A stretch of 64,000 bases of DNA from Isurus oxyrinchus (lineage: Eukaryota): contig JANJGN010000031.1 in NCBI GenBank assembly GCA_026770705.1, positions 1,426,001-1,490,000 on the forward strand, given 5' to 3'. The position numbers and the translations under genes were made by a program. Positions 1 to 64,000 of the stretch are shown here, piece after piece. Numbering within the stretch: position 1 is the stretch's first letter; each line of letters starts with the position of its first letter. The notes beneath the pieces are model-generated. The model made no database searches and had not been told where the DNA came from. It saw only the letters and a list, made by a program, of their open reading frames with translations.

Positions 1-969
1 GCATCCTGGTGAATCTCCTCTGCACCCCCTCCAGTGCAATCACATCCTTCCTATAATGTGGTGACCAGAACTGCACACAGTACTCCAGCTGTGGCCTCAC
101 CAAGGTTCTATACAATTCCAACATGATCTCCCTACTTTTGTAATCTATGCCTCGATTGATAAAGGCAAGTGTCCCATGTGCCTTTTTCACCAGCCCACTA
201 ACATGCCCCTATGCCTTCAGAGATCTATGGACACACACGCCAAGTTCCCTTTGTTCCTCAGAACTTCCTAGTGCCACGCCATTCGTTGAATACTTCCTTA
301 TCAAATTACTCCTTCCAAAGTGTATCACCTCACGCTTTTCAGGGTTAAATTCCACCTGCCACTTATCTGCCCATTTGACCATTCTGTCTATATCTTCCTG
401 TAGCCCAAGACACCAAACCTCACTGTTAACCACCAGCGCAATCCTTGTGTCATCCACAAACTTACTAATCCTACTCTCCACATAGTCATCCATGTCATTT
501 ATATGAATTACAAATAATAGGGGACCGAACACAGATCCCTGTGGTACACTACTGGACACTGAATTCCAGTCACTAAAGCATCCTTTTGTCACCACCCTCT
601 GTCTCCTAAAACTAAGCCAATTTTGAATCCACCTTATCAAATTATCCGGTATCCCATGTGCATTTGCTTTCTCAATAAGACTCCCATGTGGGACCTTGTC
701 AAATGCTTTGCTGAAATCCATATAAACTGTATCAACTGCACTACCCTCTACACACCTGGTCACCTCCTCAAAAAATTCAACCAAATTTGTTAGGTATGAC
801 CTCCCTCTGACAAAGCAATGCTGACCATCCCTGGTCAAACCTTGCGTCTCCGAGAGAAGATAGATTCTCTCCTTCAGATTTTTCTCCAATAGTTTCCCTA
901 CCACTGATGGGAGTCTCAGTGGCCTGTCGTTCCCTGGCTTATCTCTACAACCCTTCTTAAATAGCGGAA
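1..969 (-). mobile_element. CR1 LINE RT fragment
   Basis: VYMDFSKAFDKVPH, SVPQGSVFGPLLF, ISKFVDD. Confidence 0.92.
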
Positions 970-1612
970 CATCCAGTCGTGAATGGTAATGGGCAATTAA
1001 ACAACTCGCTGAAGGAGGAAGTTCCACAAATATTTCCATCCTCACTGATGGAAGAGCCCGCACATCAGTGCAAAAGATAAGGCTAAAGCATTTGCAAGAC
1101 TCTTCAGCCAAAAGTGCCGAGTAGGTTATGGATCTCGGCCTCCTCCAGAAGTCCCCTGCATCACAGATGCCAGTCATTAGCCAGTTCGATTCACTCTAAG
1201 TGATGTCAAGAAACGGTTCCATTACTCCCTCCACCACCGACGCACAGTGGCAGCAATGTGCACCATCCACAAGATGCACCGGAGGAACTCACCAAGTGTC
1301 CTTAGGCAGCACCTTCAAACCCATGACTGCTACCATCCAGAAGGACAACGGCAGCAGACACTTGGGAACACCGCCACCTGGAGGTTCCCCTCCAAGACAC
1401 TCACCATCCTGATTTGGGAATATATCGCTGTCCCTTCACTGTTGCTTGGTCAAAATCGTGAACACCCTCCCTAACAACACTGTGGGTGTATCTACACCAC
1501 ATGGATTGTACCTGTTTTATAAGGCAGCTCAACACCACTTCCTCAAGCGCAATTAGCGATAGGCAATAAATGCTGGCCGAGTCACCGACCCCTGCATCCC
1601 ATGAATGAAATA
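970..1612 (+). mobile_element. LINE (L2/CR1 group) fragment with internal deletion and 3' tail
   Basis: Degenerate ORF2 pieces; tail gcaataaatgctggcc..catcccatgaatgaa is shared with SINEs in the window. Confidence 0.7.
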
Positions 1613-3139
1613 AACAAGAAATCCAGTCGCGAATTCAGAAATAAAACATTTTGTGACTTGAGATTGGCAATAATCTGGCACTCTTGGGTATCGAGAGTGG
1701 ATGAAGCGAGCAGTCGAGATGAATCTAAGGGCAGGAGAGACAGGTTTATAAGGGAGATGGGAATGGGGGTAGGATGGTAGATTTAGACGTGGAAACGTTG
1801 GAGGAGGCCCGGTTGAGGTATAATCGCAGGCATGGTTTGATTGGGCCGAACGGTCAGTTTCTGTGTCGTACATCCCATCCAATCCTATGATTCGCAGTAT
1901 GCTTAGAGGGAAAAGAAAAAACAGGGGAATGGCACAAAGTCATGAAACTCATTTGGAGAGCCGGTGCGTACACGACGGGCCGAATGGTCTCCTTCTGCGC
2001 CGTACCAATTCTGTGATTGATTCTGTGAAAGGAGATGGATTTAATTAGAACCATCCCAATCTGTGTGGACTGAATGAGCCGTGGGGGAGCTCTGAGTTGT
2101 TTGCGGTTTGAGTACAACGGGTCAAACCCTGGAGGTTGAGACGACCACATTATTGTGATTCTTTATTAGGTTGTGCGTCATTTTTTGACAGACAGCTGGT
2201 GTTTTCACGCGCCGTGCGTCATTGCATGCCCAGAAGTGGACGGTGGTGTGTTAGGGGTGTGTACTGGAGAGCTCCAGACTAAATTAGGCATTGCTGGATG
2301 TTTGGACTTTAAAGCGATTCCGCCGTGTAATTAGAAAAGTGGCCGGTCACGGCGGAATAGAATAGAGAGACGAGTTCACCCTTTGCCCTTTATCAGTAGA
2401 AGAACAGTTCTGGATAGTTAGTTCCTCAGTCCAAATCTCGTCACAGCCTAATTCCTGATGTGCACAAACGCAGTCGCCAGAGACTGGTGAGATATCGAAG
2501 CGGACAATTCTGTCTAAACAAGGAAGCAATAAAATTGGTTTTCATTTCATAGAATTAAACAGTGTGGAAGAAAGCATTTGGTCATTAAGGCCTGGGAAGG
2601 CTCTCTAGAAAATGACACGATTCAATTATTGTTCCTTTACTAGTTTCCTCTAACCTGTGTCTTCTGGTACCCGCCGTCCTCCCAATGTGAACAGGTTCTC
2701 CTCATTTATTGTATGGAAATCCCTCATAATATTCTATTTAAATCTCCATTAATCTTTCCTGTTCCAAGGAGTACAGCAACTTCTGTCATAAAACTCGAGT
2801 CCTCAAGACCTGGCCGCATTCTCTTAGATTTCTTCTGCACCATCTCCGAGGCCTCCACATCCTATCCAAAATCTGATGCAGAGAGGTGGAAGGACTACAC
2901 CATCCGAGGCAAAAGCAGGGTTTGATGAGGATTTCGCGTAACTTCATTGGTTTGGTACTCTGGAATATTCCGGGGATTAATCCTGCCAAACCACAATCGA
3001 TGGATTCATTGATTCACCAAAGCAAAGGACATGATTAATATGACGCTCCACGTAACCGTGTTCTTGGGAAAGTGTTCCTTGCTGCATCGCAGCGTGTTCC
3101 TATTTTTGAATTGTTTTGTTCCCTCAACATGTGTCAGTC

Positions 3140-3500
3140 ATAACTCAGCTGGTAGCATTCTCATTCACAAAGCTGCAGGTTCGAGTCCCATGACAGAGAA
3201 TTGAGCAAATTACGCAGGACATGGCTGCTCGTGTCAGCACTGGGGGAATGCTCCACTGTCGATGATCCCTTGTTTCGGACGAAACGGAAACAGGGACCTC
3301 TCAGATCGACGCATATCATTTTAAGGGCACTATTGGAAAGAATGGGCCTAGATTTCCCCCTAGTTCTCTGGGCCAATACTAATTGCTGAAACAGGTGAAG
3401 TAACCGTGCATCATATTTCTGTTTGTGAGAGCTTTCTGTGCGAAACCTGACTGTTGCAAGGCTTTCTACATTACAACAGTGACCATATTTTAACACTTCT
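3140..3500 (+). mobile_element. Old tRNA-derived Deu-type SINE
   Basis: B box GGTTCGAGTCC, Deu-like central domain, tail ctacattacaacagtgac. Confidence 0.6.
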
Positions 3501-5059
3501 TAAGTTTTTGGATTCACCCAGGTCTTTACCTGTGTTAAATAACCTGACTTCTTCCTTTCCTTCATTGTTCTGTTACATTCGGTGGCGAAGGCAGACCGAC
3601 TTACAGTAAGAAAGTAAGAAAATGCTGGGAAAACGCAATAGCTCTGGCAGCATCTGTGGAGAGAGAAACACAGTTAATGTTTCAAATCCAATATGACTCT
3701 TCTTCGGATTTAGGGTGACACCTTCGATAATGTAACACTCCTTCAGTGCTACCCACCGACAGTGCGGCACTGCCTCAGCATTGGCAGTTAAGCGTCAGCT
3801 TAGATGATTGTATCAATTCTACGTCAGATTTAGAAAGTTGTAGGTTCGAATCATTGAGGCAATACTGATACTGTGCAAAGGACGATGCGTCGTACTGCTC
3901 ATTTAACCCTGTCATGCTTCAGTTCCACCCCCTACCACACCCACACCCCCCCACCCCCCAACCAGGTTCCAGCTAACAGTGTTGATTTAAAAACGCAGCA
4001 AGCACCGTGACGAATGGCCTCATTCTGTGCTCTGTCAATTCTGTGACTCTGTGAAGAGTTTGCCATGTACAAAACATGGTCAAGGTTCGCATGACACTAT
4101 TGGTCCCAACTTGTGGTAAAAATGAACAAAGATATTCCCCTGGCGTGAGGATAGAGCTGATGTTCCATTGCGTGCTTTCGCCTGTATGTGGTGCAATAGT
4201 AATAACAAGGATTTAGAAGGTGTCCAAAACAAATGCATTGATCAGGTTCTAGTAGATCATAAATTATTTGGAGAGACTGGAGCAGTTGGGGTTGGTCTGC
4301 ACAATGCAGGGGCGCTTAATTGGAGATTAAATGCAACCTAAAGGTAGAATCTGATTTAATATTTTATATTGACAAATGTGTAATTTTTTTATTTGTTAAC
4401 TCTGCAGGTGCCTGCTGAACTGTTGGTCTATTTTTAAAGTTTGATCGAACATGATGAGATTTTTATGCATCTGATCCTCGAATTGAGCAAAATATTACTG
4501 TCAAGAAACAAAAAAATGTTTATATATTAATGCAATATCAATAAATATTTTGCGTTTTCTTGTAAGGTGACTGAAATTCTGTTGCACCAGGTCTTGCACG
4601 TTTGCACTTTGTTACTGTTGATTTAATACTCTAAAAGAACGAAAGGGTTTCAGACCGTAGATGAGGAGAAAATGCTCCCAGTGGTAGAAGATGGATAACC
4701 AGGGAAGATCGATTTACAGTGATTGGGAATAGAATGAGTGAGAGAGAAGAGGGAATGTTTTACTTAAGCAGTCAGTTTTTATGATCTTCAAGTCATTGGC
4801 TGAACGGGTGCATGGAACGGGTTCAAAAAATGTTCAAAATGAAATGGAGTGCATGTGAAAAGAAACAATTAACAAGGCTTTGGTGGTGGAGGGTGTGATT
4901 AATTGGATAGTAATGGCAAACTGCTGGACAAAAAATTCTTCTGTGCTGTGTTATTTTGCGATTTCACGAGCAGTTGGCTAGAAAAGATGCACTAAACTGT
5001 CACTACAGCCAACTGGCGGCGGTAAAGGAGCATCCATGGGAGCCCATTCACCCCACGCA

Positions 5060-5098
5060 GGTTTTTGTAGCTGCAATCCATCTTTCTCAAATGCTGTG
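5060..5098 (-). other. 23-RSS of V1
   Basis: CACAGCA - 23 nt - ACAAAAACC. Confidence 0.93.
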
Positions 5099-6033
5099 CG
5101 ATACTACAGGTACAGAAGTAGACAGCGGTGTGAGATGGAGAGGTGTCTCTCAGCTTCAATGGAAACAGCGCATTGCTGATTCTCTCGGCCTTAAACGACT
5201 CAAGTGTGTAATTCATAACAATCCCTTCTCCAGCAGAACTGATTAGAGCTTCTAATGTCCGATCTGGTTGTTGCCTGTACCAAAACATATTGGGATAGCT
5301 AATGTTCGTCAGTTTGCATCTCAATGTCGTCGATTCTCCTGCTGCAGTCGAGAAAACAGAAGGCGACTGTTCCACGTAAGAAGCGAATATTCCTGTTGAA
5401 TGGAAATTCGATTAGATTTTTATATCTGTCAATAATCGATTAGAGCAGCGTTACATTGCAAGAAAAAAAGAGCTTACAGTGCGTGTTGCTACAGCAGGAC
5501 GTTACAAACGCTTACGATGAAGTATTTTTATAGTGCATTCACTGCTGTAATGGGGCAAATACCGCGGCGAATTTGTGCAGCGCAGAGTCCAACAAACAGC
5601 AATGTAATAATGACAAGTTCATATGGGTTTATGAAGAGGTATAAGTTTAAAGGTTCGCACAGGACACAGGGAAGATCTCCCTGCTGATCTTCTGTGGGAT
5701 TACTTAAGTCACCTGTAGAGGCAGTGAGATTTAAATAGGGCCCCTGCAACAGGGCATCGCTCTCTCAGGACTACCTCAGTAATTGAGCAGCGATTCTTTC
5801 GTACTGCCCCTCCGACTGTTCAGCACTTCCTCACGAGTGGCACCTGGAGTGTCAGCATTGATTTTGAGCTGTTATCTGGAGTAAGACTCGAACCTATGAC
5901 CTTCCACTCAGATGCAAAACTGTTACCAACTGAACGAAAGCTGATATTCACATGCATTATTCTATTATTTGTACGCATTTGACTTACTTCGGAACAGTGT
6001 AGCCATAAATACGGACTGAACGCTATGGAGCAT
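5099..6033 (-). CDS. TRBV: TCR beta-type V gene V1 (CTCS end), potentially functional; leader exon 5988-6033, V exon 5099-5392
   Basis: V exon reads IFASYVEQSPSVFSTAAGESTTLRC..MFWYRQQP..HTAVYFCTCS with Cys23, Trp41 and Cys104. Acceptor caacag|GA is phase 1. Leader MLHSVQSVFMATLFR ends at a phase-1 GTAAGT donor. A 23-RSS follows. Confidence 0.85.
5470..5945 (-). mobile_element. Old Deu-type SINE in the V1 intron
   Basis: Reverse-complement similarity to 3140-3500; B box GGTTCGAGTC at ~5885-5894. Confidence 0.6.
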
Positions 6034-7744
6034 GTTTGATTGATTCGACACTAGCTCGACGTGGGGACGGAGAATAACGCAATATCACCTTTGGGGCGGT
6101 GTTTTTGTTAAATCTGATTCAATGCGGAGCATCCTGTTGTCATCACAATGTGTACGTAACCACGTGAAACCCACTCACCATCGCAATACAGTCGGCTAGG
6201 GAGGAATTTAATAGAGCTGTTCCAGTTTTAGAAAGGGGATTGATTGAGTTAATAAGAGTTCAGTCTTCTAGCGGGTTATTGGTGAAAAGGAACCATTGAT
6301 ATAAGATAATAGACACAAATTCTATATGGTAAGCGACGAGGCTTTATAGGTAATGAGGTGCACTGCCTGGAAATGTCGAATGTGCAGAGTCAATAGTAAC
6401 TTTCAAAACAAAATTGGGTAAATACTTGAAAAAGAAAATGCAGGCCCATGGGGAAGGAACAAGTATAGATAGAGAGAGAGAGAGATTGTATGGGGGAGAG
6501 AAAAACTAGGAGTCATATAAAATATGTAGTCGCTAATAAATCCAGAGAGGAATCCAGGAAAATCACCTGTAGCTGGAGAATTGTGGACACACGATGATTG
6601 AAGTAAATAGCTTTAAAAAGGAAGCAAGATGAGGGCGTTAGGGAAGAAGGAATACCAGGATGTGCTGAGGGAGTGAAATGAAGTTGGGTGTCAGGGGGTG
6701 CGATGACGACTAATTGGCACCTCTTTCAAAAGCTAGCACAGGACAGAAGAGCCGATGTACGATTCAGTGTTTCCATAAAGAACGTAAAATTGTTGGGTTA
6801 AAATGCTCTCTTGTTTCAGACAGGGAAACTGACAATTCCGGATTTTTTTAATCACTCGCAGCATGTGGACTGCGGGGGCGCTGCACTGTCACAGGGGCAG
6901 TCCTGAGCGAGTGCTTCACTCTCAGGCGTGTCCTAATTTGGTTGCTATGTTAAAACGACTATTCTCTTAGCTGTACGGAAATGATCCCATCGTCCTACTT
7001 GTGTGCCTACTCCCATCCTTAGTTGTCCTTGAGAAGGTGGTGAAGTGCCACCTTGATTACAGCTGAGTGGTTTTGTAGGCCATTTCAAAGGGGATTTAAT
7101 AATTAACGGCATTGCTATGAGTCTGGGCTCACATATGAGTCAGTCAAAATGATAGATGCAAATTTCCTTCCCTCAATGAGATCAGTGAACCAGATGGGTT
7201 TTTAAGGCAGCCTGGTAGTTTGATGCTAATGATTCGTGATAGCAGCTTTGCATTTCAATTTTTTATATATTTAATTTTATTTAAATCACATTGCTGCCCC
7301 GGTTGGATCTGAGCTCAGGTCTCGGGATAATTGGTCGAAGCCTCTGGATTCCTCACCCAGTAAGATAACCATGATGCTATCGTACACTTTGCTAAACGAT
7401 AGTGAAAGGGTTAAATTTATTCACTGGTCTGAACTCTTGTTTTGTTTTAAACCATGTTAAAAAACAACATCTTCAGTAGCGCGTTAACGATTTACAATAG
7501 ATTCTGAAACTGCCATAACGAGGCGGGTGTATCAGAGATTAACTATGCACAGAGGCGACTTGACTTTGAGTGTGAAATATCACTAAGACAGTTAAACCTT
7601 CAAAGTTGTAATATTTCCCTTATATCTGCTTTGGGCGCCATGCCACTGCATACGTTAGAGGGAGATTAACCAGAATGGTATCAGGGTTGAAGGGATTCAC
7701 TTATGCAAAGAGACTGGAGAGGCTGCCATTGTTCTCATTTCTTT

Positions 7745-8372
7745 TTTCATTCAGGGATGTGGGCTTCGCTGGCTGGGCCAGCATGTATTGCCCATCCTAG
7801 AGGCTTTTGAGAAGGTGTTGGTGAGCTGCCTGCTTGAACTGCTGCAGCCAAGTGGTGTAGATACATCCACAGTGCTGTTAGGCAGGAGGTTCCATTATTG
7901 GCCAATGGAGGAGCGTGGATATAGTTCCAAGTCAGACTGGGATGTGATTTGGAGGGGAATTTGCAGGTGCTGCTGCTAACATGGGTGCGCTGTCTTTTGC
8001 ATTCACGGTGGTAGATATCGTGGATTTGGAAGGTGCTGTCCAGGAGACTGGGTGAATTGCTTGTAGATAGTACACATTACTGCAACTGTGCGTCGGTGGT
8101 GGAGGGAGTAAATATTTGTGGCAGAGATGCCAGTCAAGCGGCTGCTTTGCCTGGGATGGAGTCAAGCTCCTTAAGTGTTGTGGGAGCTGCACTCATCCAG
8201 GCATGTGGAGAGTATTCCACAACACTTGAACCTTGGGCCTTGTAGATTGTGGACAAGTTTTGGGAAGTCAGGAGCTGATTTACTCGCTGCAGAATTCCCA
8301 GCTTCTGACCTGCTCTTGTAGGCACAATATATATATGGCTGGCCCAGTTCGGTTTCTGATCAATGGTAACTG
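7745..8372 (-). mobile_element. LINE 3' fragment (same family as 970-1612, 15530-16116 and 37160-37790)
   Basis: LSTIYKAQ..VEYSPHAWMSAAPTTLKELDSI. Confidence 0.8.
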
Positions 8373-10228
8373 ATGTAATCATATTTACCTCCCAATATCG
8401 TTTGGTTAAAATATAGAGAACATATTCAAAAGATGGAAATTCAACGTTTGCTACCATAGATTCTAATTCATTCATAAAAAATCATAATCACCTAATAATA
8501 GATTAATAGCTAAATAGGGCAAGTTAGGTAGGCGGAGAGAAAGGGATAGAGACTCAGATAGAGAGATAATAGATGGAAAATAGACAGATGGGCAGGTGGA
8601 TAGAGAGATAGAGATGGATAGAACAGATGACCAATAGACAGATAGAGATCTAACTCAAGAGGTCGTCGTTTATGTGCCATGCCGAATGGCATAGGCGACC
8701 ATTGAGTTCGAAACTTTAGGATCATAGCAAGTGGGTGACCTTGTAGTTAAAATGCGAGATAAGACAGCCTTTAATATTGTTCAGCTGCTTCCTTCTCTGT
8801 CGCCATTTTGATCTTATGCTATTAACCCTTCTTGTGGTGATAAGGCACTCCAACAGTCCTGCATGGATAACACGCCTGAAGAACTCAATATGTATGTTTT
8901 GATGTTATTTAAGAGTTCGCTTGTTCTTCCGGCCATTCAGCATTTCTACCTTGTTTCTCCACCTAGCTTACCCTTGGAATCCTTCTTAAGCACCACATTT
9001 CGAAGCTGATCATTTATTTTTTCTCCTGTTTCCCAATGAGATGCGGAGAGGCAGATAGATAAACAGGGATATAGATAGATAATGAAAGGACGAGGGCTGA
9101 ATAAAAAGTCAGGCAGATAGATAGAGATAGAGTGGATAGACGGTAGGTCGATAGATGTATGGACAGATCATTCGGTGGAAAGATCGAAGGCGAAGTAGAT
9201 AAATAAACGGAGAGATATAAATATAATGCTTGGGCCGACGAATTGGTTTCTCTCCTACCGGTACCACTGGCACCCGTCTCCACCTCTCCATTTCTGGGGC
9301 AAGTCGAGTTTCACCCCTCAAAATAGTGCCCATTTGATTGTCCTGTGTATTGCCTGTCGATGTATTCTGCCCGCATTATGCCAGCTGTCTCACAGATAAG
9401 TTCACCAGAGGGCATGGCTCAAGCTCACCGATTTCCAATGGTGGAGGTCTGCCGCTTTAGACCACCGTTTATTACTGAGTTCCTGCCTCCCAGACTGACG
9501 GGGGATGTTTTAGCAGCAAGTCTTCTTGACGAAGTGGCACCCTGGCTAGCGAGATATTACACAGCCGAGCCACTGGGCTGCTGTTGAGACCGATTAGGCG
9601 CAGTAATACACAGCCAAACCACTGGGCTGCACTTGGGACAGGTTAGGGTAAGAATCGTTCATTACCATGGCGGCAGACATCCGGCCTGCGAAACTCTCGG
9701 AGATTTCCGGCGTCTCCGCTAAGCAAGGATGAAGACTCAGGACCAGTTTTGGATTTGTGCACGAACTTTGAGTGCCAATTATGTCGCAATCACCGACCTC
9801 GTGATGCTACCGGCAATAAACATATGTCTTTGGATAACTGCTTCCGTCAGTTCTTTTGTAATAGACACGCAATGTTAATGGAGATTTTCTTATTTGGCAT
9901 CGGCTTGATAGATAGAGGAAGAGGGATATATAGAGAGAAAGTGAGAGTTAGTGAGTGAGAGCTGGACAGGTGGAGAGAGGGTGTGAGAGGGAGCAAGGAA
10001 ATAAGTGAGAGACGTAGATGTGGAGGGAGACGCTACGGCCAACTGAGCGGAGAGCGGAAAGGGAACAAAGTAGTGGGAGCGCGTGGGAGATAGTGAGAGA
10101 GTGAGGGAGAAGATAGGGCGAGAGAGATAGGGGATAGAAAAGAAGAAACACAGAGCAAAAAAGTGGTGTGTCTGTCTATATATCTTCCCATTGACGTCAC
10201 TAGCTAGCAATCTACCTACCTACATATT

Positions 10229-10275
10229 TCTCTCTCTCTCTCTCTCTTTATGTATATATATATATATATATATAA
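10229..10275. repeat. (TC)n/(TA)n microsatellite
   Basis: Seen directly in the sequence. Confidence 0.85.
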
Positions 10276-10435
10276 ATACCTATATATAGCAGTCTATCTA
10301 TTTATCAATGTCTCTGCTTCTCTCTCTTTCCCTGTCTCTCTCTGCCTCTTCCTCCCTGTCTGTCCCTCTCTGTCTGTCCAGCGGTCATTAATCTATAACT
10401 AGACTTTTTTAGGCGGCAGTGCCTGAGACGGGGCG

Positions 10436-10474
10436 GTGTGTTGTAACACGGCCTGGCCAGAGAGTTTCACTGTG
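10436..10474 (-). other. 23-RSS of V2, degenerate nonamer
   Basis: CACAGTG - 23 nt - ACAACACAC. Confidence 0.8.
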
Positions 10475-10774
10475 CATCACTGGACGCACAGAAATACCGA
10501 GCCGCGTCGCTCAGCTGCACTGTACCTATATTCAGATCGAAGGAGACGCCTGCAGTCTTCTTGGCCGTGAACCTCTCGGTGATCCCATCCGACCTTGTTG
10601 GGTCATTTTCCTGCAGAGCGTACAAGAGATCCTGGAACCCGTGGCCCGGGAACTGACGGTACCAGTACATGTAAGCATTAGTCTCGCGTTGGATGCAAGG
10701 GATAGTCACTGTCTCGCCCTTTGCCACTGATATATATTGCCGGGGCAGTACAAGCTCCTAAGAATCGCCAAGTC
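10475..10774 (-). CDS. TRBV: TCR beta-type V exon V2 (CASS end); functionality uncertain
   Basis: VAKGETVTIPC..MYWYRQFPG..ERF..SDAARYFCASSD. An in-frame TAG at 10758-10760 is included if the phase-1 acceptor at 10774 is used. The leader is not resolved (candidate 11683-11734, MIKFVTFLLVNPAFANY). Confidence 0.82.
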
Positions 10775-12049
10775 CTCAAAACAAAACAAAGATAAAATAG
10801 AAAAGGCATTTGATTTTCAGGAACTAACATTTCACTTCCTTTCACATTCTTACATTCGAACACAGAAGGACTATATCCTGCAATTAACAGAGGCGATTAG
10901 AATAGTGGATAGAGTTTTTATAGAGAAACCGTTGCCTCTTCATGGGTCATGTCATGTAGCACGTCTCCATGCTAAAAAATTCAGGTTAGGAGTCAGTCCA
11001 AAAATGAAACTGATAGACTTTGAGGGCTTTAGGCATACGGAGCCAAGCGGGTAACTGGAGCAAAGATTCAGATCAGTCATGATCAAATTGGATGGTGTAA
11101 AAGGCTCTTGGGGCTGAATGGCCTCGTTCCTACTTCCTATATCCTGGGATATCCTGTTTCAGTCGATTTGTGAAAATGGGCTAACAATTGATCTCGTTTA
11201 GATCTAACTGGCTTGGTAGTGTTAGCATTATAATAGGGATTGATGCGGGAAATATATCTCGCTGGCTCAAAATGTATGGGAACAACCTGCAACTATCTAT
11301 CACATTTTACGTCTTAGCTTTGTCATTGACTAGGTACAGTGTCTTTGTTTAAGATGCTTATTCTCTTTCCATTATTATCATCATCATATCTCTCTCTCTC
11401 TCTTCTATTATCTTTCTCCCTTTCATCCTGCGTCATTCCCTTTCTTCCTGTGCTTCTTTGATTTCAGCCTTTCTCTCTCTAGCTATGGAACATTTGTTCT
11501 GTGGATATCTAACACGCTCCGACTTCAACCCCTCGTGAGATCGACCCCCCGCTTTACTTGCCCGCCAGTAGTAACTCTAGCGAAATGCAGATGAAGACCC
11601 AAGTCCACATGGTACACTGCAGAGGCTCGGAGAGCCGGGCGCATAAGGTCAATTAGTTGCCCAGAGACTGGAGGTGTTACACTGTAGTTTGCAAAAGCGG
11701 GATTGACGAGTAGAAAAGTAACAAACTTTATCATTCATTAAAAAATCAACACGGGGCACACTATGTCCGTCCACCCGCTTTCTGGTTGACATCCTAGACG
11801 TCTTTCTCTGAGGAACAGCCTCGCACAACTTCTGAGCCCCGCCCCCTTCCCTTATTGACAGTCCCGCCTTCGCACTGATTCATTGACAGGCCAGGCCTCC
11901 TTTCCCATTCGAACACCTTCCTTTGTCTGTTCTTGTTCCGCTCCTCCATCTGGGAGTCATAGCTGCACTCACCTCCGCCACACCTACCCGCTATTGAGAA
12001 AGGATATTAAAGGAGATAGAAACAAAGCGGAAAAAAAACAATCGACGTA

Positions 12050-12700
12050 CGGATCAGCCAGGATCTAGATGAGGCTGAATTACCTCCTCCTTTGCTTATG
12101 TACGTAGCTAAAGAGGCTGAATGGCCTTGTCCTGTTCTTGTGTAATAGGTTGGAGGGGCTGAATGGCCTCCTTCTGTTCCCGTGTAACAGAATGGAGAGA
12201 GCCGAATGGCCTCCGAAAATTTCAATGCAACATGCTACTGAGTTTCTATTGTTTCCTTCCGTTCCTGTGTAACAGGCTGGAGATGGGCTGAAGGGCCTCC
12301 TCCTGCTCCCGTGCAATAAACACAGAAGATCTGAATGGTATTCTCATGTTCCTATGTAACAGGATCGACATTGGCTGAATGGGGCTCCTGTTATCCCTGT
12401 GTAACAAGTTTTAGGAGCTGAATAGTTGCTGTATAATAGGCTCGAGGGTGGATGAATAGCCTCCTCATGTTCCTGTGTAACATGGTAGAGATGGACTGAT
12501 TGGGATTCCTCTTGTTCTCGTGTAACAGTCATCGTGGGGGCTGAATTAGCCTCCTCCTGTTCCTATGTAACAACCTCGAGAGGGCTGAAAGACGTCCTCC
12601 TGCCCGTGTGTGACATGCTCGAGATGGGCTGAATGGGCTCCTCCTATTCCTGGGTAACAGTCTCAAGGGCAGAATAACCCCTTCCTGCCCTTGTGTTCTG
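12050..12700 (+). repeat. ~40-bp minisatellite derived from the CR1 3' tail
   Basis: About 15 degenerate copies of gggctgaatggcctcctcctgttcctgtgtaacaggctcga; shorter arrays at ~26700-26940, ~45660-45800 and ~48790-48985. Confidence 0.85.
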
Positions 12701-13202
12701 ACTAAACCATCTTACAAAAGCTGTTATACGTCATTGTCCAAGGGCAGCCACTGCTGCCCCTGTGGACAAAGCAAACATAACGTCAGTGCGTCAAGAGCCG
12801 AGAGTTTTCTTTCTTTCTCTTTTCTTCCCTCTCTTTCTTTGTCTTTTGACATCGCACATTGATTTGTTTGCTTTTAGTTTTGTTTTCTTTTGGCATTTCC
12901 TTTCTACGTCGACCCCATCCAACCCTACCATTATTGTAAAGACCTCTAAGAAGCCTCCCTCAGCCTTATCTTTTATAAGTAAGGAATCCAAGTCTGTTTA
13001 GCCTTCCGGATAGAGATAGCAACTCACTTCAGATGTAACCCTTGTAAATTCTCTTTTACCAGTCACACAGTACCTAATCCTCAATTTTCCATTCAATTTC
13101 CACCCCTATTCTCGTCAAAGCACATTCGCTCTGCGAAATATACCCCAATAGGATGGCGCACCGCCTGGCTTTATTTCACACAGCTGTTTCCTGCTGCCTG
13201 TG

Positions 13203-13240
13203 GGTTTTTGTTGAGTGCTCCATCTCTCTGAGTCACTGTG
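13203..13240 (-). other. RSS of V3 with 22-nt spacer
   Basis: CACAGTG - 22 nt (1-nt deletion relative to paralogs) - ACAAAAACC. Confidence 0.88.
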
Positions 13241-13322
13241 AAAACTCCAGGCGCAGTAATACACGGCCGAGTGATCCGCCCGCAGGCTGCAGGACTCCAG
13301 CTTGAACTCGTATTCACTCGGG
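13241..13322 (-). pseudogene. TRBV: V3: 5'-truncated CAWS-family V (FR3 only)
   Basis: SEYEFKLESCSLRADHSAVYYCAWSF followed by an RSS; the 5' part is replaced by a CR1 3' end. Confidence 0.9.
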
Positions 13323-13592
13323 GGCATGAGTTCAAGGTGAGGGACAGGCGTTTTAGGGGGATGTGAGGAAAAACCTTTTTACCCAGAGTTGATGGTCTGG
13401 AATGTACTGCGTGGGAGGCTGGTGGAGGCGTGTTGCCTCACATCCTTTAAGAAGTACCTAGATGAATACTTGGCACGTCATAACATTCAAGGGTATGGAC
13501 CAATGACTGGTAAATGGGATAAGGTAGGTAGGTCAGGTGTTTCTCTGGTGTCGGTGCAGACTCGATGGACTGTGATTCTGTGAACCTATCTT
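13317..13592 (+). mobile_element. CR1 LINE 3' end fused to V3
   Basis: TRGHEFKVRDRRFRGDVRKNLFTQ..VWN..SFKKYLDEYL..GYGP. Confidence 0.85.
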
Positions 13593-14779
13593 CATGACTG
13601 TGAATCTGCTGTTGGGCTGGTTGATGGGGCTGGGATGTCTAATTGGACAAATTTCACACAAAGCTGGCACAGGCTCGATGGGAGGAATGGCTTTCTTCTG
13701 TTCTTTGATTCCCTATTAACAAATCCGAACAGACACCTGCAATGCATGAACCAAAGCGCGAAATTCTTTGCCAGCAATAATTCACAGATTATTTCATAAA
13801 CACCCGAAAAGCGACCTTGAGTCTGAGAGAAGTGAGTTAACGGTTTTCAGCAGATTCTGAAACCGCTGTCAGGGGGCAGGTGTCCTGCTGCTGAATACAC
13901 CTTGTACAGTGTGAACCATCAGAGGCGTTTAAAGTTTCCGAAATGAATTATTTCCTAGTTGTGTGGGATATTCTCTTTAGAGATGAGATGGCTGAGCTAA
14001 AGTTTGCCAAAATGGGGAGAGGGTGAGGGTTTCCTATGGACTCTGTTTGTGCGGAGAGATTGGAGTAACCGGGATTCTCCTCCACAGTGGAGATTAGATA
14101 ACAGCATTCACATCTATGAAGGTTTTTCTTAGAGTGAATAGGGAGAAGCTGTATCCAGTGATTCGGAAGCGATGAATGATGTTTTAAGATGACTAGGGGC
14201 GGTAATTAGAATTGCTTCCTTCAGTCAGTGATATCATTGACCCTGTCTCACTTGCTCAGTTTGAACATACATGACAATCAGGAAGCGGAAGGGGCTCAGT
14301 GTCAACCCTTGGTGCTATCCAGCTTTGACTTTGAAACTTTCATTCTCCCCGAACCTGCTTCTTATTCTTGTCTGGCACTATTTGAACATGTCCTGTAATA
14401 ATCGTAAGCACTTGTCAGAGTCTCCGCAAATTCTAATCACCAGGTCTTCCTCCTAGATACCCAGTCATAAGGCATCTTTAGATCAGTGAATACATGAGGA
14501 CTCGAAACGTCAACTCTTTTCTTCTCCGCTGATACTGCCAGACCTGTTGAGTTTTATCAGCCTAGTGAACCGTCTCTCAACTCTTTCCAATGCAAGTATA
14601 TCCCTGCTTAAGTAAAGTGACCAAAATGGAACCCATTGCCGTATGTGTGGCCTCACCAATTCCCTGTGCAGTTGTATCAAGACTTCTCTACTTTCATACT
14701 TAAACATTAGAACTCTACTTTATAAGCACAAACTTGTTTCCAAATTGCATCATGGTCACACATATTCCCTATCCCTGGG

Positions 14780-15115
14780 CCTTCCCTCAGCATCTACAAC
14801 CCTCCCTATCTATGTAACCACCTCCAGCCTCTACAATCCTCCATATCTCTGTAATCTCTACCAGCCCCTCAAACCCTTCCTATCTATGTAATCACCTCCA
14901 GCCCCGACAACTCTCCTCATCACTGTAATCTCCTCCAGACTCTAAACCCTCCCTATCTCTTTAATCTCCTCCTGCCCCCACAACACTCCCTGTCTCTGTA
15001 ACCTCGTCCAGCACCTACAACCGCCTATCTGTGTAACCTGCTTTTACAACCTGCCCCCAACAACTCTGTACCCTCCACCAGCCCCTTCAACCCTCCGTAT
15101 CGATGTAACCAGCTC
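14780..15115 (+). repeat. ~33-bp minisatellite (cctccagcccctacaaccctccctatctctgtaa)
   Basis: About 10 copies here; the paralog at ~36705-36750 has about one. Confidence 0.85.
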
Positions 15116-16226
15116 CCATCTCAAAACCTTCCGGGATCTGCAACTGTCCTAATTCTGGTCTCTGGAATATTCTCAATTTGAATTTCACTCTTATTGGCAG
15201 CGATCAACCACCAAGTAATGGGTTTCCTTCACTACATCTCTTCGCCTCTCTATCTCTCTCCTACTTTAAGATACTCCTGAAAACCTACCTCTTAGATCAA
15301 CTTTTTGGCCATCTACTCTAATATATTCTTACCCCGCTCGGTGTCAAAGCAGGTTTTATAATACCCAGGAGAAGTGTCTTGGGCTAGTTCACTACATTAA
15401 GGATGCCATCTAAATATAACTTTTTCTCCTTGTTGGCATTAAGGTTATAACAGCGTGAATTCACTAAACTGAAACCGGCGGTTAGAGGCTAAATTATGGG
15501 GATGGATTTTTTTTAATTTGTTCTCGTGATGTGAACGTGGCAAGACCAAAATTAATTCCGGAGCCTTGAAAAATCATGGTGAGCCACCTCGTTCAATGGC
15601 TGCAGCGAATGATGTGTGGGTACATCCCCGGTTAGGGAGGGTGTCCTAATGTTTACACCCAGCAACAGCGAAAGAAGACTTAAGTATTTCCCATTCCGAA
15701 TGGTGTGTGATTTGGAGGGGTATTTGCAGGTGGTGGTGTTCCCATGTCTCTGCTGACCCTCTCTCAGGTATAAATGTTGCAGTTTTGGATCACATTGCAA
15801 AAGAAACCTTGGCGAATTCTTACAGTGCATCTTGTAGATGGTACACACTGTGCTACTCAGCATCAGTAGTGCATGGAGTGAATGTTTCTGGATGTGGAGC
15901 CATCAAGCGGACTGCTTTGTCCTGGATAGTGTTTATCTTCGAGTGTTGTGGGAGCTGCACTCATCCAGGCAAGTGGAGAGTCTTCCATCACACTCCTGAC
16001 TTGTGCCATGTAGACAGTGGACAGGTCTTGGGGAGTCACGAAGTGAGTTACTTTCCACAGAAAACCCAGCCTGTGACTTGCCCTTTCAGCCCATTAGTTA
16101 CGTTTCTGGTCAATGGTAATCCCTAGGATAAAAACAAAGAAAACTGCGGATGCTGCAAATCCAAAACAAAAACAGAATTACCTGGAAAAACTCAGCAGGT
16201 CTGGCAGCATCGGCGGAGAAGAAAAG

Positions 16227-16265
16227 AGTTGACGTTTCGAGTCCTCATGACCCTTCGACAGAACT
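16227..16265 (-). ncRNA. Minimal type I hammerhead ribozyme motif (PLE), best-preserved form
   Basis: AGTT CTGTCGA a GGGTC atgag GACTC GAAA CGTC AACT: stem I, core variant CUGUCGA, stem II, GAAA, palindromic stem III, GUC cleavage site. Confidence 0.75.
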
Positions 16266-17680
16266 TGATTTCGAGTCCAAGAAAGAGTTGAAATATAAGC
16301 TGGTTTAAGGTGTGTGTGTGGGGGATCGGAGAGAGAGAGAGAGAGACAGAGGTGCTTGTGTAGACAAACAAGCAGTGATAGAAGCAGATCATCAAAAGAT
16401 GTCAGTGACAATGGTACAAAAGAACACATAGGTGTTAAAGTTAAAGTTGGTTATATTATCTAAACGAATGTGCTAATTAAGAATGGATGGTAGGGCACTC
16501 AAGGTACAGCTCTAGTGGGGGTGGGGGGAGCATAAAAAATTTTAAAATATTTAAAAATAATGGAAATAGGTGGGAAAAGAAAAATCTATAAAATTTATAG
16601 GGAAAAAAAGGAAAAAGGGGGAAACAGAAAGGGGGTGGGGATGGGGGAGGGAGCTCACGACCTAAAGTTGTTGAATTCAATATTCAGACCGGAAGGCTGT
16701 AAGGTGCCTAGTCGGAAGATGAGGTGTTGTTCCTCCAGTTTGCGTTGGGCTTCACTGGAACAATGCAGTAAGCCAAGGACAGACATGTGGGCAAGAGAGC
16801 AGGGTGGAGTGTTAAAATGGCAAGCGTCCATCACCCCCTACTCCTCAACCCCCTCCTATGGCACCACCCCATGCCCACGCAAAAGATGTAACACCTGCCC
16901 CTTCACTTCCTCTCTCCTCACCGTCCAAGGGCCCAAACACTCCTTTCAAGTGAAGCAGCATTTCACTTGCATTTCCCCCAACTTAGTCTACTGCATTCGT
17001 TGCTCCCAATGTGGTCTCCTCTACATTGGAGAGACCAAACGTAAACTGGGCGACCGCTTTGCAGAACACCTGCGGTCTGTCCGCAAGAATGACCCAAACC
17101 TCCCTGTCGCTTGCCATTTTAACACTCCACCCTGCTCTCCTGCCCACATGTCTGTCCTTGGCTTACTGCATTGTTCCAGTGAAGCCCAACGCAAACTGGA
17201 GGAACAACACCTCATCTTCCGACTAGGCACCTTACAGCCTTCCGGTCTGAATATTGAATTCAACAACTTTAGGTCGTGAGCTCCCTCCCCCATCCCCACC
17301 CCCTTTCTGTTTCCCACTTTTTCCTTTTTTTCCCTATAAATTTTATAGATTTTTCTTTTCCCACCTATTTCCATTATTTTTAAATATTTTAAAATTTTTA
17401 ATGCTACCCCTACCCCCACTAGAGCTGTACCTTGAGTGCCCTACCATCCATTCTTAATTAGCACATTCGTTTAGATAATATCACCAACTTTAACTTTAAC
17501 ACCTATGTGTTCTTTTCTACCATTGTCACTGACATCTTTTGATGATCTGCTTCTATCACTGCTTGTTTGTCTACACAACCACCTCTCTCTCTCTCTATCT
17601 CTCCGCACCCCCCCCCCCCCCCCCCAACACACACACCTTAAACCAGCTTATATTTCAACTCTTTCTTGGACTCGAATTCA

Positions 17681-17719
17681 AGTTCTGTCGAAGGGTCATG
17701 AGGACTCCAAACGTCAAGT
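17681..17719 (+). ncRNA. Hammerhead motif, mutated (GAAA to CAAA; stem I mismatch)
   Basis: agttctgtcgaagggtcatgaggactccaaacgtcaagt. Confidence 0.65.
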
Positions 17720-17854
17720 CTTTTCTTCTCCACCGATGCTGCCAGACCTGCTGAGTTTTTCCAGGTAATTCTGTTTTTGTTTTGGATTTCCAGCATCCGC
17801 AGTTTTCTTTGTTTTTATCTCTGTGTTTAATTGACTGCCACTGCTCTTCAAGAA

Positions 17855-20611
17855 ATGCCTACCTCCTTGAAGAAGTTCTGTTCCTCTCTGCGACAAGATT
17901 TCCGTATCTCTCTGTTGCCTTGTTCACCTTCTTTGCTTTCCATCTCCCTCCTGGTGTTTGACAAGGTGTTTACTAAAACCCGCTTTCACAGCCATATCTC
18001 CTTTCTCAGTGACTGTCTCCGTCTCCGACTTACCCCACGTGGATTTCAACTGAAATTCCACCCCTCATCTTTCGAACCCACCCAGGATTACCGGTATCTC
18101 CGGGACATAAAACGTTTCTCAGACTGCCGTTCCCGTCACATTCTGAAATCCACACTCAGTGCCATGCGCCGCCATATGAACACACTCGACCTCTCCCTCC
18201 AGCAGCACCGCCGTACCCTTTTTCAAAGCTGCGCGTGCCTCCAGTTTCATTTTATCCTTCGGCTCATCTGACGCCTCAACAAGAAACTTTTTCTCTTTCT
18301 CTCAACTGCTAAGGAATGCAAGCTCCAACAACTCATCGACACCAACACCCATCTAGGACCCTCCACCCCAGCCTGTCCCTCCGTCCCCACCCCATCTTCC
18401 AATCCCAGCCCCAGCCGTGTATTCACTATACCCCCTGACCTTCCCCTCTCCGATGCTGAACGTTCAGTGCTCAGCAAAGGACTTAGTTTCATACCCTTAC
18501 GCCCTCACCTCAATGAATTTCGGGCTCGGCATGATACTGAACTCTTCTTTCGCCATCTTGGTCTCCGGGCTCACTTCTTTGGGCAGAAGTCCTCTCCCAG
18601 TTCAACGGATCCTTTTACCCATCTCCAATATTCTCCTTCCACCTGGACCCCTCCCTCTGGATTCTTACCTTCTCTTGATCTTTTCATTGAGAACTGTCGG
18701 CGCGACATTAGTCGTCTCAATTTCTCTGCTCCTCTCACCCATTCTAACCTGTCTCTCTCTGAACTTACTGCACTCCATTCTCTCAGGTCCAACCCTGACA
18801 TTGTCATCAAACCCGCTGACAAGGGTGGTGCTGTTGTTGTCTGGCGCACTGACCTCTACCTCACGGAGGCTGAGCGTCAACTCGCAGACACTTCCTCCTA
18901 CCTCTCCCTGGACCATGACTCCACCACTGAACATCAAGCCATTGTTTCCAGGACTGTCACTGACCTCATCTCCTCTGGGGATTTCCCTCCCACAGCATCC
19001 AACCTGATAGTCGCCCAACATCGGACGGCCCGCTTCTATCTCCTACCCAAAATCCACAAACAGAACTGCCCCGGTAGACCGATCGTCTCAGCTTGCTCCT
19101 GCCCCACAGAACTCATTTCTCGTTATCTTGACTCCCTTCTCTCTCCCCTTGTCCAGTCCCTTCCCACCTACATCCATGAATCCTCTGACACCTTACGTCA
19201 CATCAACAATTTCCAGTTCCCTGGCTTCAACCGCTTCCTCTTCACCATGGGCGTCCAATCCCTCTACACCTCCATCCCCCAGCAGGATGGTCTGAGGGCC
19301 CTTAGCTTCTTCCTCGAACAGAGGGCCGAACAATCTCCATCCACCACTACTCTCCTCCGTCTGGCTGAACTTGTTCTCACGTTGAACAATTTCTCCTTCA
19401 ACTCCTCTCACTTTCTCCAAATAAAAGGTGTGCCTATGGGTACCCGCATGGGCCCCAGCTATGCCTGTCTCTTTATGGGGTATGTGAAACATTCCTTGTT
19501 GCAGTCCTACTCCGGCCCCCTTCCACAACTTTTTCTCCGGTACATCGATGATTACTTCGGTGCCGCTTCATGCTCTCGTCGGGACTTGGAAAAATTTATT
19601 AATTTTGCTTCCAATCTCCACCCCTCCATCATTTTCACGTGGTCCATCTCTGACACTTCCCTTCCCTTCCTTGACCTCTCTGTCTCAATCTCTGGTGATA
19701 GAAGGTCCATCAATATCCATTACAAACCCACCGACTCCCACAGCTACCTCGACTACAGCTCCTCACACCCCGCTTCCTGTAAGGACTCCATCCCATTCTC
19801 CCAGTTCCTTCGCCTTCATCGCATCTGTTCCGATGATGCTACCTTCAAAAACGGTTCCTCTGACATGTCCTCCTTCTTCCTTAACCGAGGTTTTCCACCG
19901 ACGGTCGTTGACAGGGCCCTCAACCGTGTCCGGCCCATCTCCCGCGCATCCGCCCTCACGCCTTCTCCTCTCTCCCAGAAACATGATAGGGTCCCCCTTG
20001 TCCTCAATTATCAACCCACCAGCCTGCGCATTCAAAGGATCATCCTCCGCCATTTCCGCCAACTCCAGCATGATGCCACCACCAAACACATCTTCCCTTC
20101 ACCCCCCTTATCGGCATTCCGTAGGGATCGCTCCCTCCGGGACACCCTGGTCCACTCCTCCATCATCCCCTACTCCTCAACCCCCTCCTATGGCACCACC
20201 CCATGCCCACGCAAAAGATGTAACACCTGCCCCTTCACTTCCTCTCTCCTCACCGTCCAAGGGCCCAAACACTCCTTTCAAGTGAAGCAGCATTTCACTT
20301 GCATTTCCCCCAACTTAGTCTACTGCATTCGTTGCTCCCAATGTGGTCTCCTCTACATTGGAGAGACCAAACGTAAACTGGGCGACCGCTTTGCAGAACA
20401 CCTGCGGTCTGTCATCAAGAATGACCCAAACCTCCCTGTCGCTTGCCATTTTAACACTCCACCCTGCTCTCTTGCCTACATGTCTGTCCTTGGCTTACTG
20501 CATTGTTCCAGTGAAGCCCAACGCAAACTGGAGGAACAACACCTCATCTTCCGACTAGGCACCTTACAGCCTTCCGGTCTGAATACTGAATTCAACAACT
20601 TTAGGTCGTGA
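17855..20611 (+). pseudogene. PLE RT + GIY-YIG endonuclease ORF (~918 codons) with one in-frame TGA
   Basis: Motifs IKPADKGG, GRPIVS, GVPMGTRMGPSYA, RYIDD, Cys linker PCPRKRCNTC and VYCIRC..LYIGET..RFAEH. TGA at 18269-18271 joins the two listed ORFs in frame. Motif-A Asp appears as Gly (TMGVQSLY). Confidence 0.92.
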
Positions 20612-20997
20612 GCTCCCTCCCCCATCCCCACCCCCTTTCTGTTTCCCCCTTTTTCCTTTTTTTCCCTATAAATTTTATAGATTTTTCTTTTCCCACCTAT
20701 TTCCATTATTTTTAAATATTTTAAAATCTTTTATGCTCCCCCACCCCCACTAGAGCTGTACCTTGAGTGCCCTACCATCCATTCTTAATTAGCACATTCG
20801 TTTAGATAATATCACCAACTTTAACTTTAACACCTATGTGTTCTTTTGTACCATTGTCGCTGACATCTTTTGATGATCTGCTTCTATCACTGCTTGTTTG
20901 TCTACACAACCACCTCTCTCTCTCTCTATCTCTCCGCCCCCCCACACACACACCTTAAACCAGCTTATATTTCAACTCTTTCTTGGACTCGAAATCA

Positions 20998-21036
20998 AGT
21001 TCTGTCGAAGGGTCATGAGGACTCGAAACATCAACT
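20998..21036 (+). ncRNA. Hammerhead motif with stem III mutated (GAAACATC)
   Basis: agttctgtcgaagggtcatgaggactcgaaacatcaact. Confidence 0.68.
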
Positions 21037-21901
21037 CTTTTCTTCTCCGCCGATGCTGCCAGACCTGCTGAGTTTTTCCAGGTAATTCTGTTTTTGTTTT
21101 GGATAATCCCTAGGATGTCGAGGATGGTGCATTCAGCGAAGGCAATGCCATTGGGAGTTGTTGGAGTTACATAGACTTGGTCTCTATTCCCTTGAGTATA
21201 ATACATTTAGTGGTTAGTTAATTGAGCATTAGAAAAATGTTAAAATGGGTTTATATATTTGAGAAAGGGAAACAGTTCCCTGTGGTAGCTGAATCCAGAC
21301 AAGATGGCAAAGTATTGAAATTCAGGCTAGGTATATTCAGATGTCCTGTTCTATTCCTTCGCATGACCAATGTGCTTATTGGAGTTAAGGGTGAAATTGA
21401 GCTTTCAAGAGAAACATATGGAACAAAGACAGTTAGATACAGTTAAGACACATTTGAACCATGGTCTAATTGAATGGCTCTACTGTTTCTGTGTAAAAGG
21501 CTCGAGAGACGTTTAAACGGCCTCTTCCTGCAGCTATATAACCGGTCTGTTTAGGGGCAATTGACCTCCTCCTGCTGAAAAGTCGAATGAGCTAAATGGG
21601 ATTCCGTTGTGCCACTTCAAACAATTTCAGTCGTCTGTTTCGTGGCCCTAGAGAGTCCTCTACTGTATTTGTGGAGAAATGCAACACAGCTTCAGTATAT
21701 CGATTGAGAACAAATTCACTCCTCTCTATCGTTCTTCCTTTGTTTATTACATTCTCTCTTTCCTTCCTTTCTTTCGATATTCCCGATGTACCTTTTGTCT
21801 CTTCTTCTTGTCAAAAACACATTCATTCTGCAAAATGAAATCAAGTTTTTTTGGGGACAGCGCATGATTTCCTCATTCACAGTTGTTTCCTGCCGCCTTT
21901 G

Positions 21902-21940
21902 GGCTTTTGTTGAGCTGCTCCATTTCTGTGAGTCACTGTG
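21902..21940 (-). other. 23-RSS of V4
   Basis: CACAGTG - 23 nt - ACAAAAGCC. Confidence 0.9.
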
Positions 21941-22586
21941 AAGACTCCAGGCGCAGTAATACACGGCCGAGTGATCAGCCTGCAGGTTGGGGGTCTCCAG
22001 TTTGAATTCAGAGTCACTCGGTCTCCGGGCAGTGAAACCGTCCACCGGGTCCCTCGGAACTAACTTGGTTGATAGCAGCTGAGTAAAACATTATTTGGGG
22101 CTCTCTCTCCGGGTATTGTCTGTACCAGTTAATAGCAGGGTTAGTGCTGCCCTCCACATCGCAATTCAGTTCCACTGCCTGCCCGGGAAATATGGAGACA
22201 GTGGCGGGAGTCTGGCGGATCGTCTGCGAGTTCACGTCTGGAGAAGAGGCAGGAAGAGGAGGAGGTCAGAACCGGAGAAATTCTGGAGATGGAGAAGGAA
22301 AGTGGGAAAGAAAGAAAGGAAGGAAGGGGGAGGAGAGGAATAATGAAGGAAAGGAAATATAAAGGATTGTTGTTTAAACGGTTATTGCATAAAAAACATC
22401 ACTTACATTGAAATAAGATCAGCAATACATATATTTCAACTCTTTCCTGGACTGGAAATCAAGTTCTGTCGAAGGGTCATGAGGACTCGAAACGTCAACT
22501 CTTTTCTTCTCCGCCGATGCTGCCAGACCTGCTGAGTTATTCCAGGTAATTCTGTTTTTGTTCAGCAATCTCAAAACCACGTACAT
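21941..22586 (-). pseudogene. TRBV: V4 CAWS-family V pseudogene; V exon 21941-22237, disrupted leader 22407-22586
   Basis: A +1 frameshift near 22047 (GGA CCC G GTG) splits the V into two ORFs. Leader MYVVLRLLILFQ is interrupted by a 135-bp insertion. Confidence 0.92.
22427..22561 (+). mobile_element. 135-bp PLE 3' fragment containing the hammerhead motif (22462-22500), inserted in the V4 leader exon
   Basis: 8-bp TSD TCAGCAAT (22419-22426, 22562-22569); absent from the V8 leader. Confidence 0.9.
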
Positions 22587-24772
22587 GTTGACCGGTAAAA
22601 TTTTCCTATAATAGGGAAATGAGCTGAACAAAGGGCGTTGGGCATTGTTGGGAACCGAACTGCTTGTTTAAAATCATTGATGAAAACATGAAGAGCTTAA
22701 GGAAGTGATTTAGGTGTAAAAAGCCAAGTCCCGCCCCCTCTGATTGAAAGCCCCGCCTTCATTATTGGGTGGAACAGGACGTTTCAAAGCGGACAGAGTG
22801 GGAAAAGAAGCGGCAGATGCATTTTGATGTGACCCATTCTCAGGACATCCAGGGTCGACCTAAGAAAGAGGGAGCAGGATACTTTCTAACTGGCGGAAGC
22901 GAAGGACTCTGGAGCTGCAAAGGAATTTAGTTGTCTCGCTGAACAAGGAAGAATCATACAGTCCAATCGAATTTTTACTTGAAGGGAACTAGAAGGCGAA
23001 ACGGAGGAAGTTCTGGCTCATTGTAAGGAACTCAGAACAAACCCTTCCGACAATCCTTCTTTCCATTCGGGGCAGTCACCTCAGGAAGGATGAATTGGAC
23101 CTGGAGGGTGTTCAACGCTGATGCAACAGAATTATACCTTGGTTTAAGGGGTTAAATCATGAGGACAGGTTGCATAATCTTGTCTGCCTGACCTTCAGCA
23201 TGAAAGACCCACGGGAACATTTGAGGTTCTTTCATGAGTTTCAGAAGCAGTTATCACAGGCTATAGGTACCTTGTTTTCTAGATTCCCACACCAGGAAAA
23301 ATAGTATAACTTCACAGTTAGAGACATGTCTTTCAGGGTGATGTGAGGAAATATTTCCTCTGACAAATGGTTGTAGAAATCTGGAACTGTCTCCCAGCAA
23401 AAGATTAATGGTGGGGGGGGGGCGTTAACCTTACATTTCAAAACTGAGATTGATGGACTTTTTGGGGGACAGTGTGCTGAGAAATATGGACTGGAGGTGG
23501 ACAGTTGGAGGTAAAATGTAGTCCTGACACGGTCATGGTAACCATTAACATTAACACTCCCTTTGTCCTTTAGCTCATGACATCTTTGTCAATCTCTCGT
23601 TTGCCTCCACCTATCGCTGGCTTTGTATCCAGATCGACCTGCCCACCCCCCTTAAACAGTATAAATTTCAACACATTTCCACTTCTCTTCAACTCTGAAT
23701 AAGGGTCATACGGACTCAAAGCGTTAACTCCTTCTCTCTCCACAGATGCTGCTAGGCCTGCTGTGTTCTTTCAACATTTTCTGGGTTTTTGTTTTCAGAT
23801 TTCTGGCATCTGCACTATTTTGCTTTTATTTTAGTCATTTCCCTCGCCCTTTCTCTCTCTCTCTTTTTTCTGTTGTTCTTCCTTCTCTAACCTTCCCTCT
23901 CCCTTTCTATCCTTATTTCCCTCTTTCCTTTCTTTTTTCACATTACTTAGTTGAATCTATTTATTTCTCCCTCATGTATTTGTTTAGTTTCTCCTCAAGC
24001 ACATCCCTGCTGCAACCACATTCTCACCACCCACTGGATTTATTTCTCCTGGATTCCCAGTTAATTGTATTACTGATGACGTCTTCTAATCGTTTTGATC
24101 TTCCTAGAAAGTGGAAACATGTTTGCGTTATCTTTCCTATCAAACAACTTTCACAATTTCAAATACCTCTATCATGAAAATATCTCAATCTTCTTGCTCG
24201 AATAGAAATGCATATTCCAATTCTTTGCTTTTAACTATAGTCTCTCAGTTCTGGTAACCTCCTCCTTAATTTTCCTTTTCACTTTCTACAGTCCTTCACA
24301 ATATAATCAGTCACTTTCATTGTAGTCTTTTCTCTTATTGTCAAAAACCATATTAGCTCTGCAAGAAGAACAAAACACAACAGGTCCAGCCACCGCGCAG
24401 TGTTACCATTCGCAGCTGTTTCCTGCCGCCTTTGCATGAATTAGTTTGTTCCAAACTCCTGATTCGTTTTTGTAACTTATTCTCATCTTCCCCACCTCAA
24501 TTCTAATAAATCCCTTCATCATTTCAATAAAACTTCTTGACAACTGCTCTCAACCTCTATTGTCCAACAAAAACGAACAAATTCAGAATATGCTGATGCT
24601 TGACCCACTCATATCTGGGAACTCTCTTCTCCAGTGCTTCCCAAACTAATCACTCACTTTTATTCTCGCTGTTCTCTTATTGTCAAAAGGTCTTTGCCCC
24701 GAGAGAAAAAGAAACAGGGAGTCGAAGCGCCCAGTAATGTTGTTTCGGGCAGCTGTCTCCTGCCGCCTTTGG

Positions 24773-24811
24773 GGTTTTTGCTGAGCTGCTCAATCTCTCT
24801 GAGTCACTGTG
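24773..24811 (-). other. 23-RSS of V5
   Basis: CACAGTG - 23 nt - GCAAAAACC. Confidence 0.92.
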
Positions 24812-25335
24812 AAGACTCCAGGCGCAGTAATACACGGCCGAGTGATTCCCCCGCAGGCTGGGGGACTCCAGCATGAACTTGGAGCCACTCGGTCTCTGGG
24901 CCTTGAAACCGTCCACCGGCCCCTCTGAACTCACGTGATTGGTGCTTGTGGAGTAAAACATCAGCTGCGGCTCCCTCCCCGGGTACTGTCTGTACCAGAA
25001 CATGTAAAGGTTACTGCTCGCCTCTACAGTGCACTCCAGTTCCACTTTATCCCCGGAATATCTGGAGACAGCAGCGGGAGTCTGGCGGATAGTCTGTGAG
25101 TTCACATCTGGGGAACAGAAGGAGAGCGGAAGCCGTCAGTAAAGGGGGTTAATTGGGTGTTGGGGAAACAAAGAAAGATAAGAGATAAACGTAGAGAAAT
25201 AGAAAGAAACACCAGAAGGAGAGAGAGCAAGGGAAGGTCAGCAAGTGGAGCGGAAAGCTCGAGGCTGAGCTGGAATTGTTGTCTGGAAAGTTCCTTACAG
25301 TGAAACATGATTAACGGCGGCAGCAACAGATACAT
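24812..25335 (-). CDS. TRBV: V5 CAWS-family V gene, potentially functional; leader 25299-25335, V exon 24812-25107
   Basis: Leader MYLLLPPLIMFH|GTAAG, acceptor cccag|AT, open V exon VNSQTIRQTP..LEC..WYRQ..NHSAVYYCAWSL. Confidence 0.92.
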
Positions 25336-25394
25336 CTTCCACTTCAGGTTCCCTTTGAACCAATCTTTATCACTGGTAAGAAAACACTAGAAAT

Positions 25395-25535
25395 AAAATG
25401 CTCCTCCTCCTCACTCTGATTGGCAGCCCAACCCCTCCCATTCAGATTAACAGCCCCGCCTTTTCCCGTTTCAGCCCCGCCTCTCTCTCCCTGATTGGAT
25501 TATGTGGAGCTGCGGGCAGCAGGAAGGTGCGCACA
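25395..25535 (-). promoter_or_regulatory. Putative V5 promoter (CCAAT boxes, GC boxes, ETS-like GGAAG); same type upstream of V7, V10 and V13
   Basis: Two ATTGG, two CCCCGCC and CAGGAAG within 60-200 bp of the leader ATG; similar blocks at ~31195-31330, ~47460-47595 and ~58195-58335. Confidence 0.55.
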
Positions 25536-27240
25536 TGGGGGTGTTAGTGGTCAGGGCAAAACTGGAGGGGTCACAACTCAGATTCATCAGGACAATACCG
25601 GAGTTTAGAGGGGTAAATTAAGAAGACAGGCTGCAGCAACCTTGCTGCATTCCCTGAATTTAGAATAGTGAGGGGTGACTTAATTCAACTGCTCAAACTG
25701 GAAAAGCAAAATTGAGGGTGTTTGATAGAAACTTTTCTGTCTGCTGGGAGGACTGTCCAAAAGAGTAGAATAACGTTAAAATTAGAGTTCGGAATGTGAG
25801 GTGAGCTTATTGATACATAGAAGATTCGGAGGTTGGCTTGAAAAGGCAGATACTGTTCTTCATGGGGGAAGAGATAACTCGGAGCAGTTTCAAAAAAGGG
25901 GGTCGCCCGTTTAAGAGGGAGATGAGGAACAATCTCTTTGAGAGTCGTGAATGTTTGCAATTCTGTACCCCAAAGGGCAGTGGAGGATGGGTCAATGAAT
26001 ATATTCAAGGCTGAGCAAAAGTTTTGAATTATTCGGGAAATAGGAGATAATAAATGCGGGAAGGCTGCAGACAAAGTAGATAAGGCTGCAATGAGATTTG
26101 CCATGATCTCATTGAATGGCAGAGCAGGCTCGTGGGGCCGAATGGCCTACTCCTGCTCTTCTTTCTTATGTCCTTACGTTATGACCGGCTAACTTGCTCC
26201 TGTATCAGTAACTACTTTCGATATTCCCGGGATAGTTTTCACTCTGACCAGCCTTGTATTCCCTGGAATGTAGAAGTTCGACGAGTGAGCAAATCAAGGC
26301 GTTAATGATTAAAGGATTTGATAAAGCAGATGGAGAGAAAGCATTTCCATTGGCTGGGGAAGGGTCCACCACACCGGCGCAGTACAATCAAATTCGACCC
26401 AGGCCGGTGGAAATCTTGAGCTCGGTCCCCTGCAAACAGCTGTGGAGCCTGGGGATCAACTGTAACCTTCAACAGCCGAATTAATCGAAAACAGAAAATG
26501 GTGGGAAAACGCAGGTCAGGCAGCATCTGTGGGGAGAGAAACAGATTTAACGTTTCGAGTCCGTCTAACACTTCCTCAGACCGGAAATGATAGATTTTTG
26601 TAATGTTGGGAGAACGAAAATACAGAGCGCAGGCGGGTAAATGGAGCTAAGAAACAGAGCAGCCACGATTCCATTGAATGAATGAACAGTTTCGCGGTGA
26701 GGAATCGCCTCCTCCGCCGACTCGAATGGCCGAATGGTCTCCCGATATTCCTGTGTAAAAACTTCATTAAGCTCGATGGGCCTCCTCCTGTTCCTGTCTA
26801 ATAGTTTCGAGAGGGGGCTGAAATGACCTCCTCCTTTATGTATGTAACAAATCCAAAGGGACAGAATGGGGACGTATGTAACAAAACCAAAGGGACAGAA
26901 TGGGGCTTCCGTATGTTGCCGTGCTGAATGGACGCCTTCTGTAACTTTGTTTCCTTTAAAACATTGTCCGGCGCTGGTCTCCTTGATGGTCTTTGTCCGT
27001 CCCCTGCTGCTCCAAGGAGAACGCGCACTTAGTGAATAAATTTCTATTATTTTTGCTGCAGTCACAAACTCCTAATTCTGGTACAATATTGTTAATTAAT
27101 CTCCAGTGTTTTTACATCCATTCCCTCACATTCATAGTAACCGGTTTCCTCTTATTGCCATAAACACGTTATTTAGCAATCGAGAAACAGGGGGCAACCG
27201 CCTGGTTCTCTCATTTACAGCTGTTTCCTGCCGCCTTTAG

Positions 27241-27279
27241 GGTTGTTGTTGAGCTGCTCCATCTCTCTTAGTCACTGTG
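27241..27279 (-). other. 23-RSS of V6
   Basis: CACAGTG - 23 nt - ACAACAACC. Confidence 0.88.
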
Positions 27280-27765
27280 CAGACTCCAGGCGCAGTAATA
27301 CACGGCCGCGTGATCCACCGGCAGGCTGGGCGACTCCAACTTGAACTCCGAGTCTCTCGATCTCCGAGCGGTGAAACCGCCCACCGGCCCCTCTGGATTT
27401 ACAATATTGGTGCCTCAGGAGTCAAACATCAGCTGCAGCTCTTTCCCCGGGTCCTGTCTGTACCAGAACATGAAACCGCTACTGCCTCCATCCGCAGTGC
27501 AATTCAATTCCACTCTCTCTCCAAGAAATTTGGAAATAGTTCGGGGACTCTGATTGATTATCCCCGAGTTCGCGGCTGAGAAACAAAACGGGAGAGAAGG
27601 ACGTAAATAAACAGGGACATTCTCATGGAGAAGCAGGGAATGAAAGAGAAAACATGAGAGAAGGATGGAAGAAAAGAAATGATAAATTATGGATGCTGAC
27701 AAACATTGTCGTTTGAAGAATCACTTACACTGAATTAAGATCATGAGACTTAGCAAGAGAAACAT
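27280..27765 (-). pseudogene. TRBV: V6 CAWS-family V pseudogene; leader 27729-27765, V exon 27280-27575
   Basis: Leader MFLLLSLMILIQ. Single in-frame TGA at 27415-27417 in the CDR2 region; otherwise open to DHAAVYYCAWSL. Paralog of V11. Confidence 0.92.
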
Positions 27766-28677
27766 CTTTCACTTTAAATTTGTCTTGTAATTGGGAAATG
27801 AAAGAAAACTGGAGAGGCCAGGCTGATGGGAGTGAAACCGCCTCCTGGCAAACCATTGAGGGGAAGATAGAGGGCCCAGGGCTGTGTGCATATCGCCCTC
27901 CCTCCATGGTGGAAAGACACGCCCTCTCCCTCAATAATTGGCTGTAAGTGGAGCTGGTAAGAACAGCGGGTTTCAAAGGCCAGAGGGAGCGAGCGGGCAA
28001 AGCAGTCGCAGATGCAGTGGGTAAGTCTGAGGTACAAACGTCGGCCGAAGCGGGGAGAGCATAATATGTTCTAACTGGCGAGAAGCGAAGAACTCTAGAG
28101 CTGCAAAGGAACTTAGTTATCCTGCATGAAATATCACAGATAGACAGGAAGAAAAATGTATCACCTACGTGAATGGAATTCTAGCCTTTACTCAAGCGGA
28201 GCTGGAGTGCAGCATGGAGCCAGTTACACTTCAGTTGTTGAGAGCGCCGGGTGGACTCCATCGCGAGATTTATTTCAGTTCTGGCCAGCTCACCTCAGGA
28301 GGGATGTATTAGACTGAGTGGGGGCGGGGAGCAAACTGGATTCACCAGAATAATAGTGGGATTAAAGAGTTAAATCATGAGGCCGGTTTGTCTATATTCC
28401 CTTGAGCAAAAAAGATTGAGGGATGAACTTGTGAGGCTTTTGTTTTGGACATTTTAGAAAGATTTCTCGCGGTAATAAATAGGTGCTATTTCTTCTAATG
28501 ATTTTCCGGAACAATGAGGTAATAGCTGCATTGCTTACAGGAGGTGTTCGCGTCTTGGTATTGTCACTGGCTTCGTATTCCAGGCGCCCACGATAATTCT
28601 CTGGGGACCTGGGTTCGAATCCACCACGGCAACAGTGAAGTTTGAATCCCATGTAAATCTGAAATTGGAAGTCTGAT

Positions 28678-29436
28678 CAGAATCCCACAGTGCAGAAGAA
28701 GCCGTTCGGCCCATCCAGTCTGCACCAGTACGTGAGAAACAACTGACCTTCCTACATAATCTCATTTATCAGCACTTGGCCCGTTGCCTTGAATGTTATG
28801 CCGTGCCAAGTGCTCATCTAGGTACTTTTTAGACGATGTGAGGCAACCCGCCTCCACCACCCTCCCAGGCAGCGCATTCCAGACCGTCACCACCCTCTGG
28901 ATAAAAAAAGTCTTTCCTCACATCTAAACCACCTGCCCCTCACTTTGAACTTATGTCCGTGACTGACCCTTCAACTAAGGGGAACTGCTGCTCCCTATCC
29001 ACCCTGTCAATGCCCCTCATAATCTTGTACACCTCGATCAGGTTGCGGCACAGTCTTCTATGCTCCAAAGGAAACAACTCAAGTCTATGCAACCTCTCTC
29101 CAAAACTAAAATGTTTCATTCCAGGCAACATCCTGGTGAATCTCCTCTGCACCCCCTCCAGTGCAATCACATCCTTCCTATAATGTGGCGACCAGAACTG
29201 CAAACAGTACTCCAGCTGTAGCCTCACCAAGGTTCTATACAACTCCAACATGATCTCCCTACTTTTGTAATCTGTGCCTAAATTGATAATACCAAGTGTT
29301 CCGTATGCCTTTTTCACCGCCCCAATAACATGCCCCTCCGTCTTCAGAGATCTATGGACACACACGCCAAGGTCCCTTTGTTCCTCAGAGCTTTCTTGTG
29401 TCATGCCGTTCCTTGAATACTTCCTTGTCAAATTAT
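28678..29436 (-). mobile_element. Young CR1 3' fragment nested in a tRNA SINE (28545-28677 + 29437-29630)
   Basis: Highly similar to 1-305; absent from the paralogous uninterrupted SINE at ~50580-50915. Confidence 0.88.
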
Positions 29437-30572
29437 TGATGATGACCATGAAACCATTGCCGATTCTCATAAAAACCCACCCGGTTCCCATTAGGGAAGG
29501 AAATGTTCCGTCCTTACCTGCTCTGGTCTACATGTGACAGCGACGTGGTTGACTCTGAACGAGGGCAATGAGGGATCACCAATAAATGCTGGCCTAGCCA
29601 GCGACACCCACAGCCCATGAGTGAGTTTTTAAAAATGAAGCCTAGGCCTTTCAGGCGTGCGGTAAGGAAGCACTTAAGACACAACGGATAGTGAAAATCT
29701 GGAACTATCTCCCCAAAAGAGTGGTGGTCAATGTTGGTGGTCAATTTCAAAATTGAGATTGATGGCTTTTGTTCCGTCAGTGTTTCAAGAGATGAATAGT
29801 GGAAGTGGGTATGTGGATTGAAGGCACAGATCAGCTATCATCGAATGTTATAGTGCAATGGGGTCGGAGGGATGTGTCGTCTCCATGACCCATGTTCAAG
29901 GCACTGATGTGTTTCATGGTCCTAGAGCGTCCTCTGTAGCTCGTGATGGGGAAGAAAGAGCAGTCAGTGGATAAACACCCAATCTTTTCTGTGTCCCCTT
30001 AACTCTGTTTCCCTTCCCCTTTTTAATGTACCTTTTATTTTTGTTTGTTATTTAATTTAACGGACCAACAGCTAAATTCACCAGCGTCGCCCACTGACTG
30101 TGCTCAAAACTTCAGCCCAGGATGGGTTGAAGCTCTCTCTCATTAACTTTTTTATTCTTCTGATTCCTTTTTCACTCGTGTTTATCCACTTGTCCCTGCA
30201 AGGCATCGATAATATTCCGGTCAAACACTCGGTGGTGACGACTTCCACATTCTTTGCTTGAATTAGTTTGTTCCAAATTCCTAATTCGATTTTGTAACTC
30301 AATCCTAATAAACACTTTCAGCATTTCAATAAAACTTCATGACAACTGCTATTAACCTCTACGTTAACAGAAAGGAACAAATTTAGAATTTGCTGTTGGT
30401 TGAGCCACTCATATCTGCCAATTCTCTTCTCCAGTGCTTCCCAAACTAATCACTCACTTTTATTCTCACAGTTCTCTTAGTGTCAAAAGGTTTTTGTCCC
30501 GAGAGAAAAAGAAACAGCGAGTCGAAGCGCCCGGTAATGTTGCCTCGAGCAGCTGTTTCCTGCCGCCTTTGG

Positions 30573-30611
30573 GGTTTTTGTTGAGCTGCTCAATCTCTCT
30601 GAGTCACTGTC
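30573..30611 (-). other. Defective 23-RSS of V7
   Basis: GACAGTG (first C of the essential CAC lost) - 23 nt - ACAAAAACC. Confidence 0.88.
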
Positions 30612-31134
30612 AAAACTCCAGGCGCAGTAATACACGGCCGAGTGATTCGCCCGCAGGCTGTGTGGCTCCACCTTGAACTCGAAGCCTCTCGGTCTCCGGG
30701 CGGTGAAACCGTCCACCGGCCCCTCTGGATTTACAATATTGGTGTCTGTGGAGTAAAATAGCAACTGCGGCTGCTTCCCCGGGTACTGCCTATACCAGAA
30801 TATGTAAGGGTTACTGCTCCCCTCTACAGTGCACTCCAGTTCCACTTCATCCTCGGGAAATCTGGAGACAGCAGCGGGACTCTGGCGGATAGTCTCTGAG
30901 TTCGCATCTGGGGAAGAGAAGGAGAGCGCAAGCGGTCAGTAAAGGGGGTAAATTGGGTGTTGGGTAAACAAAGGAAGGAAAGAGATCAACGCAGAGAAAT
31001 AGAAAGAAAGACGAGAAGGAGAGAGAGCAAGGGAACGTCAGCAATTTGACGGAAAGCTAGAGGCTGAATATGAATTGTTGTCAGGAATGGACCTTACAGT
31101 GAAACAGGATAAACAGAGCTAGCAACAGATACAT
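30612..31134 (-). CDS. TRBV: V7 CAWS-family V with intact ORF but defective RSS heptamer; leader 31098-31134, V exon 30612-30907
   Basis: Leader MYLLLALFILFH, intact splice sites, open frame to NHSAVYYCAWSF; heptamer is GACAGTG. Confidence 0.9.
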
Positions 31135-32084
31135 CTTCCACTTTAGGTTATCTTTTAATTGATCTTTATCACTGGCAAGAAAATACTGAAAATACAATGC
31201 TCCTCCTCCCTACTCTGATTGACAGCCCAGCACCTCCCATTGGAAGTGGCTGTCCCGCCCTATTCTGTTACCTGCCCCGCCTTTCAATCCTTGATTGGAT
31301 TATGTGGAGCTGCGGGCAGCAGGAAGTTGCAAAAGCACGTGGGGGGGGGGGGGGGTGGGGGGAGGTGGTCGCGGTGTTAGTGGACAGGGCAAACCTGGAG
31401 AGGTCACAACTCAGATTCACCCGGACAATACCGGGGTTTAGAGGGGTAAGTTAAGACAACAGGCTGCAGAAACCTTGCTATATTCCTCTGAATTTAGAAT
31501 AGTGAGGGGTGCTTTAATTGAATGGTTCAAAATGGAAGGAAAAACACCAGAGGCTGCTTGATGCAGATGGGAGGAGCCCACAACATACTGGGAAACTCCT
31601 AATATTAAATGTACCAACAATCAGAGATGATCTTATTGAAACACAATATTCTGAGGGTGCTTGATTGTTTGGATGCTGAGACGATATTCTTGTCATGCGG
31701 AATGTGGAACCACAGGCTGGGGGAAACTAGGAGTGAGTGCATGTCATCAAAATAAGGAGCCTCCCATTTAAGATGGGAATAAGGAGACATTTGTTCCTTC
31801 TGAGGGTCTGTAATCTTTGGAATTTTCTACACCAGAATGCAGTAGAGACTGCGTCATTGAACATATTCAAGACAAAGTTAGACAGACTTTTGAACTGTAG
31901 AAGATTCAACATTGATGGGTGGAGGAGGAGGGTGTGCAGCCGGGAATGTGGAGTTAAGGTCATGATCAAATCAGCTATGATCTTAATGAATGGCAGAACA
32001 GTCAAGGGGCAGAATGCTTTCTTCCTATTTCTCTTATTGATCATTTAATGTTACTTTTTCAAATCCTATTAATTCCTCTACAGC

Positions 32085-33345
32085 AGGCAGAGTCAACATG
32101 TTTTTGTGAAAAGGAAATCATGTTTGACTAATTTACTAGAGCTCTTAGAGGAACTAAGTAGCAAAGTGGATAAAGGGGAACTTGTGGACGTGGTGTACTT
32201 AAATTCAAAGGCATTTCAAAAGTGCCACATCAAAGGTTACTAAACAAAATAAGTGCCCGTGGTGTAGGGTAACATATTATCATGAATAAAGGATTGGTTA
32301 GCTAACAGGAAACCAAGAGTACGCATAAATGGGTGATCTTTGAGTTGGAAAGATGTAATGAGTGCTACAGGGATCAGTGCTCAATTATTTACAATCTATA
32401 TCAATCATTTGGATGAAGAGGCCGAATGTATAGTTGGTAATTTGCTGACGACACAAAGATAGGTAGGAAAGTAAGTTGTCAAGAGGACAGAAGGAGTCTG
32501 TAAATTTATATAGATTGGTTACTGAATGCGCAAAAACATTGGCAGATGGAGTTTAATGTGGGAAAATGTGAACTTTTCCACTTTGTCAGAAAGAATTTAA
32601 AAAAGCAGCATATTATCTAAATGAAGAGAGTTTGCAGGCATCTGAGGCACAGAGGGATCAGGGTGCCCTTGTGCATGAATCTGAAAAGAGATAGTGTGCA
32701 GGTACGACAAGTGATCAGGAAGGTACATTGAATGTTGTTCTTTATTGCAAGGAGAATGGGATATGAAAATAGTGATGTTTGCTACAGCTGAACAGGTCAT
32801 TGCTGAGACCACATTCTGTACAATTTTGGTCTCCTTATTTAAGAACGGGCATAATTGTATTGGTAGCAGTTCAAACAATGTTTACTCAGTAGATCCCTGG
32901 CATAGGGCTCGGGGGAATATTTTATGAAGAAAATTTGGACAGGCTGGGCCTTTAGCTATTGTAGTTTAGAAGAATAAGAGGTGACCTTAATGAAACGTGT
33001 AGGATCCTGAATAGAATTGGCTGAGTTGCTACTTAAAGGATATTTGCCCTTCCAGGACAGACCAGAACTAGGGGTCACTGTTTAAAAATAAGGGCTCTCC
33101 TATCAAAGACAGAGATGTGGAGAACGTTTTTTATCTCAGAGGGCCCCGAGTCCGATGAGATACTGTTAGATGGAAGGTCATTGAATATTTTTAAGGCAGA
33201 GGTAGATAGATTATTGATTAACAAGGGAATCAAAAGGTATCGGGAGTTGGCACGATAGTGGCATTCAGGCCACAATCAGATTAACCATGATCTTATTGAA
33301 GGGCAGAGCAGACACGATGGGCTGAATGGCTTGTTCCTGTTCATA
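32085..33345 (+). mobile_element. Decayed CR1 LINE 3' portion
   Basis: QHVFVK..FADDTK-like remnants and CR1 tail. Confidence 0.8.
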
Positions 33346-34184
33346 ATTTGTATGTATACATGTATGTTCCTACTCCTGTTTCTTAAATGATTACATTCTG
33401 AAAGGTATTTTCTTATAAATCTCTGCCATATCAGCTCTATATTCCTTGGATTGCTTACACAGGCTGTACGCAGTCCCATTTAGAGGTTTCAGGAGTGATC
33501 TAATTTTACAAACCCCATGGAGATCAATTACTTTTAAAAGGAGATATGAATTTCCTGGCGACCAACAATTACATGACAAGATTTCATGTTTTAAGATTTT
33601 ATGGTAACAAAATAACTAAAATCAACTTCGAATAAACATTACTTAATAGGGCACAAATAAACCAAAGTAGAGAAAAGCTCCTTCCTCATTAACTAAATAA
33701 CACAACTGAAAAAGATTTACAGTGGCTTTATACATTATGCCATACTCTCAGCAGATATGTTGCCTCACAGTTCAAGCCTCAAGCTCTTTCTGACTTTTCA
33801 ACAGGCTGCCTTCTCGCTGCCACACCAGGGTGAGTCTTCCAGTGTCCTTTCAAAGTGTCTTCAGCAGTATTCTGAGTATTCTCAAACTGACTTACTGCCG
33901 CAAGGTCCACTCTGGTGCCTCATTGGTCCTTAAATCCTTACAAGTCCCACTTCTTCAAATAGAAAAACAAGCGCCCACCTCTTGCAGCATTAGCTTTTCT
34001 GCTTCATCACCCAGCAGCACATCGCTCTGTCTCTCTCTCCAAGAGTCTGTGTGCAGAAAGACCAGCTGCCCTTGTGCGGGAGAGGATAAGAGGCGCAGAA
34101 TGAGAGGCCTGGCTACCGTGAGACCAGCGGCGGAGAGATGGCGCAAACCACAATGTGCAAATGCAGAGACAAAAGCTGATTGGC

Positions 34185-34470
34185 GAGGCGGTGGCATAGT
34201 GGTATTGTCGCAGAACTAGGTAATAGTCTGGGTTCGATTCCCACCATGGCAGGCAGTAGAATTTGAATTCAATAAAAATTTGGAATTAAAAGTCTAATGA
34301 TGACAATGAGACCATTGTCAATTATGGTGAAAGCCATCCAGTTCCTCGAGGGAAAGGAATCTGTTGTCGTTACCTGGTCTGGCCTACACGCTCCCTGAAC
34401 AGGGGAAACTAGGAATGATCAATAAATGTTAGCCAAGCCAGCGACTTCCATATCCCATGAATGTATTTTT
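34185..34470 (+). mobile_element. tRNA-derived SINE (same family as 50580-50915)
   Basis: A box TGGCATAGTGG, B box GGTTCGATTCC, LINE-derived tail. Confidence 0.8.
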
Positions 34471-37400
34471 AAAAATGTATTCCTAGTCTGTTAGGTAAGG
34501 TCTTTAGATTGTGTTTAGGTCTCTAGTCATTTTACTTCCCTTTTTCATAAAAGTAGCTTATTAAGTATGAGACCCGTACTGGTGCAAAAAAGTTCCAATA
34601 AAGTGTAAAGAGGTATTCTTCAAGTGTAAAGAACAGGGATACTAAAGTAATTAAGTAACATACAGTATTGCGAGCAGGATGGGAGATATGCTGCTTCTGC
34701 AGCATGTGCACTCTGCTGGACACGAGAGCGAAGACATCTTTAGTAAGTTTTTGCAGCTCAAGGAGATTCAGATCCGAGTTGAGGAGTTAGGCTGCAGACC
34801 AGCAGGACCAGGACCGATATCCTCGCAGGGGTATGCACGAGTACTGTGGTTGAGGGTTTAAACTAGAGTAGCCGGGCAAAGGGAACCTAAGTGGGGAGAC
34901 ACAAAAGAGGGAAATAAAAATATAAAGGGAAGGCCGAAAATTGGAAAGAGGGGCAAGCAGCAAATAAGGACATAGTCCAAATAAGATGTGTAAAAAGATA
35001 AGTCTAAAGACACTGTACATAGAAACATAGAAAATAGGACAGGACTAGGCCATTCGGCCCTACGAGCCTGCTCGCCATTCATTATGATCATGGGAGATCA
35101 TGCAACTCAATAGCCTGCTCTCGCTTTCTCCCCATATCCTTTCGCCCAAGAACTATATCTAACTACTTCTTGAAAACATACAATGTTTTGCCCTCACTAC
35201 TTTATGTGGTAGCGATCTCCGCAGGCTTACCACTCTCTGGGTGAAGAAATGTCTCCTCATCTCATCCCTAAATTGTCTACCCCATATACTCAGACTGTGA
35301 ACCCTGTTTCTGGGCAACGAACGGGTGAAGGGGGTACTAAATGGGCATGAGAGATCAAACCTGCGACCATAACTATAAGATCGTCAGTAATAAATCCACT
35401 CGGGAATTCAGGAGAGTGGTCAGAATGTGGATCTCGCTGATATAGAATGCGCTTGAGCAGAACAGCAATGAAGCATTTAATAGCATTTATGATGAAGCTG
35501 CCGGAGAAGACAGGGAGAAAGAAATAGAACAATCTGCTATTGGGCTAGCTGAAGGGGTTGAGATGTCTAATTGGACAAATTTCACCCAGAGCTAGCACAG
35601 GCTCGATAGGAGGAATGGCTTTTTTCTGTTCTTTTATTCACTTTTAATATATCGGAACAGGCACCTGCAATGCATTACGAAAGCGTTAAATTCTTTGCCA
35701 GCAATAATTCACAGATTATTTCATAAACACCCGAAAAGCGGCCTTGAATCTGAAGAAATGAGTTAAAGGTTTTCAGCAGATTCTGAAACCGCTGTCAGGG
35801 GGCAGGTTTCCTGCTGTTGAATACACCTTGTACAGTGTGAACCATCAGAGGCGTTTAAAGGTTCCAAAATGAATTATTTCCTAGTTGTGTAGGGTATTCT
35901 CTTTAGAGATGAGATGGCTGAGCTAAAGTTTGCCGAAATGGGGAGAGGGTGAGGGTTTCCTATGGATTCCGTTTGTGCAGAGAGATTGGAGTAGCCGGGA
36001 TTCTCTTCCACAGTGGAAATTAGATAACGGCATTCAGATCTATGAAGGTTTTTCTTAGAGTGAATAGGGAGAAACTGTATCCAGTGATTCAGAACCGATG
36101 AACGATGTTTTAAGATGACTAGGGGCGGTAATTAGAATTGCTTCCTTCAGTCAGTGATATCATTGACCCTGTCTCACTTGCTCAGTTTGAACATACATGA
36201 CAATCAGGAAGCGGAAGGGGCTCGGTGTCAACCCTTGGTGCTATCCAGCTTTGACTTTGAAACTCTCATTCTCCCCGAACCTGCTTCTTACTCTTTTCTG
36301 GCACTATTTGTACATGTCCTGTAATAATCGTAAGCACTTGTCAGAGTCTCCGCAAATTCTAATCACCAGGTCTTCCTCCTAGATACCCAGTCATAAGGCA
36401 TGTTTAGATCGCTGATTACATGAGGACTCGAAACGAAAACTCTTTTCTTCTCCGCCGATGCTGCCAGACCAGTTGAGTTTTATCAGCCTAATGAACCGTC
36501 TCTCAACTCTTTCCAATGCAAGTATATCCCTCCTTAAGTAAGGTGACCAAAATGGAACCCATTGCCGTATGTGTGGCCTCACCAATTCCCTGTGCAGTTG
36601 CATCAAGACTTCTCTACTTTCATACTTAAACATTAGAACTCTACTTTATAAGCACAAACTTGTTTACAAATCGCGTCATGGTCACACATATTCCCTATCT
36701 CTGGGACTTCCCTCAGTATCTACAACCCTCCCTATCTATGTAACCAGCTCCTGTCTCAAATGCCTTCTGGGATCTGCAACTGTCCTAATTCTGGTCTCTG
36801 GAATATGCTCAATTTGAATTTCGCTCTTATTGGCAGCGATCAACCACCAAGGACTGGATTTCCTTCACTACATCTCTTCGCCTCTCTATCTCTCTCTCTC
36901 CTACTTTAAGATACTCCTGAAAACCTACCTCTTAGATCAACTTTTTGGCCATCTACTCTAATATATTCTTACCCCACTCGGTGTCAAAGTAGATTTTATA
37001 ATACCCAGGAGAAGCCTCTTGGGCTAGTTCACTACATTAAGGACGCCATCTAAATATAACTTTTTCTCCTTGTTGGCATTAAGGTGTGAATTCACTAAAC
37101 TGAAACTGGGGGTTAGAGGCTAAATTATGAGGGCGGATTGCTTTTCATTTGTTCTCGTGATGTGAACGTGGCAAGACCAAAATTAATTCCGGAGCCTTGA
37201 AAAATCATGGTGAGCCGCCTCGTTCAATGGCTGCAGCGCATGAGGTGTGGGTACATCTGCGGTTATGGAGGGTGTTCTAATATTTACACCTAGCGACCAT
37301 GAAAGAAGACTTAAGTATTTCCCAGTCCGAATGGTGTGTGATTTGGAGGGGTATTTGCAGGTGGTGGTGTTCCCATGTCTCTGCTGTCCCTCTCTCAGGT

Positions 37401-38541
37401 ATAAATGTTGCAGTTTTTGATCACATTGCAAAAGAAACCTTGGCGAATTCTTGCAGTGCATCTTGTAGATGGTACACACTGTGCTACATAGCATCGGTAG
37501 AACATGGAATGAATGTTTCTGGATGTGGTGCCATCAGGCGGACTGCTTTGTCCTGGATAGTGTTTATCTTCGAGTGTTGTGGGAGCTGCACTCATCCAGG
37601 CAAGTGGAGAGTCTTCCATCACACTCCTGACTTGTGCCATGTAGACAGTGGACAGGTCTTGGGGAGTCACGAAGTGATTTACTTTCCACAGAAAACCCAG
37701 CCTCTGACTTGCCCTTTCAGCCCATTAGTTAAGTTCCTGGTCAATGATAATCCCTAGGATGTCGATAATGGGGCATTCAGCGAAGGCAATGCCATTGGGA
37801 GTTGTTGGAGTTACATAGACTTGGTCTCTATTCCCTTGAGTTCAATACATTTAGTGGTTAGTTAATTGAGCATTAGAAAAATGTTAAAATGGGTTTATAT
37901 ATTTGAGAAAGGGAAACAGTTCCCTGTGGTGGCTGAATCCAGACAAGATGGCAAAGTATTGAAATTCAGGCTAAGTATATTCAGATGTCCTGTTCCATTG
38001 CTTTGCATGACCAATGTGCTTATTGGAGTTAAGGGTGAAATTGAGCTTTCAAGAGAAACATATGGAACAAAGACAATTAGATACAGTTAAGACACAGTTG
38101 AACCATGGTCTAATTGAATGGCTCTACTGTTTCTGTGTAAAAGGCTCGAGAGACGTTTAAATCGCCTCTTCCTGCAGCTATATAACCAGTCTGTTCAGGG
38201 GCAATTGACCTCCTCCTGCTGAAAAGTCGAGGGAGCTGAATGGGCTTCTGCTGTGCCACATCAAGCAATTTCAGTCGTCTGTTTCGTGGCCCTAGAGATT
38301 CCTCTGCATTATCTGTGGAGAAATACAACAGAGCTTCAATTCTCGATTGAAAACAAATTCACTCCTCTCTATCATTCTTCCTTTGTTGATTACATTCTCT
38401 CCTTCCTTTCTTTCGATATTCCCGATGTACCTTTTAGTCTCTTCTTCTTGTCAAAAACACATTCATTCTGCAAAATAAAACCAAGTTATTTGGGGGACAG
38501 CGCATGGTTTCCTCAATCACAGCTGTTTGCAGCCGCCTTTG

Positions 38542-38580
38542 GGCTTTTGTTGAGCTGCTCCATCTCTCTGAGTCACTGTG
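38542..38580 (-). other. 23-RSS of V8
   Basis: CACAGTG - 23 nt - ACAAAAGCC. Confidence 0.9.
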
Positions 38581-39083
38581 AAGACTCCAGGCGCAGTAAT
38601 ACACGGCCGAGTGATCCGCCTGCAGGTTGGGGGTCTCCAGTTTGAATTCAGAGTCACTCGGTCTCCGGGCAGTGAAACCGTCCACCGGGTCCCTCGGAAC
38701 TAACCTAGTTGATAGCAGCTGAGTAAAACATTATTTGGGGCTCTCTCCCCGGGTATTGTCTGTACCAGTTAATAGCAGGGTTAGTGCTGCCCTCCACATC
38801 GCAATTCAGTTCCACCGCTTGCCCGGGAAATTTGAAGACAGCGGCGGGAGTCTGGCGGATCCTCTGCGAGTTCACGTCTGGAGAAGAGGCAGGAAGAGGA
38901 GGAGGTCAGAACCGGAGAAATGTTAGAGGTGGAGAAGGAAGGAGGGAAAGAAAGGAAGGAAGGAAGGGGGAAAGAGAGGAATAATGAAGGAAAGGAAATA
39001 TAAAGGATTGTTGTTTAAAAGGTTATTGCATAAAAACATCACTTACATTGAAATAAGATCAGGAAACTCAAAACCACGTACAT
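38581..39083 (-). pseudogene. TRBV: V8 CAWS-family V pseudogene (paralog of V4); leader 39047-39083, V exon 38581-38877
   Basis: Same +1 frameshift as V4 plus a TAG at 38705-38707; leader MYVVLSFLILFQ is intact. Confidence 0.92.
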
Positions 39084-41248
39084 GTTGACCGGTAAACTTT
39101 TCCTGTAATAGGGAAATGAGCCTTGTTGGGAACCGACCTGCTTGTTTAAAATCATTGATGAAAACATGAAGAGCTTAAGGAAGTGATTTAGGTGTCAAAA
39201 GCCAAGCCCCGCCCCATTTGATTGAAAGCCCCGCCCTCATTATTGGGTGGAACAGGACGTTTCAAAGGGGACAGAGTTGGCAAAGAAGCGGCAGATGCTT
39301 TTTGATGTGAACCATTCTCAGGATATCCAGGGTCGACCTAAGAAAGAGGGAGCAGGATACTTTCTAACTGGCGGAAGGGAGGAACTCTGGAGCTGCAAAG
39401 GAATTTACTTGTCTCGTTGAACAAGGAAGAATCATACAGTCCAATCGAATTTTTACTTGAAGGGTACTAGAATGCAAAACGGAGTAAGTTCTGTCTATTT
39501 GTAGGGAGCTCAGAGCAAATTCCTTCGGGAATCCTTCTTTCTGTTCGGGGCAGTCACCGCAGGAAGGATCATTTGGACCTGGAGGGAGTTCAAAGCTGAT
39601 TCAATAGAATTATACCTTGGTTTAAGGGGCTAAATCATGAGGACAGGTTGCATAATCTTGTCTGTCTGACCTTCAGCATGAATGATCCATGGGAACATTT
39701 GAGGTTTTTTCATGGATTTCGGAAGGAGTTATCGCGGGCGAAAGTTACTTCGTTTTCTAGATTCCCACACCAGGAAAAATAGTATAACTTCACAATTAGA
39801 GACAGGTCTTTCAGGGTGATGTGAGGAAATATTTCCGCTGACAAATGGTTGTGGAAATCTGGAACCGTCTCCCAGCAAAAGGTTAATGGTGGGGGAAGGG
39901 AGTTAACCTTACATTTCAAAACTGAGATTGATGGATTTTTGTAGGGACAGCGTGCCGAGAAATGACTGGAGATGGTCAGTTGGAGGTAAAATATACTCCT
40001 GGCGGGGTAGTGGTAACCACTAACATTAACACTCCCTTTGTTCCTTAATTCATGACATCTTTGTCAATCGCTCCTTTGCCTCCAGCTATCACTGGCTTTG
40101 TATCCAGATCCATCTGCCCCACCCCACTTAAACCCATCTGGTTCCCTTTAGGGAAGGGAATGCGCTGTCCTTACCCTGGTCTGGCCGACATGTGATTCCA
40201 GGGTGATGTGGTGGACCCTGAATGAGGGATGACCAATAAATGCTGGCCTAGCCAGGGGCGCCCAAATCCCATGAATATTTTTTTTAAATGAAGACTAGAC
40301 CTTTCAGGCGTGCGGTATGGAAACACTTATTTCACATCGGATAGTGAAAGCCTGGAACTCTCTCCCCAAAATACTGTCAATGTTGTTGGTCAATTTCAAA
40401 ATTGAGGTTGATTGATTTTGTTGGGTCAGTGTTTCAAGGGATGAGTAGTGGAGGTGGGAGATGGAATGAACGGTACAGATCAGCTATAATGCTATAGTGG
40501 AACAGGCTCAAAGGGCTGTCTCGTCTCCATCTGTTTCTGTTCCGATTGAACCATGTTCCGGGTACCATGTTTCATGGTCCTAGAGCGCTGTCTGATGGGA
40601 CAGAAAGCGCAGAGTCAATGTATAAAAGCCCAGTCTATTCTGCGTCTCCTGAACGCTGTTTCTCTTCCCTTTTGAAATGTATCCTTTATTTGTATTTGTA
40701 ATTTAATTTGCCGCACTCGGAGCTAAATTCACCTCTATGGCGTCCTCCGCTGACTGTGCCCAAAACTTCTGCCCTGGATTGGTTGAAGTTATCTCTCATT
40801 AACTTTCTTATTCTTCTTATTCCTTTCCCACTCGTGTTTATCCAGTTTCCCCTTCAAGGCATCGATAATATTCGCCTCAAACACTCGGTGGTGGCGACTT
40901 CCACATTCTTTGCTTGAATTAGTTTGTTCCAAATTCCTAATTCGATTTTGTAACTGATTCTCATGTTCCCCACCTCAATCTTACTAAACCCCTTCATTAT
41001 TTCAATAAGACGTCATAAGAACTCCTCTCAACCTTTATTTTCCAACAGTAGCGAACAAATTCAGAATTTGCTGATGATTTAACTACTTATATCTCGCAAC
41101 ACTGTTCTCCAGTGCTTCCGAAACTAATCACTCACTTTTATTCTCACTGTTCTCTTATTGTCAAAAGGCCTTTGTCCCAAGGAAAAGAAACAGCGAGTCG
41201 AAGCGCCCGGTAATGTTGTCTCGAGCAGCTGTTTCCTGCCGCCTCTGG

Positions 41249-41287
41249 GATTTTTGTTGAGCTGCTCCATCTCTCTGAGTCACTGTG
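41249..41287 (-). other. 23-RSS of V9
   Basis: CACAGTG - 23 nt - ACAAAAATC. Confidence 0.92.
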
Positions 41288-41771
41288 CAGACTCCAGGCG
41301 CAGTAATACACCGCCGAGTGATTCGCCCGCAGGCTGGGGGACTCCAGCATGAACTCGGAGTCTCTCGGTCTCTGGGCCTTGAAACCGTCCACCGGCCGAT
41401 CTGGATTTATAATATTGGTGCCTCTGGAGTGAAATATCCACTGCGGCTCCTTCCCTGGGTACTGTCTGTACCAGAACATGTCAGGGTTACTGCTCCCCTC
41501 CACAGTGCACTCCAGTTCCATTTCATCCCCGGGAAATCTGGAGACAGCAGCGGGAGTCTGGCGGATAGTCTGTGAGTTCACATCTGGCGAAGGAAAGGAA
41601 AGGAGGTCAGTAAATGGAGGCATTGGCGGAGATTGGAAAAAAGAGACAGAAAAGTTAGAAAAAGAGGCAAAGACAGAAAGAAAGGATAATGTAAAATAAG
41701 ATTGTGAGTGTGAATGACTATTTAAAATAATTACGGTGAAACAAGGTAATCAGACCCAGCAAGAGATACAT
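41288..41771 (-). CDS. TRBV: V9 CAWS-family V gene, potentially functional; leader 41735-41771, V exon 41288-41583
   Basis: Leader MYLLLGLITLFH|GTAAT; open V exon to NHSAVYYCAWSL. Confidence 0.92.
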
Positions 41772-43039
41772 TTTTAACTTGACGTCTTTTGTTCAATAAA
41801 CACAGGAGCGAGAACAGCAGTGTGGACGCCTGTGAGGTGCCAACCCGCTCTTATCAAATCATTAAGGAAAACATGAAGAGCGGGAGGAAGTGATGAAGCT
41901 TCGGACACACCTCTCCCTCTGAATGACCTTTCTGCGACTCCCTCTCGCAGTTGCTGGGCCCTCCCTCTCTCTGATGTAATGACTCCCCGTACAGCCTGTT
42001 AACGTTTAAAGAAAAATTCGAACTCCCAGTGAAAAATTTCAGGTTTTGAACAAAAAAAGCTTTGCTGTACAAAAATTCTAGAAGCGAGCACTACTAAATT
42101 AATATAATATTTTGTAATGATTCTGTTTGAAGCCCGTTTTACTTTCTAATTCCACTCAAGAATTTCTTTATACATTACAAGGTCTGGAGGTTTCATTCAC
42201 TTCTGAGACAAAACCAAGGTATACCACAGTTCTCGGTAATTCACTGTGTATTCTCCTCAATGATCCAACTATTCTCTGATGTGCAAGTGCTTTTGGGATC
42301 CTTCCACCAGCATTTATATAGATGACTCCAACTCTCCTTTGACACCTCATGATTGTGGATTCCTCCAGATTAAGCTTCTTGCTTAGTGACTCTTAAAAAT
42401 CAGAAAATCACCTTTCATTTCTGACAGCCCTTTGTTATGCTTCCCATTGCTTCACAGCTCCAGGCAGACCCTCTCTCTTTGCTTTTCTTCAATCTGAGTG
42501 ACTGTTTCTGTGAGAAAACATACAGATAAAAACCCAAATCAAAAGATTACCTTCCTGCATTGCATATCTCCATAGCAAAGTCGGATACCTGGATGTTCCA
42601 AACAGAAATGTAAATTATCAAAACAACTCTTCGATTCTGGGTCCCACACGAATAATTTACATCTCAGATGAGGACACCTACGATCTTACCAGGATCTCAG
42701 GATCCATGAAGAAACCCATTGTTCATAAGTTACTTTTAGAGCTTCTCTAATCCAGAGAATTTACATCAATTATTTAAACTTCCTCAGATTACACTCCAAC
42801 TTTTATGCATTTTCTAAGATGTTGTGAGACAAACCGGTTGCTCTACAGAGATCCAGATATGCTATTAGAATCCTAGGTGTGAATAGCTTTCACCACTATC
42901 CCAAAATCAAACTTTCTGCTTTGAACTGTAATGGAGAGATGAACTGTGGAGTAGTTCTTTATATGTCAGTTGTTCAGGTAGATAGTTTGAAGTTCTGTCC
43001 TCTGGGGAAATTCAGAACAACTTTGCAATCATATTTGCA

Positions 43040-44430
43040 CATACGAATTAGGAGCAGGAGTAGGCCACTCGGCCCCTCTAGCCTGCTCCGCCATTCAATA
43101 AAACCATGGCTGACCTAATTTAAACCTCAACTTCACATTCCTGTCTACCCCCACTAAACTTTAACCACCTTAATATCAAGAATCTCTCTCCTTCCGCCTT
43201 AATGATATTCAAAGTCTCTGCCTCAACCATCTTTTGAAGAAGAGAATTCCAAACTCTTGCAACACTCTGAGAAAGAAAAAATTCTCCTCATCTCTGCCTT
43301 AAATAGGCGACACATAATTTTTAAACAGTGCCCCTTAGTTCGAGATTCCCCCACAAAAGGAAACATCCACTCCACATCCACCCTGTCAAGACCCTTCAGG
43401 ATCTTAAATGTTTCAATCAAGCCGACTCTTACTCTTCTAAACTCCACTGGCTTCAAGCCTAGTCTGTCCAACCATTCCTTTCCAGCCCATTCCAGTATTA
43501 ATCTAGTAAAACTTCTCTGAACTGCTTCCAATGCATTTCCATCCTTCCTTAAATACTGTACACAGTACTGGAGATATGCTCTTACCAATGCCCTAAATAA
43601 CTGAAGCATAACTTCCCTGTCCTTGTATTCAATTCCCATCTCAATAAACAGTAACATTCACTTAGCTTTCCCAATTACTGGCCACACCTGCTTTCTAGCT
43701 TTTTGGGATTCATCCACAAGGCACCCAGATCCCTCTACATTTCAAAGCTCTGCAATCTCTCATCGTTTATATAATATGCTTCTTTTTTTCTCCGTCAAAA
43801 TGGATAACTTCACACTTACCCACATTATACTGCATTTGCCAGGTCTTTGCCTGCTCACTTAACCTACATATATCCGTTTGTAATCCCTTATGTCTTCTTC
43901 ACAATTTACTTTTCGCCCTATCTTTGGGTCACCACTAATTTACCAACCATTCCCATCATGCAAATCATTTGTATAAGTTGTAAAGTGTTGAGGCCCCAGC
44001 ACTGATCCCTGTGGCACACCACTCGCCACACCCCAGTAACCAGAAAAATATATATTTATGCCTATTCTCTGTTTTCTGTTAGCCAGCTAATCTTCTTTTC
44101 ATGCCAATTCGTTCTTGTGAACACCATGAGCTCTTACTGTCAGCAATAACCTTTGATGTGGCACTTTATCAAATGCCTTCTGGAACTCTAAATGTAGTAC
44201 ATCTACCCGTTCCCCTTTATCCACAGTACCTTTTCCTCCTTCAAAGAAATCCAATGAATTGGTTAAATATGATTTCCCTTTCACAAAACCATGTTGACTC
44301 TGCCCGATTGTCTTGAATTTTCCCAAATGTCCTGTTATAGCACCTTTGAGAATCGCTTGTATCTTTTTACCTTTGACAGGTGTAAAGCTCACTGGCCTAT
44401 GGATTCATGCTCCCTGTCTCCCTTCCTTTT
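43040..44430 (-). mobile_element. Decayed CR1 LINE (duplicated at ~53445-54800)
   Basis: SQHGFVKGKSYLTN..LEFQKAFDKVPH; REVMLQLFRALVR. Confidence 0.88.
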
Positions 44431-46837
44431 CAATAAAGCAGTTACATCAGGTATTTTGCAATGAGAACCAGGCTGTAGAATTATGATATCAAGAAGAATT
44501 TTTTCACACAAACGAATCTGTAACACTTGCCCCAACGATTGCTGAATGACTTGGAGGGTCATTTGAATATTTAAGACTGAAATTGATAGGTTTTTGTGGG
44601 TAACGTTATGAGTGGTGACAGGCCCAAGGCAGATAATTGAAATTAAGATACACAGCAGCTGGAATCTAATTGAATTGTCTGGCAGGTTCGAAAGACTCCC
44701 GATTATTCTTGAGTTCTTTGCTTGAAGGCAGGTCCGACCCACAGCCTCCACCACAGCTGGGGCAAAGAGGCATGTCCTGAATTCACCCTATCCAGAATGG
44801 GGATCAAACCCAATTGCTGTTAGCACCAAACTGATCAACACCAGCCATCGAGCTACTTTAACATGTATACTGGAGCCTGGAGCTATGGACAGTGAAGAAA
44901 GAGTCTCCCACATTCCATCACATTGCTAACCAGGAATCTCTCCCGCTCTTACTGCCTGCCATATGCGTGTGTTGGACAGACTTACACATTGACACTCAAC
45001 CGGTTTGCCTGTATTATGAACGTGCCTTCCTCAGGCATCGAGGTCTATAGGGGGATTTGAAGACGGAGCTTCTGGCTCAGAGGTAGGTTCACTACCCATT
45101 GTGCCACAAGACCACTTCCTGATTTTCGATCCTTCTTAAGCAAACATGTCAGGCAACAGCTTTAGGAAACAGCTTAGAGTGCCTTCTGCTGTCCGCTTGG
45201 AGAAAGAAACCCAGTGTATGGAAACACTGCTCATTATATTGCTCTCTTTATGTCCTTCTTCATTTGTTAAAGTCTTCCTCTTTCTTTCTCTTACTTGCTG
45301 TTTCATTATTTCTGCCTTATTTTCATTTATTTCTCTATTCTGACTCTTACATTTTCCAAAATGAAAGCCCCCACCCACCAATTAAATGTGTTCAATCATT
45401 CAGCTCAGTTCAGGATAAGTTGATGTTGGAATCTGGGCAACTCTCTTGCTCAATGAATGGAGTTCACCCCGGCTGTGCTGTGTTAATATTGATCCATTGA
45501 GCCCGCAGTCATGAAAACTGATTTGTCCCAGTTTCCACTGGCATAAGTACAAAGAAAGAAGGAAACATTGTTTTATTTTTAAAGCTAATATAGTAGAAAG
45601 TAAGAAAGCATTTTCTTTGCCTACTGTCCAAAAAAAGAAATAAACCTAACAGCTTGGAAGGACAGAATGGCCTCCTCCTCTTCCTGTGTAACGGGCTGGA
45701 CGGGCTGAATGGCCTCCTCCCTTCCTAGGAAAAGTCAAGGGGCTGAATGGCCTTCACTTGTTCCTCTGCAACAGGCTCGATGGGCTGAGTGGCCTGTTGT
45801 TTCAATCAACGGCTTTCCGTGTCCTGGTCTGTTTCATGGTCCTACTGCCAAGCAGCCATGAAGGAATAAGGTAGTGAGAGTGGGCACAGCCTATCCTGTG
45901 TTTATTACTTTCTCTGCTCCTGTCTACCTATCCTTCTTACTTTTATTTTTTCATTCGCCCTTTCCTCGTGCTGGCAGATCTTTTTTCTCTTTTCCATTTT
46001 TCAACCGTTCGTAATAAACACAGAGTTTGTAAACACATTCCTGCTGCAGATCGAAAGCCCTTCTATGTGACTCCCGGTCCGCCCTTTATTTACCCGCCAA
46101 TAAGAACAGCGTGAAAATGCTGAAAGAAGCAAGAAGCCAAAGATCATCTCCCCCTCCCCACGGTTCCCATGTCTGTCCCTACTCAGGGGTCAGTTCGCTA
46201 ACTCCACTGATTAATCCCATAAAGGCATTTTACTGCCCCTCACTGTACCAACATGGACTGTATCACACAGAAACAGACCAGTCAATCCAACACCCTCGTG
46301 CTGCTGTTTAAAGAGCGGCTTTAATCCTCTCCTCCCATGCTAACTGATTTCAACCCTTCAACACACCCTTCATCATTCATCTGTTTATCCAGCTTCCCCT
46401 GAAATCCATCTCTGCTCTTCGCCCCATGGTAACGAGTTCCAGAATCTCGCCTCTCTGGGAAAATGAGGTTTCTCCTGAAAGCCCGATGGGATATATTGTA
46501 TTATTAATCATCTCATATTGATGACCCCTAGTTCTGATCACGCCTACAAGTGGAAGTATCTCCTGTCTATCTCCTTGTTGAACCGCCTTCCATCATGTTA
46601 AATTCCTCTATCAGGATAGCAGCCATTCTGGTGGAAACAGCTCCAGTCTCTTCCCGATAGTAACAGCCGCTCAGTTCCTTGTAAATTTGTCTGTGCACCT
46701 TTTCCACAGCTTCTATAACTGACATTCAACCCAACTGATCTCTTGTTCTTCCCAAAACTGCCTTCACTTCGGTAAAGAGAAACAAGAGGCAGCATCGCCT
46801 GGTTTCCTCATTCACAGCTATTTCCTGCCGCCTTTGG

Positions 46838-46876
46838 GGTTTTAGTTGAGCTGCTCCATCTCTCTCAGTCACTGTG
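46838..46876 (-). other. 23-RSS of V10
   Basis: CACAGTG - 23 nt - ACTAAAACC. Confidence 0.85.
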
Positions 46877-47401
46877 AAGACTCCGGGGGCAGTAACACAT
46901 GGCCGAGTTATCCGCCCGCAGGCTGGGGTACTCCAGCTTGAACTCGGAGTCTCTTGGTCTCAGGGCGATGAAACCATCCACCGGCCCCTCTGGATTTACA
47001 ATTTTGGTGTTTGTGGAGTAAAACATCAGCTGCAGCTGCTTCCCCGGGTACTACCTGGACCAATATATCTCTGGGTTACTGCTCCCCTGCACAGTGAACT
47101 CCAGTTCCACTTCATGCCTCGGAAATCTGGAGACAGCAGCGGAGTCTGGCGGATAGTCTGTGAGTTCACATCTGGGGAAGGGAAGGAGAGCTGAAGCCGT
47201 CAGTAAAGGGGGTAAATTAGGTGTTGGGGAAACAAAGGAAGGAAATATATAAACATATAGAGACATAGAAAGAAAGACCAGAAGGAGAGAGAGCAAGGGT
47301 GTGTCAGCAAGTTGGACGGAAAGCTAGAGGCTGAATAGGAATTGTTGGCTGTAAAATTCCTTACAGTGAAACATGATTAACGGAGCCAGCAACAGATACA
47401 T
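46877..47401 (-). pseudogene. TRBV: V10 V pseudogene (CPRS end); leader 47365-47401, V exon 46877-47171
   Basis: 1-nt deletion in FR1 (~47141), Cys23 to Phe, TAG at 47051-47053, end reads AMCYCPRSL. Confidence 0.9.
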
Positions 47402-49279
47402 TTTCCACTTCAGGTTCCCTTTGAACCAATCTTCATCCCTGGTAACAAAACACTGGAAATACAATGCTCCTCCTTCTCACTCTGATTGACAGCCCAGCCC
47501 CTCCCATCAGCGTGACATTCCCGCCCTTTCCCGCTATCAGCCCTGCCCCTCACTCCTTGATTGGATTATGTGGAGCTGCGGGAATCCGGAAGTTGCAAAA
47601 GCACATGGCGGGGTTAGTGGACAGGGCAAAACTGGAGGGGTTACAACTCAGATTCACCAGGACAATACCGGGTTTAGAGCGGTAAATTAAGAAGACAGGC
47701 TGCAGAAACCTGGCTATATTCCTCTGAATTTAGAAGAATGAGGGGTGATTAAATTGAACTGTTCAAAATGGGAAAGCAAAATTGAGGGTGTTTGATAGAA
47801 ATTTTCCTCTCTGCTGCCCAATAAAGTGGAAAAGCCTTAAAATTACACTTCGGAATGAGAAGTGAACTTATTGATACACGGAAGATTGGTGGTTGGCTTG
47901 ACAGGACAGATACTGTTCTTCATGGGGGAATCTAGAACTAGGAGCGGTTTCAAAAAAAGAGGTGGCACATTTCAGAGGGAGATGAGGAGGAATTTTTTTG
48001 AAAACCGTGAACATTTGGAATTCTCTATCCCAGAGAGCAGTGGTGGGTGGGTCACTGAATATATCCAAGGCTGAGCGAGAGTTTTGAATTATTAGGGAAT
48101 CTGTCATAATAGATGCGGCAGGGCTACAGACAAAGTGGATAAGGCTACAGTGAGATCAGCCATGATCTTATTGAATAACAGAGCAGGATCGTGGGGCCGA
48201 ATAGCCTATTCCTGCTCCTATTTCATATGTCCTTACGTTCTGAACGGATAACTTGTTCCTGTATCAGTAACTAGTTCAGATATTCCCGGGATAGATTACA
48301 TTAAGACTAGTCTTGTATTCCCTGGAATGTAGAAGTTCGATGCGTGAGCTGATCAAGCGTTAATGATTAAAGGATTTGATAAAGCAGATGGAGAGAAAGC
48401 ATTTCCACTGGTTGGGGAAGGGTCCGCAACACCGGCGCAGAGCAATCAAATTGGAGCCAGGCCGATGGAAATTTTGAGCTCGGTCCCCTGCAAACAGCTG
48501 TCGAGCCTGGGGATCAATTGTAACCTTCAACAGCCGAATTAATCGAAAACAGAAAATGGTGGAAAAACGCAGGTCAAGCAGCATCTGTGGAGAGAGAAAC
48601 AGATTTAACGTTTCGAGTCCGTCTAACACTTCCTCAGACCGGAATTGATAGATTTTTGTAATGTTGGGAGAACGAAAATACAGAGCGCAGGCGGGTAAAT
48701 GGAGCTAAGAAACAGAGCAGCCAGGATCGCATTGAATGACTGAAAAGTTTCGCGGTGATGAATCGCCTCCTCCACCGACCCGAATTGACTCCCGATATTC
48801 CTGTGTAACAATTTCAAGAGAGGCTCGATGGGCCTCCTCCTGTTCCTGTCTAATAGTTTCGAGAGGGGGCTGAATGCACCTCCACCTTTATGTATGTAAC
48901 CACACAAAAGGGACTGTATGGGGCTTCCTTCTGCTCCTGTGATATATGCTCAGAGGAGCTGAATGGCCTCCTCCAGTTCCCGCGTTTCCTTGAAACCGTT
49001 GTCCGGCCCTGGTCTCCTTGATGGTCGTTGTGCGCCCCCTGCTGCTCCTAAGGAGAAAACACAGTCAGTGAATAAAGTTCAAACATTTTTGCTGCAGTCA
49101 CCAACTCTCAGTTCTGGTACAATATTGTTAATACATCTCGTGTTTTTACAACTATTCCCTCACTTTTGTAGTAGCCGGTCTCCTCTTATTGTCATAGACA
49201 CATTATTTCTGCAAACGAGAAACAGGGGGCGGCAGCGCCTGGATTCCTCATTCACAGCTGTTTCCTGCCGCCTTTGGGG

Positions 49280-49318
49280 CGGCTTTGTTGAGCTGCTCCA
49301 TCTCTCTGAGTCACTGTG
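49280..49318 (-). other. 23-RSS of V11, degenerate nonamer
   Basis: CACAGTG - 23 nt - ACAAAGCCG. Confidence 0.82.
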
Positions 49319-49804
49319 CAGACTCCAGGCGCAGTAATACACGGCCGCGTGATCCACCTGCAGGCTGGGGGACTCCAGCTTGAACTCGTAGCCATTCGGT
49401 CTCCGGGCGGTGAAACCGCCCACCGGCCCCTCTGGATTTACAATTCCGGTGCCTGCGGAGTCAAACATCAGCTGCAGCTCTTTCCCCGGGTCCTGTCTGT
49501 ACCAGAACATGACACCGCTACTGGCTCCATCCGCAGTGCAATTCAATTCCACTCTCTCTCCAAGAAATTTGGAAATAGTTCGGGGAATCTGATGGACTGT
49601 CGCCGATTTCGCGGCTGAGAAACAAAACGGGAGAGAAGGACGTAAATAAACAGGGACATTCTCATGGAGAAGCAGGGAATGAAAGAGAAAACATGAGAGA
49701 AGGATGGAAGAAAATAAATGATAAACGATGGATGTTGACAAAAATTGTCGCTTGAAAAATCACTTACACTGAATTAAGATCATGACAATCAGCAACAGAA
49801 ACAT
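49319..49804 (-). CDS. TRBV: V11 CAWS-family V gene, open frame, weak nonamer; leader 49768-49804, V exon 49319-49614
   Basis: Leader MFLLLIVMILIQ|GTAAG; open AKSATVHQIP..LNC..WYRQ..DHAAVYYCAWSL. Confidence 0.9.
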
Positions 49805-51881
49805 CTTTCACTTTAAGTTTGTCTTGTAATTGGGAAAGGAACGAAAACTGGAGAGGCCAGGCTTGATGGGAGTGAAACCGCCTCCTGTCAAATCAATGAA
49901 GGGAAGATGGAGGGCCCAGGGATGTGTGCATATAGCCCTCCCTCCATGGTGGAAAGACACGCCTCTCCCTCAATAATTGGCTGTAAGTGGAGCTGATAAG
50001 AACAGCGGGTTTCAAAGGCCAGAGGGCGCGAGTGGGCAAAGCAGTCGCAGATGCAGTGGGTAAGTCAGAGGTCACAATTATCGGCCTAAGCGGGGAGAGC
50101 ATAATATGTTCTAACTGGCGAGAAGCGAAGAACTCTAGAGCTGCAAAGGAACTTAGTTATCCAGCATGAAAAATCTCAGATAGACAGAAAGAAAAATGAG
50201 TCACCAAGGTGAATGGAATGCTAGCCTTTACTCAAGCGGAGCTGGAGTGCAGCATGGAGCCAGTTACACTCCAGTTGTTGAGAGCGTCGGGCGGACTCCA
50301 TCGCGAGATTTATTTCAGTTCTGGCCAGCTCACCTCAGGAGGGATGTATTAGTCTGAGAGGGGGCGGGGGACAAAGTGGATTGACCAGATTAATATTGGG
50401 CTCAAAGCGTTAAATCACGTGGACGGTTTCTCTGTATTCCCTTGAGTTTACAAGATTGAGGAATGTATTTGCGAGCCCCTTTTTGGACATCTTAGAAAGG
50501 TATCCCGCGTTAATAAATAGGTGCTATTTCATCTAGTGTTCTTCTAGAACAATGAGATGCAGTATGTTGCTTAGTGCTGGTGTTGGCATCATGGTGTTGT
50601 TACTGGTCTCGTATTTCAGAGAGCCACGATTATTCTCTGGGGGCCCGGGTTCAGGTCCCACCACGGCAGGTGGCGAAATTTGAATCCAATCAAAATCTGA
50701 AATTGAAAGTCTGATGACTATGAACCGATTGTCGTAAAAACCCATCTGGTTCCCTTTAGGGAAGAGAATGTGCCGTCCTTACCCTGGTCTGGTCTACATG
50801 TGACTCCACACCCACACCCGCAGCAATGTGGTTCACTCTGAACGAGGGCAATGAGGGATGGCCAATAAATGCTGGCCTAGCCAGCGACGCCCACATCCCA
50901 CGAACGAACCATTAAAAATAAAGCCTAGGCCTTATGAGAGGCGTGCGGTAAGGAAGAACTGATTAAACAACGGATAGTGAAAACCTGCAACATTCTCCCC
51001 AAAATACAGTCAATGTTGGTGGTCAATTTCAAAATTGAGGTTGATAGATTTTGTCCGGTCAGTGTTTCAAGGGATGAGTAGTGGAGGTGGGTAGATGGAA
51101 TGAACGGTACAGATCAGCGATAATGCTATAGTGGAACAGGCTCGAAGGGCTGTCTCGCCTCCATCTGTTTCTGTTCCAATTTCACCATGTTCCAGGCACT
51201 GATGTGTTTCATGGTCCTAGAGCGTCCTCTGCAGTTTGAGTTGGGAAAGAAATCGCAGAGTCAGTGTATTAAAGCCCAGCCTTTTCGCTGCTTCCTTAAC
51301 GCTGTTTCCCTTCCCTTTTGTAATTTATCTTTTATTTTTATTTGCTATTTAATTTGCCGCACTCACAGCTAAATTCACAGTGAAAACCAGCCTCGTCCGC
51401 TGACTGTGCTCAAAACTTCAGCCCAGAGTGGGTTATTCATTTATTCACTTATTCATTTCTCATTCGTGTTTATCCAGTTTCCGCTTCAGGGCATCGATAA
51501 TATTCCCCTCAAACACTCGGTGGTGGCGACTTCCACATGCTTTGCTTGAATTAGATTGTTCCAAATTCCTAATTCGATTTTGTAACTGATTCTCATCTTC
51601 TCCACCTGAATCCTACTGAACCGCTTCATCGTTTCAATAAAACTTCATGAGAATTGCTCTCAACCTCCATTTTCCAGCAAAAACAAACAAATTTAGACTT
51701 TGCTGATGGTTTCACCACTCATAGCTGGCAACTCCCTGCTCCAGTGCTTCACAATCTATTCACTCATTTTATTGTAACTGTTCTCTTATTGTCAAAAGGT
51801 CTTTGTCCCGAGAGAAAAAGAAACAGCGAGTCGAAGCGCCTCGTAATGTTGTCTCGAGCAGCTGTTTCCTGCCGCCTTTGG

Positions 51882-51920
51882 GGTTTTTGTTGAGCTGCTC
51901 AATCTCTCTGAGTCACTGTG
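51882..51920 (-). other. 23-RSS of V12 (consensus)
   Basis: CACAGTG - 23 nt - ACAAAAACC. Confidence 0.95.
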
Positions 51921-52423
51921 CAGACTCCAGGCGCAGTAATACACGGCCGAGTGATTCGCCCGCAGGCTGGGGGACTCCAGCATGAACTTGGAGTTACTCG
52001 GTCTCTGGGCCTTGAAACCGTCCACCGGCCCCTCTGAATTCACCTGATTGGTACCTGTGGAGTAAAACATCAGCTGCGGCTCCCTCCCCGGGTACTGTCT
52101 GTACCAGAACATGTTAGGGTTACTGCTCCCCTCCATAGTGCACTCCAGTTCCACTTCATCCCCGCGAAATCTGGAGACGGCAGCGGGAGTCTGGCGGATA
52201 GTCTGTGAGTTCACATCTGGGGAAGAGAATGGAAGGAGGAGGTCAGTAAGTGGAGACAATGGCAGAGATTGGGGAAAAAAGGACAAAAAGAAAAGAAAAA
52301 TAGCAAAAGACAGAAAGAAAGAGATAGAAATAAAAATATAAAAGGACGTTATGAATGAGAGTTACTATTTAAAAGAATTCACTTACGGTGAAACAAGGTC
52401 ATCAGACCCAGCAACAGATACAT
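51921..52423 (-). CDS. TRBV: V12 CAWS-family V gene, potentially functional; leader 52387-52423, V exon 51921-52216
   Basis: Leader MYLLLGLMTLFH|GTAAG; open V exon; consensus RSS. Confidence 0.93.
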
Positions 52424-55400
52424 TTTTAACTTGAAGTCTTTTACTCAATAAACACAAGAGCGAGAACAGAAGTGTGGACGCCTGTGAGGGGCCAACCCGC
52501 TCTTATCAAAACATCGAGGAAAACACGAAGAGCGGGAGGAAGTGATGAAGATTCGGACACACCTCTCCCTCTGAATGGCCTTTCTGCGACTCCCTCTCGA
52601 AGTTGCTGGGCCCTCCCTCTCTCTGATGTATTGACTCCCCGTACAGCCTGTTAACGTTTAAAGAGAAACTGAACTCCCAGTGAAAACAGTACGATACAAG
52701 ATTTTAGGTTTTGAATAAGAAAAGCTTTACTGTACAAAACTTGTAAAAGCGAGCACTACTAAATTAACATAATATTTTGTAATGACTCTGTTTAAAACCC
52801 ATTTTACTTTCTACTTCCACTCAAGAATTTCTTTATACATTACAAGGTCTGGAGGTTTCATTCACTTCTTCTGAGACAAACCAAGGCACATCACAGTTCT
52901 CGGTAATTCACTCGGTAATTCTCCTCAATGATCCAGCTATTCTCTGATGTGCAAGTGCTTTTGGGATCCTTCCACCAGCATTTGTATAGGTGACTCCAAC
53001 CCTCCTTTGACACCTCCCGATTGTGGATCCCCACAGCTCAAGCATGGGCTTCACCATCTTGCGTAATTACTTTTAAAATCAGAAAATCACCTTTCATTTC
53101 TGACAGCCCTTTGTTATGGTTCTCATTGCTTCACAGCTCCTGGCAGACCTTCTCTCTGCTTTTCTTCAAGCTGAGTGACTGTTTCTGTGAGAAAACATAT
53201 AGATAAAAACCCAAAACAAAAGTTTACCTTCCTGCATTGCATATCTCCATAGCAACGTGTATGTTCCTAACAGAAATGTAAATTATCAAAACAACCCTTC
53301 GATTCTCGGTCCCACACGAATAATTTACATCTCTAATGAGAATAACAACCTTCTTACCAGCTTCTCAGGTTCCATGAAGAAACTCATTGTTTATAAAATA
53401 GTTTAAGAGCTTCTCAAATCTAGAGAGCCTACATGAATTATTTAATAAAACCATGGCTGATCTAATTTTCACCTCAACTTCAAATTCCTGCCTACTCCTG
53501 CTAACCTTTCACCTCCTTAATATCAAGAATCTCTCTACTTCCGCCTTAATGATATTCAAAGACTCTCCCTCAAACACCTTTTGCAGAAAAGAATTCCAAA
53601 CCCTCACAACACTCTGAGAGAGAGAAAAATATCCTCACCACTGCCTGAAATAGGCAATGCCTAATTTTTAAACAGTGCCCCTTAGTTTGAGATTCTCCCA
53701 CAAGAAGAAACATCCTCTCCACAACCACCTTGTCAAGACCCCTCAGGATCTTATATGTTTCAATCAAGTCGCCTCTTCCCTTCTAAACTCCAGTGGATAC
53801 AAGCCTAGTCTGTCCAACCTTTCCTTATAAGACAACTCGCCCATTCCAGTATTAATCTAGGAAAACTTCTCTGAACCGCTTCCAATGCATTTCCATCCTT
53901 CCTTAAATACTGCACACAGTACTGGAGATGTGCTCTCACCAATGCCCTAAATAACTGAAGCATAACTTCCCTATCCTTGTTTTCAACTCCCATCACAAAA
54001 AACAATAACATTCTCTTAGCTTTCCCAATTACTTGCTGTACCTGCATTCTAACCTTTTGGGATTCAAGCACTTGGGCACCCAGAAATCTCTACATCTCAG
54101 AGCTCTGCAATCTCTCACCATTTATATAATATGCTTCTTTTTATGTCCTGCCAAAATGGGCAACTTCACATTTTCTCACATTAATACTGTATTTGCCAGG
54201 TCTTTACCCACTCATTTAACTAATCTATATCCGTTTGTAACCTTCTTATGTCCTCTTCACAATTTACTTACCTACCTATCTTTGGATCAACAGCAAATTT
54301 AACAACAATATCATCATTCCCTTCATGTTAATTATTTGTATAAATTGTGAAGTGTTGAGGCCCCAGCATTGACACCTGTAGCACATCACTCGCCACATCC
54401 CAGCAACCAGAAAAAGACATATTTATGCCTACTCTCTGTTTCCTGTTAGCTAGTCAATCTGCTATCCATGCCAATATGTAATGTCAAATACCACGTGCTC
54501 TTATTGTCAGTAATAATCTTTGATGTGGCACTTTATCAAATGCTTTCTGGAACTCTAAATGTAGTACATCCACCAGTTCGCCTTTATTAACAGTACCTTT
54601 TCCTGTTTCAAAGAACTCCAATGAATTGGTTAAATATCATTTCCCTTTCTCAAAACCATGTTGACTCTGCCTGATGACCTTGAATTTACCTAAGTGTCCT
54701 GTTATAGCATCTTTGAGAACCACTTATGTCATTTTCCCTTTGACAGGTGTAAAGCTCACTGCCCTATAGATTCCTGCTCTCTGTCTCCCTTCCTTTTCAA
54801 TAAAGCAGTTATATCAGGTTTTTTTGCAATCAGAACTAGGCTGTTGAGTTATGATATCAAGAAGCATTTATTCACACAAACAAATCTGTAACATTTGCCC
54901 CAATGATCACTGGATGACTTGGAGGGTCATTTGAAGATTTAAGACCGAAATTGATAGTTTTTTATTGGGTAAATGTATGAATGGTGACAAGGCAGATAAT
55001 TGAAATTAAGATACAGAACAGCTGGAATCTAATTGAATTGTCTGGCAGGTACGAAAGACTCCCGATTTTTCTTGAGTTCTCTACTTGAGGGCAGGTCCGA
55101 CCCACAGCCTCCACCACAGGTGGGGCTAGGAAGCAGGCCACGAATTCACCCTATCCAGAATGGAGATCAAACCCCGTCGCTGTTAGCACCAAACTGATCC
55201 ACACTAGCCATCCAGCTACTTCAACATGTATGTGGGAGCCTGGAATCTCCGACATTCCAAAACATTGCTAACCAGGAATATCTCCCGCTCCCACTGCCTG
55301 CCATTTGCGTGTGTTGGAAGGACTTATACGTTGACACTCAACCTGTTTGGCTGCATTACGAATGTACCTTCCACGGGCATCGAGCCCTATAGTGGGGGAT

Positions 55401-56702
55401 GAAGATAGAGCTTCTGACTCAGAGGCAGGGTCACTACTCGCTGCGCCACAAGACCGCCTCCTGAGTTTCGATTCCTGTTAAACCAACATGTCAGGCACCA
55501 GGGTCTGGCAACAGCTTCGATCGCCTCCTGCTGTCCACTTGGAGAAAGAAACCCGGTGCCTGGAAACACTGGACGTTATATTGTTCTCTTTGTCTCTTTA
55601 TTTCTTTCTTCATTTGTCAAAGCCTTTCTCTTACTTGCTGTTTCATTATTTTCTGCGTCACTTCTTTCTTCCTGTCTTTAGTTTCATTTATTTCTCTATT
55701 CTGACTCTTACATTTTTTTAAACCCTGAAACAGGACGATGAGACTGGGCATGGCCTATGACGTGTTTATTACTTTCTCTGCTCCTGTCTACCTATCCTTC
55801 TTATTTTCATTTTTTCATTCGCCCTTTCCTCGGGTTGGCTACTTTATTTTCTATTGTCCATTTTTCAACCTTTTGTAATGAACACAGAGTTTATAAACAC
55901 ATTCCTGCTGCAGATCGAAAGCCCATCTCTGTGACTCCCGGTCCGCCCTTTATTTACCCGCCAATAAGAACAGCGTAAAAATGCTGAAAGAAGCAAGAAG
56001 CCAGAGTCCATCTCCCCCTCCCCACGGTTCCCATGTCTGTCCCTACTCAGGGGTCAGTTCACTAACTCCACTGATTAATCCCATAAAGGCATTTTACTGC
56101 CCCTCGCTGTACCAGCATGGACTGTATCACACAGAAACAGACCAGTCAATCCAACAGCCTCGTGCTACTGTTTAAAGAGCGGCTTTAATCCTCTCCTCCC
56201 ATGCAAACTGATTTCAACCCTTCAACACACCCTTCATCATTCATCTGTTTATCCAGCTTCCCCTGAAAACCATCTCTGCTCTTCGCCCCATGGTTCCAGA
56301 ATCTCGCCTCTCTGGGAAAATGAGATTTCTCCTGAAAGCCCGATGGGATATATTGTATTATTAATCATCTCATATTGATGACCCCTAGTTCTGGTCACGC
56401 CTGCAAGTGAAAATATCTCCTGTCCATCTCCTTGTTGAACCGCCTTCCATCATGTTAAATTCCTCTATCAGGATAGCAGCCATTCTGGTGGAAACAGCTC
56501 CAGTCTCTTCCGTCTTTCCCGATAGTAACAGCCGCTCAGTTGCTTGTAAATTTGTCTGTGCACCTTTTCCACAGCTTCTATACCTGACATTCAACCCAAC
56601 TGATCTCTTGTTCTTCCCAAAACTGCCTTCACTTTGGTAAAAAGAAACAAGAGGCAGCATCGCCTGGTTTCCTCATTCACAGCTGTTTCCTGCCGCCTTT
56701 GG

Positions 56703-56741
56703 GTGTTTTGTTGAGCTGCTACATCTCTCTGAGTCACTGTG
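56703..56741 (-). other. 23-RSS of V13
   Basis: CACAGTG - 23 nt - ACAAAACAC. Confidence 0.87.
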
Positions 56742-57263
56742 AAGACTCCGGGGGCAGTAATACACGGCCGAGTTATCCGCCCGCAGGCTGGGGGACTCCA
56801 GCATGAACTCGGAGTCTCTTGGTCTCTGGGCGGTGAAACCGTCCACCGGCCCCTTTGGATTTACAATACTGGTCCCTCTGGAGTAAAATAGAAACTGCAG
56901 CTCCTTCCCTGGGTCCTGTCTGTACCAGAACATGTCAGGGTTACTGCTCCCTTCCACAATGCACTCCAGTTCCATTTCATCCCCAGGAAATCCGGAGACA
57001 GCAGCGGGAGTCTGGCGGATAGTCTGTGACTTCACACATGGGAAGGAAAGGAGAGCGGAAGCCGTCAGTGAAGAGGGTAAATTGGGTGTTGGGGAAACAA
57101 AGGAAGGAAAGAGACAAACGTAGAGAAATAGAAAGAAAGACCAGAAGGAGAGAGAACAAGGGAAGGTCAGAAAGTGGAGCGGAAAGCTGGATGCTGAATA
57201 GGAATTGTTGTCTGGAAAGTTCCTTACAGTGAAACATGATTAACGGAGCCAGCAACAGTACAT
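56742..57263 (-). pseudogene. TRBV: V13 V pseudogene (CPRS end); leader 57228-57263, V exon 56742-57037
   Basis: V exon is open, but the acceptor AG is mutated to AT and the leader has a 1-nt deletion (ATG TAC TGT TGC TGG CTC CGT TAA). Confidence 0.9.
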
Positions 57264-57336
57264 CTTCCACCTCAGGTTCCCTTTGAACCAATCTTTATCC
57301 CTGGTAAGAAAACACAGCAAATACAATGCTCCTCCT

Positions 57337-58193
57337 GGCTTGGCCTAAATAGCCAAGTGGTTATGATACTGGGTTTGTAACCCCAAGATCAAGAGTTCAA
57401 ATCTCACAATGGGAAACAATGTAACTTCATCTGAAAAACAGATGGAAACGGTTTGTACTCAAAAGAGATACAGCAGTTCAAGAGGAAAAAATGAGCAGTT
57501 GTGAATGAACCACTTGAGGGCTTGGCCTAAATAGCCAAGTGGTTATGGTACTGGGTTTGTAACCCCAAGATTGAGAGTTCAAATCTCACAATGGCAAAAC
57601 TATGAAATAATGTAACTTCATCTGAAACAGATGGAAACAGGTTTATACTCGAAAGGGTATCAAAAGTACAAATCTCACAATGGCAAACTATGAAACAATG
57701 TAACTTCATCAGAAACAGATGGAAATGGGTTTGTGCTCGAAAGAGTATCAAGCATTCAAAATCTCACAATGGCAAAAATATGAAACAATGTAACTTCATC
57801 TGAAACAGATGGAAACAGGTTTGTACTCGAAAGAGTATCAAAAGTACAAATCTCACAATGGCAAACTATGAAACAATGTAACTTCATCAGAAACAGATGG
57901 AAATGGGTTTGTGCTCGAAAGAGGAAAAAATGAGCAGTTGTGAATGAACCACTTGAGGCTTGGCCTAAATAGCCAAGTGGTTATGGTACTGGGTTTGTAA
58001 CCCCAAGATCAAAAGTACAAATCTCACAATGGCAAATTATAAAACAATGTGACTTCATCTGAAACAGATGGAAATGGGTTTGTGCTCGAAAGAGTATCAA
58101 GCATTCAAAATCTCACAATGGCAAAACTATGAAACAATGTAACTTCACCTGAATAGGAACAGATGGAAATGGGTCTGTACTCGAAAGAGTTAT
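57337..58193 (+). mobile_element. tRNA-Thr(TGT)-headed concatemeric SINE-like insertion (3 heads, 7 ~89-bp units)
   Basis: 12-bp TSD AATGCTCCTCCT (57325-57336, 58194-58205); A box TAGCCAAGTGG, loop TTTGTAA, B box GAGTTCAAATC; absent from the paralogous promoters of V5, V7 and V10. Confidence 0.82.
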
Positions 58194-60700
58194 AATGCTC
58201 CTCCTCCTCCTCCTCACTCTGATTGGTAGCCCAGCCCCTCCCATTCAGGCTGACAGACCCGCCTTTTCCAGTTTCAGCCCCGCCCCTCACTCCCTGCTTG
58301 GATTATGTAGAGCTGCGGGCAACAGGAAGTTGCACATAGGAGTGGGGGGTGGCGGGGGGGGCGCTGTTAGTGGACAGGACAAAACTGGAGGGATCACAAC
58401 TCAGATTCACCAGGACAATGCTGGGGTTTACAGGGGTAAATTAAGAAGACAGGTTGCAGAAACTTTGCTGCATTCTCCTGAATTTAGAATAGTGAGGGGC
58501 GCTTTAATTGAACAGCTCAAACTGGAAAAGCAAAATTGAGGGTGTTTGATAGAAACTTTTCTCTCTGCTGGGAGGACTGCCCAACAAAGTGGAATAACCT
58601 TAAAATTAGAGTTCGGAATGAGAGGTGAGTTTATTGACGCATAGAAGGGTCTGAGGTTGGCTTGCCAGGGCAGATACTGTTCTTCATGGGGGAATCTAGA
58701 ACTAGGAGCAGTTTCAAAAAAAAAGGGTTGCCCGTTTGAAGGAGATGAGGAGGAATCTCTTTGAAAACTGTGAATATTTGGAATTCTCTATACCAGAGAG
58801 CAGTGGAGGCTGGGTCATTGAATATATTCAAGGCTGAGCTAGAGTTTTGAATTATTAGGGAATCGGGGATAATGGATGGGGAAAGGCTGCAGACAAAGTG
58901 GATAAAGCTATAATGAGATCAGCCATGATCTTACTGAATGGTGGAGAAGGCTCGTGGGGCCTGGGTTAACATAATGCATTAATTTTGGCACTAAATTTCT
59001 ACTCAGTTAAAGGGCTTGTTAGTTCAGATAAGATTTTCCATTAGGATGAATGTTTTAATATTTTTGTAATTCCAAAACATAAATTCTTTACAAAGAAATG
59101 AAAGCAATGTTTTCCTCCTTTTACTGTCCTTTGGAAAAATTGTTGAGCCCACCACTTACTGAAAGGAAGCAGGGGATGTTTCTGTCTACCGACCAATCAG
59201 ATGGTGTGATGAGAGTGATTTTCCCTTTGCCCTCTCACCCATTGCAATGTAGTTAAAATCAAGAACTTTGAAAGAATGAAGACAATCAAACTTTCAGTCC
59301 TGCTTTGCTTTTGAATTCAACTACAAGAAAAAAGCTTGTCTGTTGGGTTACCCCTTCCTACCTCTAGATTCTGATCATTCCCTTCTGTGGTTATTTTTGT
59401 TTCTCTGTTGTGCACATTCTGTGCCCCCTCACCCTCGCCCTACCAGCTTCTATTGTCAGCATTTTGAAAAATTTTCTCCTAAGCTGCTAATACACCATCT
59501 CACAAACTGTTCCCTCCCTGCTTCCTCTTTGCTTTGCAATCAGAACGTACAGGATTGTTTCTAACTCTTCAACTTCTAATTCCCCAGGCACATGAAGCTA
59601 TGCAACTACTGTAATTTTACCAACTGTTGATGATCTTTTAAACCTATCATTTATTATTAACTGCAGTGTGCTCCACACTCTACAACCTTCAAACTAAACT
59701 GCGATTGGTGAAATATGGCTGTTTATCACTGAGAAATACTGCTTGACAATTTCTGTAACCTGAAGGGGTACAGAACCAATCCCCCTCCAGTAGGTTGTGT
59801 GCAAGTTGGTCATCTTATATACTGAATGGTGATGCACTAATCTATGAGTTCCTGCAACTGTAAATATCAGTTTTTCAAACCTTTTTTAAGCCAAAGCTTC
59901 AGCTATCCAACTTCCCCTCTCCATATGAAATAAAACTGAAAATATTGGACCTGCAACAGTGAAAGCAAGGATCGTAAAAATCACAAGTAAAAAACCAGTG
60001 GGGAAAACGAAAGTATTACAGAGCCAAGAAAATTAAAGCATCGAAAATATATGAATAATCATACAGGGGATTGAAAAGACCCATTTAGAATAGGATAAAA
60101 CAGAATAAAAGAGAAGCTGAGATTCAGCAGGTAAAGAGAGGTTACCTAACAGCTAAAGGATGGAACCACTTAAAGATATTTCAAAGGGAATGGTTCCTCA
60201 CTGATACCTTTTGGGTCTCCCTTCCTTTTCCTTTTGATGCATTTTATAAGTGGGTTTTCCTACTGTACCAGCTCCAATCGAAACAGCAACCTCCTTGTTT
60301 TCTATTGAATTGTTGACTGACTCGTTTATAGATTTCCAGCATTTTCTGTTTTTATTTCTAATTTCCAGCGTTTCTGCATGTCCCTTTTGATTTATGACTA
60401 ATCAATCTCTGATAGCATTGTACACAGTGACAGAACTTTCCCAAATTTGCTCTAAATGCGGTAGCGGGTGGGTAAAACGTTGTTTTACCCACTGGCCACA
60501 ATGGCAGCTTTACGCAGATTCGTCCCAAACCCGCCTCCTTATTTATGCACTCCTGGGAAACACGCTGCTTCCATGGCGAGCAGATTCTCATTCACCGCCC
60601 GCCATCACCCCGCTGCTGCATCACCCCGGGTGCCATATTTAAAGTCCAGCCACAAGCACACATCCCAGTGCTTCCAGCTCACCACTGCTGCTCCAAAGAC

Positions 60701-62340
60701 ATGGCCCTGAAAGTGAAAATGACTGCAGCCCCCAGGTTCAGCGACACGCCCCTTGATCACCTTTTGGATGCCATGGAGGCTCATCGTGATGTCCTCTACA
60801 CCCGCTGTGGCCGCAGGATGGGCAGCAACCGCACTAATCCAGCGAGGTGGCAGCGGTGGTCAGTGCCAACACCCTGCAAAACAGCACAGCCACCCACTGC
60901 CGCAAGAGGATGAATGATCTCCTCCATCCCACCAGGGTAAGTCACCCTTCTCATCGCTCCCAACTCACACACTCACAAACCCATCACACACCCACAGGGC
61001 CCTCACTCACTGGCGATTGAAGGGACATCACAATTCACTCTCTCACTCTCACCATCATTGTCCTCATCTCATCCATGGGACCACTCATCACCCACACATG
61101 CCAGGCACCTTTATCATCTGGCCCAGCAGGCATCCTGCTTACACTCTCTCCATCTCAATTCATGCAGGACAAGCTGGCACACAACGAAAAGGAGAGGTCA
61201 CAGACTGGTGGAGGAATGTCTGAAATCAAGGTCCTCACAGACTTTGAAAACAGCCATCCAGCTGGTCGGTGAGAATCTGGACTGTTCCTGTGCTGATGGT
61301 GAGGTCGGCGCGGCTCTACCAAGTGAGGATCCAGCAGTGCAACATCCATCAGACAACCATGCTCTGAGTGATGTGTCCTGCTTCACAGGCCGCTGCCATG
61401 CACTAATTATCTCCCCTTGCTTCCACAGGCACATCTGCCAAATGACTGACAGAGTCCATGACCCAGGGCCTCCAATCAAACCCCAAAGAAACCTCTGAAG
61501 AGGAATCTGAAGGCACCCTCCCTAAAGCCCTGTCACAGCGCTCACCTACACACTCCACCAGTGTAGAGACACACACCTCAGTGGGACCTAGCTGTAGAGT
61601 GGCCTTGGGACCACAATCTGGTGCGCACGTTGCACTGTCTAATCCACAGCAGGCAGAGGCAGGGACTTCCCAGGTCCCCGGCACTCGGAGGACTGCTGCA
61701 GGCCAGAACCTTGCCGAGTCCGAGTCAGATGATGAGTCTCTGGACTTAGTCATGTCACAGTTGCTGGAGCTGCAAAGGCAAGCTCGAGAACATCAGGAAG
61801 GGATGTCCACTGCACTCCTCAGATTGCAAGGCACGATGGAGGAGTCTGTCCACCTTCACTCTGGACCAAGGTCAACACTGGCAGGATGGCAGCTGCCATG
61901 GAGACCTTGGTCCAGATGTCACTCCTGCACTGCTGCACTGATGTCATAGTTGGCCTCCTAAAGTGTGTACATGAGCGGGGTGCTGTGCAACATGATCTCA
62001 CTCCAGCTGCCCTTTCTCCTCAAGGAGTCAGCCAGGGACCCTCTGGCACCCATAGGGAGGAGGCCTATCCACCAGCTGACTCTGGGAGTGACTGATCCAT
62101 CCAACTCCCCTTTACTGTGACCTCAGCAGCTTCAGCTCCACAGGCCGAGGAGGGAGCCATTGCCACACAGCAGGACCCCAAAAGCAGGCCGGGGCCCTCC
62201 AAGTCTCAGCCCTCCAGAGCACGCCCACCAAAAGTCACCACAGACAGGGCATAGCAGTCAGCAGTCTGCCCCCACCTCCACTGTGGATGTCCAGGGAGCA
62301 TCAAGACGTAGTGGCAGGGTTAGGGGACAGTTAAGGAGAA
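60701..62340 (+). pseudogene. Harbinger Myb/SANT-like accessory gene, spliced and frameshifted
   Basis: MALKVKMTAAPRFSDTPLDHLLDAMEAHRDVLY...CRKRMNDLL, donor gtaag at ~60937, then acidic/Ser-rich and coiled-coil segments. Confidence 0.7.
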
Positions 62341-63069
62341 CTAGTTGCACAGCCTGGGCACAAGTGTTAATCACTCATATATAATGTTCACTTTTGTCAA
62401 TAAACTCCCAAGAATGTCTCCCAGCCTATGGCTCCTTGCTCTGATGAGCAGGGTTCATGTCACTCAGATGTGAAATCATTCTGCACAAGGTAAAGGCAGG
62501 TGTCTCAGTCCAGGGCCTCTTCCCTGTGTCTGTGCAGCCTTCAGACCAAAGTGATTGTCTAGCCTCACACTCCCTGGAAACATTACTGATGCCTGCACCT
62601 CAGTGGTACTGGTCATTGCTGCCAGAATGTAGTAAGCAGGCACCACAGAGTTCTCTCATTCTCTCTGTGTGCTCTCAGCACCTTTAAGGTGCGGCTGGCC
62701 CCCATCTCTTCAATACTTGTGACCACTGATGCTGTGCCCAGCTCCTGAAGGGCTCAGGTGCTGAGGGTGGACAAAGGATCATATGTTTCTAAAGTTTCAT
62801 TGCTGCACCTCTATGATATGATCCTGATAACATAACGTAAGCGAGCTGCCCTCAGCCAGACAGGAGTCAGACATTCTCAGAGGCTATGTGATGATTTATG
62901 GAGTGTCTTCACTGTGTGCTGTAATCATCGTCCTGCAACTGAGTGACTATTAGGGCCTCCACTGCATCTCCATGACAGGAGCATTATCACAGAGGGTATT
63001 GGCATTGCCAATACATTACATAATGTCGTCAAACATTCACAAATGCGATGTGAGGAACTATGGGGTCTC

Positions 63070-63805
63070 TCCAATGCATATCATCATCATCCTCCACAAA
63101 TCTATCAGCTATGAGAGCCTCATCCCCGTTGTTATTTGTCTCTGAGGATCCCCTCACCCTCATCCCTGTCAGTGTCCTCCTCATCCAAGGAGACCTCCAG
63201 CTCCTCCATCTCCTCCTCTCAATCTCGTATCACCTTTGAAGCACCAGGTTATAAAGGACGCAGCAGACGATGATGATGCATGACACCCTCTGTGGACTGT
63301 ATTGCAGGGCTCCACCAGCACTGGAACCTCACTTTCAGCATCCCAATGGTCTGCTCCACCAAGTTGTGAGCAGCTACATGAGCCTCATTACAGTGTCGCT
63401 CTGCTGCAGTCTGAGGCCGCCACACGGGTGTCATCAGCCACGGCCTCTGTGAGCAGCCCTTGTCCCCGAGCAGCCATCCCTGCAGCTTCTGTGGACCCTG
63501 GTAGACTCCAGGGATCTGTGACCGACTGAAGGTGTAGGAAACTGTGCGCACACCTGCAGGATGCATTTCTGGTGGTCGCACACTAGCTGCACATTCAGCC
63601 AATGGAACCCCCTGCAGTTGATGTAGTTCACCTTGTGTTGTGATGGAGACCTGAGCACCACATGAGTGCAGTCGATCGCACCCTACACCCGTGGGAAACC
63701 TGAGATCTGGGTGAATCCAATTGTTCATGCATCCTGGCTGTCTTAGTCCTGGGAAAAATGCACAAAGTTGTGTTGCCCTTGCAAAGCTGGCATCCATGAC
63801 CTCAA
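63070..63805 (-). pseudogene. HARBI1-family DDE transposase fragment
   Basis: GAIDCTHV..YINCRGFHWLNVQLVCD; GWLLGDKG..PWLMTP..VEQTIGMLKVRFQC; acidic C-terminus; frameshifted. Confidence 0.88.
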
Positions 63806-64000
63806 TGCATGAACCAAAGTGCTAAATTCTTTGCCGGCAATAATTCACAGATTATTTCATAAACACCCGAAAAGCGACCTTGAATCTGAGAGAAGTGAGT
63901 TAACGGTTTTCAGCAGATTCTGAAACCGCTGTCAGGGGGCAGGTGTCCTGCTGCTGAATACACCTTGTACAGTGTGAACCATCAGAGGCGTTTAAAGGTT

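Follow-up and report, generated by a model that had tools for sequence, protein, structure and literature searches.

The insert at 57337-58190, in a window of 64,000 nt (the whole stretch of DNA that was analysed), worked like a tRNA SINE: the SINE and short SINE-derived-satellite (sSat) features tested were found, and the hammerhead test failed. We consider it reasonably probable that a read-through dimer or short multimer of an abundant tRNA-Thr-derived SINE was retroposed to this site and then grew locally by stepwise duplication. The duplications may have taken place here or at a donor locus; the resulting array was probably a functionless, decaying by-product.

A retroposition scar, comprising a target duplication and an empty site, was present at this one locus. 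The initial annotation had described an 857-bp insert with a perfect 12-bp target duplication, missing from three paralogous promoters. The exact 12-bp core (57325-57336 and 58194-58205) was confirmed, and the site was empty in all three paralogous V promoters, as read from the breakpoints in a self-alignment of the window. However, a 15-bp duplication with one mismatch was the preferred reading, and the insert was therefore taken to be 854 bp long on the forward strand. The TACA that opens the duplication was present in two of the three empty sites, and the right copy carried two extra CCT.

57322 to 57336, forward strand: left copy of the target-site duplication, 15 bp, with TACA at its start and the exact core at 57325-57336
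58191 to 58205, forward strand: right copy of the target-site duplication, with one mismatch and an expanded CCT run 3' of the copy

Neither a poly-A tail nor a plus-strand TTTT was found in the insert, as had been annotated, but the second absence was unremarkable, since TTTT was also absent from 167 of 1000 dinucleotide shuffles of the insert and from 596 of 1000 shuffles of a non-redundant 177-nt version. The missing TTTT was therefore rejected as an argument for a single Pol III read-through transcript.

The window contained a cluster of duplicated V gene segments, recognised from open reading frames, self-alignment and a Pfam V-set match (E = 1.7e-10). The segments carried 23-spacer recombination signals and were mixed with LINE and Penelope-type reverse-transcriptase sequence; from repeat and motif likeness we take the host for a shark or a relative and these genes for probable T-cell-receptor beta V segments. 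The insert lay 73 nt upstream of the ATG of one of them (57263, reverse strand), between that ATG and the CCAAT-like and GC-box-like motifs of the right flank. The leader of this segment carried a 1-nt deletion and an early stop.

56703 to 57263, reverse strand: host V segment with a 23-spacer recombination signal and a frameshifted leader (pseudogene); Pfam V-set E = 1.7e-10

The closest left-flank paralog, at 47401 (reverse strand), was also frameshifted, in a different place, and the V segments with ATG at 25335 and 31134 were open from the leader through V. Elsewhere in the window, other short tandem arrays occupied 14788-15036, 12115-12214 and 12538-12645, with periods of 37/110 bp and 42-43 bp; those of 42-43 bp presumably resemble a shark LINE/SINE tail. 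A Harbinger-type DDE transposase remnant lay at 63249-63821 (reverse strand; Pfam DDE_Tnp_4, E = 1.8e-7).

Within the insert, the modules were ordered as head 1, unit U1, a 46-nt spacer, head 2, units U2-U5, a partial spacer, head 3, and units U6 and U7:

57337 to 57472, forward strand: monomer 1, a complete SINE copy with head, short linker, tail U1 and TACA at 57469-57472; genomic contigs end at 57471-57472
57473 to 57518, forward strand: non-family spacer of 46 nt, probably donor flank between two monomers; skipped exactly by other genomic tail-to-head joins
57519 to 57658, forward strand: monomer 2, consisting of head 2 (A and B boxes) and unit U2 (57570-57658); RF00005 at 30 bits, genomic 5' ends at 57517-57520
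57659 to 57923, forward strand: units U3, U4 and U5, each a T-arm/B-box plus tail, with a 178-bp higher-order repeat (165-nt block repeated with 4 differences); U3 and U5 differ at 0 of 87 positions
57919 to 57958, forward strand: exact re-copy of 57480-57519, the 3' part of the spacer (40 of 40), joined at AAGAG microhomology
57957 to 58095, forward strand: head 3 recombined onto U6, a unit of the U3 type whose B box has decayed; head 3 equals head 2 over 53 nt
58096 to 58190, forward strand: U7, the 3'-terminal unit, with a loop 5 nt longer and the most head-like tail; genomic 3' ends at 58192

The three tRNA-Thr(TGT)-like heads that had been annotated were present, starting at 57337, 57519 and 57957, but only head 2 (tRNA-like at 57525-57596, anticodon TGT by Rfam) reached the RF00005 gathering score (30 bits against 29). 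Head 2 thus provided the tRNA-related head with A and B boxes that characterises a SINE2; head 3 scored 15.5 bits only, and head 1 was absent from the Rfam match list. No other Rfam family exceeded its threshold in the insert, and ARAGORN returned 0 tRNAs, so that no functional tRNA was predicted there. The 5' end of the family lay 13 nt before the A box. Seven units of about 89 bp, with junctions alternating between two types, were found as described, while the 38-bp spacer reported before heads 2 and 3 had to be redrawn: a shared stretch did recur, but it measured 46 nt before head 2 and was represented by its 3' part only before head 3. The best match of the 46-nt spacer elsewhere within the 64-kb window was no better than E 0.45. 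The spacer also matched 56673-56685 in inverted orientation over 13 nt, which was treated as probable chance.

Placement on 56900-58700 at 80% likeness was carried out for contigs from 4 of the 24 public runs listed, covering two organisms. Three were DNA runs (organisms A, A and B, with 21,494, 24,249 and 9,410 contigs). X19, a run guessed to be of RNA, gave 263 contigs, many with long unrelated flanks, and was uninformative on Pol III or circular RNA. Summed depth in X1, which does not equal copy number, rose to as much as 2.1e6 inside the insert against 119-1,441 in the flank bins. Among the rows listed, loose ends with unrelated flanks (agreement 0.36-0.45) piled up at 57517-57520/57958 and at 57836/58095/58192, and the 3' loose letters started with TACA or CA in all four runs. 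The parts of the array belonged to a very high-copy, dispersed tRNA SINE that measures about 135-150 nt and has fixed ends, varied flanks, no poly-A and TACA after the 3' end. The dispersal, abundance and fixed ends of a SINE2 were found in both organisms, the abundance being one of contig depth and not of copy number. The idea of a family tandem by nature was not supported, as the genomic copies had fixed monomer ends and heterogeneous flanks.

Because monomer 1 ended at 57472 and other genomic tail-to-head joins skipped exactly 57473-57518, the spacer was placed outside the family; with the monomer ends fixed, the 89-bp unit was the T-arm (B box) and tail of the SINE and no separate element. 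Tail-to-head joins of 57836 to 57958 were found in at least 32, at least 27 and at least 15 contigs of the three DNA runs, with side lengths of 30 or less. Some of these head-to-tail SINE neighbours in X1, X3 and X5 had 4-13 letters between them, often TACA or TGCA first, and some a depth of 500-1,000. Such neighbours are not rare, which speaks against a purely monomeric family; they may fit repeated insertion at the TACA left by an older copy, or dimeric subfamilies. The family had at least one short-linker and one long-linker variant, and the loop of its first tail hairpin varied in length. ACAGG and ATGGG, both present in the array, appear to have arisen by CpG decay from a single ancestral motif.

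At the locus itself, organism A contigs ran into both junctions (57217-57360 and 58166-58453) at a depth of 118-188, compared with about 30 for some flank contigs, and were 1-11 letters off the window; the filled promoter may be present in several paralogous copies. In organism B, the listed contigs stopped at 57337 and started again at 58215. Within the 64-kb window, the best match to the tail outside the insert had E = 3.8. Exact-pattern scans of viral contigs and prokaryote genomes gave no match, nor did blastn against plasmids. The sole metagenome match (L001) was 19 nt in an unrelated sequence of 57% GC and was dismissed as chance.

The growth of the array could be read from differences between its units. 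U2, U3 and U7 differed mutually at 8-12 of about 88 positions, several derived letters were common to U3, U5 and U6, and junction letters were common to U4 and U7. Such nested sharing of private changes indicated sequential duplication, as one rolling-circle round would not yield nesting, and the array was likely built by stepwise duplication rather than by a single rolling-circle event. The rolling-circle multimer proposed initially was therefore set aside in view of the identity of U3 and U5, the exact copy of the spacer and the nested changes. The wider proposal, that a tRNA-headed retroelement had arrived as a multimer, was retained in part: there was one target duplication, and more than one monomer probably arrived, though probably not through rolling-circle copying. 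The layout of an sSat was present, with seven T-arm plus tail units, shorter than the SINE and derived from part of it, of which five were internal where the definition asks for at least four, end units that reach the SINE ends, and a spacer and a head interrupting.

The tail resembled the D-arm/anticodon region of the head, with 12-14 of 17 positions matching ungapped. Among 300 shuffles, those as good numbered 11 for U1, 18 for U2, 0 for U3, 2 for U4, 0 for U6 and 1 for U7. With gaps, the likeness was weaker except in U7 and depended on unit and scoring (U2, 383 of 2000 and 585 of 1000 shuffles; U4, 48 of 2000 and 141 of 1000; U7, 0 of 2000 and 0 of 1000). Its alignment was shifted by 3 nt relative to the junction. 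This internal likeness of head and tail would make a seed available for unequal exchange. A duplicated-tRNA origin, in which the tail would be a second, degenerate tRNA half, was only moderately supported. CYN and Twin are multimeric SINEs composed entirely of tRNA, and the tail here may likewise be a second degenerate half.

The following course of events would account for the array. Pol III would start at the head and, as the monomer lacks a terminator, would continue past its end, across 46 nt of donor flank, and transcribe a second copy as well. A LINE or Penelope reverse transcriptase would then prime at the tail of the second copy on a TACA-containing target, leaving a 15-bp duplication without poly-A. 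A tail-to-T-arm junction, and with it the 89-bp unit, would arise either from unequal exchange where head and tail resemble each other or from one template jump; a template jump is a possible source of the first such junction. Microhomology-guided duplications would then copy units, the spacer and one head.

An unlikely alternative, though the best placed of those considered, was that the array had been expanded beforehand at a donor and that a single Pol III read-through transcript then brought all 854 nt to this site. The single target duplication enclosing all modules, the coincidence of the 5' end of the insert with the family start and the lack of TTTT would agree with this, although that lack was at chance level. 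Letters of the junction type also had non-zero depth in the contigs. The window's junction letter at 57846 was rare there, accounting for at most 496 of a depth of 642,475 in X1, 3,924 of 101,631 in X3 and 6,582 of 214,442 in X5. The X1 depth of the junction letters at two sites (at most 496 and at most 605) was approximately that expected from this locus alone (118-188 depth, three junctions), leaving little room for many copies of such an array. Contigs over the junctions of the locus carry 24-25 element letters only, below the 31-letter rule for bridging. Position 57388, the start of the T-arm, was joined to a tail in X3 contigs too, with different junction letters. Retroposition of a short multimer followed by local duplication was kept as the preferred reading.

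Both hairpins annotated in each unit were present and formed real folds, but the first was broken in three of the seven units, and the fifth pair of the GAAA hairpin was supplied by the array junction, not by the natural element end. Folding z-scores were -2.76 for monomer 1 (57337-57475), -2.96 for its tail and -1.17 for the tail of U7. Among these seven closely related units, two-sided, compensatory changes were seen at 0 of 10 pairs of the named hairpins and at 1 of 16 pairs, in one unit, of the RNAalifold structure; the first helix had three breaking changes among the seven units. The majority genomic letters at 57711 and 58148 restored hairpin pairs that were broken in the array, and the array copies therefore look decayed, with the stem kept by the family. 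In the available portion of PMC3747384, a terminal stem-loop is described as common where SINEs and LINEs have strict 3' recognition.

The initial annotation had also linked the tail to the Penelope-like element (PLE) hammerhead. PMC4209133 gives the core, the closed helix II and the palindromic 15.2-16.2 as the defining features of that hammerhead. On the plus strand of the insert, CTGANGA occurred 0 times, and no Rfam ribozyme was found in the insert up to E = 10. When the core was tested as C3-U4-G5-A6-N7-G8-A9, or its U3-A8 variant, before helix II, the best score was 4 of 6 in four of the seven units, with positions 3 and 6 wrong, and the core was unreadable in the other three; four Penelope copies in the window scored 5 of 6. 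A helix II closed by G10.1-C11.1 and followed by GAAA was found in four of the seven units. None of the four readable units had the palindromic 15.2-16.2, or helix III with its cleavage triplet, all having GAG after GAAA, compared with CG in three of four readable PLE copies.

A reading judged quite improbable derives the tail from a Penelope hammerhead, by decay or repurposing, and has the SINE mobilised by a Penelope-like element; it concerns the partner and would be compatible with local expansion. The combination of a G-C-closed 4-bp helix, GAAA and a 4/6 core was present in four of the seven units and was rare in shuffles (22, 24 and 12 of 5000), in a test made post hoc, and the 8-mer ACTCGAAA was common to the tail and both PLE hammerhead types in the window. 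Penelope insertions in the window also have duplications of 13-15 bp and about 7-8 bp and lack poly-A. Against this, besides the faults of core and palindrome, the similarity of the tail to intact Penelope copies was not above shuffles in any of 12 comparisons (301-945 of 1000), and the tail was more like its own head than like the Penelope ends of the window. The 4-bp tail helix aligned with the tRNA anticodon arm, and the PLEs of the window continue for about 60-70 nt beyond the hammerhead before their 3' end, a segment missing from the SINE. Comparison with two PLE types in the window revealed no 3'-end sequence in common with an autonomous PLE, and the LINE or PLE expected to share the 3' part of the unit did not appear within the 64-kb window. 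A Penelope partner for the SINE is thus unlikely. No tRNA-headed SINE with a Penelope partner turned up in the literature searched; non-autonomous Penelope-type elements of Chlamydomonas, by the available text of PMC8557442, have head-to-tail copies and share 3' ends with their partners.

A Penelope-like insertion at 16127-21104 had inverted and tandem ends, a 779-aa open frame (18272-20611), no poly-A and a 13-15-bp target duplication when compared with the empty paralog near 37746-37760. Predicted hammerhead copies at 16238 (reverse strand), 17708, 21025 and 22489 had a non-canonical CTGTCGA core (U at position 6) and a bulged A before helix II in all four readable cases. A short, 5'-truncated insertion at 22425-22562 had a duplication of about 7-8 bp, and its paralog near 39059 was empty. 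An older remnant of a second Penelope-type hammerhead, at 26530-26590 and 48590-48650 (reverse strand), had been duplicated along with the V-gene cassette.

Two further readings were thought very unlikely. In one, most of the array would have been made at insertion, by template jumping or rolling-circle re-copying of the reverse transcriptase; the arrangement of a complete copy followed by 5'-shortened ones is what this would be expected to give, both junction types share one breakpoint, and a similar junction exists elsewhere in X3 contigs, but copies made simultaneously should carry independent changes only, whereas the subsets U3/U5/U6 and U4/U7 share derived letters, two units are identical while others differ by about 10%, and a non-family spacer was re-copied from an internal microhomology. 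The other would be an uncatalogued, very-high-copy shark SINE lacking a LINE tail and poly-A, its 3' end a rebuilt tRNA half or dead Penelope hammerhead, which a Penelope-like reverse transcriptase inserts at TACA, with concatemers as a routine product.

Under the preferred reading of a retroposed short multimer and local duplication, the insert is possibly an undescribed, abundant shark SINE, and its significance is modest. The array represents a well-resolved SINE insertion turned short satellite, in which one can read not only the empty site and the target duplication but also the order in which segments were duplicated; it adds a host lineage to the squamates and bivalves known for SINE-derived tandems, and it is a marker of one V-gene lineage. 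A short SINE without poly-A or a recognised LINE tail, and with a TACA end, would imply a new recognition rule. The point of most value is which reverse transcriptase recognises the SINE tail, and if a Penelope partner were true, the SINE would offer a naturally occurring trans substrate of a reverse transcriptase about which little is understood. As the initial annotation had stated, the family was not recognised: the literature searched, which left most subscription papers, supplements, Repbase, Dfam and SINEBase outside, held no description of it, and it may already be catalogued in such a database or supplement.

Several known systems resemble parts of the insert, as far as the available parts of the papers cited here describe them. 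Of the chondrichthyan SINEs, CmiSINE/SINE2-1_CM and SacSINE1 (PMC5499810) and HE1 (PMC3747384) share with the family a tRNA head, high copy number and a shark-type host. They possess CORE, Deu or V domains and L2/CR1-derived tails, and the head of CmiSINE is tRNA-Ala (PMC5499810, PMC3747384), whereas in the monomer here a Thr(TGT) head is followed by only about 65-75 nt; it is set apart from CmiSINE, SacSINE1 and HE1 by their published descriptions alone. A monomer this short seems to have no room for those domains and an L2/CR1 tail. Hagfish SINEs mobilised by RTE (Kojima 2020, PMC7245038) have a similar duplication length, about 17 bp; however, they carry RTE-derived tails and no strong target preference is described for them, while TACA follows the 3' end of the family here. 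Tailless retropseudogenes (PMC3747384) likewise lack poly-A and possibly prime through short homology to the target, but their truncations vary, in contrast to the one fixed 3' end of this family. The minimal hammerheads of PLEs (Cervera and de la Pena 2014, PMC4209133) and non-LTR retrozymes are, like the array, tandem and have a G-C-closed helix followed by GAAA; the array has neither the catalytic core nor a palindromic helix III.

Multimeric SINEs offer closer parallels. The jerboa Dip, in which multimers are common and reach up to eight head-to-tail units (PMC8466645), and the tandem SINEs of bivalves (PMC11481361) are, as in this family, head-to-tail neighbours of a high-copy tRNA SINE, although the accessible descriptions of both show mostly full-length units, whereas most units of the array are without the 5' head, and a poly-A tail is missing. 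The nearest counterparts were the squamate sSats, especially snake sSat3 (Vassetzky et al. 2023, PMC10702118), whose unit, a 3' tRNA head with box B and the downstream SINE body, corresponds to that of the array; the extended end units reaching the SINE ends, the alternating monomers and the variability of short loci are similar too. The array differs in its SINE and lineage, in having seven units only, and in its three heads and non-family spacer. It also lies inside one clear target duplication, a subject with 0 matches in the available text on sSats (PMC10702118), where neither duplication nor target site is discussed.
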